Part shown: piece after piece, positions 1 through 64,000 of the stretch | Numbering within the stretch: the stretch's first letter is position 1 | How the letters are laid out: every line of letters begins with the position of its first letter | Source of the DNA: Escherichia phage vB_EcoS_HdH2 | DNA: 64,000 nt | Sequence record: NC_048748.1 | Reading direction: 5' to 3' (one strand) | Notes under the pieces: model-generated | Database searches by the model: none | What the model saw: the letters and a program-made list of their open reading frames with translations, nothing else | What the model was told of the DNA's origin: nothing | Made by a program: the position numbers and the translations under genes

Positions 1-624
1 GTTGAACCTAATCTTGCACACTTGCGTATTGGTGAATGGTATAAGAAATATCCGGGTCAAGTAGTAAATTTGACTACTAACGTTGATGACCTTATTGAGC
101 GTGCTGGTGTTCCGCATAGTGACATTTTGCATATTCATGGATATTTAAAAGAGGTTGTTGTAGCTGACAGCTACAATAGTAGCAATAAACGAGTTATTGA
201 TGTTGGGTATAGCTCTATTGACCCAGATGATTATAAATGGGCTAAACCTAATGTAATCTTCTTTGGTGAGCATGCTCCAGCGTACGCAGAAATGTACAAT
301 ATTTTTGATGGTATTACCAGTCAAGATATGATCGTTGTGGTTGGTTGCTCTAACCAAGTAATTAACTTCTACTGGGAATTATTTCCTGTTCTTAATTTGA
401 CTGCTGCCAAATTAATGGTAGTTAACTACTATGATAGTGCCCTAGCGACAGAGCCAGGCTATCAAGGTATGACTCGTAGTGAGATGTACCAGCTGGAAGA
501 ACGCGGTATCCCTTACTGGAGTAAAGGGGCTGTAGATGCCTTCAGTGACCCTGATTTTATTGCTCGTGTAGAAGCTCATCTAGAGGGTAGACCTTATATG
601 CCGGGGAAACAAATATGTCCATAA
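1..624 (+). CDS. Sir2-like (sirtuin-family) protein, 5'-partial; reading frame is open to the window start
   Basis: Sirtuin-like motifs in order: PNLAH, TTNVDDLIERAG (cf. TQNIDxLxxxAG), HIHGY (HG), VIFFGE (FGE), VVVGCSNQV (GTSLxV-like). No CxxC zinc-ribbon cysteines between HG and FGE. Confidence 0.5.
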   Translation, partial: VEPNLAHLRIGEWYKKYPGQVVNLTTNVDDLIERAGVPHSDILHIHGYLKEVVVADSYNSSNKRVIDVGYSSIDPDDYKWAKPNVIFFGEHAPAYAEMYNIFDGITSQDMIVVVGCSNQVINFYWELFPVLNLTAAKLMVVNYYDSALATEPGYQGMTRSEMYQLEERGIPYWSKGAVDAFSDPDFIARVEAHLEGRPYMPGKQICP

Positions 625-797
625 TTAAATCTGTGTATACACACCCTGATGATATATTTGTATGGGCGGACGGTAGTTGGTGCTATCGCTGTGAGTTGTG
701 GGAAATGGACTATAAATCCGATGACTATGGTGTTATATATGTGGATACGGTTGAGTATGATACGTTCTTAGAAAGGAACAAAAATGGAAATAAGTAA
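615..797 (+). CDS. hypothetical small protein
   Basis: 60-aa ORF overlapping the stops/starts of both neighbours; no recognisable motif. Confidence 0.35.
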   Translation: MSIIKSVYTHPDDIFVWADGSWCYRCELWEMDYKSDDYGVIYVDTVEYDTFLERNKNGNK

Positions 798-1290
798 TAC
801 TCCAATTATTTTTCTAGACATTGATGGGGTGCTCAATTCGAGCATCTCCCACCATCATGCACCTGATGATGAAAAGATTTTCTTTGGAAGTGACTGGGTT
901 TTCAAACCGCTTCTCAAGGCTTTTCAGGACTTTATTCGTCCTTCTCCGATAATGATTGTTGGAGTATCCTCATGGTTCTCTGTCAGGAATGAGATGGAGA
1001 ACGTTCAGATTATGACCGGATTAGGTCTTATCGATCGTTTTCTTGGTACAACGGATTTTACTGGTGGTGGGCTATCTAGGGGTAATTCTGTTCTTCGCTT
1101 CGTTGAAAAGCATAAGCTCAAACATTGGTGTGTGCTGGATGATGCCGGTGCTATGATGTATCAGTATCCAACGGTTATAGTCAATGGTAGAACAGGAATA
1201 AATCTTCAGGATTTAAAAGCTGTTAGCTATATGCTAGAATTTAGCCCAGATCTTGAAATGTGTAAATCCTTACAACAATTTAAGGTGTAA
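784..1290 (+). CDS. HAD-superfamily hydrolase-like protein
   Basis: N-terminal IIFLDIDGVLNS (HAD motif I, DxDG) and later VLDDAG; 168 aa. Confidence 0.5.
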   Translation: MEISNTPIIFLDIDGVLNSSISHHHAPDDEKIFFGSDWVFKPLLKAFQDFIRPSPIMIVGVSSWFSVRNEMENVQIMTGLGLIDRFLGTTDFTGGGLSRGNSVLRFVEKHKLKHWCVLDDAGAMMYQYPTVIVNGRTGINLQDLKAVSYMLEFSPDLEMCKSLQQFKV

Positions 1291-1292
1291 AT

Positions 1293-1721
1293 ATGTTCAA
1301 TAATGTATTCTCTAAAGAAGCTAACCCAATTTTGGTTAACTTTTGGCGTACTCTCCCGGCTAGCCTGTATAATGAGGCTATTAACTCCTTGAAAATATGG
1401 TGTGAGAATAACGAAATCTCCTTTGCTTTTAAAGATGATATTGATGAGGCCCCCTGTATTGGTTTAATTGTTCAGGTAGAGGAGGGTCTTGAAGAAATTG
1501 TCGGCTGGAAAGAGTTAGATGAAATGGGCTTAGTTTTTGCGTTAAACTATAAGCTGTTTATGCCTGCTAAGCATCGCCTCGTTGTTAACTATAAAACCAG
1601 TGAATCTCCTGGCTTTCAAGTTAATGAACATTACGGTTGGTCTTACTCACCGGAAGAAGTAAATGAGGGGATTCAGAAACTTCGACGTTTCGGGTATATG
1701 ATCCCAGGTTTAACCGCCTAA
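1293..1721 (+). CDS. hypothetical protein, tandem paralogue A
   Basis: 142 aa; shares PCIG, EL(D/S)xMGL(V/I)(F/V)ALN(Y/F) and G(Y/I)(M/Y)(I/V)PGL blocks with the next ORF. Confidence 0.65.
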   Translation: MFNNVFSKEANPILVNFWRTLPASLYNEAINSLKIWCENNEISFAFKDDIDEAPCIGLIVQVEEGLEEIVGWKELDEMGLVFALNYKLFMPAKHRLVVNYKTSESPGFQVNEHYGWSYSPEEVNEGIQKLRRFGYMIPGLTA

Positions 1722-1730
1722 GGGGGCACA

Positions 1731-2123
1731 ATGGAACAAGTATATTGGCGTCAGATTGATCCTAGTTTGGTGAAGCGTGCGGAGAAGCTGCTACAACGTT
1801 GGTTGGTGGTAAGACAAGCCTCCTTCACTTTTCCGGAGCAGCAAACGGATGATCCATGCATTGGCGTTTTCCTGTCTGGATATGCCGGGGAGTGGGAATT
1901 GGATTGGAATGAATTGTCTGCTATGGGCTTGATTGTTGCCCTAAACTTCTCTATATTCCATCCACGTGGTTTGGCCATATGTCGTGTGCCTGATGACGGT
2001 TGTTCGCCCCATCTTTTACAGGTGGAAGATGATATTTGGGAGTACACTCCAGGTATTCTCAAAGAAGCTAAAGAACAATTAAATCGTGTTGGGATCTATG
2101 TTCCGGGGCTAAATGATGAATGA
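1731..2123 (+). CDS. hypothetical protein, tandem paralogue B
   Basis: 130 aa; paralogous to 1293..1721; followed by hairpin plus T-run. Confidence 0.65.
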   Translation: MEQVYWRQIDPSLVKRAEKLLQRWLVVRQASFTFPEQQTDDPCIGVFLSGYAGEWELDWNELSAMGLIVALNFSIFHPRGLAICRVPDDGCSPHLLQVEDDIWEYTPGILKEAKEQLNRVGIYVPGLNDE

Positions 2124-2146
2124 GTTTTATTAGCTGAACTCTGATT

Positions 2147-2171
2147 ACCGAGTCATTTTGGCTCGGTTTTA
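2147..2171 (+). terminator. intrinsic terminator
   Basis: accgag/ctcggt stem followed by tttt, directly after stop of 1731..2123. Confidence 0.55.
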
Positions 2172-2214
2172 TCCGTACTCAAGACCAGTGATAGCATCTT
2201 TGGAAAAAATTTAC

Positions 2215-2243
2215 TTGCATGATGCTCAAAATCTTGATATAAT
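2215..2243 (+). promoter_or_regulatory. sigma70-type promoter
   Basis: TTGCAT, 17-bp spacer, TATAAT. Confidence 0.65.
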
Positions 2244-2740
2244 ATTTATATTGAATCGAGAGACATTAGTAAAAATTAATTTTGCTAATTTTTCTTGTTT
2301 ACAATCCGCGATACGGAACAGTTAGGCTGCCCCATTAAGGGTTGTTTTAACTATTACTAGTGTTTATATTGCATTAGTTAATCTTCAATTAAGTGATCTG
2401 TGTACCCTGAATTCGGAAAGGTAAATCCAAACCGTGCATATTTAGCTCGTTATATAGGCAGAGTTTTATATGGGGGTGCGAACGAAAAGAGCAGCGAATG
2501 GCGGCACGTACAGTAGTCACCTACCAATAGGATAGTGAGGACAAATAGAATCGGCTTAGCGGCCAATGACCTAGGTTCTATTCTGTATATGAGCGAAGAG
2601 AGCACAGCACTGAGATATGATAACTTATTCATATTGTTTGATGATAATTGATGTTTACGTAAATAGTAGTAATAGTTGTTCTATTCTTTCTGAATAGTCC
2701 TAAAGAAAAGATTTCGATTAACCAACACAGGAGTATTGTT

Positions 2741-5530
2741 GTGTTTTCTATCCTCCAAGGTCACGCTGGGTTTTCTCGTGATTTAGCAACAGGTATTTGG
2801 CGAGAAATCAAAGCGGAAGATTATACCTTTGCCAAGCGATTCTCGAAAGAGCATCCAGAAGGTAAACCAGCTTCTATGCCCTTCAAATTTGATGTAATAG
2901 AAGAGCACGACCCTCAAAGCCTTGCCGAAATGTTACCACTTATGAGACGTTTAACGTCTGACCCTCATATCGTTGCGGTACGAGGTCGGTGTCTTGCACC
3001 TAAAAATAACGTGCGACGTAAGAAAGGTAACTTTAATGTATCTAATCCTAGTAATATTATTGCTATGGACGTGGATGGTATCCTAGATACCGGTGGGTAT
3101 GACAAGTTTAACCTTGTTGGTATGGCCCGCCACATTATTAAGATGTTGAATAGTATTAGTGAGGACATGTTCCCTCTTGATGCAGGCTTTATAGCTCATG
3201 CATCGTCTTCGGCTGGGCTAAAACCAGGTATCCGAATGCACTTAATGCTAGAATCTAACGTCAAGGTAACTCAGGGTCAGTTAAAGTTCTTATTTACATC
3301 TATCAACGATAGTAGTAAGCAAAAATTTGGTTTTGATATTGCCGACTTAGCTTATTATTCATCTGTCCAGCTCCACTATTTTGCCGACCCCTTATTTAGT
3401 GATGGTATTGTTGATCCGTTTAAAGCGGAGAGTAAGCCACGTCTGGTGTATGTTAAAGGTTCGAAAGTAAATTTGCCCAATAATCTGGTTGACTATGAAA
3501 CAACTAGAGGGGAGTTTAAGGAAGAGTTTTATTCTTTACTTGATCAAATTAAAGGCAAAAAGATCGCGTCTGATAAAGTAGAAGAAACCATCAGCGAATT
3601 GGAAGAAGCTGAGGATGGGGTGTACCTGCGTATTATCCCCAAACTCTACCATAGAGCATTAGAGGATGGTGTTGATTTTGCATGGCTAGAACGTGAGATT
3701 AAACCCGCTTTATCTGAATATATTGCAACTAAAGATAACAGTCGTAATATTCAAGATTACTTTAATAACGGTCGTAAGCAGGCTCTCAAAGCGTTTGTTA
3801 ATAATTCTAAACGTGAGATTCCATTAAATCTGAAAGGTGTTCCGCTCAAGAAATTAGAAGTGGATTCTCCACCAGAAGTTCCGTACCTGAAGATTAACAT
3901 TGTGCCTCCAAAAGGCCATATAACATTTGTTAAAGCAAGTCTTGGTACTGGTAAGACTACGGCAGTAACTAAATGGCTGGACGCAGGTGTTCTTCCTGGC
4001 AACTTTTTAGCAGTTACAAATACTAGAGCACTGGTATCTTCAAACGCTAAGAAATTTAGCGCAGGACAATATGATAAGTCTGTAGATATGCTCAACTTTA
4101 AACGTGGAGCTATTGATCGTATGTCCACGACTATTCACTCTTTGCATAAGTTCAAAAGTTTTATTGGTCAAATAGATACCATTTTTATTGATGAATGTGA
4201 TGCTGTAATGAATGATCTATTATTCGCACCTGTTGTTAAGCAACGTCGCGAATGTATTCAAGTTCTACGTGACATCCTCATGACAGCTAAAACTGTAATT
4301 CTATCAGATGGTGATATTAGTGCCGAAACTATTGAAGCATATGGTTCTCTAATTGATTTTGATAAACCAGTAGCATTTTATAATCATCACCGTAAGATGC
4401 TGTCAAAAGCTCATGCTTATGAGTTCCCTGATGAATCCAGTATTTGGGTTGCACTTCAGACTTCCCTGGAGATGGGTGAGAAATCTATCCTAGTATCTGA
4501 CTGTGGGCCAGATGAACTGAATGAGAAGGGCATGGCGTTGCGTCGTAATACGGGTGCGTTAGTTAAGGAAATCCACTCAAACTCTACGTCTGATGTAGAT
4601 ATTAGACGTATTCTGGATTACACAACTAATGAACTAATTGATCAACAAATTGATTGCTTATTATGTAGTCCATCCGTAACGAGTGGTGTTGACTTTAACT
4701 ATTTTGATAACGTATTTGTTATTACTAGAACTAGTAATCAAGCGCCAAACATGCGCTTTCAAGCAATCAGGCGCGACCGTGGTGCTCAGAATATCTATTA
4801 TTTTATTGATAAATCCACTAGTGGATTCTCCGCAGGTTCTGAACAGTATAATATTGATGAAGGTTGGCTGGAGTTAGCACAGCAATTATACGCACGTCGC
4901 AGGGAGCTGGAATCTAGGAACTATACTAGTACTTTACGTTATTACTTGCTTGATCAAGGTGCAACTATTGATATTTTCAGCGAAAGCTGGGGAACTATTG
5001 AAGGTGCTGGTAAAGAATATACAGAAGAGCGAATCAAAGCCATTCTGCATTCAACTCCGGATTATTGTGCTCCACGTCATGCGGATGCGTATGAAGCTAA
5101 ACTACTTCTTGTTCGCTATTATCATCTTGAGTCTATTAAAGATGTAACAGTTGAGCATGTTGAACAATATATCAAAGATAAACCGAATGATCGAGCCGCC
5201 TTCTTCCATAAGATGCACGAGATGTTTTGGGAAGATATTAAGAAGTGTTCAAATGTAACCATTAAACCATTCATAGAAGCTCTGAAAGGTAAGAAAAAGG
5301 ACTTCTTCCTTAAAACAGGTCAAAGTGCTAACCCAAAATATGCTAGAATGTATCTTGGTATGATGGGTATTGGTAAGGATATGAACACTGAAAATATCGT
5401 AGACTGGTATAGAACCTATTGTAAAATCGAGTGTATGCCAATCCCTTATAAGTTCATGACTGACGAGGAAAGACATATGCACGATGAAGCAATGGCAGAG
5501 CTAGGTGCTAGAAATGACAGTGAAGAATAA
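2741..5530 (+). CDS. SF2 helicase-like ATPase, replication-origin-binding-protein type
   Basis: 929 aa; Walker A KASLGTGKTTAV and Walker B IFIDECD; GTG start 6 nt after AGGAG. Confidence 0.6.
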   Translation: MFSILQGHAGFSRDLATGIWREIKAEDYTFAKRFSKEHPEGKPASMPFKFDVIEEHDPQSLAEMLPLMRRLTSDPHIVAVRGRCLAPKNNVRRKKGNFNVSNPSNIIAMDVDGILDTGGYDKFNLVGMARHIIKMLNSISEDMFPLDAGFIAHASSSAGLKPGIRMHLMLESNVKVTQGQLKFLFTSINDSSKQKFGFDIADLAYYSSVQLHYFADPLFSDGIVDPFKAESKPRLVYVKGSKVNLPNNLVDYETTRGEFKEEFYSLLDQIKGKKIASDKVEETISELEEAEDGVYLRIIPKLYHRALEDGVDFAWLEREIKPALSEYIATKDNSRNIQDYFNNGRKQALKAFVNNSKREIPLNLKGVPLKKLEVDSPPEVPYLKINIVPPKGHITFVKASLGTGKTTAVTKWLDAGVLPGNFLAVTNTRALVSSNAKKFSAGQYDKSVDMLNFKRGAIDRMSTTIHSLHKFKSFIGQIDTIFIDECDAVMNDLLFAPVVKQRRECIQVLRDILMTAKTVILSDGDISAETIEAYGSLIDFDKPVAFYNHHRKMLSKAHAYEFPDESSIWVALQTSLEMGEKSILVSDCGPDELNEKGMALRRNTGALVKEIHSNSTSDVDIRRILDYTTNELIDQQIDCLLCSPSVTSGVDFNYFDNVFVITRTSNQAPNMRFQAIRRDRGAQNIYYFIDKSTSGFSAGSEQYNIDEGWLELAQQLYARRRELESRNYTSTLRYYLLDQGATIDIFSESWGTIEGAGKEYTEERIKAILHSTPDYCAPRHADAYEAKLLLVRYYHLESIKDVTVEHVEQYIKDKPNDRAAFFHKMHEMFWEDIKKCSNVTIKPFIEALKGKKKDFFLKTGQSANPKYARMYLGMMGIGKDMNTENIVDWYRTYCKIECMPIPYKFMTDEERHMHDEAMAELGARNDSEE

Positions 5531-5747
5531 AAAATGGGAAACAAGGAAGTTTCCAGTAAAAGAACGTAAAGTTCCTGTTTACGATACTTCGGAAAAGCTA
5601 TGTAGGGTGGTACCGCACAGATTAGCTGGCATCCCTAACATATCCGAATGGTTACTTAAACAACGGAGGACTAACGTATCTCTTCGCATAGGGTTTGAGT
5701 TAGATAAAGTATATGCTGAACTTTCTTCTTTGCTCAAAGAATCATAA
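5505..5747 (+). CDS. hypothetical small protein (start uncertain, GTG 5505 or ATG 5514)
   Basis: 80-aa ORF overlapping end of upstream gene; no motif. Confidence 0.3.
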   Translation: MLEMTVKNKKWETRKFPVKERKVPVYDTSEKLCRVVPHRLAGIPNISEWLLKQRRTNVSLRIGFELDKVYAELSSLLKES

Positions 5748-5756
5748 AAAATTTAT

Positions 5757-5785
5757 TTGCTTTCAGGAAAATTTTTCTGTATAAT
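5757..5785 (+). promoter_or_regulatory. T5 PN25-type early promoter
   Basis: TTGCTT, 17-bp spacer, TATAAT, then AGATTCATAAATTTGAGAGAGAGGAG; matches the classic PN25 promoter sequence from memory. Confidence 0.8.
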
Positions 5786-5818
5786 AGATTCATAAATTTG
5801 AGAGAGAGGAGTTTAAAT

Positions 5819-6523
5819 ATGGCTGGTTCTCGCAGAAAGAAACATATCCATGAAATCCCGGATGAAGTCTTTAAAAAAGTTATAGAGCATCTGGAGAACG
5901 GTGGTACTAAGAAAGCAGCATGTGAAATGCTCGGCGTATCATCCAACCCAACTATGGAAAGGATGATAGAAGAGTGGCAAGATCGCCAAATTCAAGTTGC
6001 CGAGATGAAGAAAAAGAAACGTGGCACACTCATTGAAGGCATTGAGTTAGCTAACGTTATTGAGCAGTATTTATCTGGTGATTCTTTTGAAGAAATTGCC
6101 GATCGTAATTACCGCTCTGTAGCAATGGTTAAATCTGTTCTGGAACGATATGGTGCTCTACTTCGTTTGAACGATATTGTAGATCCATTGAATCCTCCAA
6201 TTATTCCTGATGATGCTGTAGCAGAAGAATTTGCAGTTGGTGAGCTTGTTTGGGTTCCTGGGTACCAGTGTATCGGTGAAATCAAAAAAGCAATGGATAA
6301 TCCTGTTGGCTGTTATCGAGTCTGGTTACTATCGGAAGGCAAACAACAGAACGTTCATTATATGAATTACGAGCTGGCCTCTGTTAAACATCTGGAAAAG
6401 TTAGGGGTTGATGTAAAGTCTCTGGGGTATAAATGGACTCGGGAAGAAGTCATTACGTTGATTAACGAAGCTGTTAAGGCCGCCTTGAAACTTGATAAAG
6501 AAAAAGGAAAACGCCGTGAGTAG
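5819..6523 (+). CDS. putative DNA-binding protein with N-terminal helix-turn-helix
   Basis: ATG 5819 preceded by GAGAGAGGAG; the ORF-track TTG at 5798 lies only ~12 nt from the -10 hexamer. HTH-like segment GGTKKAACEMLGVSSNPTMERMIEEW. Confidence 0.65.
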   Translation: MAGSRRKKHIHEIPDEVFKKVIEHLENGGTKKAACEMLGVSSNPTMERMIEEWQDRQIQVAEMKKKKRGTLIEGIELANVIEQYLSGDSFEEIADRNYRSVAMVKSVLERYGALLRLNDIVDPLNPPIIPDDAVAEEFAVGELVWVPGYQCIGEIKKAMDNPVGCYRVWLLSEGKQQNVHYMNYELASVKHLEKLGVDVKSLGYKWTREEVITLINEAVKAALKLDKEKGKRRE

Positions 6524-6767
6524 ACTAACTGATTTACTTAAAGATGGGGAAGTAAAAACACTATATCGTAGAAGCTGGGATAACGATAATAACGGCTTAG
6601 TGTTACTAACTTTAGATGCTGACTCGGATGTAGCTACTCAGCATACCTGGGTAGCCGGTAACTATCCATACAGCGAGGTTGTTTCATTAACAGTATGCGA
6701 AGCTATTGCAGACGATTGGGAGGTTGCCAGCATCGAGGATATGCTCGCTGTTGGCCTGGTGGAGTAA
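6516..6767 (+). CDS. hypothetical protein
   Basis: Likely GTG start at 6516 after AAAGGAAAA (ORF track extends to 6492). Confidence 0.45.
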   Translation: MSRLTDLLKDGEVKTLYRRSWDNDNNGLVLLTLDADSDVATQHTWVAGNYPYSEVVSLTVCEAIADDWEVASIEDMLAVGLVE

Positions 6768-6784
6768 CTACTTAAAAATTTCAG

Positions 6785-6813
6785 TTGCTTAATCCTACAA
6801 TTCTTGATATAAT
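6785..6813 (+). promoter_or_regulatory. sigma70-type early promoter
   Basis: TTGCTT, 17-bp spacer, TATAAT. Confidence 0.7.
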
Positions 6814-6870
6814 ATTCTCATAGTTTGAAAGAACTATTCTGTTTAATTCTTAATTAAGGAAATATAAAAT

Positions 6871-7281
6871 ATGACTACTCCAACTCAGTGGACTGATGAA
6901 CTGTTCGAAAAAATGTCTTCCGAATACGTTGCTCGTATGGAGCAATTCCCAGAGGATGAACGTCCGGGTGTTAGCATGGAAATTGTTAGCGAAATTGCCC
7001 AGGAAAACGGCGTAACTCCGAACGGTTTTCGTATGAAGCTGACTAAAGCAGGTTTGTATATCAAGAAAGCTGCTGGCTCTGCTTCTAAATCTAGCGCATC
7101 TACTGGAGAAAAAGCTTCCAGTGGTTCTCGTACCTCCAAAGCCCAGGCTCATGCCGACCTTCGTTCAGCATTCTCTGATGCTGGCCTAGCACCAGATTTT
7201 CTGGATGATGCAATTATCGACAAACTGACCGGCAAAGCGGCTGCTCATCTGGCAGAAGCAATCCGAGCTATCACTAAGTAA
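6871..7281 (+). CDS. hypothetical early protein with host-optimal codon usage
   Basis: 136 aa; GC3-rich codon choice (ctg, cgt, ggt, gct, ccg); segment EIVSEIAQENGVTPNGFRMKLTKAGL resembles the repeat modules of 10183..10950. Confidence 0.75.
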   Translation: MTTPTQWTDELFEKMSSEYVARMEQFPEDERPGVSMEIVSEIAQENGVTPNGFRMKLTKAGLYIKKAAGSASKSSASTGEKASSGSRTSKAQAHADLRSAFSDAGLAPDFLDDAIIDKLTGKAAAHLAEAIRAITK

Positions 7282-7317
7282 TTTTTAGATAAATCCACCA
7301 ACAAAAGGAACACAGTT

Positions 7318-7614
7318 ATGACCAAAGCTGAAATTATTGCACAATGTGAAAAATTTGGTGAGTTTTATCTTCATTACGAGAAACTTCGTCAGAAAGGAAC
7401 CACATACCTTCAGGGTACGATGGAATTTGATCCAGCCCAGGATAAATATCTGGCTGAGCGTATTAAACGTGAACGTATTCGTAAAGCGAAAGATGATGAA
7501 ATCCTTGTCTTCTCTCGTACTAATGATAGTTTCCGTTTTATTCCTGTCGAGAAAGTCCGTCGTGTGACTAGCCTCCAATCAGAGTTAGATCGTGCCTCTC
7601 CAGTAGGCCGATAA
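7318..7614 (+). CDS. hypothetical protein
   Basis: 98-aa ORF with AAAGGAA upstream; followed by terminator. Confidence 0.6.
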   Translation: MTKAEIIAQCEKFGEFYLHYEKLRQKGTTYLQGTMEFDPAQDKYLAERIKRERIRKAKDDEILVFSRTNDSFRFIPVEKVRRVTSLQSELDRASPVGR

Positions 7615-7624
7615 GAAACCAATT

Positions 7625-7648
7625 AGCCCCTATATGGGGCTTTTTGTG
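7625..7648 (+). terminator. intrinsic terminator
   Basis: agcccc-tatat-ggggct followed by ttttt. Confidence 0.7.
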
Positions 7649-7664
7649 TATTTGGGATATGTAA

Positions 7665-7973
7665 ATGAGCGAACAGGTAAATCAAAACTATGAAGGACAC
7701 GTTGATGACCAGTCCATCATACTTTGGGAGAAGGAGGGAGAACAAGTAAGATTAACAGTATCTGAATTTCGTGGGAATCTATACATGGGTATTCGTTACT
7801 GGCTTCTTGATATTAATGATGAATGGTTTCCAACGAAATCTGGCTTCTCTTTTCCTTACACTCTAGAAACAACATCACAGCTTTTCTATGCGTTTACACA
7901 GATTCTTAGCGAATCTGAGGTTTTACATGAAGTACAGAAACGAGCTGAAGAACTCAAAGCCAAGAATGCCTAG
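7665..7973 (+). CDS. hypothetical protein
   Basis: 102-aa ORF; terminator immediately downstream. Confidence 0.6.
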   Translation: MSEQVNQNYEGHVDDQSIILWEKEGEQVRLTVSEFRGNLYMGIRYWLLDINDEWFPTKSGFSFPYTLETTSQLFYAFTQILSESEVLHEVQKRAEELKAKNA

Positions 7974-7990
7974 TTCTTGGCTTTTTCTTT
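7958..7990 (+). terminator. intrinsic terminator
   Basis: agccaagaa / ttcttggct stem followed by ttttcttt; the stop codon sits in the loop. Confidence 0.65.
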
Positions 7991-8000
7991 ATAAATGTAT

Positions 8001-8029
8001 TTGCTTTCAACTCAGTTTTGTTATATAAT
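8001..8029 (+). promoter_or_regulatory. sigma70-type early promoter
   Basis: TTGCTT, 17-bp spacer, TATAAT, then ATTTATATAAATTGATAAG box. Confidence 0.7.
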
Positions 8030-8058
8030 ATTTATATAAATTGATAAGAGGATCAATT

Positions 8059-8247
8059 ATGAAAGTAACACTTCCAAAAATTCAAGCAAAGCTAAATCTA
8101 GTATCGAATGCTAGAAATAACTATCTAGATAACTTTGGTGGAATCAACGATAAAGCGTACAAAGATGCGTGGTTGAAAGAAGCGCAAGAGTTAGCCGATC
8201 TCATTGCTCAGTATAATAAAGAACTACGGGTAGAAATGAATGACTAA
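8059..8247 (+). CDS. hypothetical small protein
   Basis: ATG 8059 after AAGAGGA; ORF track begins at an upstream TTG. Confidence 0.5.
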   Translation: MKVTLPKIQAKLNLVSNARNNYLDNFGGINDKAYKDAWLKEAQELADLIAQYNKELRVEMND

Positions 8248-9211
8248 TGTAAAAGACTTTATTAAACGCTGTCAAGAAGCATATTATCAAGGCATGTCTT
8301 TAATCTCTGATGAAGAATATGATCGCCTGGTAAAACGCTTCCCATTAGAAGAAGAGATTGGGCCTAAGGGTGATATTCCACATCTGTACCGTATGTATTC
8401 TTTACAGAAAGTTTATTATAATCGTGGAGATAAACCTCCGTTTAACCCATTAGGTCAGGTAGAAACTGATAAGTTAGATGGTTGTGCGATTTCTCTGCTA
8501 TATATTAATGGCGAATTTGTTCAAGCACTAACTCGTGGTAATGGTATTCTAGGAAATGATGTCACAAGCAACGTAAGATTGCTGAACATCCCCAAAAAGA
8601 TTTCCCAAAAAGTACCTACTCAAATCACTGGTGAAGTTCTAATTACAAAAGAAGTAGAAAATAAACGTAACTTTGCCTCTGGTGCTATTAACCTCAAAGA
8701 TAGCGATGATTTCGTACAACGTATCGGGGAAGGTGGTTTAATCTTCGTTGCATATGGTATCCAGTGTTCTGCTGAATCTGTAGGTATTACAGAAGCGTAT
8801 TTAAAAGATATGCTTTGGCTGGAGAATGAGAACTTCTTAACAGTTGTTAATGTGCGTTCCTTCTTTAAATGGATTCCTACTGATGGTAAAGTTGTTCGTA
8901 TTAATGACAACAACAAATTCTTCCGAGAAGGCTGGACTAATAAATTCCCTCGTGGAGCATTCGCTATTAAAGAGGATGAAGAAGGCGAGATTACAACTCT
9001 TACTAAAGTTGAGTGGCAGGTAGGGGCTTCTGGTAAAGTAACTCCAGTTGGTTATTTCGAACCGGTAATTATTGATGATGCTACGATTGTTAAAGCGACT
9101 CTCAATAACGTTGATTATATTAACTCTCTCGATCTAGAGATCGGTTGCCAGATTCGAGTGATTCGTGCTGGTGGTGTAATCCCGTGCATAGTAGAGCGAG
9201 TATACGATTAA
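8240..9211 (+). CDS. ligA: NAD-dependent DNA ligase, subunit A (adenylation/OB part)
   Basis: KxDG adenylation motif in ETDKLDGCAISLLY; 323 aa, equivalent to the N-terminal two-thirds of bacterial LigA. Confidence 0.85.
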   Translation: MTNVKDFIKRCQEAYYQGMSLISDEEYDRLVKRFPLEEEIGPKGDIPHLYRMYSLQKVYYNRGDKPPFNPLGQVETDKLDGCAISLLYINGEFVQALTRGNGILGNDVTSNVRLLNIPKKISQKVPTQITGEVLITKEVENKRNFASGAINLKDSDDFVQRIGEGGLIFVAYGIQCSAESVGITEAYLKDMLWLENENFLTVVNVRSFFKWIPTDGKVVRINDNNKFFREGWTNKFPRGAFAIKEDEEGEITTLTKVEWQVGASGKVTPVGYFEPVIIDDATIVKATLNNVDYINSLDLEIGCQIRVIRAGGVIPCIVERVYD

Positions 9212-9261
9212 TACATAACCCTTTGCTACCCATCTACCATATCGGAATTATAAAGTGGTTA

Positions 9262-9290
9262 TTGACATTTTCGCCGCTTAGGTATATACT
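9262..9290 (+). promoter_or_regulatory. sigma70-type promoter between the ligase halves
   Basis: TTGACA, 17-bp spacer, TATACT. Confidence 0.6.
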
Positions 9291-9354
9291 ATTATCATTC
9301 AGTTGAGGGATAGAAAGTTATGGCGAGGGTAAGCAAAGTTAATTAAAATTGTAG

Positions 9355-9383
9355 TTGCTAAATGCTTAAATACTTGCTATAAT
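9355..9383 (+). promoter_or_regulatory. sigma70-type early promoter
   Basis: TTGCTA, 17-bp spacer, TATAAT, then ATTTATATAAATTGATAAGGAAG. Confidence 0.7.
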
Positions 9384-9413
9384 ATTTATATAAATTGATA
9401 AGGAAGAAATTTG

Positions 9414-10190
9414 ATGAAAATCGAAATTCCAACACAATGTCCCTCTTGTGGTTCTAAGCTAGATCTTGTCAACGGACAATTATTCTGTCGTAATAAGTCC
9501 AACTGTCCAGCGCAATCAAGTAAGTTAATTGAGAACTTCTGTACAAAAATGAAGTTAAAGGGCTTTGGCCCGAAAACTATTGAGAAGCTGGAGCTGACGA
9601 AGATTTCAGAACTATTTTACCTAACCGAAGAAGATTTGGTTAGAGCCGTGGGTAGCAAGGTTGCCGCTAAGTTAATTAGCGAATTAAATACTAAAGTTCG
9701 CGGAGACATTGACTTTGGTTCAGTTCTCGGTTCTTTAGGAATCCCTCTAATTGGAGAGGTTGCAGCAAAGAAATTATCCCAAAATTGCACTAGCTTTCAA
9801 GATGTGAGAGCTGACGGCAAGGCTGGAGAAAACTATAAAGCCTGGCTAAATTCCCCACAAGGCAAGGATGTTATCGAATTACCGTGGAAATTCTCAAATG
9901 GTATTAAGGGTGCTAAAGCTGAGGTCATCACTGATGGTCTAGTAGCCCAACCAAACGGAATAACGGTATGTATTACCGGATCTTTGCAAGATTTTGCAAA
10001 TCGAACGGATGCAACAAACTATTTAGAAGGTCTAGGATATACGGTTAAGAAATCCGTTACTAAAGACGTCAAATACCTAATCTGTGAGGATGAATCGAAG
10101 CGTTCTTCCTCATCTTATAAGAAAGCCGAAACGAATGGGATAGAAATCCTGTCGATTAAAGAACTATTGGAGAAAAATAATAATGTCTAA
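9414..10190 (+). CDS. ligB: NAD-dependent DNA ligase, subunit B (Zn-finger/HhH/BRCT part)
   Basis: Cys4 zinc finger CPSCGSKL...CRNKSNCPAQ typical of LigA C-terminal half; 259 aa. Confidence 0.85.
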   Translation: MKIEIPTQCPSCGSKLDLVNGQLFCRNKSNCPAQSSKLIENFCTKMKLKGFGPKTIEKLELTKISELFYLTEEDLVRAVGSKVAAKLISELNTKVRGDIDFGSVLGSLGIPLIGEVAAKKLSQNCTSFQDVRADGKAGENYKAWLNSPQGKDVIELPWKFSNGIKGAKAEVITDGLVAQPNGITVCITGSLQDFANRTDATNYLEGLGYTVKKSVTKDVKYLICEDESKRSSSSYKKAETNGIEILSIKELLEKNNNV

Positions 10191-10950
10191 ACTGAACTGG
10201 AACGTAGAAGGTGTAACCGAGTCTCTGAAAGCAAAAGCCACTGCTCTGGGTGTTGATGTAATCTCTCAAGAACAAGTAGCTGCTATCGCCGCTGAACTGG
10301 CTGCTGAAACTGGCAAAGACGTTACCGCTCGCTCTGTTGGCTCTAAGCTGCGTAAAGAAGGTTTCGAAGTACAGAAAGCTAACGAAGTACAGAAATCCCC
10401 GTGGACTCCTGAGCAGGAAGCTGAACTGGTTGATTTCCTGAACGCTCATGCTGGTCAGTATACTTATGCTGAAATCGCTGCTGCTGTAGCTGGTGGTCAG
10501 TTCGGTGCTAAACAGGTACAGGGTAAGATCCTGAGTCTGGAAATGACCGCTTCTGTTAAACCAACTGAAAAAGCTGCTGCTGTTCGTTCCTTCACTCCTG
10601 ATGAAGAAACTGATTTTGTTAATCAGGTTGTTGCTGGGGCTACTATTGAAGCTATCGCTGCTCACTTCGGTCGTAATATCAAACAGATCCGTGGTAAAGC
10701 TCTGAGTCTGCTCCGTGAAGGTCGTATCGCTGCTATGCCGGTACAGGAAACTTCAAGTGCTAAAACTCGTGAAGATCTGCTAGAAGGTCTGGATCTGGTT
10801 AACATGACCGTTGCTGAGATCGCTGAGAAAACTGGTAAGTCTGAGCGTGGTGTTAAATCTATGCTGTCTCGTCGTGGTCTGGTTGCTAAGGACTATGATG
10901 GTGCCGCTAAGCGTGCTAAACTGGATGCAAAAGCTGCGGCTGCTGAATAA
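10183..10950 (+). CDS. hypothetical abundant early protein with four tandem ~55-aa HTH-like repeats
   Basis: 255 aa; four modules of pattern (I/V)AxxxGxxxxxxxxKLxxxG; strongly host-optimal codon usage unlike neighbours. Confidence 0.8.
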   Translation: MSKLNWNVEGVTESLKAKATALGVDVISQEQVAAIAAELAAETGKDVTARSVGSKLRKEGFEVQKANEVQKSPWTPEQEAELVDFLNAHAGQYTYAEIAAAVAGGQFGAKQVQGKILSLEMTASVKPTEKAAAVRSFTPDEETDFVNQVVAGATIEAIAAHFGRNIKQIRGKALSLLREGRIAAMPVQETSSAKTREDLLEGLDLVNMTVAEIAEKTGKSERGVKSMLSRRGLVAKDYDGAAKRAKLDAKAAAAE

Positions 10951-10967
10951 TCTGGTAAATTAAACCT

Positions 10968-10999
10968 AAGGGGAGGGGGCTATGCTCCTTCCCCTTTTT
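10968..10999 (+). terminator. intrinsic terminator
   Basis: aaggggaggg / ccttcccctt stem followed by ttttt. Confidence 0.7.
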
Positions 11000-11032
11000 G
11001 CATTTAGAAGGCACGAAAGCGTGCAAAGGAGA

Positions 11033-12505
11033 ATGACCTTGTTTAACGTGCAAGCTGTAGTGTTGAAGATGCTTCTAGCTTCCGAACAGAAGCAAATAGC
11101 ATTGGAAACATTCTCAAAACTGCATAAAGATCATTTTAATGACGCTTTCTCCTCAATTTACCAAGCCGTCCAGAATTATTATAAAAAATATAACACAATG
11201 CCGTCCATTGACGCACTTATGCTTGAAGCTAATAGGAACGCCCGCCTTTCTCAAGCTCTAGTCGTCTTAGCTAACACTCAAATTCCAGAAGTGAGCATGG
11301 AACAGGCACTTGAAGTCCTAGAAGCCGAATATACACAGGATTTATTCCTGAAGCTTCTAGAAACAGACGTGCTTCAAGATTTAACAATGCTGGATCAGGG
11401 AGAAATTCTCAACCGAGTTGCCTCCCTTCACTTAAAATTAGAAGAGAAAGTAACGAATACTGGAAAAGTATTCAACGCAGATAACATGCGTATTTTCCAG
11501 AGAGAAGAAGATACCAAACTGAACTTAATCGCTCTTGGTATTTGTAATGAGTTCGACGCTCAAATCGGTTTAGCTCGCACAGAAACGTTACTGCTTGGTG
11601 GTTGGCGTGGTACTGGTAAATCCATTATCTGTTCAAACATACAGGTTCAGCAATATTTGAATGGGGATATTGCTCCATACTTCTCAATTGAGATGAAAGA
11701 ACATGAAGTATTTAGACGTAATCTAGCCATGTTAGCTGGTGTATCAGCATTAGCAATGCGTAATAATACTCTAGAAGGTGCACCTCTATTGAGATTAGCC
11801 AGAACTAGAGCTAGAATGTTTAATGGGGGTGAAGAGCTTTTCGACAACTTCGTTAAACAGTACACAATGGCTAAGATGAGTGATTTCTACGATATGGAAA
11901 GTAAGCTAATAGAAGGGTATGAGCTACATACTCCTATGATTATTGTTTATGATCCTGAGCTGTCTATTACAACAGTTGACGTAGAATTAAATAAATTAGT
12001 TGCTAGATATGGGGATAAAGTTACAGTAGCTTTATTGGACTATATTAACCAAACCCGACTTCCAGATTCTAAAACCATTGATATGTATGACTGGAAAGAA
12101 CAGATGGTTGTTAGCTCGTCTTTCAAATCTATCTGTCAGAAACATAACGTGGCTGGTGTAGCTCCTTACCAGATCGATCAAGATGGTAGAACACGTATGT
12201 CAAAAGGGATTCTTGATTCCGCAGACATGGCTGCTAATCTTAATGCTGCAAAAGCTGATAATGGTCAAGGTGCTATTATGTTTGACTTCGTTAAGACCCG
12301 TTCTTCTGATAGCGTGAAGTTTATGCCTAAAATGAACTGGGAAACCCTGCGGATGGATAACACTACCAACCTAGCAATGGAAGATATATCTCAAATGGAA
12401 GCTGAGTTCGTTATCCCTATTGAGAAGGATAAGCCAGCTCAATCTAAACGTGCTAAGAAAGACAAAGCTGAAAATTCAACAGGTGAACAGGCCAGCGATA
12501 TATGA
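11033..12505 (+). CDS. DnaB-like (RecA-fold) replicative helicase; start uncertain
   Basis: Walker A LLLGGWRGTGKS about 190 aa from N-terminus; ORF-track start 10982 lies inside the upstream terminator hairpin, so ATG 11033 (after AAGGAG) is preferred. Confidence 0.6.
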   Translation: MTLFNVQAVVLKMLLASEQKQIALETFSKLHKDHFNDAFSSIYQAVQNYYKKYNTMPSIDALMLEANRNARLSQALVVLANTQIPEVSMEQALEVLEAEYTQDLFLKLLETDVLQDLTMLDQGEILNRVASLHLKLEEKVTNTGKVFNADNMRIFQREEDTKLNLIALGICNEFDAQIGLARTETLLLGGWRGTGKSIICSNIQVQQYLNGDIAPYFSIEMKEHEVFRRNLAMLAGVSALAMRNNTLEGAPLLRLARTRARMFNGGEELFDNFVKQYTMAKMSDFYDMESKLIEGYELHTPMIIVYDPELSITTVDVELNKLVARYGDKVTVALLDYINQTRLPDSKTIDMYDWKEQMVVSSSFKSICQKHNVAGVAPYQIDQDGRTRMSKGILDSADMAANLNAAKADNGQGAIMFDFVKTRSSDSVKFMPKMNWETLRMDNTTNLAMEDISQMEAEFVIPIEKDKPAQSKRAKKDKAENSTGEQASDI

Positions 12506-13035
12506 TAACACAGGAACGACTAAAAGAACTGTTTGACTACTCCCCAGAGACTGGGGAGTTTATTAGAAAAGTATCTAGAGGCAGCCAGAAAGCCGGGAGT
12601 ATAGTAACTAGAAAGGATTCAAACGGTTATATAATTATCGGTATAGATGGTAGGGATTATAAAGCCCATCGTATGGCCTTCCTATTTATGGAAAACACGT
12701 TACCTGAAAAAGTAGACCATGTAAATAGAATACCCTTTGATAACCGATGGTGTAATCTAAGAGACGCCACAGCCCAGGAAAATAGTAGAAATAAAACCGC
12801 ATGTAGTAAGTCTGGATATTTGGGAGTTGCTTGGGATATAGAAAAACAAAGATGGAGAGTTCAAGTAAGAGACTCTAATAGCACTCTTAAAAATGGTGGC
12901 AGATTTAAGTATGAAGAGCTAGAGCTAGCTGTAAATTCAGCAAATATATTAAGGGCTAAGTTACATGGAGAACGTGCTGTTATAGAAATTTTTGATACAT
13001 CTAATTATCCTTCGCTGGAGGAGTTAAATTCATGA
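12502..13035 (+). CDS. free-standing HNH homing endonuclease with AP2-like DNA-binding domain
   Basis: HNH motif AHRMAFLF...DHVNRIPFDNRWCNLRDAT; AP2-like YLGVAWDIEKQRWRVQVR; ATGA overlaps at both ends. Confidence 0.8.
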   Translation: MITQERLKELFDYSPETGEFIRKVSRGSQKAGSIVTRKDSNGYIIIGIDGRDYKAHRMAFLFMENTLPEKVDHVNRIPFDNRWCNLRDATAQENSRNKTACSKSGYLGVAWDIEKQRWRVQVRDSNSTLKNGGRFKYEELELAVNSANILRAKLHGERAVIEIFDTSNYPSLEELNS

Positions 13036-13922
13036 GTAGAATAACAGAGTTACTTGATCTAAAAGGAATTGAGTACAAGGATACAGGCGGGGATATTCTT
13101 ATATGCTGTCTCAATCCAGATCATGACGATAAACACCCGAGTTTGCGTATTGACCCTGAAACAGGTATTATGCACTGCTTGAGTTGTGGCTTCGGTAAAG
13201 GTATACCGAGCATTTACCATTATTTTAATGAGACTCAGTACAGACAGTCCCCAAGGCTATCGCAAGTACGTAAAAAGATTTCAGAGATTAGGAATGGATC
13301 AACGAATCTTGCAATTCCTGAATCTGCTTACCTTTTCGAAGGTGATTTCCGAGGTATAAGTTCTAAGACCTTGAAGAAATATTTTGCTTTCCAACATCAA
13401 GCAGACTGGGAAGGCAGAATTGTATTCCCAATCACAGATGCTGTTGGACGCAATATCCTATTTTTGGGTCGTTCTATAAACAGTTCTGCCCCTCCTAAAT
13501 ACTTAGTAAAACCAAAACAAGTTTCACCACCAATTTTTCCTGTACGATATAATACTCCAGTTCTTATTCTAGTTGAAGGCATCTTTGATATGCTGAACCT
13601 AGAGGATAATGGTATAGACTATGCTTCTTGCTGCTTTGGTACACATCAGTTTACTTCGGATAACATTGCAGATAAGTTCAGTCCTTACATTATTGCCGGT
13701 GTAAAAGTTGTTGTTATCTTACTAGATAATGATGCTTCTGGTAATAAAGCTGCACAAGCACTGGCCAAGCTAATTCGTACAAAAACGCGTTTAACACCTG
13801 TAGTTGCTAACTTTCTTCTGCCTGAAGGTAAGGACCCTGGTGACTTAAATAAAGAAGAGATTGATATGTTAGCAAAACGTATTGAAATTTTAGTTGCTGA
13901 ATCGCTTAAAGATTTGGTATAA
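13032..13922 (+). CDS. DNA primase (zinc-finger plus Toprim)
   Basis: Zinc finger CCLNPDHDDKHPS...HCLSCG; Toprim-like LVEGIFD and LLDNDASG. Confidence 0.75.
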   Translation: MSRITELLDLKGIEYKDTGGDILICCLNPDHDDKHPSLRIDPETGIMHCLSCGFGKGIPSIYHYFNETQYRQSPRLSQVRKKISEIRNGSTNLAIPESAYLFEGDFRGISSKTLKKYFAFQHQADWEGRIVFPITDAVGRNILFLGRSINSSAPPKYLVKPKQVSPPIFPVRYNTPVLILVEGIFDMLNLEDNGIDYASCCFGTHQFTSDNIADKFSPYIIAGVKVVVILLDNDASGNKAAQALAKLIRTKTRLTPVVANFLLPEGKDPGDLNKEEIDMLAKRIEILVAESLKDLV

Positions 13923-13984
13923 TATATTGGTAAGTTAGAGAAGAAACACTGAAGTTATACTTACTTACCAAGAGGAGATTAAAT

Positions 13985-16552
13985 TTGAAAATCGCAGTAG
14001 TTGATAAAGCTCTAAATAATACTCGTTATGATAAACATTTCCAGCTATACGGCGAGGAAGTTGATGTATTCCATATGTGTAACGAGAAGTTATCTGGTCG
14101 TTTGCTTAAAAAGCACATTACTATTGGAACACCAGAAAACCCATTTGATCCGAATGATTATGATTTTGTTATACTAGTAGGTGCTGAACCTTTCCTGTAC
14201 TTTGCAGGTAAGAAAGGTATTGGTGATTATACCGGTAAACGTGTAGAGTATAATGGATATGCTAACTGGATTGCGAGTATCAGCCCAGCCCAGTTACACT
14301 TTAAACCTGAAATGAAACCAGTTTTTGATGCAACAGTAGAGAATATCCACGATATTATCAATGGTCGTGAGAAGATTGCAAAAGCTGGTGATTACCGTCC
14401 TATTACTGACCCTGATGAGGCAGAAGAATATATCAAGATGGTGTATAATATGGTTATCGGACCTGTCGCATTCGACTCCGAAACCTCAGCACTATACTGT
14501 CGAGATGGTTATCTGCTTGGTGTTTCTATGTCTCACCAAGAGTATCAGGGTGTATATATCGATTCTGATTGTCTCACAGAGGTTGCAGTATATTATCTCC
14601 AGAAAATTCTAGATAGTGAAAACCACACTATTGTTTTTCACAACTTGAAGTTTGATATGCACTTTTATAAGTACCATCTGGGACTTACTTTTGATAAAGC
14701 ACATAAAGAACGCAGGCTCCATGATACCATGTTGCAGCACTATGTTCTAGATGAACGTCGTGGTACTCATGGCTTGAAATCTCTAGCAATGAAGTATACC
14801 GATATGGGTGACTACGACTTCGAACTAGATAAGTTCAAAGATGATTACTGCAAAGCACATAAAATCAAGAAAGAAGATTTCACCTATGATTTAATTCCAT
14901 TTGATATTATGTGGCCGTATGCTGCGAAAGATACAGATGCTACCCTACGTTTACACAACTTCTTTTTACCAAAAATTGAGAAGAATGAAAAACTTTGCAG
15001 TCTGTATTACGATGTTCTAATGCCTGGTTGTGTATTCCTACAGCGTGTCGAAGATCGTGGAGTACCTATATCTATTGATCGTTTGAAAGAAGCTCAGTAT
15101 CAGTTAACTCATAACCTGAATAAAGCCCGTGAGAAACTGTATACTTATCCAGAAGTTAAACAGCTAGAACAAGATCAGAATGAAGCATTTAACCCGAATT
15201 CTGTTAAGCAACTTCGTGTTCTTCTGTTCGATTATGTTGGTTTGACTCCAACTGGTAAGTTAACGGATACTGGTGCAGATTCTACAAACGCAGAAGCTCT
15301 GAATGAACTGGCTACGCAGCATCCGATTGCTAAAACTCTTCTAGAGATTCGTAAACTGACTAAGCTGATCTCTACTTATGTTGAGAAGATTCTACTGAGT
15401 ATTGATGCAGATGGTTGCATTCGTACTGGTTTCCATGAACATATGACTACTTCTGGTCGTCTAAGTTCTTCTGGTAAACTGAACCTGCAACAGTTACCTC
15501 GTGATGAATCTATCATTAAGGGTTGTGTAGTTGCACCACCTGGATACCGTGTAATCGCATGGGACTTAACAACTGCGGAAGTTTATTATGCTGCTGTTCT
15601 ATCTGGTGATAGAAATATGCAACAAGTATTTATCAACATGAGAAATGAACCTGATAAATACCCTGACTTCCACTCTAACATCGCCCACATGGTATTTAAA
15701 TTGCAATGTGAACCCCGTGATGTTAAAAAGTTGTTCCCAGCTCTGCGTCAGGCTGCTAAGGCAATTACCTTCGGTATTCTGTATGGCTCTGGCCCGGCTA
15801 AAGTAGCTCATTCTGTTAATGAAGCTCTTCTGGAACAGGCTGCTAAGACAGGAGAACCGTTTGTTGAATGTACTGTTGCGGATGCGAAGGACTATATCGA
15901 AACTTACTTCGGTCAGTTCCCACAGCTTAAGCGTTGGATTGATAAGTGCCACGATCAAATCAAGAATCATGGGTTTATCTATAGTCACTTTGGTCGTAAA
16001 CGTCGTCTGCATAATATCCATTCCGAAGACCGTGGCGTTCAGGGTGAAGAAATTCGTTCTGGATTTAACGCAATCATTCAGTCTGCTTCTTCTGATAGTC
16101 TCCTTTTAGGTGCTGTAGATGCAGATAATGAAATCATTTCTCTTGGTTTAGAACAAGAGATGAAGATTGTTATGCTGGTTCATGACTCCGTAGTTGCTAT
16201 TGTTCGTGAGGATTTGATCGACCAATACAATGAAATCCTGATTCGTAATATTCAGAAAGACCGTGGTATCAGTATTCCTGGCTGTCCGATTGGTATTGAT
16301 TCAGATTCTGAAGCTGGAGGTTCTCGTGACTATTCTTGTGGTAAGATGAAGAAACAGCACCCATCAATCGCTTGTATTGATGATGATGAATATACTCGTT
16401 ATGTCAAGGGTGTATTACTTGATGCAGATTTCGAGTATAAGAAATTAGCTGCAATGGATAAAGAGCATCCAGACCACAGCAAGTACAAGGATGATAAGTT
16501 TATTGCTGTATGCAAAGATCTGGATAACGTGAAAAGGATTCTCGGTGCTTAA
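13985..16552 (+). CDS. DNA polymerase, family A, with 3'-5' exonuclease domain
   Basis: 855 aa; exo motif VAFDSETSAL; motif B RQAAKAITFGILYG; motif C LVHDS; TTG start 8 nt after GAGGAG. Confidence 0.95.
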   Translation: MKIAVVDKALNNTRYDKHFQLYGEEVDVFHMCNEKLSGRLLKKHITIGTPENPFDPNDYDFVILVGAEPFLYFAGKKGIGDYTGKRVEYNGYANWIASISPAQLHFKPEMKPVFDATVENIHDIINGREKIAKAGDYRPITDPDEAEEYIKMVYNMVIGPVAFDSETSALYCRDGYLLGVSMSHQEYQGVYIDSDCLTEVAVYYLQKILDSENHTIVFHNLKFDMHFYKYHLGLTFDKAHKERRLHDTMLQHYVLDERRGTHGLKSLAMKYTDMGDYDFELDKFKDDYCKAHKIKKEDFTYDLIPFDIMWPYAAKDTDATLRLHNFFLPKIEKNEKLCSLYYDVLMPGCVFLQRVEDRGVPISIDRLKEAQYQLTHNLNKAREKLYTYPEVKQLEQDQNEAFNPNSVKQLRVLLFDYVGLTPTGKLTDTGADSTNAEALNELATQHPIAKTLLEIRKLTKLISTYVEKILLSIDADGCIRTGFHEHMTTSGRLSSSGKLNLQQLPRDESIIKGCVVAPPGYRVIAWDLTTAEVYYAAVLSGDRNMQQVFINMRNEPDKYPDFHSNIAHMVFKLQCEPRDVKKLFPALRQAAKAITFGILYGSGPAKVAHSVNEALLEQAAKTGEPFVECTVADAKDYIETYFGQFPQLKRWIDKCHDQIKNHGFIYSHFGRKRRLHNIHSEDRGVQGEEIRSGFNAIIQSASSDSLLLGAVDADNEIISLGLEQEMKIVMLVHDSVVAIVREDLIDQYNEILIRNIQKDRGISIPGCPIGIDSDSEAGGSRDYSCGKMKKQHPSIACIDDDEYTRYVKGVLLDADFEYKKLAAMDKEHPDHSKYKDDKFIAVCKDLDNVKRILGA

Positions 16553-17042
16553 TTTCAAATTGCCCGTCTATGCGTTACGGGCGTTTGTATCAATTGAGCA
16601 AGAAGGTGATTATTCCGTAATTACAACAAGATATAATAAATATGTGCTAGATAACAGGAAGTTGCCTGGCACGTTTTCTCAACGTAGGCTTATTCTATTT
16701 GAGAAACGGAAAGAATTACCATACAAGCTCTATCCTATTAGGGGTAGAATATCAATGTTGTCTCAATTAGTTGGGTCAAAGCGTAACCAATTTATAGATT
16801 CTGATGGAAATCTTATTAATTGGAAGAAAACTACGTTCTATGATGTTGTCACCTCTAAAGTTTTGCATTCAGCTAGAATTTATAATGGAAAATACCAATG
16901 CTATGTGGCTAAAGTCCCTTATCCGTTTGTATTATCCTATGTTCCAGCTTATATAAGCTATATTCTGGTAAATAATAGCCCTGTTATTTATCAAGTCCAT
17001 CAAGAGGAGCCTGAAATTCCTAGACTTAGAATAAAATTATGA
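16545..17042 (+). CDS. hypothetical protein (start uncertain, GTG)
   Basis: 165-aa ORF between polymerase and helicase; no in-frame ATG near the 5' end. Confidence 0.4.
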   Translation: MLNFKLPVYALRAFVSIEQEGDYSVITTRYNKYVLDNRKLPGTFSQRRLILFEKRKELPYKLYPIRGRISMLSQLVGSKRNQFIDSDGNLINWKKTTFYDVVTSKVLHSARIYNGKYQCYVAKVPYPFVLSYVPAYISYILVNNSPVIYQVHQEEPEIPRLRIKL

Positions 17043-18391
17043 AGGTTGTTATATCTAATAAAGCCTATTTCAAGCCCGATGATGAACTTTGGGATTATTG
17101 TAGTAAGCAAACCACTTATCACATAGAGACAATGACTAGTAAATACCCTATTATGTATAAGAATAGTGGTGTTGTTGCCAAAGAGATTAAGTGGATTCCT
17201 ATTACGCGTCTGGACTTACTAGATGCTAAAGGAGTAAAATACGAATTAGTCGATAAACGCACATTAGCTCCGGTAGATATACCAAAACCTAAGTTCAAAC
17301 TGCGTGAAGAAGATCAGCTTCCAATATACGAAGAATGCGATGATACTTGTATTATTAATGGTAAGCCTGGATTTGGTAAAACTATCCTAGCCCTTGCACT
17401 TGCGTATAAATTTGGCCAGAAAACTCTGGTAATTTGTACGAATACATCCATTCGTGAAATGTGGGCGGCAGAAGTTCGTAAATGGTTTGGGTTTGAACCA
17501 GGCATCATAGGTTCTGGGAAATACAATATCGATCCACCAATTGTAGTCAGTAATATTCAAACAGTGAATAAACATGCGAATAATCTTTCTAAAGTATTCG
17601 GTACTGTTATAGTTGATGAAGTTCACCATTGTGTGGCTACAACTTTCACTAACTTCCTAGAAATATCATGTGCTCGCTATAAAATTGGACTATCCGGTAC
17701 ACTAAAACGAAAAGATGGTTTGCAAGTTATGTTCAAAGATTTCTTTGGGTATAAAATCTTTAGTCCTCCAGTTAATAATACTGTTGCTCCTACAATCCAC
17801 AGGTACTCAGTACCAGTTGAATTGTCTGGAAACCAAAACGTACCGTGGGCATTACGTGCTAACGATGTGTATAATCATCCTGAATATCGAGAGACTATTA
17901 TAAACCTAGCACATTTATATGTGAATATGGGACATAAAGTACTCATTGTAAGTGATAGAACAGAGTTAATCCAAACAGTACTAGAAGCACTATCTCAGAG
18001 AGGAATCACAACCTATGAAATTATAGGAGCAACCCACTTAGATGACCGATTAAAAATTCAGGAAGATATAGCAAAAGGTGGGCCTTGTGTACTTGCAGCA
18101 GCTCAAAGTATCTTCTCTGAAGGTATTTCCCTTAATGAGCTGTCTTGTTTAATAATGGGAAGCCTCATTAATAATGAATCTCTCATTGAACAGCTTGCAG
18201 GCCGTGTTCAACGTATTGTCGAGGGCAAACTCGACCCTATTGTTGTAGATCTAATTATGAAAGGTGGTACTGGTCTAAGACAGGCTTCTGGACGTATGGC
18301 AGTATATCGTAACAACGGGTGGAAAACTATTACCATGACTCCTGAGAAAGCAGTTCAATTAGCTAAAATTGCATTTGGCAACAGCTCATAA
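17039..18391 (+). CDS. SF2 DEAH-type helicase (T5 D10-like)
   Basis: 450 aa; Walker A NGKPGFGKT, DEAH box VIVDEVHH; ATGA overlap with upstream ORF. Confidence 0.75.
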   Translation: MKVVISNKAYFKPDDELWDYCSKQTTYHIETMTSKYPIMYKNSGVVAKEIKWIPITRLDLLDAKGVKYELVDKRTLAPVDIPKPKFKLREEDQLPIYEECDDTCIINGKPGFGKTILALALAYKFGQKTLVICTNTSIREMWAAEVRKWFGFEPGIIGSGKYNIDPPIVVSNIQTVNKHANNLSKVFGTVIVDEVHHCVATTFTNFLEISCARYKIGLSGTLKRKDGLQVMFKDFFGYKIFSPPVNNTVAPTIHRYSVPVELSGNQNVPWALRANDVYNHPEYRETIINLAHLYVNMGHKVLIVSDRTELIQTVLEALSQRGITTYEIIGATHLDDRLKIQEDIAKGGPCVLAAAQSIFSEGISLNELSCLIMGSLINNESLIEQLAGRVQRIVEGKLDPIVVDLIMKGGTGLRQASGRMAVYRNNGWKTITMTPEKAVQLAKIAFGNSS

Positions 18392-18403
18392 ATGATGTAT
18401 AAT
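18375..18403 (+). promoter_or_regulatory. sigma70-type early promoter
   Basis: TTGGCA, 17-bp spacer, TATAAT, then ATATACATAAATTTGAGAGAG. Confidence 0.6.
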
Positions 18404-18474
18404 ATATACATAAATTTGAGAGAGAAAGTTTCGGATTGATAAGAAAGTCCGAAGCAGAAAAATAAAAATTTTAG

Positions 18475-18504
18475 TTGCTAAATTCTCTCGAAATCTAGTA
18501 TAAT
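18475..18504 (+). promoter_or_regulatory. sigma70-type early promoter
   Basis: TTGCTA, 18-bp spacer, TATAAT, then ATATATATACATAAATTCGAGGAG. Confidence 0.65.
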
Positions 18505-18615
18505 ATATATATACATAAATTCGAGGAGAAAACAAAAATTAAATTCTTCGATTATGAAAAGCTATACTTACTAGCTAGAGGAAATTCCGACCTAATTATT
18601 AAGCTCTTCAAAAGA

Positions 18616-18900
18616 ATGCTTACAGAGCCTGATGCTCACCAATTATTGGTCGGTTCCTCATTCATTTTAAATGAATCAACAATAGTTAATAATCCAAATA
18701 AATTGTCTAATAGACAACTGGCAGAATATCTAGGAATTTTAAGTCTACGAAATTATGCCGAATACAAGTTTACAAACGATCCTAGTTTGGACATGCAATA
18801 TGTTCCAGTATGGATACCACGTTTAGTAATCGACACTAACCCACTAATCGCAATTAACAAATCGAAATTAATCTTTAAAGAGGAAATAAAATATGGCTAA
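18616..18900 (+). CDS. hypothetical protein (may begin upstream at a non-ATG codon, see findings)
   Basis: 94-aa ORF from ATG 18616 with no SD; frame is open upstream to 18538, which has a strong SD. Confidence 0.5.
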   Translation: MLTEPDAHQLLVGSSFILNESTIVNNPNKLSNRQLAEYLGILSLRNYAEYKFTNDPSLDMQYVPVWIPRLVIDTNPLIAINKSKLIFKEEIKYG

Positions 18901-19666
18901 GTCTTGGGGCGAAACTACTGGCGGTTCTAACGATAAAATCGAATTCCTGAAGTTCAACAACGGTATCACTCGTGTCCGTATCGTTTCTGGTGTTCTTCCA
19001 CGTTATGTCTATTGGCTGACTAATAAAGAGGGTAGCGTAGCTCCTTTCGAATGTCTTCGTTTCAACCGTGACAAAGAGAGCTTTGTTCGTGGTAAAGCTG
19101 ATCCGGTTCATGAGATGGGTTTCTTCGAGAAAGAGCTGGATAAAGATGGTAATCGTGTTCCGCTGAAACCGAAGAAAAACTATATCGCTTTTGTTATCGA
19201 CCGTTCTGATAACAAACTGAAAGTAATGGAAGTCAAAGCTACTATTCTGAAAGGCATCCAGTCTATCATGAAGCAGTTGAATCTGGCAACTCCGTTTGAT
19301 ATTGATATTTCTATCGAGAAAAAAGGCAAAGGTTTCGATACTGAGTATGATGTACAGCAGATTGCTGCTATGCAGTTCCAGATTAAGCTGCAAGATCCTA
19401 ACAGTGCAGAATCTAAGCAATATGCTGCGGATGTAGATCTGATTGGTGAAGCTATGTGTGATGAAGATGGCGACATCATTAAGTTCGAAAAAGTTCCTTC
19501 TCTGGAACAAACCTATCCGGTTCCTACCTATGAAGAGCAGAAAGAAGCAATTCTAGCCTTCATGGAGGGTCGCGAGAATAAAGATGATGATGCCAAATCT
19601 GGTAATAGCAATGCAGGCTCCCAGAAAGGTATTGACTCAGAAGCTGCAAGCGATCTGGATGACTAA
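18893..19666 (+). CDS. abundant early protein with acidic C-terminal tail; candidate ssDNA-binding protein (D11 position)
   Basis: 257 aa; host-optimal codons; SD AAAGAGGAA; C-terminus DSEAASDLDD; terminator downstream. Confidence 0.6.
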   Translation: MAKSWGETTGGSNDKIEFLKFNNGITRVRIVSGVLPRYVYWLTNKEGSVAPFECLRFNRDKESFVRGKADPVHEMGFFEKELDKDGNRVPLKPKKNYIAFVIDRSDNKLKVMEVKATILKGIQSIMKQLNLATPFDIDISIEKKGKGFDTEYDVQQIAAMQFQIKLQDPNSAESKQYAADVDLIGEAMCDEDGDIIKFEKVPSLEQTYPVPTYEEQKEAILAFMEGRENKDDDAKSGNSNAGSQKGIDSEAASDLDD

Positions 19667-19672
19667 TAGATA

Positions 19673-19698
19673 GAGGGGCTTCGGCCCCTTTCTTTTTA
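19673..19698 (+). terminator. intrinsic terminator
   Basis: aggggc-ttcg-gcccct followed by ttctttttaa. Confidence 0.75.
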
Positions 19699-19702
19699 AC
19701 TT

Positions 19703-20680
19703 ATGAGAATATTATTTAGTGCTGATCATCATATCAAACTAGGACAAGATAAAGTTCCAAAGGAATGGCAGAAGCGTCGCTTCCTGATGCTAGGAGAACG
19801 GTTAAATGATATATTCCATAATCATAACTGTGATCTTCATATTGCTGGTGGTGATATACTTGACGTTGCCGACCCGTCGTCAGAAGAAATAGAACTGCTT
19901 GAACAGTTCATGTCAAGACTCGACCATCCAGGCAAAATCTTTACTGGAAATCATGAAATGTTAACTAAAACCATTTCATGTCTATATCATTATGCAGGAG
20001 TTATTAATAAAGTAACGAGTGGTAAGTGGGAAGTAATTACTAAACCATATCGTTCCCCTGAATTTGATATTGTTCCATATGACGAAATCCATAAATCTAA
20101 GTGGAAACCATCTGAATCAAAACTATGTTTCACACATGTTCGTGGTGAAATCCCTCCACATGTAAAACCAGAAATTGATCTAACTAAGTATAACTGTTAT
20201 GATACTGTAATTGCTGGCGATTTACATTCTTATACTAATAGCCAGACTATCGGATCTACTAGACTTCTCTACCCAGGGTCTCCATTAACTACATCGTTCC
20301 ATAGAGAACGCACAAAAGGTACAAATGGTTGCTTTATCATTGATACCGACACATTAAAAGTAGAATGGATTGAACTAGGGGATTTACCACAACTGATTCG
20401 TAAAACAATCGGAGCTGGTGAAGAGATGGAACCTAGTGATTATGATCGTGTAGTCTATGAAGTTACTGGTGACGTTGTTCAATTAAAGTCTATTAAAGAC
20501 TCTGATTTATTAGATAAGAAGATTAACCATCGAGTTACTAAAGATGCTAAGTTAAATCTTGTTGATCTTGATATGTTAGGTGAACTTGAACTTTACTTCC
20601 GTGAAGTCGAGAAGCTATCTCAAGGCGACATTGATAGAATCTTGGCTAGAGCTGCGAAATATGTCAAAGATTACAATTAA
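19703..20680 (+). CDS. SbcD/Mre11-like nuclease subunit (T5 D12-like)
   Basis: Calcineurin-type motifs FSADHH, IAGGDILD, GNHE; 325 aa. Confidence 0.8.
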   Translation: MRILFSADHHIKLGQDKVPKEWQKRRFLMLGERLNDIFHNHNCDLHIAGGDILDVADPSSEEIELLEQFMSRLDHPGKIFTGNHEMLTKTISCLYHYAGVINKVTSGKWEVITKPYRSPEFDIVPYDEIHKSKWKPSESKLCFTHVRGEIPPHVKPEIDLTKYNCYDTVIAGDLHSYTNSQTIGSTRLLYPGSPLTTSFHRERTKGTNGCFIIDTDTLKVEWIELGDLPQLIRKTIGAGEEMEPSDYDRVVYEVTGDVVQLKSIKDSDLLDKKINHRVTKDAKLNLVDLDMLGELELYFREVEKLSQGDIDRILARAAKYVKDYN

Positions 20681-22499
20681 GACACTAAAATTTAGTAACG
20701 TTATGTCTTACGGTAAGGACATCGTAATTCATTTCGATAAGAATCCAGTTACTCAACTAATTGGTGGCAATGGGCTAGGGAAATCCACCATCGCTACGGT
20801 TATCGAGGAATTGTTTTATAACAAGAACTCACGTGGTATTAAGAAAGATGCTCTGTTCTCTTGGAATGCCCCTAAGAAAGAATACGATATGCACGCTTAC
20901 TTTTCAAAAGATGATGATGAGTATGAGCTGCATAAAGTAGTTAAGTCAACTGCTAAAGTAACGTTGATTAAGAATGGGGAAGATATTAGTGGACATACGG
21001 CAACCCAAACATACAAGATAATTGAAGAGATTATGGGTGGTGACTTTCAAACATTCACCAAACTGATTTATCAATCAGTGGGTTCCAACCTAGATTTTCT
21101 AAAAGCAACAGATGCAACACGTAAGGCTTTTCTTGTTAACTTGTTCAATCAAGAGCAATACAAAGAAATGTCGGAAACTGTTAAGGCTGACCGTAAAGAA
21201 ATAGCAAATACCTTAAATAATTTGCAGGGCCAGATGGCTGTAATTACGAAAATCCTTAATGGGAAAAATAATCTCGGGAGTTTACAGGAACCGGTTGAAG
21301 TTCCTGAGTTTGATGAAGAACCATTAGCACAAGAACTTACTGAATCGAAAATTAAGGCGGCATTAGCCAAGTCTCAAGAGGCTAATATTACTAAATTGCG
21401 TAATTTGGACAAAGCTGTACAAGTTGCCGAACAATCTTTCGAGCCTTTCAAAAATTTGCCCGCGCCCACTGACCAAAACGAAGAGATCTCAAGTGTTACG
21501 CGTGACCTAACGATTGTGACCTCACGTGCGGGCGAAGTTAAGAAACGTTATCAGAAGTTCAAGCAAGAAGCTTCAAATACTGAATGCCCTACTTGTGGTA
21601 CTCATCTGGATACAACTGCTGCTCAAAAAGCAATGGATATGGCTAGAATAGAATATGATCCTCTGTTCAAAGAGAAGCAATCTCTTGAAGCTAAGCTAGA
21701 ACAGTTGAAGAAAGAACAACTTGAGTACGTTGCGTATACTAGAGCAAAGGATGCTTTGGATAAAGCGGTGGTAGCTAGAGACGAGTTCAAAAATTCAATG
21801 AGTGATGCTTCTTTTGAAGAACTCAATGTGCAAATCCTACAGGTGCAAATCCGACAATTAGAACAGGCAATCGCTGATGGACGTTCTAAGGTTGCAATTG
21901 CCAAAGAGCATAATGCAAATGTCGAATTAGCTAATGCAAAATATAAAGCGAAAATAGAACAGATTGAGAAAGCTGAAGCAGAAATGTCTGAGATTACTTC
22001 CAAACTGAATGGAGTATCAGAAGCTGTAGCTGATCTTGATATTCTAATTGCTGCTTTGAAAAATCTGGTGGGATATAAATTAGAGCATAGTGTGAAAGTA
22101 TTTGAAGAACTAATTAATAAATACCTTTCCATTATGACTGGAGGTAAATTCGCACTTGGATTTGAACTTGATGAAACAAAATTACAAGTAGTAATCTTCA
22201 ATGATGGAAACCGTACCAGTATGGAGAACTGCTCTACTGGTCAGCAAAGTCGAATTAATCTAGCAACATTGTTAGCGATTCGTATGCTGTTAACATCTAT
22301 TAGTAAAGTTAATATTAATCTTCTATTCCTTGATGAAGTAATTAGCTTTATTGATACGAAAGGACTTGATACTCTCGTTGAACTATTAAATGAGGAAGAA
22401 AGTCTAAATTCTATCATTGTTTCTCATGGGCATACGCATCCATTAGCTCATAAGATTACTGTCAAAAAAGATGCAGAAGGATTTTCCTACTTAGAATAA
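20661..22499 (+). CDS. SbcC/Rad50-like ATPase subunit (T5 D13-like)
   Basis: Start moved to ATG 20661 (MSKITIKTLKFSNV, typical Rad50 N-terminus); Walker A GGNGLGKST, zinc-hook-like CPTCG in coiled-coil, LLFLDEV near C-terminus. Confidence 0.8.
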   Translation: MSKITIKTLKFSNVMSYGKDIVIHFDKNPVTQLIGGNGLGKSTIATVIEELFYNKNSRGIKKDALFSWNAPKKEYDMHAYFSKDDDEYELHKVVKSTAKVTLIKNGEDISGHTATQTYKIIEEIMGGDFQTFTKLIYQSVGSNLDFLKATDATRKAFLVNLFNQEQYKEMSETVKADRKEIANTLNNLQGQMAVITKILNGKNNLGSLQEPVEVPEFDEEPLAQELTESKIKAALAKSQEANITKLRNLDKAVQVAEQSFEPFKNLPAPTDQNEEISSVTRDLTIVTSRAGEVKKRYQKFKQEASNTECPTCGTHLDTTAAQKAMDMARIEYDPLFKEKQSLEAKLEQLKKEQLEYVAYTRAKDALDKAVVARDEFKNSMSDASFEELNVQILQVQIRQLEQAIADGRSKVAIAKEHNANVELANAKYKAKIEQIEKAEAEMSEITSKLNGVSEAVADLDILIAALKNLVGYKLEHSVKVFEELINKYLSIMTGGKFALGFELDETKLQVVIFNDGNRTSMENCSTGQQSRINLATLLAIRMLLTSISKVNINLLFLDEVISFIDTKGLDTLVELLNEEESLNSIIVSHGHTHPLAHKITVKKDAEGFSYLE

Positions 22500-22502
22500 A
22501 AC

Positions 22503-22985
22503 ATGGCTGTAGATAGTAGAGAGAAAGGTAAACGTGGTGAATATCAGGTAAGAGATATTCTACGTGAGCGTACAGGTCTTGAGTGGGAACGTGTTCCTGG
22601 CTCTGGTGCTTTTGGCCAGAGCCACGGACTGAAGGGTGACATCTACCTTCCACCACAAAGCGGACACATTAGTAAATACTGCTTCGAGGTTAAGTGGTAT
22701 AAAGATGATAATATATCAAGTAATTTATTTAATGTTGGTGAATCCACTCTAGAGAAGTGGTGGCAGCAGTGCTCACGTGAAGGTGAGCAGATGAACTCCA
22801 AACCTGCATTAATATTCAAGAAAGACAGAGGACAGTGGTTAATAGCTTTGGATAGCTCAGACCCGATGGTTGACAACTTAATGAGTCGTACCCATATGGT
22901 GTTAAATAAGAAAGACATGGAAATCGTAATTGGTTTATTTGAGCCATGGCTACATCATGCATCTGTTGAGGACTTAATTAAATAA
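22503..22985 (+). CDS. hypothetical protein (D14 position), possible nuclease fold
   Basis: 160 aa between the SbcC-like and flap endonuclease genes; function not readable from sequence. Confidence 0.5.
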   Translation: MAVDSREKGKRGEYQVRDILRERTGLEWERVPGSGAFGQSHGLKGDIYLPPQSGHISKYCFEVKWYKDDNISSNLFNVGESTLEKWWQQCSREGEQMNSKPALIFKKDRGQWLIALDSSDPMVDNLMSRTHMVLNKKDMEIVIGLFEPWLHHASVEDLIK

Positions 22986-23860
22986 TGAGTAAATCCTGGG
23001 GAAAATTTATTGAAGAAGAGGAAGCTGAAATGGCTTCCCGTCGTAACCTAATGATTGTCGATGGAACTAACTTAGGCTTTCGCTTCAAACATAACAACAG
23101 TAAAAAACCATTTGCCTCAAGTTATGTTTCCACTATTCAGTCTCTAGCAAAATCTTATTCTGCTAGAACTACAATAGTTTTAGGGGATAAAGGGAAGTCT
23201 GCATTCCGCTTAGAGCATCTCCCCGAGTATAAGGGAAATCGAGATGAGAAATACTCACAGCGTACGGAAGAGGAGAAAGCGCTAGATGAGCAGTTCTTTG
23301 AGTATTTAAAGGATGCTTTCGAATTATGTGAAACTACATTCCCAACTTTCACTATTCGTGGTGTAGAAGCAGACGACATGGCAGCTTATATTGTTAAGCT
23401 CATCGGGCATCTATATGATCACGTTTGGTTGATTTCTACTGACGGTGACTGGGATACCTTATTAACTGATAAAGTTTCTCGCTTCTCTTTCACAACACGT
23501 CGTGAATATCATCTTCGTGATATGTACGAGCATCATAATGTTGACGATGTAGAGCAGTTTATCTCTCTGAAAGCAATTATGGGTGATTTAGGGGATAATA
23601 TCCGAGGTGTTGAAGGTATTGGGGCAAAACGCGGTTATAACATTATTCGTGAATTCGGTAACGTTCTGGATATTATTGATCAGCTCCCATTGCCTGGAAA
23701 ACAGAAATATATACAAAATTTAAATGCTTCGGAAGAGTTGCTTTATCGAAACCTAATTCTGGTTGATTTACCTACCTACTGTGTGGATGCTATTGCTGCT
23801 GTAGGTCAAGATGTATTAGATAAGTTTACAAAAGATATTTTGGAGATTGCAGAACAATGA
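22985..23860 (+). CDS. D15: 5'-3' exonuclease / flap endonuclease (T5 D15-type)
   Basis: 291 aa; MIVDGTNLGFR, GDKGKSAFRLEHLPEYKGNR, H3TH LKAIMGDLGDNIRGVEGIGAKRG. Confidence 0.95.
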   Translation: MSKSWGKFIEEEEAEMASRRNLMIVDGTNLGFRFKHNNSKKPFASSYVSTIQSLAKSYSARTTIVLGDKGKSAFRLEHLPEYKGNRDEKYSQRTEEEKALDEQFFEYLKDAFELCETTFPTFTIRGVEADDMAAYIVKLIGHLYDHVWLISTDGDWDTLLTDKVSRFSFTTRREYHLRDMYEHHNVDDVEQFISLKAIMGDLGDNIRGVEGIGAKRGYNIIREFGNVLDIIDQLPLPGKQKYIQNLNASEELLYRNLILVDLPTYCVDAIAAVGQDVLDKFTKDILEIAEQ

Positions 23861-24303
23861 TTAAAATTAAATTAACTCATCCAGATTGTATGCCTAAGAT
23901 TGGTTCCGAGGATGCCGCAGGTATGGATCTGCGAGCATTCTTTGGTACTAACCCTGCTGCAGATTTACGAGCTATTGCACCAGGTAAATCTCTAATGATT
24001 GACACCGGTGTCGCGGTGGAAATTCCGCGAGGTTGGTTCGGTTTGGTAGTTCCACGTAGTTCTTTAGGTAAACGCCATCTGATAATTGCAAATACCGCAG
24101 GGGTGATCGACTCAGATTATCGTGGAACTATTAAGATGAACCTGTTTAACTACGGTTCTGAAATTCAAACATTAGAAAATTTCGAGAGACTTTGTCAACT
24201 AGTAGTAGTACCACACTACTCAACTCATAATTTTGAAATCGTTGATAAACTAGAGGAGACTGATCGTGGAGAAGGTGGATTTGGAAGCTCAGGAAGTAAG
24301 TAA
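23857..24303 (+). CDS. dut: dUTP pyrophosphatase
   Basis: AGMDLRA, VIDSDYRGTI, C-terminal RGEGGFGSSG; 148 aa. Confidence 0.9.
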   Translation: MIKIKLTHPDCMPKIGSEDAAGMDLRAFFGTNPAADLRAIAPGKSLMIDTGVAVEIPRGWFGLVVPRSSLGKRHLIIANTAGVIDSDYRGTIKMNLFNYGSEIQTLENFERLCQLVVVPHYSTHNFEIVDKLEETDRGEGGFGSSGSK

Positions 24304-24538
24304 TTTTACTGATCCTAATGGAGTAGGCCTAGACTTAGCTGAACCTACTAATTTCTATCATGTGGCTGTTGCTCAGCCTGATCTTAACAAAATTGTACTT
24401 AAAGTCGATATGTTTGGTAATGTGGAACAGTGGGATGAGGAAGGATTCTTGAACCTATGTAATGAGTCTCAAGATCCAACTCTCAAAGCCATGTTAGCCG
24501 TGTATAACTTAGGTATTATCAAAGGAAGTAAAGATTAA
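24266..24538 (+). CDS. hypothetical protein
   Basis: 90-aa ORF ending just before the convergent terminator. Confidence 0.4.
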   Translation: MEKVDLEAQEVSNFTDPNGVGLDLAEPTNFYHVAVAQPDLNKIVLKVDMFGNVEQWDEEGFLNLCNESQDPTLKAMLAVYNLGIIKGSKD

Positions 24539-24544
24539 TAAAAA

Positions 24545-24574
24545 CCCCAGTGGATTGTCCACTGGGGTTTTCTT
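24545..24574. terminator. bidirectional intrinsic terminator between convergent early and late modules
   Basis: ccccagtgga-ttgt-ccactgggg flanked by A-run upstream and T-run downstream. Confidence 0.75.
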
Positions 24575-26818
24575 TTACTTAGCCTTTAACTCAGCTATCT
24601 GAAGTTTTAGCTCCTCTATCTGATTGCTTAGATTTTGAATTGCCGCTAGAGCATCTAATAGAAGCACATTCTCATCTAGGGCCAGAGAAGTAGAACCGTC
24701 GGAAGATTCGTATTTTCTTACATATTGACTATCAATCTCCTCTAGTTGTTGCGCGATAAAACCTCTACGTACCTGATTCCCTTTATCATATATGTACTTA
24801 AATGAGGTATACTCCATCTGCTTAATATTCTCCAGAGCAATGGAAGTACTTAAGGATTCAATATCCTTTTTCTTATTACGATCTGAAACTGGGGACTTAC
24901 TAAATATATAGTTAACAGTACCTGCATTATCACCAAAAGTAATATCATAACTAGTACCATTAAAGATAGTATTTCTAACAGCGTTACCACTAGGGGATTC
25001 CCCCGTACTAAGATCGTAATCCCAGCATTGCGTAAGCATTGCATTTGGGTGGGCGTTAATATCACTCCCCATAGTAAGTGTACCTAGAGCCGTATAGCTT
25101 CTCCAAGCGCCTCCAGGCCCTCCTGTACCTCCACCAACAATAGGGACAAAAGCTCCATAGAGGGAAGTATTCCACCAATCTTGTGCTCTAAAAGGAGTGT
25201 ACCCATAAGCTAAAGGAGTTGCAGAACCCCCTGTAGCTCTTCCCAGTCTAATTGCACCGTCTAACCCGAAATTAAAGTGGGCCACATCTATCTCACTTAC
25301 TAATTGGTTTTCTACAGCTATAACACCCACTAAGTTTCGTGCATAGGCACCTTGAGCATACATACGCATCCTATAGGCATCTGTTGTACCCACTCTGTAT
25401 TGAGAGGTTAGTTTACCACCTAATACAGTTGTACTAACTGCAGGAGCCGAGGCATCAGCATTAATAGAAGAAAAGTCTGTATTAGCAGCATTAAAAGAAC
25501 CATTAGCACGGATAATCCAAATACCTGTTGCATGGTTAGGGTATAGGTCACCAATAGGGCCAGTACCGCCGGGGTCTGATTGGTAAGCAGGACCACGTCC
25601 ATATGTCTTGTTACTTCTAGAGGCCGAAAATCCTAAGTGGTCTCCCTTATCTGAACCTCCTACAGTAAAGGAACTACCTGTATCTTGAGCATTTAAATAA
25701 AAAGCCCCCATGGCATCTGCAGCATCAGCGTTACTACCATGAGTATAGAAAGTACCAGTAATATTGGGGGCAGTCTGATTCCACACCTGATTAGCAGACG
25801 GTTCATTAGTGGCTCCAGAACTACCAGATAAGAATAGATGCTTAATACTATTTAACTGTGTACCATTAAGATCAGGAACTCGGAAAGTAGTAGAACCATC
25901 ACCAGTAGAGTAGGAAGCTCTCCAAGCGCTAGGTCTATTAGGATCCCCACTATTAATCCATAAAGCGTCGGAAACAGCGTAAAATAGACCACTAGATACC
26001 GCAGACCATAGATCTGCTGTTTTAGCATCAGTACGGCTAACTAACTGACCATCTGCTGGTATATAGCCGGCTGGCAGGTTAGTACGGTTACCATTGAACC
26101 ATTCAACAGCACCAATACGGTTATTCATAACTCCACTCATGCTAGCACCACCTCCTCCTGAGATATTAGCTAGCTGACGAACAGTAACAGCATCATAAGG
26201 TGCTTGACCATCGGCGGCTAATGCTAGAGGTTTACCATCTAGCAGCTTAGTTAAGGCCTCCGCAGGAGTACTAGCACCGGTACCACCAGATTGAATAGGT
26301 AAAGGTATAAATGTACCAGAAGCTGTGCTATAAACTCCCCATGTAGTACCTTCACCAACAGTAAGATAGTTTGTCGCATAAGGACTATATACTAGAGTTT
26401 CACCGGGGAACTGCTTAAACCTATTAAGCTCTAAGTTAGCTCTAGCATTTTCCGCAGTGCTAGCCCCTGTACCACCCTGAGCAACCGTAATAGCCTTAGT
26501 AAGTGCGTTTAGTTCAGTAATATCGTTATTAGCACCTTTAGCAGCTTTAGTGTTAAGAGTACTATTAATACTACCAATTGCAGTATTAATATTCCCAATA
26601 GCATCAGTGTTACTTTTGATAGAGCTATCAATACCAGTTAAACGCGTATTAAGTTCTTGCTGATCTAAGTTATATTTAGAAATTTGTAGATATTTGGATG
26701 TTAGTACGACAGCACCAGCTTCTCCATCAACAGAGAAAACGCCGGCAACTGCGGCGTCTCTATTAACTACAACATAGGGGGCCATAGCCCCACTTTTTGG
26801 CATTAAATTACGTGACAT
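24575..26818 (-). CDS. ltfB: L-shaped tail fibre protein B-like (LtfB-like), with C-terminal intramolecular chaperone domain
   Basis: 747 aa; GGTGAST...AR.NL repeats (x2); C-terminal block NKKKDIESLS...RRGFIAQQLEEID...LLLDALAAIQNL typical of self-cleaving S74-type chaperone. Confidence 0.75.
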   Translation of the reverse strand: MSRNLMPKSGAMAPYVVVNRDAAVAGVFSVDGEAGAVVLTSKYLQISKYNLDQQELNTRLTGIDSSIKSNTDAIGNINTAIGSINSTLNTKAAKGANNDITELNALTKAITVAQGGTGASTAENARANLELNRFKQFPGETLVYSPYATNYLTVGEGTTWGVYSTASGTFIPLPIQSGGTGASTPAEALTKLLDGKPLALAADGQAPYDAVTVRQLANISGGGGASMSGVMNNRIGAVEWFNGNRTNLPAGYIPADGQLVSRTDAKTADLWSAVSSGLFYAVSDALWINSGDPNRPSAWRASYSTGDGSTTFRVPDLNGTQLNSIKHLFLSGSSGATNEPSANQVWNQTAPNITGTFYTHGSNADAADAMGAFYLNAQDTGSSFTVGGSDKGDHLGFSASRSNKTYGRGPAYQSDPGGTGPIGDLYPNHATGIWIIRANGSFNAANTDFSSINADASAPAVSTTVLGGKLTSQYRVGTTDAYRMRMYAQGAYARNLVGVIAVENQLVSEIDVAHFNFGLDGAIRLGRATGGSATPLAYGYTPFRAQDWWNTSLYGAFVPIVGGGTGGPGGAWRSYTALGTLTMGSDINAHPNAMLTQCWDYDLSTGESPSGNAVRNTIFNGTSYDITFGDNAGTVNYIFSKSPVSDRNKKKDIESLSTSIALENIKQMEYTSFKYIYDKGNQVRRGFIAQQLEEIDSQYVRKYESSDGSTSLALDENVLLLDALAAIQNLSNQIEELKLQIAELKAK

Positions 26819-29800
26819 TAACTAGTACCTTTCATTTTGTCTAACTCTGCTTCTATATTTGATAATCTAGTCATCAAATCAAGCTTTTCGTTAATGTTGT
26901 CAATAACAGTGGACATCTCCTGTAATTTAGTCTCAAGAGACTTATTTCTTTCAGATAATACTTTAATAGCAGCTAAAGCATCCATTAATAATGGGTTGGT
27001 ATCTAGAGTTAAAGTAATATCGTCAGTTTCAGGGTTGCCAACAGATTTAACATATTGAGGATCAATCAACTCTAATTGTTGTGCAATAACACCACGTCTA
27101 ATATTCTTTTTCTTATCAAACTTATATGTGAATTTCTTGAACTCCATTTTTTCAATATTTTCAAGAGATTCTTCACCCGATACGTCCTGAATATTATCTT
27201 TTAAATTGATATCAGATACCGCATTTTTAGTATAAGTAAAGTTAAAGACAACGTTATCATAGTCTGATCCCCATCCGTTAATATCCCCTGACATGTGGAA
27301 CTGGTAGGTGCATGCCCAATTAGAGTCCCCGCGCAGTCTAAATACATAGGCAGGCCAAGCAGTAGGGCCACTGGCTATTAATCCAGTAGTAGCCCTCATC
27401 GGGTAACCACCTGTAGATTGAGTTCTGGCACTAATAATAGGCACAAACCCGTGATCATTATCTACTACATCAGAAGCTTGAAAAGGAGCGAAGAAACCAA
27501 ATGAATCCCCATCCCAGGGTTTCTGGTATCCTTGAGTATGCATGCGCTCTGCATTCCAAGCCCCGGAATCCATATACAGATTAGCATATTTAGTAGCAGT
27601 AAAGGAACCGTCTGCAGTACGTCTATAGGCAGCTATCGTAGCTCTTTCAGTAAGAGATTGGCCATAATTACCTTCTGAGTAAAATAGCGCTTCTAAACGA
27701 GGTGTGTCTGGATCCACCGAGTTATCCAACTGGACTTGTGCAGAAAAAACCTCCGATCCTATGTAAGATCCCGCCGAAGGAACCGCGTGGTATTTACGGG
27801 AAATAACACCACCATTCTTAATATTAATAGGCCAACCTTCCAGATTACGTAGCTGAGTAATATCGAAGTTAATACCAGCACTTGCAGCCTCTAGGTTTTT
27901 TCTAGCTTGAGCTGGCTCAGTAGCTCCAGTACCCCCATGCTCAACAGGTAAAGATACCCACTTGTTCTCAGAATGGTCGTATACTCCCCAGTTTTTAGTG
28001 TCTTGGACCATAAACACTATATTTTGATCCTGAGAGGTTATATGTGTTCCTCCTTCTAGCTGCTTTACTCTATCCACTTCTAGGTTAGTTTTGGCGGAAC
28101 TAACTGTAGAAGCTCCTGTCCCTCCTTTAGCTAGACTTAAGACACCTTGAGTATCACCATTTAGATCTGGCTTGTTAACAGTACCATAAAGAATATTAGT
28201 ATGAACAATAGGGTTTTCACTATCTAAACCAGCATCATTGATTGCAGCTACAAATACTGCGGCACTACCATACCCAGCACAGATAAATGAATTAGTATCT
28301 GCTACCCTAGAGTAGAAACCTGCAGAATACGAGGGCAAGCCCTCAACTCCAGTATCATTGCGATAATATCCAGAACCAAAAGCTCTCATAGCTTTAAAGA
28401 AGGATACTAGATCTGGCTCATTTAACGTAATACCAGCACCACCTAAGCCAAAAGCACCGCGAAGTAGAACTTCCCCATCAGTACCATTCCAAGCATTCTT
28501 AGTAACAACGTTACCTAGTGCTAGGTTACCATTCTCGTCTGGTATAATAGTTCCATTAACCATAGCCACGTAAGGGAGCTTAATAGCTCCAGTATCGTCA
28601 GCAGGACTAATCCCATTCACAGTGGTAATATAAGGAATTTGTTCTTTGATAGCACCAGCATCTTCTTCACCCTTAGTTGGTGCACGGAATGCCTGTCCCT
28701 GCATCATATCTGGTAGACGGAAAGTAGTAGTACCATTACCAGTGGAGAAATAGAGAGTTGCACCTGCTTGCCATTGTTCTTCGGTAACAGAAGGGATTAA
28801 GCCAGCCTCAATAGCTTCCCAAGTATCTGGGTAGTCTACACGAAGAACTTCACGACCATCAGCAGGAAGAACACCAGGGTAGCCAACACCTGAATCTTTA
28901 TCATAAGGGAACCAAGTAACTTCACCCAGCCATAAAGAGGGGTTACCACCAGGAAGAGTAATCTGTACGTTACCTGCGTCATCTGCACGAACGTTGTTAA
29001 TAGAAACTAGCTTTTGCTCTGTCTCTACTAACTCTAATACTGGAGTCTCAGCAGTTCCAGCTACTTTGTACCAACCGTACTTTGAATCAGTTTGATTCCA
29101 TACTAAAATCTTTTCACCTAATACACGACTAGATACATCTGCATCAGCTTCAGCTTTAGTTTTATATACTTTGATAAATCCAGAAATATCTTCTTTATCA
29201 AGTTTAGTGTCTACTATTTGAGCAGCACGATCAGCTTCTGCTTTAGCGCGATTAGCCTCAGTAGTTGCATTTCCTGCCTGATTAGTGGCTTCACCCTCAG
29301 ATGCAGCAGCATTAATCTCAGACGTTTTAGCATTTAATTCCGATTGCTTAGCAGCAGCAGCATGTTCTCCAGCAGTTGTAGCAGAATTAGCAGCTTTTAT
29401 TTCGGAAGAGGCGGTTCTTTTCTCAGCAGCTTCTGCACCAGTTTGGGCTGTCTGTGCAGCTATTTTAGCCTGTTCAGCTAATAAACGACTTTGTTCAGCA
29501 TTCTGCGCTGCCAATTCGGCAGAGTCTCTAAATCCCTTTGATTCTTGCGCAGAAGCTGCAGAATTATCTGCACTGCTTTGGGCTAATCCCGCCTGTTTTT
29601 CTGACTCAGTAGCAGAGGCAGCAGATTGAGTTGCTGAAGCTTCGGAAGCACCAGCATGAATACCTGCCTGAATCTCTGAATCTTTAGCTTTATTTTCAGA
29701 GTCTTTAGCTGCTATTTCAGAACCTTTAGCAGCAGCAGCGGATCCTGCAGCGGCCTCTACAGCAGCAGTTAATTCACCAGCAGTAATAGAACTAATAGAA

Positions 29801-29901
29801 TTACCTAAAACTACTGTATATTTAGGATACTTACTAGCAGTAGTTGTAGTATCATCTATGTTCAGAATCTGCTGTACAATAATTTTAGTTTTAAGTGCCA
29901 T
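26818..29901 (-). CDS. ltfA: L-shaped tail fibre protein A-like (LtfA-like), with C-terminal intramolecular chaperone domain
   Basis: 1027 aa; Ala/Ser/Glu-rich repetitive N-terminus; GGTGAST repeats; C-terminal block NLKDNIQDVS...RRGVIAQQLELID...LLMDALAAIKVL. Confidence 0.75.
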   Translation of the reverse strand: MALKTKIIVQQILNIDDTTTTASKYPKYTVVLGNSISSITAGELTAAVEAAAGSAAAAKGSEIAAKDSENKAKDSEIQAGIHAGASEASATQSAASATESEKQAGLAQSSADNSAASAQESKGFRDSAELAAQNAEQSRLLAEQAKIAAQTAQTGAEAAEKRTASSEIKAANSATTAGEHAAAAKQSELNAKTSEINAAASEGEATNQAGNATTEANRAKAEADRAAQIVDTKLDKEDISGFIKVYKTKAEADADVSSRVLGEKILVWNQTDSKYGWYKVAGTAETPVLELVETEQKLVSINNVRADDAGNVQITLPGGNPSLWLGEVTWFPYDKDSGVGYPGVLPADGREVLRVDYPDTWEAIEAGLIPSVTEEQWQAGATLYFSTGNGTTTFRLPDMMQGQAFRAPTKGEEDAGAIKEQIPYITTVNGISPADDTGAIKLPYVAMVNGTIIPDENGNLALGNVVTKNAWNGTDGEVLLRGAFGLGGAGITLNEPDLVSFFKAMRAFGSGYYRNDTGVEGLPSYSAGFYSRVADTNSFICAGYGSAAVFVAAINDAGLDSENPIVHTNILYGTVNKPDLNGDTQGVLSLAKGGTGASTVSSAKTNLEVDRVKQLEGGTHITSQDQNIVFMVQDTKNWGVYDHSENKWVSLPVEHGGTGATEPAQARKNLEAASAGINFDITQLRNLEGWPINIKNGGVISRKYHAVPSAGSYIGSEVFSAQVQLDNSVDPDTPRLEALFYSEGNYGQSLTERATIAAYRRTADGSFTATKYANLYMDSGAWNAERMHTQGYQKPWDGDSFGFFAPFQASDVVDNDHGFVPIISARTQSTGGYPMRATTGLIASGPTAWPAYVFRLRGDSNWACTYQFHMSGDINGWGSDYDNVVFNFTYTKNAVSDINLKDNIQDVSGEESLENIEKMEFKKFTYKFDKKKNIRRGVIAQQLELIDPQYVKSVGNPETDDITLTLDTNPLLMDALAAIKVLSERNKSLETKLQEMSTVIDNINEKLDLMTRLSNIEAELDKMKGTS

Positions 29902-30323
29902 TATTGAGTTACTCCATCGCTGATGTATACTTTACCTTCCATAATACGGAAAGAACTGACTTCAGAGCCAATTACATCACGAGTCATTAGGATATCATAA
30001 TAACCAGCAAAGCGTTGTCTTGGGTTATACTTATCACGTTCTTTAGATGCTTTTTCACCAATATTAGTAACGTCTGCAACGGAAAGACTAATTGCAGCAG
30101 CACCTTGAGCAGCATCAATAACGCGAGTTTTAAAGTTAGCTAGAACTTCGGCGTTCTCGTCTAAGCTAGACTTAATAGTTCCTCGGAGTGAATATCCGGT
30201 TAAGTTAACAGGAACTTCTGTTGGTGGATACACACTATCATCAACATCCATAAATTGCATGATAAGACCATAAGGTACTTTTTCATCAATAACAATATCA
30301 ATAACTCTATTTTCAGTACTCAT
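29901..30323 (-). CDS. tail collar protein (T5 p132 position)
   Basis: 140 aa, between straight-fibre gene and ltf genes; call by size and synteny. Confidence 0.45.
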
Positions 30324-30329
30324 TATTTA

Positions 30330-32402
30330 TTACCTTATATGAATATACCCGCTATTTAGGTCTATCTTCATCTTGTAGTATGCCTCAGGGTTTCCTGATA
30401 ACGCAGCGTTCCTATCATAAATGATGTTAACACCGATCTGAGATAAGAAAGCATTTCCTGCTACAATTTTATCTGCCGTCACCGTCCCATTAACAATCAT
30501 GTTTCCGTGGAGAACCATTGCAGGGTTAACCCAACCAGACCCATTCCATTGTCTTGTAAATGCTGATTGTGGAGCATTACTATTAAATTCGGTTAATACA
30601 TCATATCTAACAGGAGGACTACCAAAGTTATTCTGGAAGAAGGCATTAGCCTGCCCATCATCCCAACCCCCAAGACCAGGAATACCTAAGGAGTACATTC
30701 CAGGACCACGTTGTCCATCATGTCCTATAGTACCTTCAGTACCACTCCACTGAACTACATCAGACCAGCTAGTACCTTCAAGAAGTTTGTTAGTAACGGG
30801 ATCAAGCGTACCTGTAGTGGCATAGATATTTTGTGTCATATCTGTACGGTTAGGTGGAGTTTTTGACCAACCAGGAGGCGGATAATCTTGTTCTAGTGGT
30901 TTAGCAGGTAGAGATGTTGCTAACTTATAAACAAATACTGTTTGCTTACCTTGCATACCAGTACCTAGATCTACATCGCCATTAGGAGTTCCAATAACTA
31001 CTCCACTAGAAATACGTAGCACATCACCATCATAACGAATCCACTGTGTGGCATTACCAATGTCTAGTTTTGCTTTGGCTGAAGTATTATCCATACCCAT
31101 CCAAATACCAGAGTTATTATCCCCCCAGGATTTACCTTGTGTGTAGATTGCTGGATTATCTTTACCAGATAAGTTAGTCATGATAAAGTTAGCAGCATTG
31201 ATATCTCTAGTAATTACTTTACCATCAACGTTAACAACACGGTTTATAGGGTCAAAAGAAATGGGTGCTTTCCCTTCTTCATCTAGTAGACCAATGTTAA
31301 TAGCACCAGTAGCTGCGTCGATTAAGAATGTCTGTCTCCAGATTTCTCCATCTTTCATACTACCCTTAATAAAGGCATAGTTAACATCAATACCCGTCTC
31401 ATTGACAAAGCTGTTGTCTAGAGGAGTATCTTCATTCAATATAAATGTTACAGGAGCTGATTCTGTTATATCCTGTTTATTTGGTCCCCAGGCAATTGAC
31501 GAAACCTTAAAGGTATGTTCAACTTTCCACGGGAATGATATAATCGTTGCAGCTCTAGCAGCCCCAACGTTTATCTTTTGAGCTTTAGCCCAGCCAGTCT
31601 TAGCGTATTCTTCAGAGTTTATATAAGTAACCAGAAATTCACGGACATTAGCACCCGCACCACGTTCCCAGTCCCACTCTATTCTAACATCATATCGTTC
31701 CTTACCATCTGCGATTCGTGCAGCTTTAAAGGCAATATTAGTAGGTGCGGTAGGTGGTACGAAATTATAAGCTACAGTGAAAACGCTAGGATATTCATAA
31801 TAACCAGATGAGTCAACTGTAACACCATCTGGCATCGTAATTTGACCAGATATTCTGATCTTATAGTCGCCAACAGGAACACCACCAAATTTGATAGTAG
31901 GTCCCAGTGCGCCTATATAATATTTAACCCATTCACTATCTTCTGATGCAGTACTTTTTAATTCAATAGTGCAGTAACTAGCTTCACCAGCCGTCTCTAC
32001 AACAACTATTGGAGCACCAACACCAACGTCAACGGGTTCTGATTCAGATCTTGCTGCAGTAATTATTGGCTTTTCCTTTGTTCTAAAGTTAGTTTCATTA
32101 GAGAGGTTGATACCAATCTTAGCTTCCAGTAACTCTGAGTCAATAATTGAGTCATAGAAAGCCCCCTGGATCTCATAGGAGGTAGAGGGGGTTAGATTAT
32201 TAATCATTACGAAGAAAGTATCTATACCGGTGTAATCACGTCTATCTATACTTTCTCCTATTTTTAACCAAAAAGATCTACCAATAACATCATAATCAGT
32301 ATAAATGGAGTGCTGGACATAAGCCAAAGTATATCCAGTCATTATACTATTTAAGACCATTTTGGCTGGTGCATTATTTGAAATCATTAAATGGATGCCC
32401 AC
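30330..32402 (-). CDS. central straight fibre / baseplate protein (T5 pb4-like)
   Basis: 690 aa, directly downstream of the hub gene; call by size and synteny. Confidence 0.6.
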   Translation of the reverse strand: MGIHLMISNNAPAKMVLNSIMTGYTLAYVQHSIYTDYDVIGRSFWLKIGESIDRRDYTGIDTFFVMINNLTPSTSYEIQGAFYDSIIDSELLEAKIGINLSNETNFRTKEKPIITAARSESEPVDVGVGAPIVVVETAGEASYCTIELKSTASEDSEWVKYYIGALGPTIKFGGVPVGDYKIRISGQITMPDGVTVDSSGYYEYPSVFTVAYNFVPPTAPTNIAFKAARIADGKERYDVRIEWDWERGAGANVREFLVTYINSEEYAKTGWAKAQKINVGAARAATIISFPWKVEHTFKVSSIAWGPNKQDITESAPVTFILNEDTPLDNSFVNETGIDVNYAFIKGSMKDGEIWRQTFLIDAATGAINIGLLDEEGKAPISFDPINRVVNVDGKVITRDINAANFIMTNLSGKDNPAIYTQGKSWGDNNSGIWMGMDNTSAKAKLDIGNATQWIRYDGDVLRISSGVVIGTPNGDVDLGTGMQGKQTVFVYKLATSLPAKPLEQDYPPPGWSKTPPNRTDMTQNIYATTGTLDPVTNKLLEGTSWSDVVQWSGTEGTIGHDGQRGPGMYSLGIPGLGGWDDGQANAFFQNNFGSPPVRYDVLTEFNSNAPQSAFTRQWNGSGWVNPAMVLHGNMIVNGTVTADKIVAGNAFLSQIGVNIIYDRNAALSGNPEAYYKMKIDLNSGYIHIR

Positions 32403-35236
32403 TCCACAGACTGTTCTCCATCATCCCCTTCTGCCCTAATACGAAAATACAATTTTCTATTTATACCTAGAGCACCGCTGTTCTGGAGAGCAAAGTCTGC
32501 CTTATTATATGTTAATAAATAGTCATAAGTATACTGATTTTCAATACGTACACTTCTTAACATCCTATTTTGCGAATCGTGTATTTCAAGGGTATAAAAT
32601 ATACTCTCTATTATATCTTCTTCAGGTATTCTATCCCAGGCTAGTTTCACATCTGGGCCAACAAACTCAGTTACATCTCCAGAGGCAGTATTAGTTACCC
32701 TAAAATTAGATACTACGCTTAGGTTTTTAGCAGAGTTAAGTTCTATAGATAATGTTACTGGAGAACTTCTTCTACCATTAATATCTACTGCCCTTATTTC
32801 AAATATTGCTAAACCTGCAGGCTCTCCAATTATCTCTTGGATCATGCGTTCATTGGGATTTGTTTCTAGTTGCTGCACAATATAAGGTTCAGCATGACCG
32901 GAATGCACAATAGAGTAGTAAACTACATTATTGGTTAGACTCGGAAGCCAGGATAACTCACCATTTTTACCTATAGAGCCTACTAAACCGCTAGGAGTAG
33001 GAGTATATTTAAAGTCTCTAGGAGGAAGGACATTGTTACTAATATCAGGAATATCATTACCGCTATTATCAACCTGCTCAGAGTTGATGAATACATCCTC
33101 TCCATACTCCTGTAAGGTAACATTTATCTTTCCTTCTCTAGAGTTTTCCACTTCGTCTACTAGGAAATACTTTTTGTCCCATCCATAACGATCATATGTG
33201 AATGCAATAGCATCATTAGGCTCAATACCAATGAATTGATATGGCAATGAGAAAGAAAGTGTTCTTGAGTATCTGGATTTCTTAAGTTCTCTATCCGCAA
33301 AACTTCTTGCAGTATAGTAATTAGTAATATTAGCAAAAGATAGTTGTAATTTTTTATCTAGGTTCTTGTCCTGTTCCTTATACTTAGAGTTATAGAATGT
33401 AATGGAATTAGTTTTCCAGCTAAGGGCTGGATCTACGATAGATGCTTGAACTGAGTTGAATTTATTTCTACCAGTAGTATCTGATAGCTCCAAATCACCG
33501 TAAGTATCTAGAAAATTAATCTCTAATGGAGTATTAGAGTATTTTTCTACAGTAACCCTGTACTGGCCAGATAAGTTGTTAATAGCCCCACCGTAGGACT
33601 CTAATAAACCTTGCACATTTTTAAATACTGATTCAGATGTATCCAGAATAGTATTCATTTGTACTATTTGTCTATTTTCTGCTAGTGGATCAGTCCACCC
33701 AACGTATCTCCAATATGGCTGCCAAGATACCTGATAGGATTCATCTATAATATCTAAAATAGCTGCTTCCTGTATTAATTGCTGAAGGGGGAACTGATCA
33801 ATGGTAATATTAGCGCCGTATCTATCAGAGGTTAAGTAATCAAGTGTTTGCCAAATACCATTTAAACTAGTACTATTAGCAGTTACTCTACCATCAGAAT
33901 GGTAAATTTTTATCTTCTTACCCTGAATCTCAGCACTAACTTCAGGAATCTCAGTCCTATTTTCATTAATAGTGAAGCGCACCACTGCGTATGCAGTATC
34001 TAGTAGTTTATACCTAGCATCCCAGTACTCCGGTCCATTGCCATTCATATTCTGAAGGTAGAACCCACGTTCTTTAGCTATATCTACTAGTACTTCAGAA
34101 GCCGTTTGGTCAGGTTTTCCATGATACGTCCAAATTCTTATGTCACCATTACCATCATTATACTTATACTCCTGCCCATGCACGGAAGGGCTACTAGAGG
34201 AGGTTCCGGATGCTATCCTCTGCATTGTATCTCCTGCTATTTTTTTAGTACCAAAGCAGGTTCTAGCAGAGCTATCATTAGCATCTACACAAATCATAGG
34301 GTTATCACCAAAGGAGAAATCAAGAAAACCATCAATCTCTCCCTCAGCAAAAGCGTATACGACATAAACTATATTGGGATTGTGTAGTTCTGTATCAGCA
34401 AAAATGGGTATTCCAGGAATTTTTTGAACTCCATAAACCACCGGTATGTATTTAGCAGCAAGGTTAAAATCTATATCCACTTCTTTAGTGACAGTTTCAT
34501 AGTATTTTTTAAGGCTGTAGCTTCTAGATAAACCGAATAATTTTTTCTTTGATTTTAGCTTGTATCTTTCTTCCTGAACCTGATATTTTGCTAGGATAGA
34601 GATACTTTTATTAGAGTGGAAGAAGCCGTAGTCTTCTTGATACTCTGGTCTTTTAGCACCATTAGATGGTACTAACTGTCCAGCTACAACTTCAAGCCCC
34701 CTATGGGAAGCGTCATCAGTATATCTACCATTAACTCTATCAAAGTCATAGAATTGGTTAGAACAATTCCAGGTAATTGTAGAGGTTCCCACTCCAGAGG
34801 TACTAATGTTATCTTTAATACCCCCTCCAGTAATCCTCCCCCTAAAATATAGTAAAGGACCATTTGTATCTGGGTCTACTGGCAGAATAGAACCATCTTC
34901 AGTAATAATTGCTTGATGAATTGATACGGTTCTATCTAAGAAGGACACACCATTTTGTACTAGTTTTAGTACTTCATCCTGTGCTGTACCAGTAATAGTA
35001 AAAGATAGACTACCAATAGATAAATCTCTATTTTGTTTGTGTGAGCTAATAGACTTAACTTTACCCGCCTGGTATAAGATGCCATTATATAGTACATCCC
35101 TAAAATAATCAGTTAAATAAATAAAAGCAGTACTAGTACCAGTAGAGCCAGGTAACTCTAGAGAAATTAGACTAGCAGTTTTTATTCTGCTATTATTTTT
35201 TAAGTAGTTTCTAGCACTATCTAGTATTTTTTTCAT
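32387..35236 (-). CDS. baseplate hub protein (T5 pb3-like)
   Basis: 949 aa; position after distal tail protein and tape measure. Confidence 0.7.
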   Translation of the reverse strand: MKKILDSARNYLKNNSRIKTASLISLELPGSTGTSTAFIYLTDYFRDVLYNGILYQAGKVKSISSHKQNRDLSIGSLSFTITGTAQDEVLKLVQNGVSFLDRTVSIHQAIITEDGSILPVDPDTNGPLLYFRGRITGGGIKDNISTSGVGTSTITWNCSNQFYDFDRVNGRYTDDASHRGLEVVAGQLVPSNGAKRPEYQEDYGFFHSNKSISILAKYQVQEERYKLKSKKKLFGLSRSYSLKKYYETVTKEVDIDFNLAAKYIPVVYGVQKIPGIPIFADTELHNPNIVYVVYAFAEGEIDGFLDFSFGDNPMICVDANDSSARTCFGTKKIAGDTMQRIASGTSSSSPSVHGQEYKYNDGNGDIRIWTYHGKPDQTASEVLVDIAKERGFYLQNMNGNGPEYWDARYKLLDTAYAVVRFTINENRTEIPEVSAEIQGKKIKIYHSDGRVTANSTSLNGIWQTLDYLTSDRYGANITIDQFPLQQLIQEAAILDIIDESYQVSWQPYWRYVGWTDPLAENRQIVQMNTILDTSESVFKNVQGLLESYGGAINNLSGQYRVTVEKYSNTPLEINFLDTYGDLELSDTTGRNKFNSVQASIVDPALSWKTNSITFYNSKYKEQDKNLDKKLQLSFANITNYYTARSFADRELKKSRYSRTLSFSLPYQFIGIEPNDAIAFTYDRYGWDKKYFLVDEVENSREGKINVTLQEYGEDVFINSEQVDNSGNDIPDISNNVLPPRDFKYTPTPSGLVGSIGKNGELSWLPSLTNNVVYYSIVHSGHAEPYIVQQLETNPNERMIQEIIGEPAGLAIFEIRAVDINGRRSSPVTLSIELNSAKNLSVVSNFRVTNTASGDVTEFVGPDVKLAWDRIPEEDIIESIFYTLEIHDSQNRMLRSVRIENQYTYDYLLTYNKADFALQNSGALGINRKLYFRIRAEGDDGEQSVEWASI

Positions 35237-35847
35237 AAACTTTCCCGTAAATTTAATGAGATGCCGGAATATGTTCCGTTATTATTTAATGTAGATCCGA
35301 AAGCATCACCATTCATGAGTTTTGTTCTAAATAGTATCCCATTAAATACTGGTTTTTCAGCTCCAGTAGTAGTTACAAATAAATCAGGATATATGTTAAT
35401 AGACCATGAATTACCAGATCTATTAAATGATGTTATTTTATAAACTTTTGGGTGATTGGATAATTTAAATAAATCACCTGGTTTAGGGATACCGGTAAGA
35501 ACACCTTTTGTATCCATAGTAATATTGGAACCTTTTTGTCCTGCTGGTATATTTACTAAGTTAGTATTACCCCTAACCCTAAAAGCCTCATACTGAGGTA
35601 ATATAACATCAATGTAACCTCCTGTCCTCTTATACTCTAGAATAAAGGAATCTAGAACACTATATTCATCAGGAAACAATTCTGGGTAAGAAATATTTAT
35701 ACCCCAGTACTGAGCAGATACCTTAACTTCGTTAACTTTACCATTAGGTAACTCATCACGAATTACTGGGTCATTATCAATCAGGTTAACACTTTCGAAT
35801 CCTAATCCTGAAAGTTCTGGATTCGTGTATGGGTCTGGTAATCTCAT
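35233..35847 (-). CDS. distal tail protein (T5 pb9-like)
   Basis: 204 aa, immediately downstream of tape measure gene. Confidence 0.6.
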   Translation of the reverse strand: MRLPDPYTNPELSGLGFESVNLIDNDPVIRDELPNGKVNEVKVSAQYWGINISYPELFPDEYSVLDSFILEYKRTGGYIDVILPQYEAFRVRGNTNLVNIPAGQKGSNITMDTKGVLTGIPKPGDLFKLSNHPKVYKITSFNRSGNSWSINIYPDLFVTTTGAEKPVFNGILFRTKLMNGDAFGSTLNNNGTYSGISLNLRESL

Positions 35848-35956
35848 AGTTAATTTCTCCTCTTAGATACAATTATTATAATAGTATTAGAAAATTTTAT
35901 CAAGAAATTTTTATTTTTCCATAAAGAAAAGGAGGACTCAAAGTCCTCCTCCAGTT

Positions 35957-38900
35957 TTAAGAATTTCCTAGTGTTTTTAGGCTAGCACCGTTCTCATTCA
36001 GAGCTAATTCTACTGCGTCTCTTAGAGCACCACTATTACTAGAAGCAAACTCTCTAAAACTTGCAGCATCCATAGCACTAATATTCAAGATGATAGGTCT
36101 TCCTGAAGTTGAGTTAGATGAGGTTTTTAGCTCATCATTAGGCGTAGCTTTCATAGGAACCATAGGGGTAACTACTTCTGTACCATGCTCACCCATTTGA
36201 TAGCTAACCCCAGGGTACATATTACCACCCTCAGCACGAGGAACGAAAGAGTTAGCACTACCTATACCTTGATCGCCACGAATATAAGATAGTTCACCTG
36301 CATTAGCAGACATGGACACATCTATATTCTTTTGACGCTCTCCTAAGGTTAAGTAACTAGTTGTATCCGCTCCAGAATCTGCAATAGAAGACATACCAGA
36401 TGCAGAAGATGCTTGAGCAAGAGCTAAGGCACCTGCCAAACCTGCTGCCACCATCAAAGGAATAGAGAATGGGTACGGTACAGCTGTCGCCGCCTGCATT
36501 ACAGCTACTGCAGTTTGGATGATGATCTGCTTCTTAGCTGCGTCTTGTTGAATCTTCAACTTTTCAGCTTCCAACTTCTTCAACTTAGCTTTAGATGCTT
36601 CTGATTTACCATCACGTTTCTGTTCTGCTGCAATAGCCTGATCAATTGCACTAACCTGTTGACTAGTACTATATTGAATCATAGAGGCTACGGTCTGCAT
36701 ACCGGAAGCAATCATAGATGTAGTATCTAAAGATCCCTGAGAGAATTGAATCATAGCATTAGTTAGGTTACCCATGCTTTGAGCTACAGCGGTTGCTTCA
36801 GAGTTTAGCTCAGATAGTTTAGAGATTGCCTGATCATAGGAGGCCATTCTATTTTGCATATCAGCAAAATCTTTATCCTCCCCAGATAGTCCAGTTGTAG
36901 GAGTATATACAGCACCTACAGAAGATCCCACCTGTTGCTGCATCTGGGTATCTCTCTGTTTTCTAAGCTGCTCTAAGGCCGCCGAAGTTTTATAAATCTC
37001 ATTACGATATTTAATTTCTTCCTCAGTATTGCCCTTAGACAGCTCCAGCTGTTGCTGCAGAATGGATAATCTTTCAGTAAGAATTTGAGATTGACCAGTA
37101 ACATTCCTCTGCGTTTGGCTGACCTCTAGCGCATCCATGAGAGCTGATACATGTGAGGCAGTTGCCTGTTTCTCCGCTTCCCATATTTCTCTACTTATTT
37201 GTGCTTGAGCACGTCTAGACTGTTCTGCCTCTTTCTGTTTGTCCGCTTGTTTTGTATACCATTCGTACTTCTCTTTCTCTATAGTTAGTTCTAGTTTTAG
37301 CTGAGCTAATCTATATTGAGTAGTAGTCATAGTGCGGTCATTCAGAAGAGCTATCTCACGATCTACACCAAGAATTTTATCTGTGTAATCTTTAACCTTC
37401 TTCTGGGCTTCCATACCCTGATTAGTAAGTTTAAGCTTCTCCAGCTGAATTTTTTCAATTTCTTTTTCAACAGCTTTATTTCCCTGGTTTGTTTGAAGAA
37501 CACGGCGTAAAGCAGCTTCTTGCTCTTCTAACTGTTGCAACTCTAAACGTCTACCAGCTTCCTGAGCCTTTTCCTTATCCTTAGTTTGATTATACACATC
37601 GGCTATTTTCTGTTGAACTGCTAACTGATTTTTAGTTTCATTACCAGTTAGTTTAACATACTCGGACAAGGCCTGAGAAGCAGTTTTCATCTCAGATAAC
37701 GTATTATAGCCTAAATTAAGATTTTTAACATACTCATCTGCACTTTTACCAGTACCTAGAGATAGAGATTCTATGTTTTTTATAGCATCTGCTAAAGTAG
37801 CACTAGTTTTAGCAGCAGTATCTGTATTCTGAGCAACGTTCTGTATATCATTAGCTAAGTCACTAGCAGTTTTCTTAGTCTGATTGTACGCTTTCTGCTG
37901 CTCGGTTAGTCCTTTTAATACAGTAGAGTTAAAATCGTATACAGCACCAGGATCAGTAGTATCTCTCTGTAGATTAATTTGCTTCTGAAACTCGGGGTTA
38001 GCTTTTGCAGCAGCAGCTCCAGCAGCTTGATACGCTGATTTCCAGGCATTAAGGTTTTCAGTAGAATCCTCTACTTCCTTACCAAGTCTAGTTACTTGTA
38101 GACCCATAGCTGCAGTTTCTGCTACAAATTGCTTATTGGCCTCCGAAGCACCTGCTGCTGCAAGACCAACAGGAATACCTTCACCAACTTGACGTATAGC
38201 TAGTTTTGTATAGAAATCTGCTTGTTCCATTCGTTTATCGAACTCAGATTTTAGCTTATTACGCTTATCAAGAGATTCCTTATACATATCTAGAGCTTTA
38301 TTATAGCCTTCTTCAGAAGCAGCTAAACTTAAAGCAACAGCACCAACGTTGGTAGGGTCTATCTGTCTATTGGTTTTTTCTTGAGCTCTAGCTGCCTCCG
38401 CAGATACAGAAGCCTGAGAAGTATAAAATACTGTGTTGATAGCATCAATTACTGGCCCTAAGTACTTAGCAGCAGCCTGCTGAATCTTTCTCAGTGCGGC
38501 ATCAGCATTAGCGGCAAACTGCTCCCACGGAGTAGCACGTAAAACTTCATCTAAGTAACCAAAACGTTTAGTAGACTCTGCTATAACAGCATTAGCATAC
38601 GCTTGCTGTTTCTGGAAGGTAGTAAGGCTATTAATATTATATGTTATACCTGTGTTTGCAGCATTTAACTGTTTAACGTAATCAGCATAAGCATCGTTAA
38701 GACGAATAGTAACACCAAGCTCATCCAGAAGTTCGATTTCCTGTTTAGATACACCCTTAATTACACGGTTAAGTGCATCGGTCATATCAACGCCAAGAAC
38801 AGCAGCAGCACGACGAGCTACTAGACCAAATTTATTAAGTTGTTCAGCATCAAATCCGTACGCAGAAGCTGAGGATGCTTGTCTCATTGCTTCTTCAAAG

Positions 38901-39637
38901 GAGATTGCATAGCCAGCTGCCTCTTGTAGTGATCTAGCAAGGGACTGAACAGGAGTACCTGTCTGAGTACCCACTATAACACCAAATTTTTCTAGACGAT
39001 TTAGCTGATCACCTAGTTTGAGTTGTTCGAATGCAGATTGCAAAACGAAGATGTTAGAAGCAATAGCAGCGTATAATAATGGTAAACCACCACCAACTTT
39101 AGCCATTGCAGCAAAATCACGGGTAGCACCACGAGCTGAACCAGAAGTATTACCAATGGCTCTAGACGCTCTGCCAGCGGCACCAGCAGTATCATTAAAG
39201 CCTCTAGTTGTACCGCCTAAAACTCTATTGGTGTCATACAATCTATCTTGAACTTTCTCTGTTGCAGCTGCAACATCATTACCCATTGCTTTAACAGATC
39301 TAGAAACTCCATCGAATCCAATTTCTAGTTTATCTGTTACTTCAATAAGTTGGATAGCCAGGTAATCTAGCTTATCACCAATACCATCAATGGATTTAGT
39401 GATGCCAGCCATACCCCTACTAGCTTGCATTTTAGTAAGACTTTTTGCTGCTCTGTCTGCTGCCCTCTCAATGGAATATAGAGTTTTGGGCATTTTACCT
39501 AACTGTTCATTTGTCAGTTCGGAAGCAGCAGCAGCATTTTCTAATGCATCAGATACGTTTTCAATAGACTTTGCAGTACGGGTTGCCCCCTTCTGTTTAA
39601 CGTCTATTAGTAATTCTCGTATTAGCTTATCAGTCAT
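35957..39637 (-). CDS. tape measure protein (T5 pb2-like)
   Basis: 1226 aa, long coiled-coil-type sequence, hydrophobic C-terminal segment (AVPYPFSIPLMVAAGLAGALALA). Confidence 0.9.
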   Translation of the reverse strand: MTDKLIRELLIDVKQKGATRTAKSIENVSDALENAAAASELTNEQLGKMPKTLYSIERAADRAAKSLTKMQASRGMAGITKSIDGIGDKLDYLAIQLIEVTDKLEIGFDGVSRSVKAMGNDVAAATEKVQDRLYDTNRVLGGTTRGFNDTAGAAGRASRAIGNTSGSARGATRDFAAMAKVGGGLPLLYAAIASNIFVLQSAFEQLKLGDQLNRLEKFGVIVGTQTGTPVQSLARSLQEAAGYAISFEEAMRQASSASAYGFDAEQLNKFGLVARRAAAVLGVDMTDALNRVIKGVSKQEIELLDELGVTIRLNDAYADYVKQLNAANTGITYNINSLTTFQKQQAYANAVIAESTKRFGYLDEVLRATPWEQFAANADAALRKIQQAAAKYLGPVIDAINTVFYTSQASVSAEAARAQEKTNRQIDPTNVGAVALSLAASEEGYNKALDMYKESLDKRNKLKSEFDKRMEQADFYTKLAIRQVGEGIPVGLAAAGASEANKQFVAETAAMGLQVTRLGKEVEDSTENLNAWKSAYQAAGAAAAKANPEFQKQINLQRDTTDPGAVYDFNSTVLKGLTEQQKAYNQTKKTASDLANDIQNVAQNTDTAAKTSATLADAIKNIESLSLGTGKSADEYVKNLNLGYNTLSEMKTASQALSEYVKLTGNETKNQLAVQQKIADVYNQTKDKEKAQEAGRRLELQQLEEQEAALRRVLQTNQGNKAVEKEIEKIQLEKLKLTNQGMEAQKKVKDYTDKILGVDREIALLNDRTMTTTQYRLAQLKLELTIEKEKYEWYTKQADKQKEAEQSRRAQAQISREIWEAEKQATASHVSALMDALEVSQTQRNVTGQSQILTERLSILQQQLELSKGNTEEEIKYRNEIYKTSAALEQLRKQRDTQMQQQVGSSVGAVYTPTTGLSGEDKDFADMQNRMASYDQAISKLSELNSEATAVAQSMGNLTNAMIQFSQGSLDTTSMIASGMQTVASMIQYSTSQQVSAIDQAIAAEQKRDGKSEASKAKLKKLEAEKLKIQQDAAKKQIIIQTAVAVMQAATAVPYPFSIPLMVAAGLAGALALAQASSASGMSSIADSGADTTSYLTLGERQKNIDVSMSANAGELSYIRGDQGIGSANSFVPRAEGGNMYPGVSYQMGEHGTEVVTPMVPMKATPNDELKTSSNSTSGRPIILNISAMDAASFREFASSNSGALRDAVELALNENGASLKTLGNS

Positions 39638-39654
39638 ATTTTATTTTTCCCAAT

Positions 39655-39685
39655 AAAAAAGGCTCTGGGCAAATCACCCAGAGCC
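39655..39685 (-). terminator. intrinsic terminator upstream of tape measure gene
   Basis: Minus-strand ggctctggg-tgatttg-cccagagcc followed by tttttt. Confidence 0.65.
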
Positions 39686-39720
39686 AAGCCTCATCGTGGA
39701 ACGCCCATTGGAGGAAACTT

Positions 39721-40089
39721 TTACCGTGCTCGAGATTTGGCGTGCGGCTTAACGTTAGGTATTCTACCGTTTTGCGGCTTATGCTTCTCAGCACGTTTAC
39801 GTGCAGCGTCTACAGCTTTAGCATCAAATATATTGATAATGTGTAGAACAAATTCTTTTTCTATAGGATCAGTAATCCCATAAATATCAAATAAAACACC
39901 TAAAGCAGCTTTGTCTTTACCTATAAAGATAGGGAAGTCACCAGGTATGAAACAGTCAACTAGACTATTATAAATATTCATACTAATAGCTACAATAGGT
40001 GGAAAGTCTTCAAGTTCAACAGGCATAGCCTTAGGATCAGGTTCTATACCCATTGACTCACAGAGTATTAAATATTGTTGTTTAGTCAT
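39721..40089 (-). CDS. putative tail assembly chaperone
   Basis: 122 aa; position between tail tube and tape measure genes. Confidence 0.35.
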   Translation of the reverse strand: MTKQQYLILCESMGIEPDPKAMPVELEDFPPIVAISMNIYNSLVDCFIPGDFPIFIGKDKAALGVLFDIYGITDPIEKEFVLHIINIFDAKAVDAARKRAEKHKPQNGRIPNVKPHAKSRAR

Positions 40090-40150
40090 TTTAGATGCTG
40101 AGCTTTTAATACACTTATCTGCAAAATCAGCAACAGCATCTAGTAGTTCT

Positions 40151-40570
40151 TTACGCTTTTGAGCTACGAAAAGTGTCTAAATGGAACACTGTCTGGTTGA
40201 TCCAAGAATCAAACGCAGCAGAGTTCTGCATAAGCATTACAGCATTATCACGACTAAAGGGAACTTCAGTAGCAGGATCAGCATCTGTTTCAATCAGCAT
40301 GAGTTTTTCAACGTCACCCACAGTCAAACCAGTCCAACCTTTAATAGCAGCATCAACAAATGCTTCAATGAACTTATCATCATCCTGTACCTGAATCAAA
40401 GTACCATTAACCCACTCGTCACGCTTAGCAGAGGTGATAACTCGTTTAGAAGTAGCACGAGACATATAATTAAGCTCTAGCTTAAAGTTTGGCATACCTG
40501 GGTATGAAAGAGTGACAGTACGAGTATCAAGAGTAATATCTTTTAAGTTAATCATTTTTAATTTCTCCAA
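40151..40570 (-). CDS. putative tail assembly chaperone / tail protein
   Basis: 139 aa; position only. Confidence 0.35.
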   Translation of the reverse strand: MEKLKMINLKDITLDTRTVTLSYPGMPNFKLELNYMSRATSKRVITSAKRDEWVNGTLIQVQDDDKFIEAFVDAAIKGWTGLTVGDVEKLMLIETDADPATEVPFSRDNAVMLMQNSAAFDSWINQTVFHLDTFRSSKA

Positions 40571-41450
40571 AGAAATCTATTCTCACTGGGTCTGAAGAAG
40601 CAGTAGGTATAATATCCCACTCAACTTTATACACATCTGAGAAATCTAGGCGTTTTGTAATACGTGCTAAAGGAAAATCTATAGAAATATTATTATTTCT
40701 TATATTTAAAGGTACATCGGTCTCTGGTTCGATATTGTAAACCATATCTCCAGCAAAACGTTTTAAGTAATATAGAGAAATGGTTGCTGAAGCATTCATT
40801 TCATTTACATAGGCTCTTTTATTATTATAGATTTTATTTATGTCAAAAACACTCTTATCTTCTCTCCAAGAGCATTGCTGTTGAAAAGATAAAGAAGCGG
40901 AAATAAGGCCAGGTAAGATGCTACCGTTAGTAGAAGCTATTACTGGGCTATAAGATATTACTTCACCCTGTATAATAGAAGCTGCTTCTCTATATGTAGA
41001 TACTTCGGAGAATTTCCCTGACTCAATACCAACATTAAGAATTGGTATATTCTTATCTAAAGAAAAATCTACTGTAGATACATAGCAGTTCTCAAAGTAT
41101 ACACAGTTATTATCTTTATTTACTATATAGATATTAAACATAATAGGTTCAATATTGTTACTATATAGTGGTAGTAAGAAAGTATTACCTTTTCTATCAA
41201 AACCTAGCCATTCAAAGAAGTTAGCTTCAGTAAGAGTATTACTAAAATTTATTGCTAATGATATAGAAGAAGGAGTTTGAGCATTTATAATAGAGTCTGC
41301 ATAGTTAGTTCTACGATGAATAGTCCTACGAAGGGTCTTAAATTCTTCGTAGGAGGTTTGTACATCATAGTTTGATAGGGCATCAAAATGAAATGCCCTA
41401 CCATCATACTCAACTATAACTTTTGACTCTCGCATTAGAGAGTAGTACAT
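40548..41450 (-). CDS. tail protein (p140/p141-type position)
   Basis: 300 aa, directly downstream of tail tube gene. Confidence 0.4.
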   Translation of the reverse strand: MYYSLMRESKVIVEYDGRAFHFDALSNYDVQTSYEEFKTLRRTIHRRTNYADSIINAQTPSSISLAINFSNTLTEANFFEWLGFDRKGNTFLLPLYSNNIEPIMFNIYIVNKDNNCVYFENCYVSTVDFSLDKNIPILNVGIESGKFSEVSTYREAASIIQGEVISYSPVIASTNGSILPGLISASLSFQQQCSWREDKSVFDINKIYNNKRAYVNEMNASATISLYYLKRFAGDMVYNIEPETDVPLNIRNNNISIDFPLARITKRLDFSDVYKVEWDIIPTASSDPVRIDFFGEIKND

Positions 41451-41454
41451 TTAT

Positions 41455-42861
41455 TTAACCACCAGCACTAACTGTGATAGTTTTAGTACCTTCTACACCA
41501 GAACCATCTTTAGCTACAGCCTTCACAGTAACTGCACCAGTTCTAGAAGCATCGGCTGTTAATAGTCCAGATTCTGCATCAATCGTAGCTGCATTACCAC
41601 TAGAAATAGACCAAGTTACAGCCTTATTAGTAGCTTCTGGAGGTGTTACCTCAACAGACATCTGTAAAGTATTACTATTTGTTACAGAAACAGCCTCACC
41701 TGCCGATTTAACTGTAATGGATTTAACGGGAACTGGAGGAGTTTTAGCACCATCCCCCGTAGCAATCAGATTAGCCACAGTAGTTTTTGTATACTTGTTA
41801 GAAAATCCAAGATAACCTTCGTCACCAGTATCCAAATCTGTAGGAATAGCTTTAAACTCTACTGAAGTACCAAGTACATCATCAGTCTCAATAGTAGGGA
41901 TGTTAACGTGCGCCTGTTTAGCAACTAACACAGCTGCCGGTCGCTCATCATCGTATTCACCACCCAAAATAAGTGCAATTTCAAAACGGTTAACTACCTT
42001 AAGGGTTTTGACAAGATCTTTGTACAGTTCCATGGAACCAAGAGACTTATCATTAAGGTATGCTGTCAAAGAACCTGTTAACTCAAACGCACCAGTAAAT
42101 GAACCGATAGGAATATTTACACGTGACATAATATTCGGGGTTAGGTACGTGATGTTGTTATTAATGGTAAAAGTACCACCAGTAATAGGAATATCATATG
42201 CCTTATCAGAATCCATATCCTTAATTTTTAGGATAGTTAACTTGTTCTTAATGTAAGAACTCTGAATAGTCATATAGGTTTCATCATCAATACCTAATGC
42301 ATCTGGATCAAATGGTTGGCTATCTAACGGGATGAGCTGATTACCATTACCAGACCAGGTTACACGACCAATATCCTCAATATCAACGTTAACTTCTGCC
42401 TGGTTGATCTGGCAAGAGTCAATGTAACTCCACGCATTGTCAGTCAGAATGTAGATATGCAGCATAGCTAACTCATGGTAAGAATTATCTTTGAAGTTAA
42501 CCATGAAGTTAGTAGCATTATTATGTGCTCCAGTATCTCCGTCAAGATTAATAGCTTTACCACTAGAAAGTGCATGCCATAACATATAGTCAGGAACAAT
42601 TTGTTTGCTAGTAGTTTTATCCTTGTATGGCAGGATATATGTGGAGAAGCTCCACTCAGCCGCGTTCAAGGAATCGTTAAAACGTTTAGAACCACGAGTA
42701 GGACGCGGACCAGCTTCGTTAACAGTAATATCTGTTGAGTTACTGTCCTGACCCCAAGAAATATCATCCTGAACTAGAATCTCTTGCGTGTTGGTCTTAT
42801 CGTGACCAGTCTTAACCGTAGACACGAAGATTCGAGTATTACGTAATAGTTGTAAAGACAT
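41455..42861 (-). CDS. major tail tube protein (T5 pb6-like) with C-terminal Ig-like domain
   Basis: 468 aa; C-terminal Big_2-like segment ITVKSAGEAVSVTNSNTLQMSVEVTPPEATNKAVTWSISS...VTVKAVAKDGSG. Confidence 0.8.
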   Translation of the reverse strand: MSLQLLRNTRIFVSTVKTGHDKTNTQEILVQDDISWGQDSNSTDITVNEAGPRPTRGSKRFNDSLNAAEWSFSTYILPYKDKTTSKQIVPDYMLWHALSSGKAINLDGDTGAHNNATNFMVNFKDNSYHELAMLHIYILTDNAWSYIDSCQINQAEVNVDIEDIGRVTWSGNGNQLIPLDSQPFDPDALGIDDETYMTIQSSYIKNKLTILKIKDMDSDKAYDIPITGGTFTINNNITYLTPNIMSRVNIPIGSFTGAFELTGSLTAYLNDKSLGSMELYKDLVKTLKVVNRFEIALILGGEYDDERPAAVLVAKQAHVNIPTIETDDVLGTSVEFKAIPTDLDTGDEGYLGFSNKYTKTTVANLIATGDGAKTPPVPVKSITVKSAGEAVSVTNSNTLQMSVEVTPPEATNKAVTWSISSGNAATIDAESGLLTADASRTGAVTVKAVAKDGSGVEGTKTITVSAGG

Positions 42862-42887
42862 TTAATTATTTTCTCCTAATCTGTAAC

Positions 42888-43373
42888 TTATCTGCGAAGT
42901 GACCTACGTGGAGGCTGATACCTCACTGTTACATTTATTTCTGCTAAACCATATGGGGCCAGTAGACCCTCATCTGTACTAACTGATGTAATGCTCATAT
43001 CAGTCGCCTCACATGGGAAGGTCGATCCATTAGGTTTACTAACAGTATATTCTAAATTTCCACCTGTGTCAATAACGGTTTTTATATCCGCTACGAGTTT
43101 TTCAAGTTGCTCTTGAATGTCTGTTTTCTCTTTATCATACACCAGGATAGGAAGTTCTAAAAACATCCACTGTTGACCTGAGGGAAGATACTGCCCAGTT
43201 TCAGTTCCGATATGAACTGCAACATAAGGAAACTCTCGTATCTCCTCAAACTTATAAGTTTGACGTGAGACGTTTCCATACAAGTTATTAAAATATTCAT
43301 CTGGTTGAGAGCCATCCATTTGTTTGGCTATTCGGTCAACCAGAGCTTGTGCTATACTTGTTCTGTGATCCAT
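42888..43373 (-). CDS. head-tail joining / tail completion protein (by position)
   Basis: 161 aa between capsid and tail tube genes. Confidence 0.35.
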   Translation of the reverse strand: MDHRTSIAQALVDRIAKQMDGSQPDEYFNNLYGNVSRQTYKFEEIREFPYVAVHIGTETGQYLPSGQQWMFLELPILVYDKEKTDIQEQLEKLVADIKTVIDTGGNLEYTVSKPNGSTFPCEATDMSITSVSTDEGLLAPYGLAEINVTVRYQPPRRSLRR

Positions 43374-43376
43374 TTA

Positions 43377-44144
43377 TTAGGTTCCTTGATTAACCTTAAT
43401 TTTGTACCTGGAGTGAATTAAGTCTCTTGCAGCTTTAGCTATCGCCTCTCCAATTAGTCTTTGGGGGTTTCTAGCACCTGGGTAGGGTCGTAATGACAAT
43501 CTTCGATATGTAGATACTGCAGGATTAAATACTGAATATGGACGTACCATATAATTATATGTAACATTTAATTCAGGAGCACCTTTGCTAGTTCCAGCAT
43601 CTCTAAGCATAACATCTTTAACTTTTAGAGAATTTGCAAAACGACCTGTTCTAAATTTAAGGGGAGCTCCTGCTTTTTTCATATCCTTTATTAAGTATTC
43701 TTTAGCAACCAACTCCAGAATAACCTTCATATTACTATTTGATACAAAACGACCAGAAGCACCTGTTACTGCACCAGAATATCCATCTTCTACGTCTCTA
43801 GGATCCCCAAAGTTTACTTGAACTCTACCAGTAGAACGTTTTTTACCTATAGAGGATTTTTTACCGGCGGTTGCTTGAATAAGACTTTCTAAAGCCCCTA
43901 AGTCTCCTGTTAGATCTAAGCTAGAAGAAACTGCTTTTAGAATAGAAGCGGTCCTAACATTAAGGAGATCTTGGGATACAGGTTTTGAGAACTTAAAAGA
44001 TACCTGAGCAACAGTACCATCCCTAGTAGGATCTTTTAGTCCTGTTTCAACAGAATATACAACAGTATTCTTATTGTTCTCGGAACGCCCAACATTATCT
44101 AGCTGCTCCTTAATAATTTGTGTAGCTAAATCAGAAAGAGACAT
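43377..44144 (-). CDS. head-tail joining protein (by position)
   Basis: 255 aa; position only. Confidence 0.35.
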   Translation of the reverse strand: MSLSDLATQIIKEQLDNVGRSENNKNTVVYSVETGLKDPTRDGTVAQVSFKFSKPVSQDLLNVRTASILKAVSSSLDLTGDLGALESLIQATAGKKSSIGKKRSTGRVQVNFGDPRDVEDGYSGAVTGASGRFVSNSNMKVILELVAKEYLIKDMKKAGAPLKFRTGRFANSLKVKDVMLRDAGTSKGAPELNVTYNYMVRPYSVFNPAVSTYRRLSLRPYPGARNPQRLIGEAIAKAARDLIHSRYKIKVNQGT

Positions 44145-44656
44145 TATACTCTCCTGTAAACTTCAATAATAGTACGAATATGTTCTGGAATACCAGACTT
44201 AGTATTATTAAAAGTAACTGTTTCTCCACCAATTGTTTTAGCTTGACGGTAATCCTGTTTATGCCAATGATCTACTAGCATACATGCTGCAAGTTTGAGA
44301 TCTTCAGGAATTGGGTTAAATCCACCTTGTGTGTACTCTACATCCATATAACCTTCTGGAGGACTAAATTTAAGAAGTATAACCCCATCAGAATACAACT
44401 TATACTGTTCAGGATCTATCTCCTTGTCGTTAATAGTCATTTTGGTTACTGAAGTAGCCGAGGGAGAACTTAAGAAGTATTTTTTACGAGTAGGTTTTGT
44501 ATTGATTAACTGGTCTACCGCATCAGCATCATCCATACCCAGGAGGCTGGTAATCAGCGCGTTGGCAGCAGTAATCATCATTTCTACACCAGATTCTAGT
44601 TCAGGTCGTTTTAACCCGCCGTATAATCTATAGTCTTCAGCTGTGATTATTTGCAT
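44144..44656 (-). CDS. head completion protein (by position)
   Basis: 170 aa; first gene after the post-capsid terminator. Confidence 0.35.
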   Translation of the reverse strand: MQIITAEDYRLYGGLKRPELESGVEMMITAANALITSLLGMDDADAVDQLINTKPTRKKYFLSSPSATSVTKMTINDKEIDPEQYKLYSDGVILLKFSPPEGYMDVEYTQGGFNPIPEDLKLAACMLVDHWHKQDYRQAKTIGGETVTFNNTKSGIPEHIRTIIEVYRRV

Positions 44657-44670
44657 TTATTTTTCCCAAT

Positions 44671-44696
44671 AAAAAAGGAGAGCCGAAGCTCTCCTT
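44671..44696 (-). terminator. intrinsic terminator after major capsid gene
   Basis: Minus-strand ggagagc-ttcg-gctctcc followed by tttttt. Confidence 0.7.
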
Positions 44697-44715
44697 ATCG
44701 GCTGAAAAGCCTGTA

Positions 44716-46092
44716 TTAAGCGGTAGCGTAAGCACCGGATACAACACCATTACTAAAGTAACGTTGCAGGTTAACACGCTGAGTAACGTAGTATGCATCA
44801 CGCTGTTTACCAGCTTGGCGCTCACGTTCAACAGTAACAGCACGCTGACGTGGCATTACGAAGTTATCTTTATAAACAATAACTGCGAACTCTTTCTCAG
44901 CCGCTTTAGCTGGGAAGTACTCAGAAACCACAACCGGCAGACCATAAATACGACCAACCTGACCTTGCAGTTTAACAGCATCGTTACCAACCTGTGCAAC
45001 ATCCTGCCATTCTTCATCTTCCAGAAGATCATAATAAGCATCCATAGATACGATAAGTACCAGTTTGCTCAGTTTCAGACCATGACGGCCCAGTTTACGA
45101 CGCAGTTTAGAGATAGTTTTAGCAGTTACCAGAACAGAACCATCAGCTTTAGCTTCAGTAGTAACTTTAGCACCATCATCTTCAGCCAGTTTCAACAGAC
45201 CTTTCGGCTTACCAGTACCATCACCAGTCATAAAAGCTTCTTCGATAGAAACAGCGTGTGCTTCAATCAGACGCTTACGCAGCAGCGGCAGCAGGGAGAA
45301 GATTGCATCTTCTTCAGTTTCATCAGTAATGAAGGACTTAGCAGCCAGTTTGTAGGTTTTAAAACTAATTTCAGTTAATGTACCTTTAACTTCGTTACCA
45401 ACAGTAGCATCAGTACCGTAGGAACCAGCATCTACCCAAGTAGCTTTTCCAGCTTCAGGCTCAACCAGCATAGTAAGAATTTTGCTGGACATTGGCAGTT
45501 CATCGAACAGTGCACCAACTACTAACTCTTTCTGCAGGTCACGAAGGATACGGGTAGAGAAAATAGTTTCGTAGTTTTCACTGGAAACCTGTACAGAGGA
45601 AGAAGTATTAACAGCTTTAACGTGGGCTTTACCATGTTCAGTTTCAAATACGTCCTTCTCCATCATATAAGACAGGAGAACTAGTTTTTCAACTTCATCT
45701 TCAAAAGCTTCCTGAGTACCATACAGTGCTTTAGCTACACTATCACCGACGAAGGAACGACCTTCACGAGCTGCTAGCAGAGATTTAATTTCATCCTGAA
45801 GACCAACAATGGTTTCCTGCTGCTTTTCTACAGTCTGTGCGAACAGTTCTGCGCTCTTTTTAGATTTTTCATCCAGGGACTTAACCAGTTCCAGAGCTTG
45901 TTCCAGTTTCTGACGATCTTCGCCAACTGCTTTAGAAACCAGGTCATTCATACGAGCCAGTTCTTTTTCTTCCTGCTCTTTACGCATACGTTCAGCTTCC
46001 TGAGCTTTCTGAGCAGCGGTCAGACCTTCCAGAGATTTAGCCAGATCACCCAGACCAAGTTCTTCTTTCAGCTTATTAATATCAATAGTCAT
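44716..46092 (-). CDS. major capsid protein precursor (T5 pb8-like, HK97 fold)
   Basis: 458 aa; host-optimal codon usage; N-terminal coiled-coil scaffold-like region. Confidence 0.9.
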   Translation of the reverse strand: MTIDINKLKEELGLGDLAKSLEGLTAAQKAQEAERMRKEQEEKELARMNDLVSKAVGEDRQKLEQALELVKSLDEKSKKSAELFAQTVEKQQETIVGLQDEIKSLLAAREGRSFVGDSVAKALYGTQEAFEDEVEKLVLLSYMMEKDVFETEHGKAHVKAVNTSSSVQVSSENYETIFSTRILRDLQKELVVGALFDELPMSSKILTMLVEPEAGKATWVDAGSYGTDATVGNEVKGTLTEISFKTYKLAAKSFITDETEEDAIFSLLPLLRKRLIEAHAVSIEEAFMTGDGTGKPKGLLKLAEDDGAKVTTEAKADGSVLVTAKTISKLRRKLGRHGLKLSKLVLIVSMDAYYDLLEDEEWQDVAQVGNDAVKLQGQVGRIYGLPVVVSEYFPAKAAEKEFAVIVYKDNFVMPRQRAVTVERERQAGKQRDAYYVTQRVNLQRYFSNGVVSGAYATA

Positions 46093-46109
46093 TTTTAAAT
46101 AATTCTCCG

Positions 46110-46742
46110 TTATTCTTTAACGTAGCCTAAAGCTATCGCAAGTTTTTCTAGTTCAGAAAGATTACGTTCTTGAGCTGGGACAGCTTTAGAACTTATTGCA
46201 GTAAAAGATTTACGCCATTCAGTATAATCGTGACCATTCATGCTCTTAGCGAGATTGAACGTTGAGTCCTGATTACAAGGTACAGAAACTACCGAAACTT
46301 CGTATAGTTCTAAATCTTTAATAATAAATATATCAGTAGCTTCATCCCACTCTGCATCTAGGCAGCGGAATCCGATACTAAAAGTTTTCAGTACACCGTT
46401 TTTAATTAGTGAAAAGATAGCCGGATCAGAACTTTCATAGATCTCGCATTCGATTTCGAGACCCATTTCAGTAGGGTTAAGATCAATACACTTGCCGATT
46501 GGACGACGATGATCGTGTCCGAAAAGAATAATCGGGTTTTTCATGTAGTTAGCAAGTGCATTAGATGTTTTCCATGCCGAAGCAGGAATTACATCACCAG
46601 CACGATCTTTACTAATTGTATTAGCAAATCCACGGATTTTTACAACACCCTCTTTGGATTCGCTATCAATAGATTTAATATAAGCATCTAAATGAACGGG
46701 TGCTGATTTTAACTTGTTATAGTCAATAGCAGCTTGTGTCAT
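46110..46742 (-). CDS. prohead maturation protease (T5 pb11-like)
   Basis: 210 aa, between decoration/portal and capsid genes. Confidence 0.7.
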   Translation of the reverse strand: MTQAAIDYNKLKSAPVHLDAYIKSIDSESKEGVVKIRGFANTISKDRAGDVIPASAWKTSNALANYMKNPIILFGHDHRRPIGKCIDLNPTEMGLEIECEIYESSDPAIFSLIKNGVLKTFSIGFRCLDAEWDEATDIFIIKDLELYEVSVVSVPCNQDSTFNLAKSMNGHDYTEWRKSFTAISSKAVPAQERNLSELEKLAIALGYVKE

Positions 46743-46745
46743 TTA

Positions 46746-47237
46746 TTAGCCTCCAACCCCAGGGTTAACTGTCACAGTACACGCAGTAGAATCCTTACTT
46801 ACTCGCTTACTATCTGTTACAGTTACTTTATAAGAGCCAGCATCCTCAGCTGCTGCTATAGGCTTAGTATAGGTAGCCCCTGAAGCACCAGGAATAGCAG
46901 AACCATCTTTAGTCCATGCATAAGTATATGGACCAGTACCACCAGTTGCAGTAACAGAAAGAGTTAACGTTGCTCCAGTATCAACTGACATGCTCGCAGT
47001 TAAATCTTTAGAAAGAGTTAATGGTGGGGCCGGTGGAGCAGGAGGAACTGCTTTACCATAAGCCTCTACAAATTTCTTCCATACTTTACGGTTAGTATGC
47101 GCAGATGAAAGCCCTAGTTCTCTACGCAGAAAAGCATAGCTAGGAACATATTTATGCGCAGCAACCGTAGCAAAGAAGATATGAGATTCTGGCAGTTTTT
47201 CACCAAAAATGGTCTTTAGACCACTATAATCAATCAT
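46746..47237 (-). CDS. head decoration protein (T5 pb10-like), capsid-binding domain plus Ig-like domain
   Basis: 163 aa; Pro-rich linker PPAPPAPP; Ig-like ATLTLSVTATGGTGPYTYAWTKDGSAIPGASGATYT...AGSYKVTVTD. Confidence 0.7.
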   Translation of the reverse strand: MIDYSGLKTIFGEKLPESHIFFATVAAHKYVPSYAFLRRELGLSSAHTNRKVWKKFVEAYGKAVPPAPPAPPLTLSKDLTASMSVDTGATLTLSVTATGGTGPYTYAWTKDGSAIPGASGATYTKPIAAAEDAGSYKVTVTDSKRVSKDSTACTVTVNPGVGG

Positions 47238-48451
47238 TCTTTATCTCCCTCGGTGGAACCTTGAGGTCTACCACCTTCTTGACCAGATACACCTGTTGCA
47301 GAACCAGCAACGTTAGCAGGAATACGAATCCTATCCATCTGCTCATCATCTAAAGGTTCAAGGTTCAGCTCTAAACGAGCTTCGTTACCAGTCATAATAC
47401 CATTATTAACCAATGAGGTTAAATGTTTAGCCTCAGCTTCTTTATCTGGTGTTAATGCAGCTACTTCCTTAGTATTAGGAGTAATCTTATAACCAAAAAA
47501 GAAAGTAAGAGAACTAGTCAGTTTGTTCAGCATAGGAATGATAGTCATATAATAGAACAGTTCGATGTTTGGTCGAATATTCGCATTATTACCACCATCA
47601 AGCAGTACTTGCGGAACTCCAAAGGCTAGACAAATAGATTTATTAAACCCTTCGATGTCTTCCTTAAAGTCTAGATCTTTAAAAGAGGATATTTGGGAGT
47701 ACGGTTTAGCTTTCATACCACCATCTAGAATCAGGACAGAAGACTGACCCGTACTAGGATTATAATCGAGTTGTAATTCTTCTTGTTTACGCTCACGCAA
47801 TTTCTTGTTCAGGATTTCATCCGTTTCAAGAATAAGACCAATCACGGTTCCGTTATCGAGGAACTTCTCTTTAAAGTTAAGCATCTTAGAACGCTTCTCA
47901 AGAGAATCAATAACAGTAGCAACACGAGATTGTCCAGAAATTTGAGAATTTGTGCCACACACGTAACTGTTATCCTTTATAAAGATAATCTCATCTACGC
48001 GATAGTCTATCTGATTATTAAATATAAATTTTTTGATAAACTTATTGGCATCTGCCTCGACCTGCATAAGAGCAGCCGGGACGTGGTAAAGCGATGTGCC
48101 ATCCCAATAGATGTATGCACAGCCTTCAAAAAGTAGGTCAGTGACTACAAGTCTACGGAATGTGCTTATATCCATGAATGGATTAGGTCGTACATTTAAG
48201 AGAGTGTCTAGAGTCTTTGTTTTGACGCCATTAGCGTACGTAACAATATTATATTTATCTCCGACAGTATAAGAACACTCCGCCGCACTATCTATAACCA
48301 TATTGGCAGTTCGATTGAGAATCTCAATCTTGCTATAGGCTTGTCCAGTGGTAAAAGGCTTACGGTTAGTGCGATGACTAACTGGTTCCATGTCTCTTAT
48401 AATACGTTGACCCGGATTTAACTTTTCAGTAATCCAGCTTTTTAAACCCAT
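47234..48451 (-). CDS. portal protein (T5 pb7-like)
   Basis: 405 aa; position between terminase and protease. Confidence 0.8.
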   Translation of the reverse strand: MGLKSWITEKLNPGQRIIRDMEPVSHRTNRKPFTTGQAYSKIEILNRTANMVIDSAAECSYTVGDKYNIVTYANGVKTKTLDTLLNVRPNPFMDISTFRRLVVTDLLFEGCAYIYWDGTSLYHVPAALMQVEADANKFIKKFIFNNQIDYRVDEIIFIKDNSYVCGTNSQISGQSRVATVIDSLEKRSKMLNFKEKFLDNGTVIGLILETDEILNKKLRERKQEELQLDYNPSTGQSSVLILDGGMKAKPYSQISSFKDLDFKEDIEGFNKSICLAFGVPQVLLDGGNNANIRPNIELFYYMTIIPMLNKLTSSLTFFFGYKITPNTKEVAALTPDKEAEAKHLTSLVNNGIMTGNEARLELNLEPLDDEQMDRIRIPANVAGSATGVSGQEGGRPQGSTEGDKE

Positions 48452-48975
48452 TATAAGAACCTTGCGAATCCTGATTTTATTTCAGTCTTGACTTGTGTCT
48501 TTTCTTGAGGATTCTGTAATTTGTCTTTCTGCTTTTGAACCCATGCTTTCTGTTTATTAGCAGAAAATAATGGAGGTTCTTTCGTGTAAACCTTATGTAA
48601 TAGTTGGTGATGGTGTACACAAAGGGTAACAGTGTCTTCTACTAGCTCATGCCTATATCGATCATAGAATGCCGTCCTATTTGAAAGGACTATTTCTTCG
48701 TCAGTGAAATCCAATTGGAGTTCTTTAGCAAATTTTTTAACTAGTAGAGACACCGTATGGTAATGATGAAGCTCTAATTCTTCAGCACAACCGCAGATAG
48801 CACATTGAGAGTCTTTTTTATATTGACTTTTTATTCCGTCTCTCATAAGGGATATAGCATCGCGTTTATATTTTATATTGCTTGCCATAGTGTTCTCCTC
48901 AACTGTATGAATATAGTATACATAATCGTATCGAATTTGTAAAGGGGATTTTAAAATACAGGAATGGGATACCAA
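48451..48975 (-). CDS. HNH endonuclease (zinc-binding)
   Basis: CAICGCAEELELHHYH...CVHHHQLLH; between terminase large subunit and portal genes. Confidence 0.6.
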   Translation of the reverse strand: MVSHSCILKSPLQIRYDYVYYIHTVEENTMASNIKYKRDAISLMRDGIKSQYKKDSQCAICGCAEELELHHYHTVSLLVKKFAKELQLDFTDEEIVLSNRTAFYDRYRHELVEDTVTLCVHHHQLLHKVYTKEPPLFSANKQKAWVQKQKDKLQNPQEKTQVKTEIKSGFARFL

Positions 48976-49003
48976 CTCAGTTGGTATCCCATCCTATATT
49001 TAT

Positions 49004-50320
49004 TTATTTACCACGGGAAATAGAATAAATTCCATAGCGGAGCGCATCACAAAGGTGAGAGTTAGCATCATGACGTGGTTTTTCACGTGATAATTTCTCT
49101 TCGCCTTCTTGGAAGTCCCACTTATAGTTCTGCAATGCATGAATTAAGGAGGAACATGAGGCATCCACAATAATTTTCCCTTGCTGAAATAACGCTTGCA
49201 AACATGCTAGGCCATCTAGGACAGATTTTTTAGCTGGAGCTGATGCAATTTCGTGCTCATAAGCTAAGTCCTGGCGGAACTGAGCGGCGGCAGAGTCAAC
49301 AAAAATACGATCAACTTTATAACGATTTATACAATGCTGAATATAAGCAGCATGCTGGGCTGTAGTTTTTTCCGCCTGCTGGTACTCTTCTAATACATAG
49401 TAAGTATCCGTATCGTAATGATATTTAATAGTAAGAACTGCTGTAGGATCACGATAACCAACGTCAATACCAAGCAATGTTTCGAATGCTTCATCATCTT
49501 TAAAGAAGTGACGCATACCTTTGAGGTCTTTAACATGATCGATAGCATTAAAGGTATCGAAGATCTGACCTTCGAATACAGAGAAGTCAGCCTCGTATTC
49601 TTGGCGGAAGTAGTTTTTACTAACAGTACGACGTGCTTCCTCAATATCATTCAGGTCAGCACGTGGATTATCACGATATGTACCATGAATAGATACCCAG
49701 TTAGGTAATGTATCATCAAATCCATAGGCATAAAACTCTTTAAACCAGTTACCACCACGAGGAGTAGAGATAAATAGAGCCTTAGAATTAGGCTTATCTA
49801 GAGTAGGACGCAGCTGAACTCTAAAGGCATCACCACCTACATCGGAAATTGCCGCCTCGTCAAAAATGATAAAGTCATATGAACGTCCAACTGCGGAGTC
49901 AGCCTGAGCAGCGGAAGCTAGTTTAAACAGAGAACCATTAGCTAACTCAATTTCCTTATCTTTAGCGTTCTCACGTTCAGTTTGTAGGCCATATTTTTTA
50001 ATAAGACCACGAATCTGAGACCATCCGATGTTGGCCAGTGAATAGTTAGGAGCAACTACTAACACCTTCACATTAGGTTCCAGCAATTTTAGGAACCCAA
50101 GAGTATATGCGATGAAGGATTTACCTACACGGCGTGATACACACGCCGTTACAAAACGATGTCTAGGGTCCTCTAGAGCATTAATAATCGCTATTTGAGG
50201 ACCATTAGGTGTAATACCTTCTTGTGCTAGTATTCCCGAAACAGGTAGACGAAAGAAACGTTTATCTATTCCGAAATCAATAACATCTACTGTATTAACG
50301 TAAGGTCTTGATACTTCCAT
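49004..50320 (-). CDS. terminase large subunit
   Basis: 438 aa; Walker A CVSRRVGKSF, Walker B YDFIIFDEAA. Confidence 0.9.
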   Translation of the reverse strand: MEVSRPYVNTVDVIDFGIDKRFFRLPVSGILAQEGITPNGPQIAIINALEDPRHRFVTACVSRRVGKSFIAYTLGFLKLLEPNVKVLVVAPNYSLANIGWSQIRGLIKKYGLQTERENAKDKEIELANGSLFKLASAAQADSAVGRSYDFIIFDEAAISDVGGDAFRVQLRPTLDKPNSKALFISTPRGGNWFKEFYAYGFDDTLPNWVSIHGTYRDNPRADLNDIEEARRTVSKNYFRQEYEADFSVFEGQIFDTFNAIDHVKDLKGMRHFFKDDEAFETLLGIDVGYRDPTAVLTIKYHYDTDTYYVLEEYQQAEKTTAQHAAYIQHCINRYKVDRIFVDSAAAQFRQDLAYEHEIASAPAKKSVLDGLACLQALFQQGKIIVDASCSSLIHALQNYKWDFQEGEEKLSREKPRHDANSHLCDALRYGIYSISRGK

Positions 50321-50802
50321 TACTTCTTACCTCCAGTAGCTAGGGAAGTAATTAAGTCCATGTAGTTTTGATCCCCAGCTCCAGCAATAATATTATTCTG
50401 GATGTTGGTCTGATTGGCTGGAGTACGGGCTGCTGCCTTCACTTTCTCCAGTTCTACCATCATTTTCATTTCTTCCATCTTCATCTTGTGTGCCTTCCAG
50501 AGAATGTCCATAATATCCTGGTCAGAACCCATGCCGGTTTCTTCTAGTTCCTCCAGCTTACGCTTGATAACTTCATCCAGAACACCAAATAAACGATCCC
50601 TATTACGGAAACCACTCTCCATAAAAATATCGTTTAAGTAGTTTTTAACTTCACTACGATTCATAATATCTCGGAAAGCAATTTCAGACATTCCAAGACT
50701 ACGTGCCGCAGAAGGCACATCGCTACCACACTGTAAATAAGCTTCAATCACATCCATCCCTTCAGGGGACATAAGATCTGGTACTAATACATCATTTGCC
50801 AT
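50320..50802 (-). CDS. terminase small subunit (by position)
   Basis: 160 aa immediately upstream of large subunit; AGGAGG SD. Confidence 0.5.
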
Positions 50803-50812
50803 ATTTCCTCCT

Positions 50813-52600
50813 TTAGGTAAGGCGTTGAACTGTTACTCTTAATCTCGGTAGGAAAATAGCTGCAGCCTCATCAGCGTGAATAATTACGCCCAATTCAGCA
50901 TTACCATTTCCTAGATTTTTAATAGTATAAATATATCCGTTTCTTCTAAATGTTAACTCATCAGGTCTACTTGCCCAAGTTTGAGTATAACTGTATGCAG
51001 TAGTGGAGTGATAAGGGACTAAGTATCCAGGAGGTAAGGTTAATATTTGATGGAATATTCCATCACCTTCCGTGTAACTATGCTGTCTTCTTCCTTGTAC
51101 TTGCCAAGCAACACCACCATATGTGCGTATAGCTCCTCCTGCGGTATTAATATTCCCCATGATAACTTCAGTAGTTAATATTACTGTTGCGTTAGCATTA
51201 GGCAATCCTAATCCTATGGTGGCCAAAGCTCTATAGTAGTTACCTGCTCCAGGATATGTTGGAGTTATATCATCGCCAACGTAAGTGCTAGCAACATTAT
51301 TAGGAAATAGTCTTAAGGGTACAGTACTAGGACTCCACACAGCTCCATGCTCATTACCTATAGTGTTATTACTTGAGTTTACGTACCATTGTTTACCCGC
51401 TCCGAATTTGTAAATACTAATTTGAGACTTAGCCCCTCCATAATCTACGGGAGACCATAAAGATCCATTACTAGATCCTACAATTTCACAGCGCGCAGTA
51501 GTATCCCCGAAGGCTCCAGTGTACGCTGCGTTATTTCCAATGTACTCCATATCTGGCCTATAGCCTAAGTTACCAAAAGCATTTTGGTTGATAAACTTAT
51601 ATCCAGTATTTGGTAAACTAACCCCTTTTATAGTAAAATTAGATGGAGTTATAAGTATATCTGACCCAGTAAATGGATTACCGGATACGCCCATATTACC
51701 ATTAGAGTACCTTAGATTAAGTACATACCAAATAACTTTGGTAGGTGTAATATTATAACCATCCTGCACATATACTTTCTTAGCGGCCTGTGCCGCTAAA
51801 TTAGATGTTGAACCTTTGCATATGTAAACCTTATCAGGGTAAGTAGGAGATTGATACAATAAGTTAACATTAGCCGGTACTGTGCCCTTTTTACCTACAT
51901 AACCTCGTATATTAGAGTTACAAACGTAAAACCAATTATGCCCTCTATGGGCGGCCCCTATAGGAGCTTGCCAATTAGGGTGCCAGTAGTCAGCATTACC
52001 ACCATCTATAGGTACTGTAGACGCTCCTGCTGGAAATCCTGCTAAAGTCCATGCCCTACCTATAGCCTCACCAGCATATGCTCCTCCCGGTCTATATAAA
52101 TTAAACCCAGAGGCTTGAGATATGGTACCACCTGTACCCTGCCTAGCAATTGATTCTTCATGCCCTAAACCAGAGTTATAAATATAGGTGCCATGTGCTA
52201 AACTATTACCGGATGCAAAAGCTGACGTAAGACCTACTTCTGCACCTGCCCTACCAATAGGCGGATCTTCAAAAAATGCAGTAAATTGACCAACTTGAGA
52301 TTGAGTACCATTAAGAAAAGCTCTGTGAGTACCATTTATCTCAATAGCAGTTAGTATAACTCTACCTGGGTCGTTGGATTTAATATTTATTATGTCAGAG
52401 GGCATTTGACATACAAAAAACCCATTCCCGGCATTACCTAATGCAGCCTCATAAGTACCATCAACTAGGACAAATGGCATATCACTATGAAAAATACTAT
52501 TGGCATTTGGACTATAGTGACGATTAATGTCACCACCAGATTCAGTATTTAAAGATAGTACGGTCTTACCATCGCTATATTTTCCAGCGAAAAAACCCAT
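50813..52600 (-). CDS. receptor-binding tail protein (T5 pb5/oad-type)
   Basis: 595 aa; divergently adjacent to a lipoprotein gene as in T5 oad-llp; Gly/Asn/Tyr-rich. Confidence 0.6.
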
Positions 52601-52625
52601 ATAATCTCCTATTATAAAAATGTAT

Positions 52626-52654
52626 TTGCTTTCATCCCTCTATTTTGCTATAAT
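52626..52654 (+). promoter_or_regulatory. sigma70-type early promoter for llp
   Basis: TTGCTT, 17-bp spacer, TATAAT, then AGATTCATAAATTAGAAATGGAGAG. Confidence 0.7.
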
Positions 52655-52685
52655 AGATTCATAAATTAGAAATGGAGAGATAAAT

Positions 52686-52952
52686 ATGAAAAAGTTTGTG
52701 ATTGCACTAGTTGCCGCAGTTATGTTGTCTGGTTGTGCACCTACCCCCAAACCATTTTGTACGGGATTTGTAAAATCTTTTGGCGGTGCTGGGGAGGAGC
52801 ATTACGGCCTCAAGGTTCAAAAAGTTCGTATTAAGGGAGATCGCTTCCCAGTAGTACAGCTCCGTACTAAGTTTGGGTGGTGGGATCTCAGTCAGTTTGA
52901 CCTTAAATACGGTGATTGTAAATTTAAACTAGAGCAATCTAACTACCTGTAA
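52686..52952 (+). CDS. llp: lytic-conversion (superinfection exclusion) lipoprotein, Llp-like
   Basis: Signal peptide plus lipobox MKKFVIALVAAVMLSGC; 88 aa; divergent from receptor-binding protein gene. Confidence 0.7.
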   Translation: MKKFVIALVAAVMLSGCAPTPKPFCTGFVKSFGGAGEEHYGLKVQKVRIKGDRFPVVQLRTKFGWWDLSQFDLKYGDCKFKLEQSNYL

Positions 52953-53128
52953 TTAGTATAAAGCAAAAAGACATCCAAGTAAACTAAATTTTTTATTTCT
53001 TGGATGGTGTACTGGCAGAAACCACTATATAAGAAAAGTAGAAGTCCTTCTAGGAGTTCACAGGCACGGTTGGTTGTACACAAATTATAGAATATTTCAA
53101 AAATCACATTTATAGGAGTATGAAAGAT

Positions 53129-53257
53129 ATGTCAAACAAAAGAAAGAGCAGACGCGGAGAAGTGTACGATAGCTGGATTAATAGTTTTGGACTTGGTACT
53201 ATCCTATTCTTTATTTTCGTAGGTTTTTGGTTAGCAGCTATGGCGGGGTGGATTTAA
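53129..53257 (+). CDS. small membrane protein (42 aa)
   Basis: AGGAG 9 nt upstream; MSNKRKSRRGEVYDSWINSFGLGTILFFIFVGFWLAAMAGWI; not in ORF track (below its size cutoff). Confidence 0.5.
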   Translation: MSNKRKSRRGEVYDSWINSFGLGTILFFIFVGFWLAAMAGWI

Positions 53258-53364
53258 TGGAATGGGTAATTATTGCACTACTAGGGATTGTGATTATCGG
53301 GCAATGTATTTTAGATAATCACTTAGCTAGAATTGAAACCTTATTAACGGAGAAGCGTAAATGA
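53257..53364 (+). CDS. small membrane protein (35 aa)
   Basis: TAATG overlap with previous ORF; MEWVIIALLGIVIIGQCILDNHLARIETLLTEKRK. Confidence 0.45.
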   Translation: MEWVIIALLGIVIIGQCILDNHLARIETLLTEKRK

Positions 53365-53555
53365 TGGAAGTAGTAGCTACACTAATAGTAATACTAGTAT
53401 GGGCAACTTTCATTGTTTCTTATAACGCGTATGTTCGCCTAAAAACTCTAGAAGCTCAAGTAAAACAACAACAAGTTACTCTAGAAAAGCTAGTACTACT
53501 GCAACGTTGTGATAGCACCCGTATTCTGCAAATTGAGAGGGAATTAGATGTTTAG
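53361..53555 (+). CDS. small membrane protein (64 aa)
   Basis: ATGA overlap; N-terminal hydrophobic helix VVATLIVILVWATFIVSY. Confidence 0.5.
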   Translation: MMEVVATLIVILVWATFIVSYNAYVRLKTLEAQVKQQQVTLEKLVLLQRCDSTRILQIERELDV

Positions 53556-53793
53556 TATTATAATTGCTTTTATTATAGGGGTATTTGCGGGAGTTTTCGG
53601 GATGACTGCGGCTATTAACAAGCATCGTAAATATATTGCGGAAGTATCGCGGGAGATTGCGGAAAGGGAGCGGAAGTTTGACGAGAAACGTGCGGAGTTT
53701 GAGCGGGAGTGGTCGGATGGATCTCGGGCGTCGCGGAAGAGATTCCGTGAGTTTAGACCAGAACACAGGTTCGATGGCCCTTCTATGCGCTAA
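53548..53793 (+). CDS. small membrane-anchored protein with charged tail (81 aa)
   Basis: Hydrophobic IIIAFIIGVFAGVFGMTAAI then Arg/Glu-rich tail. Confidence 0.5.
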   Translation: MFSIIIAFIIGVFAGVFGMTAAINKHRKYIAEVSREIAERERKFDEKRAEFEREWSDGSRASRKRFREFRPEHRFDGPSMR

Positions 53794-53898
53794 TTGGGAA
53801 ATCTCGAAATTTCATAAGATTACACATGGAGGTGTGTCCAGTGGCCCCCCAGATGAGAATGAGTCTCATTACCGCCCGTTACTATTACCATGCTAACT

Positions 53899-53935
53899 GT
53901 TTCACCCTGCAACCATTTTAATTGCAAGGTGAAAC
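53899..53935. other. 13-bp-stem hairpin between convergent genes
   Basis: gtttcaccctgcaa / ttgcaaggtgaaac (one mismatch); no flanking U-run. Confidence 0.4.
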
Positions 53936-53952
53936 AATATCAACTTTAATTA

Positions 53953-54687
53953 TTACGCAACTTTTAATTTCTCGATATATTGTTGCGGGCTGCAACTATA
54001 TTCTGCGCGTTCTTCTTCTGTCATACTTTCCCAACATAATTGCAAGCGATCGGCTAGGAACTGATAATCATTATCATCCTCAAGAGATTCATCAATAAAG
54101 GTTTCACCTATCAATGTGACGCCGATTGATAGAATATCGTTAATAGCTTGCGCGTCCAGCGTTTTAAATCCATATGATGCCGCCGCTGATAGCACGCCTT
54201 TATGATCGTCGATCATCGTGAAATCAGCGTTCGGGTATAGCTGTTTGAATAGCTCAAAATAATGGCTTTTATAAATAGCGTCCTTACTGTGGTATATTTC
54301 GCTAACTTTATCAGCCGTAAAATATTTGTGAAGTGTATCGCGGGAAAATACACGGATATTACTATCCCCACGCCCTCGCAATCCTTGCTTGCGCAAATAA
54401 TAATAGTCCGACTTGCTCATCAGTCGAGCGGTACAAATAATGTTTAACGTGTTGGCGTCATTCATGCACTGGCGCATATATGTAACAAGCGGCAATAAAG
54501 TATCCTGCATTATTAAATCATGTTTACATGCTTCATTTTTATACTTATTTAAATCTAAATTCCCATCGCTATCAAAGCAAGGCGCTACGCGATGAAATGA
54601 ATTGATGATTGTTCCGTCCAGATCCCAAATCATGACGCGGGAAATATGCGGGAAATTACGGGTAATATTCGTTTTAACTTGATTCAT
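53953..54687 (-). CDS. dmp: HAD-family phosphatase, candidate 5'-deoxyribonucleotidase (dmp-like)
   Basis: 244 aa; HAD motif I MIWDLDGTIINS; located in pre-early-type block with A1-like gene. Confidence 0.5.
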   Translation of the reverse strand: MNQVKTNITRNFPHISRVMIWDLDGTIINSFHRVAPCFDSDGNLDLNKYKNEACKHDLIMQDTLLPLVTYMRQCMNDANTLNIICTARLMSKSDYYYLRKQGLRGRGDSNIRVFSRDTLHKYFTADKVSEIYHSKDAIYKSHYFELFKQLYPNADFTMIDDHKGVLSAAASYGFKTLDAQAINDILSIGVTLIGETFIDESLEDDNDYQFLADRLQLCWESMTEEERAEYSCSPQQYIEKLKVA

Positions 54688-54761
54688 TTTGTTACGTTCT
54701 CCGTTTAAGGGATTAAATTAAATTAATCCAGCCCACTGGATGGGCCGGACTATTCCAGCTA

Positions 54762-55154
54762 TTAAAGACCATAAGCCAACGCATCAGCGATAAAACTAAT
54801 ATCCTCACCTGATACATCGGAACGGATGCCCGCGCATGTAAATACCTTCGCGCTCATTAGCTGATCATCAAGGCAAGCGGGGCAAGGGGCAACTACTGCG
54901 AAAGCTAACCCCGATTTCACCGCGTCGATGATAGTCGTTTCTTGTTTCATCGTGTCAATATAAACGCCTTTCGCCTTGATGCGGCTGGATAGTTTGCCCG
55001 TGGTATAGGCAAAGGTAGTAACCTGCAAAGCGTCATTAAAATCTAATAGGTCATCAACAACGTGCCCCGCCTCAACGTGATACCGCTCACCATTAGAATA
55101 AACTAGGACGATGGAAGAATGAGCGCGATCGAATGGAATATTTTGCTTTTTCAT
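54762..55154 (-). CDS. hypothetical pre-early protein (A2 position)
   Basis: 130 aa, downstream of A1-like gene. Confidence 0.4.
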   Translation of the reverse strand: MKKQNIPFDRAHSSIVLVYSNGERYHVEAGHVVDDLLDFNDALQVTTFAYTTGKLSSRIKAKGVYIDTMKQETTIIDAVKSGLAFAVVAPCPACLDDQLMSAKVFTCAGIRSDVSGEDISFIADALAYGL

Positions 55155-55175
55155 ATTTATAAAACTCCAATTAGT

Positions 55176-55685
55176 TTAATAAGGGATATTAAATTCTTTA
55201 CACTTTGATTTAACCCATTCTAAAAGAATAGATAAATCATAATTGCCTTTTGAAACATATTTATTTGTTATAGGGTTTTTAATTTTTGCCCTGTAATATT
55301 CTCCCGCTATGGGATCAACTTTATCAAGATAAATATATTTCGGTAGTTTATTACGCCTTTTATAATCACTCTTATTTGTCATATTAACCGCATGAGTAAC
55401 TAGGCGTAAATTATTTATATCGTTGTTAACGGGGTAAGAAATTATTTTATGATCTATATCTAAATCAGGGTTAATTTCTTTATTAAATAAAACCCAAATT
55501 AAACGATGAGCTTTATATAATTCACCATTAATCATTACATCATAATAGCCTGTCTGATTTAATGTTCCCGCTACACTTCCAGCTTTCACACCGGGCTTAC
55601 TTATTTTCCATCGTAAAAATGATGGGCTAGATTCATCATAATAAACATTCTCGTTAACTTCATTAAAATCTATTTCTTTTGCCAT
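55176..55685 (-). CDS. free-standing HNH homing endonuclease
   Basis: YKAHRLIWVLF...DIDHKIISYPVNNDINNLRLVTHAVN; paralogue of 59474..59821. Confidence 0.75.
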   Translation of the reverse strand: MAKEIDFNEVNENVYYDESSPSFLRWKISKPGVKAGSVAGTLNQTGYYDVMINGELYKAHRLIWVLFNKEINPDLDIDHKIISYPVNNDINNLRLVTHAVNMTNKSDYKRRNKLPKYIYLDKVDPIAGEYYRAKIKNPITNKYVSKGNYDLSILLEWVKSKCKEFNIPY

Positions 55686-55755
55686 TTATATTCCTCCAAT
55701 TAATATTATCTCATTAATTGGAGGATTTAGGCAAATAAGGTTTTAATTTATCGGC

Positions 55756-57429
55756 TTACTGTACAAAGAATTTACCGTTCTTAAAGTCGATCAAAGTACG
55801 CTGGCCGTTCGCATAGGTAATAACATGCGTTTGCGTCCAGCTTGACGCGCCAACGTTGTAACCCATATCCAGACTACCAGACACGCCGGCAGTGTATACG
55901 CCGCCGTAAATGCTGGCGGTGTGAGTGTGCCCCGTGTTTAATTTGCCCAATTTCTTAAATTGCTTCGGATTGCCACGGCTCCCGTTAATGCCATTGTGAC
56001 CGTGTACGCCGCATTCAATGCCTGCAATTTTAAATGATTGGTCAGTGGTCAGGAAAATAGCGTTAAATTCACAACCTGCAACCTTGCGCAGCGCATAATC
56101 TAGCACGTTGAAAGTATCGTCTTTTTCTGCAATAGCTCCGTAAATCGCAGCATTAAGGCGGTGATATAGTTCCGCGTTGGCTGGATCGTCTTTAATGTTA
56201 GCATTACGATCATCAAGCCAACGGGATAACGCCAGATCATGGTTAGATTCAACAATGATCGTTTGAGCAAAATCGCGCTCCATTGATTCCAGTACGCGCC
56301 CGGTATCGATCAAATCATCAATAACCTTATCACGTCCGGCGGCGTATTGTTTTGCTAGGAATACACCAGACGCACGATTATGATGATTGCGTGATGTAAA
56401 ATCATGCACGTCATGCACAAACTGATATTTTGGCTTCAGAATATCAACAAGCCCGTAGGTGTCACCATGCCCCCACGACGCAGCGGCGCACTCCTCATCT
56501 AATTTTTCAGCGTGAATATCGCCATATTGTAAACCTAAAACGTGCCCCGTTGTTTCATAGCATCCGGCGGGAGTGGCGCAAATATTCAAATCGTAAAACA
56601 TGCCGCTTTCGTCCATCGTTTCAAGCTGGCGAACAAAAAATTCCCCGTCCTCGTCGAACTCAACGACAAGCGCACCAAAGTTATGTAGCGCCTCGGCCTT
56701 TTGCCCTGCTTTCTGCTGGATGTAGTTTTTAAGCGTTGCCGTGCCCGTTGAATACATGCGGCGCACTACTTCACCTTTTAAAGCTGGCACGCTTTCGGCG
56801 GTGATTTTAGCCGCCCCGATTGCCAGACCTTCCAGATTAAGCGCCGTTGCAGTTTCAGCGAATCCAGAAAGCGGATAATCTGCGGTAGGTAACACGTTAA
56901 TCTCCGCCATGAAAGCAAAACGGCGATTATTTAAAAACACGTTTTTGCTGCAAATATATTTATCAAATGCAGAATCATATTTGATTCCGTCCGCGCCCTC
57001 ACCATTTTGGAATCCGTTTTTATTATAAATATACTTAGAAACAAGCAAATCAGCGCCGATAAACTGGGCATATTGTTCAAGCGAGGCTAAAAAGTTTTTA
57101 TGCGGGAAAGTATTATTCTGAATCGAGGTAATAATAAAGCGTTTGCCTTGTTTTACTTCCCAGCTTTCCACCGTGCTAGAAATAACTCCGGCGGCTTCAG
57201 GGCGGTCATCGTTTTTAATAGCTTTTACAGTTTTTGCCGCTTTTGGTTTCGCTGGTTTATTTGCTTCCAGCCAATCACAAATAGCGGTGGAATGCTTTGG
57301 AGTATCGTAAACCGCTTTCGAAATATCGTCGCATACTTCCAGTTTAGTAGCGCGCAGACGTTTACCATAGAAATTGAAGTCAGCGGCAAGGTTCAGGATA
57401 ACGGTTTGTTTTTCTGCGGAAATAATCAT
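55756..57429 (-). CDS. A1: A1-like pre-early protein, calcineurin-type metallophosphoesterase
   Basis: 557 aa; motifs GLQYGDIHAEK, VESNHD, GVHGHNG, GHTH. Confidence 0.7.
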   Translation of the reverse strand: MIISAEKQTVILNLAADFNFYGKRLRATKLEVCDDISKAVYDTPKHSTAICDWLEANKPAKPKAAKTVKAIKNDDRPEAAGVISSTVESWEVKQGKRFIITSIQNNTFPHKNFLASLEQYAQFIGADLLVSKYIYNKNGFQNGEGADGIKYDSAFDKYICSKNVFLNNRRFAFMAEINVLPTADYPLSGFAETATALNLEGLAIGAAKITAESVPALKGEVVRRMYSTGTATLKNYIQQKAGQKAEALHNFGALVVEFDEDGEFFVRQLETMDESGMFYDLNICATPAGCYETTGHVLGLQYGDIHAEKLDEECAAASWGHGDTYGLVDILKPKYQFVHDVHDFTSRNHHNRASGVFLAKQYAAGRDKVIDDLIDTGRVLESMERDFAQTIIVESNHDLALSRWLDDRNANIKDDPANAELYHRLNAAIYGAIAEKDDTFNVLDYALRKVAGCEFNAIFLTTDQSFKIAGIECGVHGHNGINGSRGNPKQFKKLGKLNTGHTHTASIYGGVYTAGVSGSLDMGYNVGASSWTQTHVITYANGQRTLIDFKNGKFFVQ

Positions 57430-57526
57430 AGTAATAAAGCTCCATTAAAGGGATTAAAAACGTTTGTTATTGGCAAATATTGCCAGATATAACGCCGCTT
57501 ATTTACAGCGTTATAACTTGCAATAT

Positions 57527-57772
57527 TTAACTAATCGGCATAAGGCTAGAACTAACACCACAAGCAACGGCGGCAATAAAGCAAAGTAAGCCCAACCGCT
57601 TTGCTAATTTAGATTTACGTTTAAAATAATATGAATCTAAATCATTTTGAAAATAAGCGAACAATAATGAGGCCGCTACAATAAATAAGCCTAAAATTAG
57701 CGATTCAGTGGGGTAAAAGATCATTTTAATAACTCCAGTCAAAGGGAAATTATAGTGGGGAATATTCCCCAC
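57527..57772 (-). CDS. small membrane protein
   Basis: 81 aa; two hydrophobic helices. Confidence 0.5.
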   Translation of the reverse strand: MGNIPHYNFPLTGVIKMIFYPTESLILGLFIVAASLLFAYFQNDLDSYYFKRKSKLAKRLGLLCFIAAVACGVSSSLMPIS

Positions 57773-57781
57773 TAATTAAAT

Positions 57782-58189
57782 TTATTCGCCTGCGGCTTGT
57801 TTTACTTCATCGGCAACGCCTAACAGCTGCGCCACGGCGTCCAACGTTTCTAATTTTGCGCTTTCCAGTGATGCCAGATCGTCAACGTCTTTGATAATGC
57901 CGGAATCAATGGCATGTTTAGCGATAACACGCACATAATGCGCTTTACGAATGGAACTGCCGCCGCCAACTTTACGCGGCTTATCGCTTTTCTGATACGC
58001 TTTCGCGCTGGTCAATTTTGAGCGAACGGACACGGGGGAGGCCGCACCTACTGCTTTCGCAATCTCTTTCAAGCCGTCGCTATTTGCGAAATCTAAACCG
58101 TTTTCATTGATTAGCTGCTGATACATGGAAACAGCCTGCTGGGTGTTTTCTTCATTCCAAGAAAATTTTGCGGTTTTAACGTTAGTCAT
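57782..58189 (-). CDS. hypothetical pre-early protein
   Basis: 135 aa; AGGAG SD. Confidence 0.55.
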   Translation of the reverse strand: MTNVKTAKFSWNEENTQQAVSMYQQLINENGLDFANSDGLKEIAKAVGAASPVSVRSKLTSAKAYQKSDKPRKVGGGSSIRKAHYVRVIAKHAIDSGIIKDVDDLASLESAKLETLDAVAQLLGVADEVKQAAGE

Positions 58190-58290
58190 GATTATAACTC
58201 CTATTGAATTAATTTAAGGGATAAGATTAACATAATGTTAATCGTTATATCCCCCGAACTACTGGGGGATATAAAAGTAACACTATAAAC

Positions 58291-58542
58291 TTATGCTACA
58301 GCTTCCCATTTTTCGTTACGCTGGATAACCTTTACAGCGTCGCCGGATTTAACCCGAACGCTATAAATAGTTTTTCCGTTGTTACTCCGTTCCGTTTCAG
58401 CGTATACCGCATCAATTACATCAAACGGCATAAGCGCCGCGCCTTTGATGCGTTCGGTTTTTCCGGTTGCCTCATCCGTTTTAGTAACGAAAGGAATAAA
58501 AACGGATTGACCAATTTTAGGCGCATTAGTAACGTTTTGCAT
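58291..58542 (-). CDS. hypothetical small protein
   Basis: 83-aa ORF. Confidence 0.45.
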   Translation of the reverse strand: MQNVTNAPKIGQSVFIPFVTKTDEATGKTERIKGAALMPFDVIDAVYAETERSNNGKTIYSVRVKSGDAVKVIQRNEKWEAVA

Positions 58543-58774
58543 AGTATAAACTCCAGTTTATTTAGTGGATTGTTCCGCATTACCTGCTGTAAAAGTAGTG
58601 GCAGGTAATAAGTAACAATCCGCTCGCCATTATAATCAATTTAAGGAACTCCACTCAGGCCGCTATATCCCAGTTAGGGGGCGGGGCACATTATGGCAAG
58701 TACCGGCCGTCAAATTTTATCAAGTTATCGCTCTCATCGAACTGGGTACATCTTAAAGCCTATCGGCTAGGGTG

Positions 58775-58978
58775 TCAAACAATTTTTTGCAGTTTTTTAT
58801 GATTCTCTTTCAAGTCAATCATAATATTGCGCCAGATCATTTCCAACCCTTGCTGGCGGCCTTTCTTGTACTGCGTGAATCTATATTTTACGGATTGCTG
58901 AGCTATTGTCAACAATTTTTTAGTAGTACCATCCAATTTTTTGGCTGGTTTACCAGTTATTAAAAGCGTTTGTTTCAT
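58775..58978 (-). CDS. hypothetical small basic protein, enclosed by 24-bp inverted repeats
   Basis: 67 aa, Lys-rich; AAGGA SD. Confidence 0.4.
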   Translation of the reverse strand: MKQTLLITGKPAKKLDGTTKKLLTIAQQSVKYRFTQYKKGRQQGLEMIWRNIMIDLKENHKKLQKIV

Positions 58979-59473
58979 ATCTGCGATTCCTTATATAATT
59001 GATAAGTTTACCGCCGATAGACTTTAAGATGTACCCAATTTTTAAAGAGCGCGGCGGTAAACTTTCCCGCCGTGTAGTTCGTCATTGCCGCCCTACGAGA
59101 TAAATAATAGGGGATACCCAAAAATGGCGCAACCTTATTTTTGTAAAGAAATGTAAAGAAGGCAACACGCCCGGCGCTCACATAAGTTTAAAGGAAACGG
59201 GCGCGCGGATACCACAAAACACAGCAGATAGGCAAGTAATTTTTTCATTTATATTTGCCTTGCCCTACTTGACAAAACTTAAAAAGCTCGTGGTAGCGAT
59301 AAACGAGGGTAGGCAATGCAATGGCATACCTGAAAATTTTACCGCTTTCTAGGGCGTTTTAGGCGGCCTAAAATTGATTTAACAAATATTTAACAACTGC
59401 AAAATTGAAAAATAGTTGGAAAAGGTATTGACTTTTAAAAATCAAGACTAAATGAGTTATTTTATAAAATTAA

Positions 59474-59821
59474 TTAATTGACTTTCTTTTTATATTGTGA
59501 AGGCCGGTTTTTATTGTTTTCGGCCTGCGTTACTTGTCTAAGGTTATCCCCTTTATTATTTAGCTTGTTACGATCAATATGATCAATCATTAGATTACTA
59601 TCTATTTCACCATGTAATAGTAACCATACGACACGATGTACTAAATAACATTCTTTATTAAGTCGAACGATATAATAACCTTGTGAATAGTAAGTACCTG
59701 CAACTGTATCTTTCCTAACTCTTCCCTTATTGACTTTCCAGCGTAGTGACGTTTTCGATGTTTCATCATAATAAAAGTAATGATTAAACAAGTCATAATC
59801 CATTTCTTTATATTTACCCAT
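59474..59821 (-). CDS. free-standing HNH homing endonuclease
   Basis: YLVHRVVWLLLHG...DHIDRNKLNNKGDNLRQVTQAEN; N-terminus parallels 55176..55685. Confidence 0.75.
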   Translation of the reverse strand: MGKYKEMDYDLFNHYFYYDETSKTSLRWKVNKGRVRKDTVAGTYYSQGYYIVRLNKECYLVHRVVWLLLHGEIDSNLMIDHIDRNKLNNKGDNLRQVTQAENNKNRPSQYKKKVN

Positions 59822-59876
59822 TGTTATAGTTTCCTTATGTTATTAATTTAATCTCTATTATATTATATCAAAACCA

Positions 59877-59959
59877 TTAGCAGACTACCTAATGAGTTTT
59901 TCAAGTTTAATTAGCAGACTACTAATCCCGGAAAATCTCATTAGCCAACTAACTATTTC
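59877..59959 (+). repeat. three direct repeats of TTAGC(A/C)(G/A)ACTA(C/A)
   Basis: Copies at 59877, 59911, 59941 in the intergenic region upstream of the HNH gene start. Confidence 0.6.
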
Positions 59960-60085
59960 TTGAGTTATAATATAAATATAAATTAATGAGAAATAATCAC
60001 TATAAAAATAATCACTACGATAATAATAACAACAAGAAACTATCGGCCTAAGTGAGAACCACTATCATTTAAGTTATTCACAAAG

Positions 60086-60181
60086 TTATCCACAGCACAA
60101 AATGATTTGACACGATAGGCGGCGATATACGGGCTTATCCACAGACTTATCCACAGGTTATCCTACTGTATAAATATACAG
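60086..60181 (+). promoter_or_regulatory. left inverted-repeat module: three DnaA boxes plus a LexA-like SOS box
   Basis: TTATCCACA at 60086, 60135, 60147; CTGTATAAATATACAG at 60166..60181. Confidence 0.7.
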
Positions 60182-60448
60182 GGTAGAAAGGTAGTGTTAA
60201 CGACTGCAATCAATTTTATGCCGCCTAAAACGCTTTCTAACGAGCTAAATGCGGTGGGGTAATATTAAAGTAAAGCCGCAACGCGTCGCCCTGGTGGCTT
60301 CGCCGTGTTTTGCTCTTTACTATGCCGCTGCGCGGTTAGCATAAAACTAGGTGTTAGGCAAGGAAAATAAAAAGGTAAAATAATATTTGCCCCTAGAAAG
60401 AAAATACCTTTATCATTCACTCACCGATTAACGAGGGAGGCCGAACAA

Positions 60449-61426
60449 ATGAGGCTTTATAAACCAGATAACGCAACCGTCTTAAAAGGTGCATTGCGCA
60501 ACCTGCTGGATGGTAGCAGAACAACCAGCATTAAACACTTTGTTAACAAGGCCGAAGATATTCACCAAAATTTTTTTGATGATTTCGACGCCTATGATAT
60601 GAGTAGCTTTTTGCAACTATATAAGCAAGGGGCAACGATTATCTTATATAATCGAGATAATCACCTGCTTACTAGCAGGGGGCCGGACACTGATTTCATA
60701 ATCGTAAAAGGTAACACAGTAAAAGCCTATGATACTGGGGCGGGCTTAGAAGTTTTTTCAATAGAAAACTATGAAGCCAACCCCAATGATCTTTATGACG
60801 TTGAAAACTTTCTTGATTCATTTTGGCGTTATTTATCCGTTGGCTGGAATCGGTCAATTGGTGACGGGTATCGTCTGGCGGCTGTAATGGCTTTTGATGA
60901 TAACGGTAATTTTTTGTTACCGTCGGAAGTATACCCATACGTATATGATGGGGATATAGAAAGCGCGGGCTTTTCTTTCTGGAAGGAGGAGGATCAGCCT
61001 ATTGACAACACGGAAAAACATGCTGTAAATTCTAACACTCAAACCATTGAAAACAAAGGAAAAAATGCCATGACCAAGATCGCTAATATCGTTGCCGCTA
61101 ATAAGTCCGCCGTTGTAAATGCTGCAAAACTGGAAGCGGGTAAAATTGCACTGACTCAAATTACGAAAGTAGCGGCTAAAAAAGCACCGTTTATTATCAA
61201 GGGTTATATTGATACGCCGATTGGTCGGGTAGTGATTGCCAACCTGCTGAGCGTAGCGGTTGACCAGTACTCCCCTAGCAACCAAAAGGCGAAAGCGGTA
61301 GCGGATGCAGCTATGGAAGCGGCTATGTTAGAAATGGTACAAAGTTTTAACATCGCTGAAATGATTGACGAAATGGTGAAAGGTATTGATATTTCTACTT
61401 TTACCGTTAACACCGAAAACGAGTAA
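60449..61426 (+). CDS. hypothetical protein
   Basis: 325 aa; GAGG SD; terminator downstream. Confidence 0.65.
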   Translation: MRLYKPDNATVLKGALRNLLDGSRTTSIKHFVNKAEDIHQNFFDDFDAYDMSSFLQLYKQGATIILYNRDNHLLTSRGPDTDFIIVKGNTVKAYDTGAGLEVFSIENYEANPNDLYDVENFLDSFWRYLSVGWNRSIGDGYRLAAVMAFDDNGNFLLPSEVYPYVYDGDIESAGFSFWKEEDQPIDNTEKHAVNSNTQTIENKGKNAMTKIANIVAANKSAVVNAAKLEAGKIALTQITKVAAKKAPFIIKGYIDTPIGRVVIANLLSVAVDQYSPSNQKAKAVADAAMEAAMLEMVQSFNIAEMIDEMVKGIDISTFTVNTENE

Positions 61427-61451
61427 TAGTTAACCTAGTGTAAAGTTTTGT

Positions 61452-61480
61452 AAAGGTCGCCATAATCGGCGACCTTTTTT
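61452..61480 (+). terminator. intrinsic terminator
   Basis: aaaggtcgcc-ataat-cggcgaccttt followed by tttttt. Confidence 0.7.
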
Positions 61481-61544
61481 GTTATAATGCCTTTACACCG
61501 TTCGAGGACGGTTGAAAATTTTCCCAAAAATTTGGAGGCTTAAA

Positions 61545-61775
61545 ATGGTTGCTTATTCTTCTTCTGACTCTCTTTTCACTGGAAAAGGTTGGGTGTCCAA
61601 TCGCTGGATCATTCAAGAAATGGTGCAAGAATACGGCATTGCTAAAACTTACACTACCATTCAGGCGCTTTATGATAATGATCAGATTGATCAGCAGACA
61701 GCTGGCTTTTTGCTGGATACCCTGAAGGCGGAACATTGTACTAAAAAACAAGCCGCCAAAATCGTTTTAATGTAA
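61545..61775 (+). CDS. hypothetical small protein
   Basis: 76 aa from ATG 61545 after TGGAGG. Confidence 0.5.
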   Translation: MVAYSSSDSLFTGKGWVSNRWIIQEMVQEYGIAKTYTTIQALYDNDQIDQQTAGFLLDTLKAEHCTKKQAAKIVLM

Positions 61776-61821
61776 TTAATAACGGGGCGTTATTTTCGCC
61801 CCACTAACTAGGAGAATGAAA

Positions 61822-61968
61822 ATGGTTATTTTTCGAGCTATTCTGGCGGGTATCTTGGGCGCTATTTTATCTTTGTTTGCAATAGCTTTCGACGTTCACG
61901 CGGTTATTATTGGCGCGGGTATCGCTGTTTTTTCTTATTTGCTGGGCTGCATGAATAAAGGAGAATAA
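61822..61968 (+). CDS. small membrane protein (48 aa)
   Basis: AGGAG upstream; MVIFRAILAGILGAILSLFAIAFDVHAVIIGAGIAVFSYLLGCMNKGE. Confidence 0.5.
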   Translation: MVIFRAILAGILGAILSLFAIAFDVHAVIIGAGIAVFSYLLGCMNKGE

Positions 61969-61970
61969 AA

Positions 61971-62183
61971 ATGATCCGCAACGTTTCTCTTGCTCGTTCA
62001 AAAGGTTTTAAGCTGGTGGACGTTAACACGTTCGAACGGGAAGATTGTAAAATCGAATATATAGCACGGAATAAAAACGCCTTCCGTGTTACAGAAAAGA
62101 AATTCGATAAACGGGGTAACGTGATAGCTGAAACGGTTAAATATTTTGCCACCTTTTACGCTGCGTTTCGTGGGGTACTATGA
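61971..62183 (+). CDS. hypothetical small protein
   Basis: 70 aa, AAAGGAG upstream. Confidence 0.5.
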   Translation: MIRNVSLARSKGFKLVDVNTFEREDCKIEYIARNKNAFRVTEKKFDKRGNVIAETVKYFATFYAAFRGVL

Positions 62184-62305
62184 AAAGCGTTATTGTTATT
62201 CTCCTTGCAATGGTTGGCGGTTTTACCGCCACCTTATTTAAGAATGATCCCCTTTTACTGGGGATTTTTATGCTTTTATCTGGTTATCTGATCGGGAGGT
62301 TATAA
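62180..62305 (+). CDS. small membrane protein (41 aa)
   Basis: ATGA overlap; MKSVIVILLAMVGGFTATLFKNDPLLLGIFMLLSGYLIGRL. Confidence 0.45.
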   Translation: MKSVIVILLAMVGGFTATLFKNDPLLLGIFMLLSGYLIGRL

Positions 62306-62306
62306 A

Positions 62307-62651
62307 ATGGTAATTTATGAGGGCAACCGCTTTGTTACTAATTGCCGCCCGGCATTATTAGCAAACTACTTAAACCAGCTTTCACCTGAATATAAGGGCG
62401 TTGTTAATATTTACGAGGGAAAAGCGCATTATAAGATTAATGCGGTCGTTGCCCGTGAACTAGCATTTCAATTTTTGACCTTCGCATCGTGTGATATTCA
62501 GGTCATGGGTGAAGCATTAATAGCAGAAAATGAAGACGATTTTATTAATATTTTCCGCAAGGTATGCACCGAGCGCCTGATCATGAAAGGTGTATATATT
62601 CAATCAACGGCGGAAAGTATTGAAACGGCTTTTCGAAAGGTGGCACAATGA
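62307..62651 (+). CDS. hypothetical protein
   Basis: 114 aa; GGGAGG SD. Confidence 0.55.
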   Translation: MVIYEGNRFVTNCRPALLANYLNQLSPEYKGVVNIYEGKAHYKINAVVARELAFQFLTFASCDIQVMGEALIAENEDDFINIFRKVCTERLIMKGVYIQSTAESIETAFRKVAQ

Positions 62652-62753
62652 GATTATATATTTTCGCGGGTAATGTTGAGGCTGCAAATGATTCCGCTGG
62701 TGGCGATAATGTTCGCCACTATTGGCAAAAATATATTTACTAGGAGCTATATA

Positions 62754-62948
62754 ATGGGCAAGAATATTATTGTGACCAAAATCAGTACAATGGTTGACGT
62801 TTTTTACGTGCCCGATACGCCAGAAAACCGGCAAGCGGTCGAGCGGGGCGATTATGGTAGCGTTATTTATGATCACGATGGCTATTATCGGCATTTGGTC
62901 GATTCCTATGGGGAGGAGGAGAAGATCACGCATCGACTACCAGACTAA
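62754..62948 (+). CDS. hypothetical small protein (start uncertain)
   Basis: ATG 62754 after AGGAG; ORF track extends the frame to 62673. Confidence 0.45.
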   Translation: MGKNIIVTKISTMVDVFYVPDTPENRQAVERGDYGSVIYDHDGYYRHLVDSYGEEEKITHRLPD

Positions 62949-63025
62949 TAATCACGGGGCGCAACTATCAGGGAGTGCCCCAATTCCCAAATGAGAATCA
63001 TTCTCATTTGACCGCGCCCGTGATG

Positions 63026-63093
63026 GTTAGCCCGCTAACGATTAGGGTGTTACGTGTTGCCTTGTGTGATCGTTAGCGGGCTAACTAATTTTT
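63026..63093 (+). terminator. large hairpin plus T-run after the small-gene operon
   Basis: gttagcccgctaacg ... cgttagcgggctaac (15-bp arms, ~30-nt loop) followed by taattttt. Confidence 0.45.
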
Positions 63094-63205
63094 AAGCCTC
63101 CTCCAATTTTGCCCTTGTTTTAGTATCCCCACCAAAATTAAACGCGTTAGAATGCGATTCAGGACGTTTTAGCGGTATATTAGAATTATTCACTACATAG
63201 GAATA

Positions 63206-63313
63206 CTGTATAAATATACAGTAGGATAAGCTGTGGATAAGTCTGTTAATAACGCCTCAAAATGGCTAGGATTCTGTCAAGTCAAATCGTGCTGTTAATA
63301 AGTCTGTGGATAA
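63206..63313 (-). promoter_or_regulatory. right inverted-repeat module: LexA-like SOS box plus two DnaA boxes
   Basis: TACTGTATAAATATACAGTA (19/20 to LexA consensus); TGTGGATAA at 63232 and 63305 (TTATCCACA on minus strand). Confidence 0.7.
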
Positions 63314-63511
63314 CTTAAATAACAGTGTTTCTCACTTCCATTCTTAAACGAGAATGATTCTCATTTGCATTCCACTGTCTAACCGATAATCATTTCCTTT
63401 CTTAAATGAGAATCATTTCACTTTTTGAATAGTTCTCATTTCACTTCTTAAATGAGAATCATTATCATTCGCATTCCACTTCTTAAATGATAATGATTCT
63501 CATTCAAAGTC

Positions 63512-63536
63512 GCAGGGCAATTGCCCTGCGCTTTTG
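63512..63536 (+). terminator. palindromic hairpin plus T-run
   Basis: gcagggcaattgccctgc followed by gcttttg. Confidence 0.5.
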
Positions 63537-63755
63537 TGCAAATCCGACATGTGCTCCAAGGGTTACGTGCTGGCGTGTATGTGCAAATCCGACAATTTTT
63601 GGTAGTGTGCAAATCCGACCCGAAAAATTTATAAATTCGTGAGAGTGACGAATCTGTCTCCTAAAAACTCCAGCAATCACGAACTGCGTTCGAATCCTGT
63701 GGAATTAGCTAGAGTATGTGCAAATCCGACATGTGTTGAGCTGTGCGAATCCGAT
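63536..63755 (+). repeat. five direct repeats of GTGC(A/G)AATCCGA(C/T)
   Basis: Copies at 63536, 63581, 63607, 63718, 63743 with irregular spacing. Confidence 0.7.
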
Positions 63756-63779
63756 GAAATTTTTGTGACTTCGATGAGA

Positions 63780-63940
63780 GGGTGTGTGATTGTATAGGTT
63801 TGAGGAGAAGATGAGAGAGCGAGAAAAATTTGGGAGGCTAGAAGGATGTGGGTGCAGGATTGGTGCGGAGCACCTGATTTGCGGGGATTTTGGGGAAGAG
63901 TTGAGAAGATTTGGGAAGATTTGAGATAGGTGCAGAAAAA
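63780..63940 (+). repeat. purine-rich strand-asymmetric tract with GATTTGGGAAG-type repeats
   Basis: About 160 bp almost devoid of C on the plus strand; repeated gagaagat and tttggg(g)aag units; no ORF. Confidence 0.6.
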
Positions 63941-64000
63941 GCGAAATTTTATTAGCTAAATGGGGCAAAATAGCTTGACAAGTGAAAATTCTTGTGGCTC

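Follow-up and report, generated by a model that had tools for sequence, protein, structure and literature searches.

At the beginning of the window, the whole stretch of 64,000 nucleotides analyzed from Escherichia phage vB_EcoS_HdH2 (NC_048748.1), lies an accessory operon of T5-like phages composed of a sirtuin gene, a 60-aa open reading frame (ORF), a HAD_SAK_2 phosphatase gene and two DUF7415 genes. By sequence and predicted fold, the sirtuin is a canonical class III sirtuin of the CobB/SIRT5 type, and it lacks the zinc-ligand cysteines; the best explanation we can offer, tentatively, is that it works with the HAD phosphatase as an NAD-dependent RNA-repair module that shields phage translation. 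The gene pair was already known and annotated, and had been described computationally beforehand. The label "Sir2" is found on the gene in hundreds of T5-like genomes, the sirtuin family occurs in about 1000 phage records, and Iyer, Burroughs, Anantharaman & Aravind (2022, Viruses 14:1977; PMC9503650) reported a sirtuin with a Swiss-army-knife HAD (SAK-HAD) in T5-like phages (Escherichia phage SP15, neighbourhood type 3) and predicted the pair to be an NAD-dependent RNA-repair system with KptA-like action. The window holds an instance of their type 3 system, namely a viral-clade sirtuin linked to a SAK-HAD gene, sharing with it both the gene pair and the phage group. It is an ordinary member of a known family whose biochemical role is a predicted one only, and a full-text literature search found no experimental (biochemical or genetic) study of a T5-type sirtuin. 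New here are the coupling of cysteine loss to a Gln-to-Thr change, the linkage of sirtuin and HAD genes in two gene orders, the cutting of both genes by deletions in phage DT57C, and the location of HAD homologues upstream of NARP1-like genes; in the available portion of the article by Iyer et al. (PMC9503650), no mention was found of lost zinc ligands, the Gln-to-Thr change, a deletion remnant or HAD-NARP1 adjacency.

All genes of the operon lie on the plus strand. The sirtuin gene occupies positions 1..624 (frame 1), where a stop-free translation of 207 residues is followed by a stop codon; its 5' end is beyond the window edge. The 60-aa ORF (615..797; phrog_5116, E=6e-30) shares 10 nt with the sirtuin gene and 14 nt with the HAD gene (784..1290, 168 aa), which suggests translational coupling with both neighbours. 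The first-pass annotation had placed a HAD-like hydrolase next to the sirtuin: the hydrolase call and the linkage are borne out, but the two genes do not strictly adjoin, as this ORF stands between them. Tightly packed 3' of the HAD gene is the first of two DUF7415 paralogues (1293..1721; PF24187, E=5.2e-36; phrog_2502), probably on a shared transcript, and the second (1731..2123; PF24187, E=9.4e-31; phrog_2502) is the final gene of the co-directional block. A terminator-like hairpin at 2146..2172, with a 9-bp stem followed by UUUUAU, probably marks the end of the transcription unit; the RNA fold of 2124-2175 reaches -14.2 kcal/mol (z=-3.59), and none of 200 shuffled sequences was equally stable, although a consensus terminator scan did not pick up the hairpin. 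The 60-aa ORF matches no Pfam family. Salmonella phage S133 and contig L005 carry homologues (57% and 34% identity, respectively) directly 3' of their sirtuin genes. The possibility that the ORF product provides a zinc ribbon in trans was rejected: it has a single C-x-x-C (CYRC), the second Cys of which is Phe in S133 and L005, and unrelated ORFs take its place in L014 and L016.

The phage is T5-like (Tequintavirus), and the sirtuin fragment covers the 3'-terminal 207 codons for a Sir2-family protein of 274 aa. Relatives with 96% DNA identity carry the intact gene (825 nt, 274 aa), and their N-terminus, GAGLSVESGVRAFR, is likewise sirtuin-like, so that the missing end sought by the first-pass annotation could be read from them. 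The window fragment matches PF02146 (SIR2) with E=5.4e-13 over profile positions 61-178 of 180, scoring 49.7 bits against a gathering cut-off of 24, and the full-length relative matches it with E=6.9e-25 and 88.5 bits over positions 1-178 of 180; the sirtuin also matches phrog_2162 (E=1.4e-121). In the translation of the window, TTNVDD (Asn at nt 79-81, Asp at nt 85-87), HIHGY (catalytic His at nt 136-138, Gly at nt 139-141), FFGE (nt 259-270, with FGE at nt 262-270) and GCS (about nt 343-351) can be read. H113, G114, N94 and D96 are invariant among 54 homologues, as are V152, F154, F155, E157 and the NAD-binding motifs. Since neither the catalytic residues (His113, Asn94, Asp96) nor the NAD-binding motifs vary, the enzyme is probably active. 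Moreover, relatives supply the class III Y-x-x-R motif, whose codons precede the window: its Y58 and R61 do not vary within the phage clade and align with the Tyr and Arg of CobB.

The predicted structure (pLDDT 90.2) agrees with this placement. The best 50 structural matches in the PDB (Foldseek) are all canonical sirtuins, headed by E. coli CobB (1s5p; TM 0.85 on the target), Af1-Sir2 and SIRT5, and the same is true of the best 60 PDB sequence matches (1s5p, E=1.4e-17). Among profiles, the protein matches PF02146 and CobB-type NCBIfam models only, but it stays below the CobB equivalog cut-offs (NF040867 and NF001753; 90 vs 320 bits and 100 vs 243 bits). With CobB, Af1-Sir2 and SIRT5 it shares GAGxS, N-x-D, HG, FGE, Y-x-x-R and a small module of equal length; it differs from CobB-type enzymes in lacking the zinc-ligand cysteines, in having Thr for the Gln of TQNxD and GCS for GTS, in a C-terminal extension of about 50 residues, and in a genomic context of phosphatase and RNA-repair genes. 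The first-pass annotation had set the protein apart from deacetylases and likened it to the NAD-cleaving SIR2 domains found in defence systems; this likeness was not supported. No defence SIR2 appears among the best 50 Foldseek matches, no PADLOC SIR2 model (ThsA, DSR, SIR2-HerA) matches the full-length sirtuin at E up to 1, and a PADLOC scan of the full-length sirtuin, the HAD, the 60-aa ORF and one DUF7415 protein gave nothing relevant. Proteins of the defence type (SIR2_2: ThsA, DSR1/2, SIR2-HerA, FAM118) have in common with the phage sirtuin the use of NAD+ and the absence of four-Cys zinc binding; however, in them the zinc-binding module is missing altogether and the sheet is seven-stranded (PMC12700824), whereas the phage protein retains the module, confidently modelled, together with the FGE loop and Y-x-x-R, and it is neither fused to nor paired with a sensor domain. 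The full-length protein thus clusters with canonical deacylases, contrary to that annotation, although a normal zinc site is indeed absent, as it had anticipated.

The observation from which that comparison had started, a partial ORF with sirtuin motifs and no CxxC pairs between HG and FGE, was confirmed. The 43 residues separating these motifs contain no Cys, and there are just two in the entire window fragment, one within VGCSN and one within the C-terminal KQICP. A motif search in 120 homologues (identity about 50% or higher) located both motifs in 84 and left the other 36 unscored; those 84 have 0-2 Cys in the segment and no C-x-x-C. By this comparison of sequences, the entire clade shares the lack of cysteines, which is no oddity of a single protein, and the four-cysteine zinc site of canonical sirtuins is absent from the window protein and from its clade alike. 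The segment nonetheless keeps its normal length (41-60 residues, mostly 44-47, among homologues), and the structure prediction folds it into a three-stranded sheet (strands 114-122, 131-134 and 147-152), with a mean pLDDT of 82-97 per 10-residue block over residues 111-150; according to the model, a normal-length beta module is retained and only the cysteines are gone. Loss of the cysteines tracks a change of the TQNxD Gln to Thr in the phage clade: more distant relatives that keep the Gln have at least three Cys in the segment in 79 of 93 cases, the remaining 14 being without these cysteines. This Gln has a role in the NAD-ribose pocket. Cysteine loss together with the Gln-to-Thr change beside the catalytic Asn marks, as judged from the alignments, a functionally shifted clade, and in this family nature has run a clean experiment on a canonical sirtuin fold without zinc. 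SirTM and Sir2La were considered as zinc-less sirtuins for comparison and dropped, as the SirTM paper describes a zinc-coordinating domain and the Sir2La preprint is silent on the matter.

The phosphatase matches PF18143 (HAD_SAK_2) with E=4e-20 and 73 bits (cut-off 27.5) over profile positions 1-138 of 139, and HAD motifs I-IV are all invariant among homologues: the catalytic D12/D14 (DxD, nt 817-825), S62/S63, R99 and D119/D120. An invariant GGGxxRG loop is distinctive of this HAD. A cap domain is absent both after motif I and between motifs II and III, making it a C0 type, and MDP-1, Scp1 and UBLCP1 are among its best structural matches. No solved structure matches it at the sequence level; compared with C0 HADs (MDP-1, Scp1/Fcp1 and the T4 polynucleotide kinase-phosphatase domain), identity is only 13-17%. 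PF18143 is a family defined from RNA-repair proteins, and cap-less HADs tend toward large substrates, a small-molecule phosphatase of this type being unusual.

Diverged Demerecviridae-like contigs, whose HAD is only 39-44% identical, show two gene orders, and sirtuin and HAD genes remain adjacent in both. In phage DT57C, deletions cut both genes and left one chimeric 90-aa remnant. The linkage data come largely from related phages, and part of the linkage may reflect inherited synteny rather than selection. Outside the T5-like phages, orthologous sirtuins of the V5/Mydo type (58-62% identical) are located inside complete RNA end-healing and sealing cassettes of Vequintavirinae, a neighbourhood of viral sirtuins already reported (PMC9503650). 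The cassette of phage ime contains a Metallophos phosphoesterase, an AAA_33 kinase, a T4-type RNA ligase 1, cREC and the sirtuin, and that of Klebsiella phage KPP-1 an RNA ligase, cREC, the AAA_33 kinase, a 74-aa ORF and the sirtuin.

In the RNA-repair scheme that we tentatively favour, the sirtuin would use NAD+ in ordinary sirtuin chemistry: nicotinamide would leave, a substrate oxygen would attack C1'' of the ADP-ribose, and the conserved His would then activate the ribose 2''-OH. The nucleophile would be a phosphate on damaged RNA instead of acyl-lysine, namely the 2'-phosphate left after opening of a cleaved tRNA or mRNA end. KptA/Tpt1 transfers ADP-ribose from NAD+ to an RNA 2'-phosphate, which is followed by attack of the 2''-OH, and the sirtuin would carry out the same reaction with a different fold. 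The HAD would then strip a phosphate, either from the RNA end or from the by-product ADP-ribose-1''-phosphate, which could arise from ADP-ribose 1'',2''-cyclic phosphate, perhaps opened by the phage cREC protein. Such a module would guard the phage translation system against host RNA-cutting defences and would be dispensable where these are absent. What the data show is the gene content, the fold, the conserved motifs, the linkage and the truncation of both genes in DT57C, while the substrate and the order of steps are what we infer; the comparison with KptA/Tpt1 is a proposed functional analogy only (PMC9503650), since the phage sirtuin has an unrelated fold and is no member of that family.

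Several observations point to RNA repair as the function of the pair: the sirtuin orthologues in Vequintavirinae cassettes, the origin of PF18143 in RNA-repair proteins and the MDP-1/Scp1/UBLCP1-like, cap-less HAD, the two-order adjacency with the cutting of both genes in DT57C, and catalytic and NAD-binding residues that stay invariant while cysteines and Gln are lost, in addition to the KptA-like proposal of Iyer et al. 2022 (PMC9503650). Moreover, a T5-like relative encodes a cREC protein (PF20274, E=3.7e-15) and 25 annotated tRNA genes. On the other hand, a look for RNA ligase, kinase and NARP1 genes in the T5-like genome yielded only this cREC gene and calcineurin-like phosphoesterases. 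No RNA ligase or polynucleotide kinase was found by tblastn with Vequintavirinae queries in the window and in positions 1-50000 of the relative (50,001-52,344 being outside the search), nor in the relative's annotation, so that sealing would need a host enzyme. Also weighing against RNA repair are the mostly related phages behind the linkage, the NAD-rebuilding (NARP1-like) genes that form the one further context in which the HAD family recurs, and the retention of all lysine-deacylase features except the zinc ligands, among them the FGE loop and Y-x-x-R of class III; structure alone therefore demands no new substrate.

The last point leads to an explanation that is possible, if on balance unlikely: the gene could be a phage copy of a CobB-type lysine deacylase (deacetylase/desuccinylase) that resets host or phage protein acylation, its zinc site having become a packed zinc-free sheet, with the HAD as a neighbour that has a separate job. 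Consistent with this are the nearest relatives in sequence and fold (E. coli CobB, Af1-Sir2, SIRT5), a PF02146 match spanning the full profile, the invariance of V152, F154, F155, E157, H113, N94, D96 and Y58-x-x-R61, a beta module confidently predicted without cysteines, and the 14 of 93 Gln-keeping relatives that likewise do without them. However, a deacylase leaves unexplained the two-order linkage to a phosphatase, the cutting of both genes in DT57C and the orthologues within RNA ligase/kinase/cREC cassettes; the Gln-to-Thr change is located in the NAD-ribose pocket, and the CobB equivalog scores are far under their cut-offs. Furthermore, canonical sirtuins reportedly need the zinc module for deacetylation (PMC12700824).

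A further explanation, which we regard as rather improbable, starts from the HAD. The pair would act on soluble NAD/ADP-ribose metabolites to manage the NAD pool under NAD-targeting defences; the HAD would be an ADP-ribose-phosphate phosphatase clearing ADPR-1''-phosphate or products derived from ADPR cyclic phosphate, and the sirtuin would make or use such a compound, e.g., by ADP-ribose transfer to a phosphate acceptor. In three Vequintavirinae-like genomes or contigs, HAD homologues (36-43% identical) lie directly upstream of Prs-like and 595-aa NAPRTase-like genes, and in one of these phages, Serratia phage ChuuTotoro, no sirtuin gene occurs in the 79 of 147 kb examined, the syntenic spot included. 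In KPP-1, NARP1-like genes are located about 5 kb from the sirtuin. The pair of Prs-like and NAPRTase-like genes reproduces the NARP1 architecture, which consists of Adps and Namat, annotated as Prs and Nampt, and ADPR cyclic phosphate is a side product of NARP1 (bioRxiv 10.1101/2024.02.11.579819). Less favourable is the identity of the Prs-like protein to Felixounavirus homologues, only about 40%; phage Bas63, the source of the characterised Adps, probably belongs to this group. Some NARP1 operons (NARP1-AP) add Adpp, a Macro-fold ADPR-1''-phosphate phosphatase that counters aRES (Osterman et al. 2026, bioRxiv 10.64898/2026.01.28.702374). The HAD_SAK_2 homologues of ChuuTotoro-like phages resemble Adpp in being an extra phosphatase gene beside Adps-Namat-type operons, but they have a HAD instead of a Macro fold and would be a non-homologous counterpart. 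The T5-like phage, in contrast, is without Adps or Namat: tblastn with the ChuuTotoro Prs-like and NAPRTase-like queries found no homologues in the window or in the relative's positions 1-50000, and released ADPR could therefore not be rebuilt by the NARP1 route. In addition, the sequence does not reveal the substrate specificity of the HAD, and a small-molecule role would be out of the ordinary for a cap-less enzyme. What the first-pass annotation had proposed about NAD-depletion defences finds only an indirect hint in these HAD homologues beside NARP1-like genes of other phages, which also suggest ADP-ribose-1''-phosphate as a HAD substrate to ask about.

There is also a bolder idea, to which we give a low probability: in the zinc-less, Thr-for-Gln clade, acyl-lysine may have given way as acceptor to the oxygen of a phosphate, either an RNA 2'-phosphate or even inorganic phosphate, and HAD_SAK_2 may be an unrecognised ADP-ribose-phosphate phosphatase, a HAD-fold counterpart of Adpp that phages attach to sirtuin or NARP1 operons. 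If so, Tpt1 would have its first equivalent of the sirtuin fold in this protein, and the HAD would be a second, independent answer to ADPR-1''-phosphate-producing defences (aRES). HAD activity on ADP-ribose-1''-phosphate would tie the module into the NAD-centred arms race between phages and bacteria.

That the sirtuin is a deregulated NADase, depleting the NAD+ of the host to shut it off or disturbing NAD-based defence signalling, is very improbable: any sirtuin active site could in principle hydrolyze NAD+, and the missing zinc ligands give a superficial likeness to defence SIR2 domains, but no such domain or model was matched (best 50 structural matches; PADLOC), the zinc module and substrate loop are kept, a split NAD-dependent DNA ligase is encoded by the phage itself 8-10 kb downstream, which makes a bulk NADase unlikely, and the related T5-like phage Bas30 (TrudiRoth) carries NARP3, which rebuilds NAD+ (PMC13464706), so that NAD depletion would hurt the phage. 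Of the NAD+/nucleotide-manipulating module first proposed for the locus, a role of the sirtuin-HAD pair in NAD/ADP-ribose chemistry is likely, and the host-shutoff part is disfavoured. NARP3 (PnuC and NadR-like) was also tried as a neighbour and rejected: it does not adjoin the sirtuin-HAD block in the region of Epseptimavirus S133 examined, and it is not annotated in the inspected portions of the Tequintavirus relative.

With both genes cut by deletions, DT57C represents a ready-made natural deletion control for the module. As a note in the DT57C record calls the Sir2-like gene of T5 defective, T5 may be a second natural deletion phage.

The first 2400 bases of the window matched 445 phage records in a nucleotide search, almost all of them Salmonella and Escherichia T5-like phages (Demerecviridae, Tequintavirus/Epseptimavirus), with 96.5% identity to Escherichia phage vB_EcoD-Elw. 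This region opens with a sirtuin gene cut by the window edge, the 3' part of which (1-624, plus strand; 207 residues) matches PF02146 with E=5.4e-13. The complete version in relatives (825 nt, 274 aa) lies downstream of nrdD and upstream of the origin-binding helicase gene, and is annotated as "Sir2" or "NAD-dependent deacetylase"; the full-length protein of a relative matches the whole PF02146 profile (E=6.9e-25). Translation of the window gave the sirtuin motifs TTNVDD, HIHGY, FFGE and GCS; the stretch from HG (nt 136-141) to FGE (nt 262-270) is free of cysteine. The same segment holds 0-2 cysteines and no C-x-x-C in 84 of 120 homologues, namely those in which both motifs could be located and which the count covers. 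These data confirm the absence of CxxC pairs noticed in the first-pass annotation, and the HAD phosphatase reported nearby was verified as well (784-1290, plus strand): PF18143, HAD_SAK_2, is matched over its entire length with E=4e-20, and the four HAD motifs are invariant among homologues. The two genes are indeed linked, but they are not strictly adjacent, as a 60-aa ORF from the ORF list (615-797, plus strand) intervenes and overlaps both.

We then examined the resemblance to NAD-cleaving SIR2 domains of defence systems that had been proposed from the missing CxxC pairs. The NCBIfam matches of the sirtuin were CobB-type deacylase models only, all far below cut-offs, and no defence SIR2 model was matched in a PADLOC scan. 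Among PDB sequences, E. coli CobB scored best (1s5p, E=1.4e-17), ahead of archaeal Sir2 proteins, SIRT5, Sir2Tm, SIRT3 and SIRT2. An AlphaFold2 model built from a 54-sequence alignment was confident (pLDDT 90.2, pTM 0.88), and its comparison with the PDB by Foldseek placed CobB first (TM 0.85 on target), then Af1-Sir2 and SIRT5, with no defence SIR2 among the best 50 structural matches. In addition, the model has three strands (114-122, 131-134 and 147-152) exactly at the zinc-holding site of canonical sirtuins. Whereas defence-type (SIR2_2) sirtuins are described as being without the entire zinc module (PMC12700824), the phage protein keeps the module and only the ligands are gone; together with the PADLOC and fold results, this argues against the proposed likeness. 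Catalytic and NAD-binding residues are invariant in the 54-sequence alignment, and so is the class III Y-x-x-R motif (Y58, R61) in phage sirtuins.

Of 1.84 billion representative proteins searched, 2988 matched the sirtuin, and the best 150 of these were aligned. All of the 16 nearest are zinc-less; in all but one of them the Gln of TQNxD is replaced by Thr (Ser in one case). Among the best 150, Thr occurs with at most two cysteines in 33 sirtuins and with at least three in 9, while Gln occurs with at least three in 79 and with at most two in 14; these sequences are related to one another, and the counts do not represent independent events. Within this alignment, cysteine loss and the Gln-to-Thr change clearly go together. 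The TQNxD Gln is part of the lining of the nicotinamide-ribose pocket, so this double change may mark a functional shift.

The HAD belongs to a small family of 22 homologues, each a stand-alone protein of 117-184 aa. Three diverged Demerecviridae-like contigs, in which the HAD protein is only 39-44% identical, show an inverted gene order (HAD, small ORF, sirtuin, small ORF), with the block again lying between phoH/nrdD and the origin-binding gene. In phage DT57C, most of both genes is deleted, leaving a 90-aa chimera that joins approximately sirtuin residues 171-220 to HAD residues 128-168. That the genes stay together in two orders, and that both are truncated at a single locus in DT57C, fits a functional pair which is not needed for growth on the DT57C host. 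RefSeq and PHROG-based annotation names the HAD gene "Sir2 (NAD-dependent deacetylase)" in the window (784-1290) and at loci L001 (5784-6290) and L017 (2480-2752). This mislabelling appears to be caused by phrog_18062 (92 positions), which matches the C-terminal half of HAD (6e-58) and sirtuin residues 169-216 (2e-6); such a profile would be explained by a chimeric remnant like that of DT57C, which is likewise made of these two parts. The label is an annotation artefact, spreading by transfer.

Sirtuin homologues were found in 1009 phage records by tblastn. In Vequintavirus phage ime, the neighbours are a calcineurin-like phosphoesterase, an AAA_33 kinase, a T4-type RNA ligase 1 and the cyclic-phosphate processing protein cREC, in a cassette near a tRNA cluster, while Mydovirus KPP-1 has the order RNA ligase, cREC, kinase, 74-aa ORF, sirtuin, DNA ligase. 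Iyer et al. 2022 (PMC9503650) describe both neighbourhoods, list a "sirtuin plus Swiss-army-knife HAD" type with T5-like SP15 as its representative, and suggest a KptA-like removal of RNA 2'-phosphates by the sirtuin. As a prediction, the finding is thus already in print, and the pair is an ordinary case of a phage gene family that has been described before and has a predicted function; a full-text literature search found no experimental work on the T5-type sirtuin. Klebsiella phage KPP-1 (L004, 1-1130 and 4054-6777) also carries NARP1-like genes, annotated Nampt and Prs, which point away from the RNA ligase/cREC/kinase/sirtuin cluster; at a distance of about 5 kb, they bring NAD rebuilding near to a consumer of NAD within one early region. 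Outside the window, vB_EcoD-Elw (L010) has a stand-alone cREC receiver gene (42503-42817; PF20274, E=3.7e-15) at a distance of about 14 kb from its sirtuin gene. Its genome further holds two calcineurin-like phosphoesterases and 25 annotated tRNA genes, but no recognisable RNA ligase.

Based on the orthologue contexts, the phosphatase linkage and the cREC gene of the T5-like relative, we tentatively favour a role of the pair on RNA 2'-phosphates or ADP-ribose-phosphate. Against this model stands, above all, the failure to detect an RNA ligase or kinase in the T5-like genome, either by tblastn of the window and of relative positions 1-50000 or in the annotation. A plain CobB-like deacylase is a serious, if less likely, rival, since all deacylase features except the zinc ligands are intact. 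Action of the pair on soluble NAD/ADPR metabolites ranks third and is less likely again. The reading as an NADase or host-shutoff factor is very improbable, as the window encodes its own split NAD-dependent DNA ligase (adenylation and OB domains in one ORF, HhH and BRCT domains in another; 8240-9211 and 9411-10190), so that phage DNA ligation needs NAD+, and NARP3, a module for rebuilding NAD, is present in a related T5-like phage (PMC13464706). Overall, the first-pass observation was real and its interpretation partly right.

In Vequintavirinae-like phages, namely Serratia phage ChuuTotoro and two similar metagenomic contigs, a HAD_SAK_2 homologue lies immediately upstream of Prs-like and 595-aa NAPRTase-like genes (L006 5001-8217, L007 5001-8569, L013 4001-7519). 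This arrangement is the NARP1 architecture, the enzymes of which, Adps and Namat, bear exactly these misleading annotations (bioRxiv 10.1101/2024.02.11.579819). For the Prs-like protein of ChuuTotoro, 1489 homologues were found in phages, those of Felixounavirus at ~40% identity among them. According to bioRxiv 10.64898/2026.01.28.702374, some NARP1 operons have an extra Macro-fold ADPR-1''-phosphate phosphatase, Adpp, which defeats aRES defence; by analogy, HAD may be its HAD-fold counterpart, a lead rather than a result. In ChuuTotoro, a check of 79 kb revealed no sirtuin, and tblastn detected neither Adps nor Namat in the T5-like genome (window and relative positions 1-50000).

Downstream of the HAD gene, two tandem DUF7415 paralogues (1293-1721 and 1731-2123, plus strand, by profile match) each match the 53-residue profile in two stretches and are conserved across Tequintavirus and Epseptimavirus. 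They are probably independent of the sirtuin-HAD pair, as DT57C keeps them despite its deletion. In a diverged T5-like contig (L005, 6790-8250) they are replaced by ~1.4 kb without a called gene, with nothing but short ORFs on either strand. Between these paralogues and the 929-aa origin-binding helicase gene, 617 bp (2124-2740) hold no convincing ORF; this stretch is AT-rich, with TTGCAT...TATAAT-type promoter-like sequences seen by eye and not listed by a simple promoter scan. A hairpin with a U-run at ~2146-2172, downstream of the DUF7415 genes, looks like a terminator.

What the first reader, a model, noticed from the sequence alone, without database searches (positions are those of the whole stretch)
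1293..2123. Tandem paralogous genes
Two adjacent ~135-aa proteins share ordered blocks (PCIG; ELDEMGLVFALNY / ELSAMGLIVALNF; GYMIPGL / GIYVPGL) but are otherwise diverged, indicating an old duplication with diversification, typical of anti-defence or host-interaction families.
Basis: seen in the sequence. Interest (0 to 1): 0.4.

Follow-up and report, generated by a model that had tools for sequence, protein, structure and literature searches.

The report
Twin early T5 genes, function unknown
Two neighbouring small genes of a T5-like phage are true ancient duplicates from an uncharacterised phage protein family (DUF7415); they are already catalogued as T5.106 and T5.107, are conserved rather than fast-evolving, and their function is still unknown.

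Summary
ORF A (1293-1721, 142 aa) and ORF B (1731-2123, 130 aa) are paralogues: 32% identity over 124 aa, E=1e-20, z=28 against shuffles.

The window is a T5-like phage, and the pair are orthologues of T5.106/T5.107. They are the last two genes of an early operon downstream of nrdD. Both belong to Pfam DUF7415 and PHROG 2502.

The pair is present in 30 of 30 Tequintavirus/Epseptimavirus-type loci and in a Sugarlandvirus. Trees place one copy of each genus in an A clade and one in a B clade, so the duplication is old. Pectobacterium phage DU_PP_V has only a B-type gene.

Divergence is asymmetric. B keeps the family signature (HPxGLA..RDPxTGxS..WEY), which about 130 clusters of single-domain phage and prophage proteins share. 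A has lost most of it.

A published knock-down screen calls T5.107 marginally "Fit" and T5.106 "Not Fit".

My best guess, at low confidence, is a non-enzymatic binding pair acting in the early replication/nucleotide-metabolism phase. The anti-defence reading is neither supported nor excluded.

The parts
1293..1721 (+). Gene A: 142-aa acidic protein (pI 4.7), orthologue of T5.106. Two beta-alpha-beta-beta modules plus a C-terminal helix. This is the divergent paralogue, with a degenerate DUF7415 signature in module 2 (FMPAKHRLVVNYKTSES).
   Evidence: ORF; Pfam DUF7415 at 123 bits, PHROG 2502; T5.106 synteny; AF2 pLDDT 87.5, pTM 0.81; 31.6 bits against a profile built only from single-domain proteins, versus 67.3 for B; omega 0.08-0.09; pI
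1731..2123 (+). Gene B: 130-aa acidic protein (pI 4.6), orthologue of T5.107. Same architecture as A. Module 2 keeps the canonical family signature (DWNELS..GLIVALN..FHPRGLAICRVPDDGCSP..DDIWEY).
   Evidence: ORF; Pfam DUF7415 at 106 bits, PHROG 2502, and also phrog_3954/33705/1812 through the C-terminal module; AF2 pLDDT 95.1, pTM 0.89; 67.3 bits against the single-domain profile; omega 0.12-0.15; T5.107 called 'Fit' (marginal, p=0.0215) in CRISPRi-ART
1282..1287 (+). Shine-Dalgarno-like AAGGTG for gene A. It lies just before, and its last base abuts, the stop codon (1288-1290) of the upstream HAD_SAK_2 gene, an arrangement compatible with translational coupling.
   Evidence: read directly from the sequence
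1721..1726 (+). Shine-Dalgarno-like AGGGGG for gene B, inside the 9-nt A-B spacer. This spacer is conserved in nearly all T5-like loci. In Sugarlandvirus the two genes overlap by 4 nt (ATGA).
   Evidence: sequence; spacing in 30 loci and in L004
2148..2172 (+). Rho-independent terminator ending the operon: stem CCGAGTCA/TGGCTCGG followed by TTTTAT. Related phages carry a variant hairpin, CCGAGTCAAAATGACTCGG, that still pairs.
   Evidence: sequence; T5 record annotates a terminator at the equivalent place, 58952-58976; hairpin variant in the alignment. The pattern scan missed it, presumably because of its stem/loop criteria.

Best explanation
SHOWN. These are the orthologues of phage T5 early genes T5.106 and T5.107. 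They are two paralogous, acidic, soluble proteins of about 15-16 kDa from the uncharacterised DUF7415 family. They are co-transcribed as the last two cistrons of the early operon that follows nrdD (Sir2-like, small ORF, HAD_SAK_2, A, B, terminator). The tandem duplication is ancient, predating the split of Tequintavirus, Epseptimavirus and Sugarlandvirus. Both copies have since been kept under purifying selection. Divergence was asymmetric. B retains the signature of the family's mobile 55-aa core module (W-N-E-L-S..G-L-I..I-N..H-P-x-G-L-A..R-D-P-x-T-G-x-S..D-G-x-W-E-Y), which also occurs alone in about 130 clusters of phage and prophage proteins. A has lost most of it. Each protein is predicted with high confidence to be a pseudo-dimer of two beta-alpha-beta-beta modules capped by a helix.

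INFERRED. I think the proteins are non-enzymatic binding proteins. B's C-terminal module would carry the binding site for a target that is conserved across Gammaproteobacteria and their phages, either a nucleotide-type small molecule or a conserved replication/nucleotide-metabolism protein. A would be a degenerate partner that co-assembles with B; tight translational coupling fits a stoichiometric hetero-oligomer. The pair would act during the early phase, when DNA replication and dNTP supply are set up.
For: - Paralogy.
- Identity with T5.106/107 and operon structure (promoter after the nrdD terminator, terminator after T5.107).
- Pair present in 30/30 T5-like loci plus Sugarlandvirus. A and B clades each contain a Sugarlandvirus copy.
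- Omega is 0.08-0.09 for A and 0.12-0.15 for B. Neighbours are comparable: Sir2 0.10-0.16, HAD 0.06, replication gene 0.05.
- Asymmetry: against a profile built only from single-domain proteins, B-type copies score 50-83 bits, T5-like A-type 30-36 bits and Sugarlandvirus A-type 7.5-8.4 bits. The one Demerecviridae phage found with a single copy keeps the B type.
- Structure: pLDDT 87.5 and 95.1, with the element order beta-alpha-beta-beta repeated twice plus a helix.
- Nothing enzyme-like was found: no Pfam, NCBIfam, PADLOC or PDB sequence hit beyond DUF7415. Acidic pI of 4.2-4.9 throughout the family argues against direct DNA binding.
- Links to nucleotide/DNA metabolism. Fusions of the core module occur with thymidylate kinase, dATP/dGTP pyrophosphohydrolase (PF04447) and ASCH/DUF3850. 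Genomic neighbours include nrdD/nrdG in KP15-like phages; NUDIX and GmrSD_N in RB43-like phages; gpA replication initiator (32 of 63 loci), Dam, C5 and N4/N6 methylases and DinI in P2-like prophages; and the D5-like replication gene here.
- Coupling: 9-nt spacer containing the SD site, and a 4-nt overlap in Sugarlandvirus.
- Experiment: in the T5 CRISPRi-ART screen T5.107 is one of 17 'Fit' genes (fitness -2.90, p=0.0215); T5.106 is not (-3.28, p=0.17) (PMC11879866).
Against: - No direct evidence exists for any ligand, partner or A-B complex.
- Fusions are few (about 8 of 46 longer proteins), and some may be gene-calling artefacts.
- The genomic neighbours may only reflect residence in 'early/accessory' regions.
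- In Pseudomonas P2-like prophages the single-domain gene sits in the late operon between gpL and gpX. That does not fit a replication role.
- The T5.107 fitness call is marginal and uncorrected. The screen was insensitive: primase, helicase and T5.108 scored 'Not Fit'.
- A 40%-invariant, polar-rich 55-aa core could equally be a small oligomeric enzyme.
- The internal duplication within each protein is seen only by Pfam's own HMM and in the predicted secondary structure. Independent profile comparisons do not see it.
Confidence: 0.4

Rival explanations
1. Anti-defence or host-takeover pair. The proteins would inhibit a host immune or housekeeping protein, or sequester an immune signalling nucleotide as a 'sponge'. 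The duplication would give two specificities or a hetero-oligomeric sponge.
For: - The proteins are small, acidic and early.
- Single-domain relatives are scattered over T4-like, T5-like and P2-like phages in accessory slots. These include the slot right after gene A, next to the P2 tin/old region, and positions beside DNA methylases.
- The A/B stretch is the most divergent DNA locally: 75% identity against 83-86% for neighbours.
- A strongly conserved polar core and fusions to nucleotide-processing enzymes would also fit a nucleotide sponge whose ligand never changes.
- One GenBank record labels a homologue 'anti-CBASS protein acb1'.
Against: - Omega is 0.08-0.15, no higher than housekeeping neighbours.
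- The pair is invariably present in T5-likes rather than patchy.
- There is no sequence or fold match to any solved anti-defence protein above noise.
- The acb1 label is not credible. Acb1 is a ~150-aa 2H phosphoesterase with two HxT/S motifs (my knowledge). The labelled protein is an 85-aa DUF7415 protein, and A and B contain no HxT or HxS motif (sequence).
- The weak fitness effect of T5.107 knock-down was seen in a laboratory E. coli host.
Confidence: 0.3
2. Small oligomeric enzyme or enzyme subunit of nucleotide or modified-base metabolism. The conserved H, R, D, T, S, N and W/Y residues of the core module would form an active site at an oligomer interface. B would be the catalytic subunit and A a pseudo-enzyme partner.
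For: - The core shows unusually high conservation of polar residues. N is invariant, and G, L, I, H, P, G, L and S are at least 90% conserved in 58 diverse cores.
- Fusions occur with thymidylate kinase and dATP/dGTP pyrophosphohydrolase.
- Neighbours include nrdD/nrdG, NUDIX, HAD and methylases.
- Purifying selection is strong.
Against: - No similarity to any known enzyme fold or family.
- A 55-aa module is very small for catalysis.
- A, and the N-terminal modules of both proteins, lack the motif yet are conserved.
- The fusions are rare.
Confidence: 0.15
3. The labels found in some database records are right: tail tube or tail protein, or exonuclease.
For: Some GenBank/UniProt entries name homologues 'tail tube protein', 'tail protein' or 'Phage exonuclease (ACLAME 70)'.
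Against: - The genes lie in an early operon among nrdD, Sir2 and replication genes, far from the late structural genes.
- There is no Pfam, PDB or fold similarity to tail tube proteins or nucleases.
- The labels are inconsistent between records for near-identical proteins.
- The CRISPRi-ART re-annotation of T5 lists both genes as unknown function.
Confidence: 0.02
4. A and B are one gene. The TAA at 1719-1721 would be read through, since B is in the same frame 9 nt downstream, giving a four-module fusion protein.
For: B starts 438 nt (146 codons) after A's start, so it is in frame. The only stop between them is TAA.
Against: - B has its own SD site and ATG.
- One T5-like locus has a 10-nt spacer, which puts B out of frame (L034).
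- In Sugarlandvirus the genes overlap by 4 nt in different frames.
- Being in frame has a 1-in-3 chance expectation.
Confidence: 0.01

Closest known systems
Phage T5 genes T5.106 (YP_006934.1) and T5.107 (YP_006935.1), hypothetical proteins
   Same: Orthologues with the same lengths (142 and 130 aa), the same order and the same 9-nt spacer. They share the same operon (Sir2-like, small ORF(s), HAD-like T5.105, T5.106, T5.107, terminator, promoter, T5.108 replication-origin-binding gene). Nucleotide identity is 89-92%.
   Different: Only allelic differences. T5 carries two copies of the small phrog_5116 ORF upstream (T5.103/104), where this window has one.
Pfam DUF7415 (PF24187) / PHROG 2502 and 3954: single-module phage and prophage proteins of 60-100 aa
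   Same: B's C-terminal module shares the whole signature (IDWNELS..GLI.RIN.EILHPLGLA..RDPETG.S..DG.WEY), at 40-50% identity to proteins from Pseudomonas, Vibrio, Enterobacter and Klebsiella phages.
   Different: The T5-type proteins have an extra N-terminal module of the same secondary-structure pattern and a C-terminal helix ending in (I/V)PGL. Only about 20 of 160 clusters have this two-module form. The tandem pair was seen only in Demerecviridae.
Phage P2 Orf91 (DUF3850/ASCH-like), the gene directly downstream of replication gene A
   Same: In many P2-like prophages the slot after gene A holds a single-module DUF7415 gene. DUF3850/ASCH+DUF7415 fusion proteins also exist. The T5 record itself notes similarity of T5.106 to an 'ORF91'.
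   Different: P2 Orf91 itself is annotated as DUF3850 only. No DUF7415 gene is annotated in that region of P2, and I did not scan P2 with the profile.
Small phage inhibitor proteins such as anti-CRISPR AcrIC4 (PDB 8dfo_M) and anti-adaptor IraD (6od1_B)

Membership tests
Pfam DUF7415 (PF24187) | Whole-protein score above the curated gathering threshold (27 bits) | tested here: met
   A scores 123.1 bits and B 106.2 bits, with two matched stretches each. The four halves score 72, 55, 54 and 55 bits on their own.
Pfam DUF7415 (PF24187) | Canonical core signature H-P-x-G-L-A .. R-D-P-x-T-G-x-S .. W-E-Y, as seen in single-module members | tested here: met
   Met by B (FHPRGLAICRVPDDGCSP..IWEY; 67.3 bits against a single-domain-only profile). 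Only partly met by A (FMPAKHRLVVNYKTSESP..GWSY; 31.6 bits).
Internal tandem repeat of the DUF7415 module within each protein | N-terminal and C-terminal halves detectably homologous to each other | tested here: inconclusive
   The Pfam HMM hits both halves, and the AF2 models repeat beta-alpha-beta-beta twice. BLAST of the halves finds nothing. hhalign of an N-module alignment against the core alignment gives 1.5% probability. Reciprocal HMM searches give E above 0.3.
PHROG 2502 (T5-like two-module proteins) | Full-length match to the 134-position profile | tested here: met
   A matches 11-142 to profile 2-134 at E 7.5e-63. B matches 1-129 to profile 4-134 at E 5.8e-60.
Fast-evolving anti-defence / arms-race gene families | Elevated dN/dS or patchy presence among close relatives | tested here: not met
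   Omega is 0.08-0.09 for A and 0.12-0.15 for B, with a maximum pairwise value of 0.37, similar to neighbours. The pair is present in 30/30 T5-like loci. The nucleotide divergence of A and B exceeds that of their neighbours, but it is mostly synonymous.
Anti-CBASS Acb1 (label on a homologue in Klebsiella phage Roth90) | 2H phosphoesterase fold of ~150 aa with two HxT/S motifs (from my knowledge of Hobbs et al. 2022) | tested here: not met
   The labelled protein is 85 aa and DUF7415 only. A and B have no HxT/HxS motif in their sequences. There is no Pfam 2H/LigT hit and no PDB sequence hit.
Anti-CRISPR AcrIC4-like fold | Significant structural superposition or sequence-profile relationship | tested here: inconclusive
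Phage tail tube protein / exonuclease (labels in some records) | Homology to tail-tube or nuclease families; location among late or recombination genes | tested here: not met
   No such Pfam, PHROG, PDB or fold hit. The genes lie in an early operon between nrdD/Sir2 and the replication genes.
Known anti-phage defence system components (PADLOC) | Match to any PADLOC model | tested here: not met
   No families at E up to 1 for A, B, the HAD gene or the Sir2 fragment.

The most novel reading that the evidence does not exclude
DUF7415 is a previously unrecognised fold that forms a widespread, mobile phage module binding an invariant small molecule, for example a nucleotide or an immune second messenger. 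The T5 pair would be a hetero-oligomer with one active subunit (B) and one degenerate subunit (A). In other words, this would be a new sponge or regulator class present in T4-like, T5-like and P2-like phages.
Probability: 0.15. Interest if true: 0.65.

Novelty: already known. Interest (0 to 1): 0.3.

Why it matters
As a sequence feature this is ordinary. The genes are catalogued (T5.106/T5.107, Pfam DUF7415, PHROG 2502), and their paralogy is implicit in those groupings.

What is worth keeping is the biology around it:
- The family is spread over three major groups of Gammaproteobacteria phages.
- Its 55-aa core is unusually conserved.
- No solved structure matches the predicted fold, and no function is known.
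- T5.107 is one of only a few unknown-function genes flagged, weakly, as contributing to T5 fitness.

The asymmetric A/B divergence gives a simple experimental handle: B as the candidate active subunit, A as the degenerate partner. Solving the function would annotate hundreds of phage genomes at once.

Tried and rejected
1. Heterodimer modelling. There is therefore no A-B complex prediction.
2. The afdb50 Foldseek library was not installed. BFVD returned only DUF7415 members.
4. Internal repeat. BLAST of halves, hhalign and reciprocal HMMs were all negative, even though Pfam's model hits both halves.
5. Literature. Searches for DUF7415, PF24187, the PHROG ids, T5.105-107 and the accessions found nothing in main texts. 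'orf91' papers were irrelevant. The HIDEN-SEQ preprint has no T5-gene data. Only the CRISPRi-ART supplements mention the genes.
6. The search for related loci with the broad core alignment failed because no stretch was conserved enough. P0048 gave no locus, and P0050 only re-found a T5-like locus.

**Ideas considered and rejected**
7. Long repetitive proteins in the exhaustive search (P0055, P0084, P0100, P0133 and others) hit only profile positions around 90-120, with individually insignificant domains. I discarded them as spurious.
8. An obligate link with the upstream HAD_SAK_2 gene. Sugarlandvirus and DU_PP_V have DUF7415 genes with no HAD gene annotated or found in the operon, and HAD homologues in T4-like phages are a different set.
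9. PADLOC and NCBIfam gave no hits. Rfam found nothing in 1-3000.

Full report
**Where we are.** The first 6 kb of the window match Tequintavirus genomes at 94-97% nucleotide identity, for example vB_EcoD-Elw and NBEco001. In all, 443 phage records match. In phage T5 itself (NC_005859) the two ORFs of the finding are T5.106 (YP_006934.1, 142 aa) and T5.107 (YP_006935.1, 130 aa), both annotated as hypothetical proteins. They are the last genes of an early transcription unit. That unit starts at a promoter just after the nrdD terminator and ends at an annotated terminator 25 nt after T5.107. It contains T5.100, T5.101, a Sir2-like gene, one or two small ORFs, T5.105, T5.106 and T5.107. The window has the same layout:
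- Sir2-like fragment at 22-624
- 60-aa ORF at 615-797
- HAD_SAK_2 gene at 784-1290
- A at 1293-1721
- B at 1731-2123
- terminator hairpin at 2148-2172
- a sigma-70-like promoter (-35 at 2215-2220, -10 at 2238-2243)
- after a long leader, the 929-aa D5-like 'replication origin binding' gene at 2741-5530.

**How old is the duplication, and how is it evolving?**
- All 30 T5-like loci I could examine carry both genes in the same order, almost always with the same 9-nt spacer. These were the window, T5, NBEco001 and 27 IMG/VR contigs.
- A Klebsiella Sugarlandvirus also has a tandem pair of 133 and 131 aa, overlapping by 4 nt.
- In a neighbour-joining tree of all two-module homologues, the first gene of T5-likes groups with the first gene of Sugarlandvirus. 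The second genes group together likewise. The duplication therefore predates these genera.
- Pectobacterium phage DU_PP_V, also in the Demerecviridae, has only one such gene at the same place, and it is of the B type.
- Nei-Gojobori dN/dS among T5-likes is 0.08-0.09 for A and 0.12-0.15 for B. This is within the range of the neighbouring Sir2 (0.10-0.16), HAD (0.06) and replication (0.05) genes.
- At the DNA level the A/B stretch is the most diverged locally: 75% identity to Epseptimavirus-type loci, against 83-86% for the flanking genes. The excess is mostly synonymous, so this looks like older or exchanged alleles rather than positive selection.

**The wider family.** An exhaustive profile search of 1.84 billion cluster representatives found 160 clusters.
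- About 20 clusters have the two-module, 130-160-aa architecture.
- Nine are long repetitive proteins that I discard as spurious.
- The remaining ~130 share only a 55-aa core corresponding to B residues ~57-110. The consensus is IDWNELSxLGLIxRINxEILHPLGLAxxRDPETGxSxGALVxxDGxWEY.
- Most of the ~130 are stand-alone proteins of 60-100 aa from phages and prophages of Enterobacteria, Pseudomonas, Vibrio, Photobacterium, Erwinia and Aeromonas. In isolated phages they occur in T4-like genera as well as T5-likes.

A profile built only from those single-module proteins scores B-type C-terminal modules at 50-83 bits (window B 67.3). It scores T5-like A-type modules at 30-36 bits (window A 31.6) and Sugarlandvirus A-type modules at about 8 bits. 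So B keeps the ancestral signature and A is the degenerate copy. This fits the B type being the one retained in the single-copy phage.

**Context and fusions of the core module.**
- Among 46 longer proteins, Pfam finds fusions to dATP/dGTP pyrophosphohydrolase PF04447 (2), DUF3850/ASCH (2), thymidylate kinase (1), PGDYG (1), DUF551 (1) and a ClpX-type zinc finger (1).
- In P2-like prophages the gene usually lies next to the replication initiator gene A (32 of 63 IMG/VR loci). It is often followed there by a Dam, C5 or N4/N6 DNA methylase or a DinI-like gene. This is the slot occupied in P2 itself by Orf91, a DUF3850 protein, next to tin and old.
- In Pseudomonas P2-like prophages it sits between gpL and gpX in the late operon.
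- In KP15-like Klebsiella phages it lies between nrdD and nrdG. In RB43-like phages it lies two genes from a NUDIX hydrolase and from a GmrSD_N protein.

The common theme is early DNA-replication, nucleotide or DNA-modification neighbourhoods. The module is clearly mobile, however, and the association is not exclusive.

**Structure.** AlphaFold2 gives confident models: A has pLDDT 87.5 and pTM 0.81, with only the first 11 residues disordered; B has pLDDT 95.1 and pTM 0.89. Both show the same order of elements: strand, helix, strand, strand; strand, helix(es), strand, strand; then a C-terminal helix.
- BFVD returns only DUF7415 proteins.
- There is no PDB sequence relative.
- Whether the two modules of each protein are themselves an ancient duplication is unresolved. 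Pfam's 53-position model hits all four halves, but independent profiles of the N-module and the core do not recognise each other.
- The proteins are acidic throughout the family, with pI 4.2-4.9.

**Experimental data.** The only published data I found are in the CRISPRi-ART study (Nat Microbiol 2025, PMC11879866). In its T5 transcriptome-wide knock-down screen, T5.107 is listed among 17 'Fit' genes and described as of entirely unknown function. T5.106 is 'Not Fit'.

The numbers are marginal. T5.107 has mean guide fitness -2.90 with KS p=0.0215, and T5.106 has -3.28 with p=0.17. The background runs around -3.5 to -4.5, and strong hits score +2 to +4. Known essential genes such as the primase and T5.108 were not called. 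I treat this as a weak hint that B matters more than A in a laboratory host.

**Interpretation.**
- *Shown:* a real, ancient tandem duplication of a two-module DUF7415 gene, with both copies maintained by purifying selection and asymmetric loss of the family signature in A.
- *Inferred:* the proteins are non-enzymatic binders. B's C-terminal module recognises something that does not vary between hosts, either a nucleotide-type ligand or a highly conserved protein. A co-assembles with B as a degenerate partner. The pair acts in the early replication and nucleotide-supply phase.

The signals expected of an arms-race family, fast protein evolution and patchy presence, are absent. The database labels 'tail tube protein', 'exonuclease' and 'anti-CBASS protein acb1' found on homologues are unsupported.

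**Verdict.** The finding is correct as an observation and half right as an interpretation. It concerns genes already catalogued as a DUF. Interest is modest. Its value lies in pointing to a widespread, well-conserved, structurally unmatched phage module with a simple experimental entry point.

Noticed in passing
window 2124-2740: The 617-bp non-coding stretch between gene B and the 929-aa replication gene is the best-conserved DNA locally. It is 91.4% identical to Epseptimavirus-type loci, against 75% for A and B and 83-86% for flanking genes. About 400 bp downstream of the promoter is nearly invariant in five phages. T5 annotates only a terminator and a promoter there, and Rfam finds nothing. 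It contains an 18-nt inverted repeat (2349-2366 / 2660-2677). It could be a long structured leader, an sRNA, an origin element or an unannotated small gene (ORFs + 2158-2325 and - 2450-2632).
   Followed up: partly
window 784-1290: The 168-aa gene upstream of A is a HAD_SAK_2 phosphatase-type protein (Pfam E 4e-20). Many records, including RefSeq T5.105, call it 'Sir2 (NAD-dependent deacetylase)'. That label apparently comes from phrog_18062, which covers only its last 92 residues. It looks like a propagated mis-annotation.
   Followed up: partly
homologues in GenBank/UniProt: Near-identical DUF7415 proteins carry contradictory names: 'tail tube protein', 'tail protein', 'Phage exonuclease (ACLAME 70)', 'RNA-binding protein' and, in Klebsiella phage Roth90 (PQ657830, 96822-97079), 'anti-CBASS protein acb1'. 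None is supported by sequence or fold evidence here.
   Followed up: yes
window 615-797; T5 57243-57601: T5 has two adjacent small ORFs (T5.103 and T5.104) in the same PHROG (5116), which is another tandem duplicate. This window and NBEco001 have a single 60-aa copy. Only 19 of 30 loci gave a full-length match to it.
   Followed up: no
L123 = Pectobacterium phage DU_PP_V (MF979564) 57400-59900: This Demerecviridae phage has the same nrdD - Sir2 - ... - replication-gene layout but only one two-module DUF7415 gene, of the B type. An 83-aa predicted membrane ORF sits where gene A would be.
   Followed up: partly
window 2148-2166 and the aligned loci (A7): The terminator hairpin after gene B exists in two forms among T5-likes, CCGAGTCATTTTGGCTCGG and CCGAGTCAAAATGACTCGG. 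Both can pair, which supports it as a functional terminator even though the pattern scan did not list it.
   Followed up: yes
window 1719-1733: A and B are in the same reading frame, separated only by TAA plus three codons. The frame relation is not conserved (10-nt spacer in L034, 4-nt overlap in Sugarlandvirus), so it is probably coincidental.
   Followed up: yes
L124 = phage P2 30316-30645; L009-L011: P2 Orf91, directly after replication gene A and beside tin/old, is a DUF3850 (ASCH-like) protein. In other P2-like prophages the same slot holds a single-module DUF7415 gene, and DUF3850+DUF7415 fusion proteins exist. This suggests the two small domains are functionally linked or interchangeable there.
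   Followed up: partly

Follow-up and report, generated by a model that had tools for sequence, protein, structure and literature searches.

We propose that gene D5 of Escherichia phage vB_EcoS_HdH2 (NC_048748.1) very probably encodes an abundant early dsDNA-binding protein composed of four HTH modules, with D3 as its smaller paralog. The analysis covered a stretch of 64,000 nucleotides (hereafter the window) from a T5-like phage (Tequintavirus), which shows 97% identity to NBSal003, NBEco001 and vB_EcoD-Elw by megablast. D5 and D3 are already known as early genes of T5-like phages. The ORF in the window is the same gene as T5 D5, sharing its length of 255 aa, its ligB-D5-helicase synteny and a product that is early, abundant and, according to the literature, DNA-binding. 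There are no substantive differences; what is given here on module anatomy, codon usage statistics and the relation to A2 and D3 is added description.

On sequence grounds, the 255-aa ORF at 10183..10950 (+) is gene D5, whose product is known in T5-like phages as an early, abundant dsDNA-binding protein and a factor for late genes, and the 136-aa ORF at 6871..7281 (+) is gene D3. A preliminary description had named a D5-type DNA-binding protein as one candidate function, next to nucleoid or RNA-polymerase binding, which stay candidate activities, and the 255-aa ORF turned out to be D5 itself: the 97% identical genome OR621298 labels this ORF 'D5 protein / transcription factor', and phrog_323 ('transcriptional regulator, D5-like') matches residues 1-253 with an E-value of 1.2e-71 (PHROGs). 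Among relatives, 'late gene transcription factor' also occurs as a label, as does 'transcription factor D5', and 254 of the 255 residues (99%) are identical to Bas33 bas33_0040. Likewise, D3 is annotated as 'D3 protein' in relatives, matches phrog_1725 ('DNA binding protein') over residues 1-136 (E 3.1e-49, PHROGs) and shares 132 of its 136 residues with bas33_0046. D5 has more than 725 homologs and is present in 901 phage records across Demerecviridae. It is flanked by the gene for the ligase B subunit and by the replicative helicase/primase/polymerase genes in the window, Elw, NBSal003, Proteus phage PM135, Vibrio phage Chester and Bas33, the ligB-D5-helicase-primase-polymerase order being common to the Proteus and Vibrio phages.

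The preliminary description had also proposed that both proteins use host-optimal codons, together with the major capsid gene and a 257-aa acidic-tail protein, and three measures agree on this. Codon adaptation index (CAI) values were computed with Sharp-Li E. coli weights; Nc and raw codon counts are independent of these weights. D5 ranks at the top of the 75 ORFs of the window (CAI 0.708), the major capsid gene (MCP; 44716-46092, -) reaches 0.646, D3 0.560 and the 257-aa protein 0.539, against a window-wide median of 0.245. The ranking by Nc agrees with that by CAI for these four genes, with 29.9 for D5 (the lowest in the window), 33.3 for MCP, 34.2 for the 257-aa protein and 36.1 for D3 (median 46.3). 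When the amino-acid sequence was held fixed and codons were drawn from window-wide usage in 1000 simulations per gene, the composition-controlled z-scores were +13.3 for MCP, +10.3 for D5, +7.5 for the 257-aa protein, +6.7 for the DNA polymerase and +5.2 for D3. Uniform usage was not seen, and the proposed grouping stands, since all four genes are strongly biased; the 257-aa protein is the phage SSB (18893-19666, +; phrog_1607). In raw counts, CTG encodes 17 of the 19 leucines of D5, compared with 12% elsewhere in the window; likewise, 11 of 12 Arg codons are CGT, 38 of 44 Ala codons GCT, 16 of 19 Gly codons GGT and 9 of 10 Ile codons ATC. The host-like codon usage of D5 and D3 is therefore real, and it fits their abundance.

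Very high expression, which had been predicted from codon usage, is borne out at the mRNA level in a relative. In published RNA-seq of Bas33, a Tequintavirus relative of the present phage sampled at a single time point (20 min), the two replicates give the D5 ortholog TPM values of 22868 and 16641, which top the approximately 150 phage genes considered, a subset of all phage genes, and D3 ranks third (10586 and 8010). Based on the codon indices and these mRNA levels, D5 is a very highly expressed early protein. A D5 homolog is also among the most abundant proteins in virion preparations of phage phiR2-01 (PMC8624392).

Putative expression signals surround both genes. A promoter-like site read from the sequence 5' of D3 (6785..6813, +) consists of TTGCTT, a 17-nt spacer, TATAAT and ATATT. 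By scan and sequence, ligB-D5 is preceded by a promoter-like site at 9355..9383 (+; TTGCTA, 17-nt spacer, TG-extended TATAAT, ATATT) and a second at 9262-9290 (+). The ATATT discriminator is reported to be the signature of T5 early promoters (PMC7472727). A terminator-like hairpin found by scan at 7625..7641 (+) would close the unit of D3 and a 98-aa ORF, and it fits the drop in Bas33 TPM from 10586 for D3 and 8486 for the 98-aa ORF to 1547 for the next gene. According to the ORF coordinates, the end of ligB and the beginning of D5 overlap by 8 nt, a Shine-Dalgarno sequence GGAG (10169..10172, +) is located 10 nt 5' of the D5 ATG, and a strong intrinsic-terminator-like hairpin, whose 13-bp stem leads into a run of T, lies directly 3' of D5 (10968..10996, +; scan and sequence).

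The AF2 model of D5 (pLDDT 93.9) contains four short helical HTH modules of 48-59 aa, at approximately residues 6-64, 72-124, 135-186 and 193-240; at a pTM of 0.54, their relative orientation is uncertain. Module 1 (M1; aa 6-64; 10198..10374, +) has three helices (11-22, 29-43, 49-58) and is common to A2 and D3. Module 2 (M2; aa 72-124; 10396..10554, +) is a three-helix Myb/GcrA-like HTH starting from W74 (helices 76-88, 95-101, 109-118), and module 3 (M3; aa 135-186; 10585..10740, +), also three-helical (139-150, 155-162, 166-178), is the most GcrA-like. Module 4 (M4; aa 193-240; 10759..10902, +) is an HTH of the sigma-70 region 4 type, with only two of the three helices modelled (210-217, 221-231). 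A C-terminal helix (aa 240-254; 10900..10947, +) comes after a conserved DYDGAAKRAKLD segment, and in the homolog alignment of this region G240 is invariant and D237, A241 and K246 are nearly so.

Structure prediction and profile comparison thus both recover the recurrent domain that had been described as four tandem modules of about 55 aa in the 255-aa protein and one similar module in the 136-aa protein. By hhalign of module profiles, M2 and M3 match at 96.6% (5.6e-10), M4 and the D3 N-terminus at 88%, M3 and M4 at 76%, and M1-M4 and M3 with the D3 N-terminus at 61% each; a control against the D3 C-terminal domain gave at most 0.4%. Smith-Waterman z-scores against shuffles were 8.4 for M2-M3, 7.2 for M4-D3, 4.6 for M1-M4, 4.1 for M1-D3 and 2.3-3.3 for three other module pairs, and M1-M2, M2-D3 and M3-D3 showed no similarity beyond chance by this measure (z -0.4 to 0.4). 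As for one module occurring four times, the fold and the M2/M3 pair make this firm, while the case for common descent of all four is weaker because M1 versus M2, and M2/M3 versus D3, are weakly similar in sequence. The proposed motif (I/V)AxxxG...KLxxxG fits M1, M4 and D3 well but M2 and M3 only loosely.

Among known folds, the D5 modules come closest to the DNA-binding domain of GcrA and to Myb repeats, but they are members of neither family. The fold of the GcrA N-terminal DNA-binding domain is found in D5: M3 aligns with it by hhalign over 46 of 48 residues (84%, 7.5e-6) and M2 at 47%, and M2 aligns with Myb R2 at 37%. In addition, a D5 module profile run against 1.84 billion representative sequences reaches Myb-repeat proteins and a true GcrA-family protein. 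The D5 modules share with GcrA of Caulobacter crescentus (PDB 5yiu) the W-T-x-E start, I-A-x-x-x-G in helix 2 and G-K in helix 3; however, GcrA has one such module and D5 four in tandem. Pfam GcrA (PF07750) matches neither D5 nor D3 of the window at E <= 1, and reaches 9 of 51 D5 homologs weakly at E <= 0.1 (best 0.0032). Myb/SANT arrays and the tandem HTH domains of Tc3 transposase and Timeless resemble D5 in their tri-helical repeats of about 50 aa and W/F-T/S-x-E-E start. Myb repeats, in contrast, carry three regularly spaced tryptophans, of which D5 keeps the first aromatic position alone, W74 in M2 and F137 in M3, and Pfam Myb/SANT (PF00249) stays below threshold over D5 residues 71-100 (17.6 bits, cutoff 24.4), as does HTH_23 in M3 (residues 151-184). 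Module 4 matches Pfam Sigma70_r4_2 (PF08281) over residues 204-230 with 28.6 bits (cutoff 25.7), and this profile matches 49 of 51 D5 homologs (E <= 0.1). We nevertheless rejected D5 as a sigma factor: Sigma70_r2, representing region 2 for core binding and -10 recognition, gave no match in D5 at E <= 1, and the HTH type alone is shared.

Could the codon usage of D5 and D3 reflect recent horizontal acquisition from an enterobacterial genome instead of selection for expression? The GC content of 0.47, compared with approximately 0.39 in neighbouring genes, would fit such an origin, but we consider it extremely improbable and already contradicted. The GC content is explained by an Ala/Gly-rich composition together with CTG and CGT codons, whereas GC3 is not raised (0.32 for D5, no higher than in neighbouring genes, and 0.37 for D3); most of the preferred codons accordingly end in T. 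The position of D5 is constant throughout Demerecviridae, including the Proteus and Vibrio phages. In the sampled regions of PM135 and Chester, too, D5 shows the strongest bias of all genes, yet the preferred Leu codon there is a different one (TTA in PM135, CTA in Chester); in the Chester regions sampled, D3 is second and SSB third. Moreover, the named homologs are phage proteins, and the few bacterial-named records correspond to incomplete pieces with 99-100% identity to the phage protein. It is also highly improbable that bias and repeats are both a by-product of a low-complexity composition rich in Ala, Gly, Lys and Glu. Such a reading could draw on the 17% Ala in D5 and on the three module pairs that stay at chance in shuffles, yet it is contradicted by the z-scores that D5 and D3 retain in amino-acid-conditioned simulations, by the M2-M3 and M4-D3 scores against composition-keeping shuffles, by the hhalign control, in which the D3 C-terminal domain is equally Ala-rich, and by the discrete helical modules of the AF2 model (pLDDT >90).

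D3 combines an HTH module (aa 5-67), a disordered Ser/Ala/Lys linker (67-86) and a C-terminal three-helix domain (87-136); its AF2 model (pLDDT 75.8) has helices at 9-23, 28-45, 50-59, 90-103, 113-117 and 121-135. The same architecture recurs in the 135-aa product of the pre-early gene annotated A2 in T5 and relatives, located in the terminal-repeat block (57782..58189, -). Profile comparison identifies A2 as a paralog of both D3 and module 1 of D5. A2 matches phrog_1725, the PHROG of D3, with an E-value of 1e-51. The D3 and A2 families align by hhalign over 93 columns (92.3%, 5.6e-7) that run from the HTH module through the GG-x-R/S-x-KA linker into the first helix of the C-terminal domain, and between the A2 and D5 families A2 residues 9-64 align onto D5 residues 3-52 (96.0%, E 3.8e-9); plain BLASTP of D3 against A2 was not significant (E 0.15). 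T5 A2 (phrog_1725, Pfam PF26822) is a pre-early protein needed for second-step DNA transfer, and the purified protein is a dimer that binds dsDNA (bioRxiv 10.1101/866236). Because D3 has the same architecture, it probably binds duplex DNA as well. The two differ in that A2 is pre-early, encoded in the terminal repeat and binds A1, whereas D3 belongs to the early replication block.

That D5 binds DNA and affects replication and late gene expression comes from earlier work (McCorquodale 1979, as cited in PMC12630848). More recently, D5 was reported to activate retron-Kva2, with an AlphaFold3 prediction placing the D5 HTH on the retron DNA (msdDNA), and a retron-escaper phage carries D5 G53D, W74* and G232D (PMC13405049); these changes affect nearly invariant residues in modules 1, 2 and 4. 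From these results and ours, we infer as the most likely mechanism that the four small HTH modules of D5, joined by short conserved linkers and followed by the C-terminal helix, would bind duplex phage DNA stoichiometrically, not catalytically. The third helix of each module, with its conserved [R/K]-x-V-x-[G/S]-K-L motif, would probably lie in the major groove, and the coated template would sustain replication as well as the switch from early to late transcription. Because many copies are required quickly, selection would have tuned D5 to the codons preferred by the host, its output being further aided by a predicted strong promoter of the sigma-70 type, a good ribosome-binding site and a predicted strong terminator. 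D3, the smaller paralog, has one such HTH module, with a flexible linker and a helical C-terminal domain. The charge of D5 is roughly neutral by codon counts (34 K+R versus 35 D+E), an uncommon property in a protein that coats DNA in bulk. Phage phi29 p6 is likewise an early and extremely abundant dsDNA-binding protein, which organises the viral genome and acts in replication and the early-to-late switch. However, p6 is not known to be an HTH protein, the likeness is probably one of function only, with unrelated fold and binding mode, and no resemblance in sequence or structure was seen.

The main role of D5 might instead be that of a transcription cofactor with specificity for sequence or structure that, like GcrA with the sigma-70 holoenzyme, recruits or redirects host RNA polymerase to late promoters without bulk coating. 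We regard this as unlikely, though a credible alternative: relatives annotate D5 as a transcription factor, and the mechanism of the T5 early-to-late switch is still unexplained (PMC7472727). Nevertheless, the C-terminal sigma-70-interacting domain of GcrA has no counterpart in D5, where the AF2 model places only short linkers and the C-terminal helix outside the HTH modules; the Pfam GcrA results above point the same way, and extreme expression and codon bias, comparable to those of the capsid gene and SSB, suit a stoichiometric over a regulatory role. The cofactor and coating roles are also not mutually exclusive.

Taken more widely, the coating role of D5 raises a speculative and, in our estimate, rather improbable scenario in which T5-like phages use a phage-specific family of GcrA/Myb-like HTH proteins acting in sequence, A2 on the first-step-transfer DNA and then D3 and D5 on the full genome. 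D5 would form a chromatin-like coat on replicating DNA and thereby constitute the missing early-to-late switch, and D3 would be an A2-like adaptor linking DNA to another early protein.

Megablast with positions 6500-11200 matched 482 phage records. The best of them align along the whole query at 97% identity and come from Phage NBSal003, Phage NBEco001 and Escherichia phage vB_EcoD-Elw, which belong to Tequintavirus, Demerecviridae. In annotated relatives, the 255-residue ORF at 10183-10950 (+) is named 'D5 protein (transcription factor)' and the 136-residue ORF at 6871-7281 (+) 'D3 protein' or 'DNA binding protein'; PHROGs assigns them to phrog_323 ('transcriptional regulator, D5-like', 1.2e-71) and phrog_1725 ('DNA binding protein', 3.1e-49), respectively. 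The larger ORF, for which a D5-type DNA-binding protein had been one proposed candidate, is thus D5 itself by both annotation and phrog_323. The 257-residue acidic-tail protein at 18893-19666 is the single-strand DNA-binding protein, SSB (phrog_1607, 7e-106). D5 and D3 are long-known genes of T5-like phages, and the gene order around them runs from the origin-binding helicase through D2, a small regulator, D3, a 98-residue ORF and a PC4-like protein to ligase subunits A and B, D5, the replicative helicase, primase and DNA polymerase.

Several neighbours in this region have features of their own. The NAD-dependent DNA ligase is split over two genes (8240-9211 and 9411-10190), and the 200-nt spacer between them contains two promoter-like sites. 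The PC4-like protein (7665-7973, 102 residues) exceeds the Pfam cutoff for a PC4 (transcriptional coactivator p15) domain (32.1 vs 25 bits) and is a further small nucleic-acid-binding protein of the same early cluster as D3 and D5; a PC4-like protein has been described in T5 itself. A 91-residue ORF (6492-6767) that overlaps the end of D2 matches phrog_643 ('transcriptional regulator', 4e-21), with a weak, sub-threshold Pfam match to a Thoeris anti-defence Tad2-like domain (E 0.0099; 16.8 bits vs a cutoff of 25). D2 (5798-6523) has two sub-threshold HTH-like segments, HTH_23 at residues 28-49 and HTH_28 at 86-120, and its PHROGs label, 'helicase', is doubtful because of its 241-residue size and HTH content.

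Codon usage was evaluated over 75 non-overlapping ORFs called in the window, using the codon adaptation index (CAI) with Sharp-Li E. coli weights, Nc, which requires no reference table, and a z-score from 1000 simulations per gene in which codons were drawn from window-wide synonymous usage. Because these simulations hold the protein sequence fixed, the effect of amino-acid composition is removed. D5 reached a CAI of 0.708 (composition-controlled z +10.3; Nc 29.9), the major capsid gene at 44716-46092 (-) 0.646 (z +13.3; Nc 33.3), D3 0.560 (z +5.2; Nc 36.1), SSB 0.539 (z +7.5; Nc 34.2) and DNA polymerase 0.372 (z +6.7; Nc 40.2), against a window median of 0.245 (z -0.4; Nc 46.3); the order of genes by Nc was reported as matching that by CAI. 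The host-optimal codons that the preliminary description had seen in D5, D3, capsid and SSB genes are therefore borne out by per-gene CAI, and usage is not uniform. In D5, CTG supplies 17 of 19 Leu codons, compared with 12% in the rest of the window, and CGT 11/12 Arg, GCT 38/44 Ala, GGT 16/19 Gly and ATC 9/10 Ile codons. GC3 of D5 is not elevated (0.32), so the bias is not a GC effect, and a composition artefact was rejected as the source of both the codon bias and the repeats. No tRNA genes were found in the window, and our literature search returned nothing relevant on T5 codon usage.

We extended the comparison to the corresponding 40 kb in two distantly related phages of the family. D5 of Proteus phage PM135 (56% identical) has an Nc of 36.8, below that of every other gene among the 32 there, and favours TTA for Leu (14/22). 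In Vibrio phage Chester, D5 (48% identical), D3 and SSB have the lowest three Nc values of 41 genes (30.4, 33.6 and 34.5), and D5 favours CTA for Leu (16/23). Strong bias is thus kept while the preferred codon depends on the lineage, as translational selection predicts, and this argues against recent transfer from a host. Horizontal transfer was rejected as the source of D5 and D3 codon usage.

Published RNA-seq of Tequintavirus Bas33 (HildyBeyeler, MZ501074; Dataset S1 of PMC13250531), sampled 20 min post infection, gives a direct view of transcript levels. The D5 ortholog (bas33_0040, 254/255 residues identical) has TPM values of 22868 and 16641 in replicates 1 and 2, and the D3 ortholog (bas33_0046, 132/136 identical) 10586 and 8010. 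These compare with 10850 and 7448 for ligB upstream of D5, 5136 and 3009 for the major capsid protein, 4996 and 3922 for SSB, and about 800-2300 for most replication genes. D5 ranks top among the approximately 150 phage gene rows read, the remaining rows being pre-early bas33_0169-0184, and two sampled pre-early genes lie below it (5207 and 2218). The very high expression anticipated for this gene is accordingly seen at the transcript level in Bas33. In virion preparations of the Yersinia phage phiR2-01, the D5 homolog was among the most abundant proteins by proteomics, although D5 is not known as a constituent of the T5 virion (PMC8624392). The best-supported reading is that D5 protein is made at the level of capsid protein and SSB, and that D5 carries host-optimal codons because of this output.

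Putative expression signals near both genes are consensus matches in the sequence. Two sigma-70-type sites lie upstream of ligB-D5, at 9262-9290 (TTGACA-17-TATACT) and 9355-9383 (TTGCTA-17-TG-extended TATAAT, then ATATT), and a promoter-like site lies 5' of D3 at 6785-6813 (TTGCTT-17-TATAAT-ATATT); ATATT after the -10 element is the reported T5 early-promoter signature (PMC7472727). The ligB stop and D5 start overlap by 8 nt, a GGAG motif stands 10 nt 5' of the D5 ATG, and a candidate terminator hairpin with a 13-bp G+C-rich stem and T run follows D5 at 10968-10996. In Bas33 (MZ501074 40374-41913, corresponding to window 9411-10950), D5 TPM in replicate 1 is about twice that of ligB, which lies upstream and overlaps it; the coding strand of ligB showed no promoter-like site, and the excess could reflect an unrecognised promoter within ligB or a 3' end stabilised by the hairpin. 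Between the 6785-6813 site and a putative hairpin at 7625-7641, D3 and the 98-residue ORF 3' of it (7318-7614, phrog_3696) apparently form one transcription unit, and the Bas33 ortholog of this ORF is one of the most abundant transcripts (TPM 8486 and 6106). The position of this hairpin agrees with the drop in Bas33 TPM beyond the ORF. Additionally, the replicative helicase ORF (10982-12505) has its annotated ATG (10982) in the stretch occupied by the post-D5 hairpin, and its first 17-19 codons would fall within the hairpin and T run. The helicase start may therefore be mis-annotated in relatives, and a start near 11034-11040, right after AAAGGAGA, seems more plausible.

The preliminary description also held that D5 consists of four tandem modules, here termed M1-M4 (residues 6-64, 72-124, 135-186 and 193-240). 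The AlphaFold2 model, for which 51 homologs were used, combines a mean pLDDT of 93.9 with a pTM of 0.54, so the domains are confident and their mutual arrangement uncertain. It places helices at 11-22, 29-43 and 49-58 in M1, 76-88, 95-101 and 109-118 in M2, 139-150, 155-162 and 166-178 in M3, and 210-217 and 221-231 in M4, which is modelled without the first helix, followed by a final helix at 240-254. In the 51-homolog alignment, invariant residues fall in the third helices (R50/K55/L56/R57, Q113/G114/K115/L117 and G171/K172/L174) and at L228 of M4, and the linkers VQKA, VKPTEK, MPxQ and DYDGAAKRAKLD are conserved too. Against composition-preserving shuffles, pairwise alignment z was 8.4 for M2-M3, 7.2 for M4-D3, 4.6 for M1-M4, 4.1 for M1-D3 and 2.3-3.3 for M1-M3, M2-M4 and M3-M4, while M1-M2, M2-D3 and M3-D3 were at chance. 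Profile-profile comparison of module sub-alignments, including the N-terminal HTH module of D3 (D3N), gave 96.6% for M2-M3 (5.6e-10), 88% for M4-D3N, 76% for M3-M4 and 61% each for M1-M4 and M3-D3N, and at most 0.4% for every comparison of a module with the D3 C-terminal domain. The four-module claim therefore stands for the fold; common descent is firm between M2 and M3 and within the group of M4, M1 and D3.

Regarding the type of HTH, M4 matches Pfam Sigma70_r4_2 above the curated threshold (28.6 vs 25.7 bits), and the other D5 modules give sub-threshold matches to HTH_23, Myb and HTH_33; over 51 D5 homologs, Pfam returned Sigma70_r4_2 in 49, HTH_23 in 33, Myb in 22 and GcrA in 9. The absence of a region 2 rules D5 out as a sigma factor. 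When each of the four D5 modules was compared with six reference HTH sequences, its best E-value was always with the GcrA domain (M3 84%, 7.5e-6, over 46/48 residues; M2 47%). A profile of M2 and M3 found 743 matches among 1.84 billion representative proteins, including, beyond D5-like proteins, multi-repeat Myb proteins and one true GcrA-family protein (Pfam GcrA 51.4 bits). Foldseek with the whole D5 model returned nothing significant, the Pfam scan of D3 no match, and profiles of D5 and of M2/M3 no convincing match among PDB sequences, the best being designed repeat or engrailed variants and Timeless (E 0.004-0.08). The Pfam, reference and profile matches together place the modules in the Myb/GcrA/sigma-region-4 part of the HTH superfamily.

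The module extends to a third protein. When the 75 window ORFs were searched with a D3-family HMM, the only matches were D3 (1.7e-74), a 135-residue ORF at 57782-58189 (-) (8.6e-6) and D5 (4.9e-5), the next best ORF scoring 0.32. The 135-residue ORF is the T5 pre-early A2 protein. Both A2 and D3 match phrog_1725 over their full length, the alignment of their family profiles spans 93 columns, linker included, at 92.3%, and the A2 family matches M1 at 96.0%. Sequence comparison makes A2 a paralog of M1 and, along most of the A2 chain, of D3. The precomputed Pfam family PF26822 covers all A2 homologs and some D3 and D5 homologs; a Pfam scan of four carrier proteins against a local copy returned no match to it. 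The relationship is thus implicit in phrog_1725 and PF26822, and we found no mention of it in the T5 literature, as far as searchable. D2, as a possible fourth carrier, gives weak matches (M3 HMM E 0.018; Pfam HTH_28 21.9 bits vs a cutoff of 25). Codon bias is also elevated in A2 (CAI 0.439, z +3.2, Nc 39.4).

We consider D5 best explained as binding duplex DNA in stoichiometric amounts: its four HTH modules would engage DNA, and it may coat the template, in a binding geometry that we infer. D5 is described as a DNA-binding protein affecting replication and late gene expression (McCorquodale 1979, as cited in PMC12630848). A2 is a dimeric dsDNA-binding protein, a partner of A1 that is essential in second-step DNA transfer (bioRxiv 10.1101/866236; 10.64898/2026.04.02.716235), and D3 may act like A2. 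In a 2026 preprint, D5 is reported to trigger the type IX retron-Kva2, and AlphaFold3 predicts that it does so through binding of its HTH to the retron DNA (msdDNA) (PMC13405049). Escaper phages carried G53D, W74*, V149I and G232D in D5, E30Q and G85D in D3, and E76Q in D2, which is toxic when alone (PMC13405049); in the 51-homolog alignment, G53 of M1, W74 of M2 and G232 of M4 are almost invariant. Alternatively, D5 could serve as an RNA-polymerase cofactor analogous to GcrA, and such a role could coexist with coating. GcrA membership would require a sigma-interacting domain and an above-threshold Pfam score, and Myb membership a tryptophan triad and an above-threshold score; the D5 modules fall outside both families. 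The preliminary description is upheld in what it observed and in how it interpreted this.

As a genome-scan finding this is ordinary, because host-preferred codons are the expected pattern in abundant phage proteins, and for D5 and D3 such a bias is what abundance would lead one to expect. Detail is added by the four-module anatomy, the lineage-specific codon retuning, the top-ranked transcript level among the genes read and the A2/D3/D5 paralogy, and it is useful but incremental. D5 is among the few genes known to be required for the T5 early-to-late transcription switch. The design of binding, truncation and recoding experiments is helped by knowing that D5 is a four-module HTH array, that over the regions sampled its codons are more optimised than those of any other gene in each of three distant lineages, that it tops the transcripts read in Bas33, the one phage with RNA-seq data, and that its module is common to D3 and the essential pre-early protein A2.
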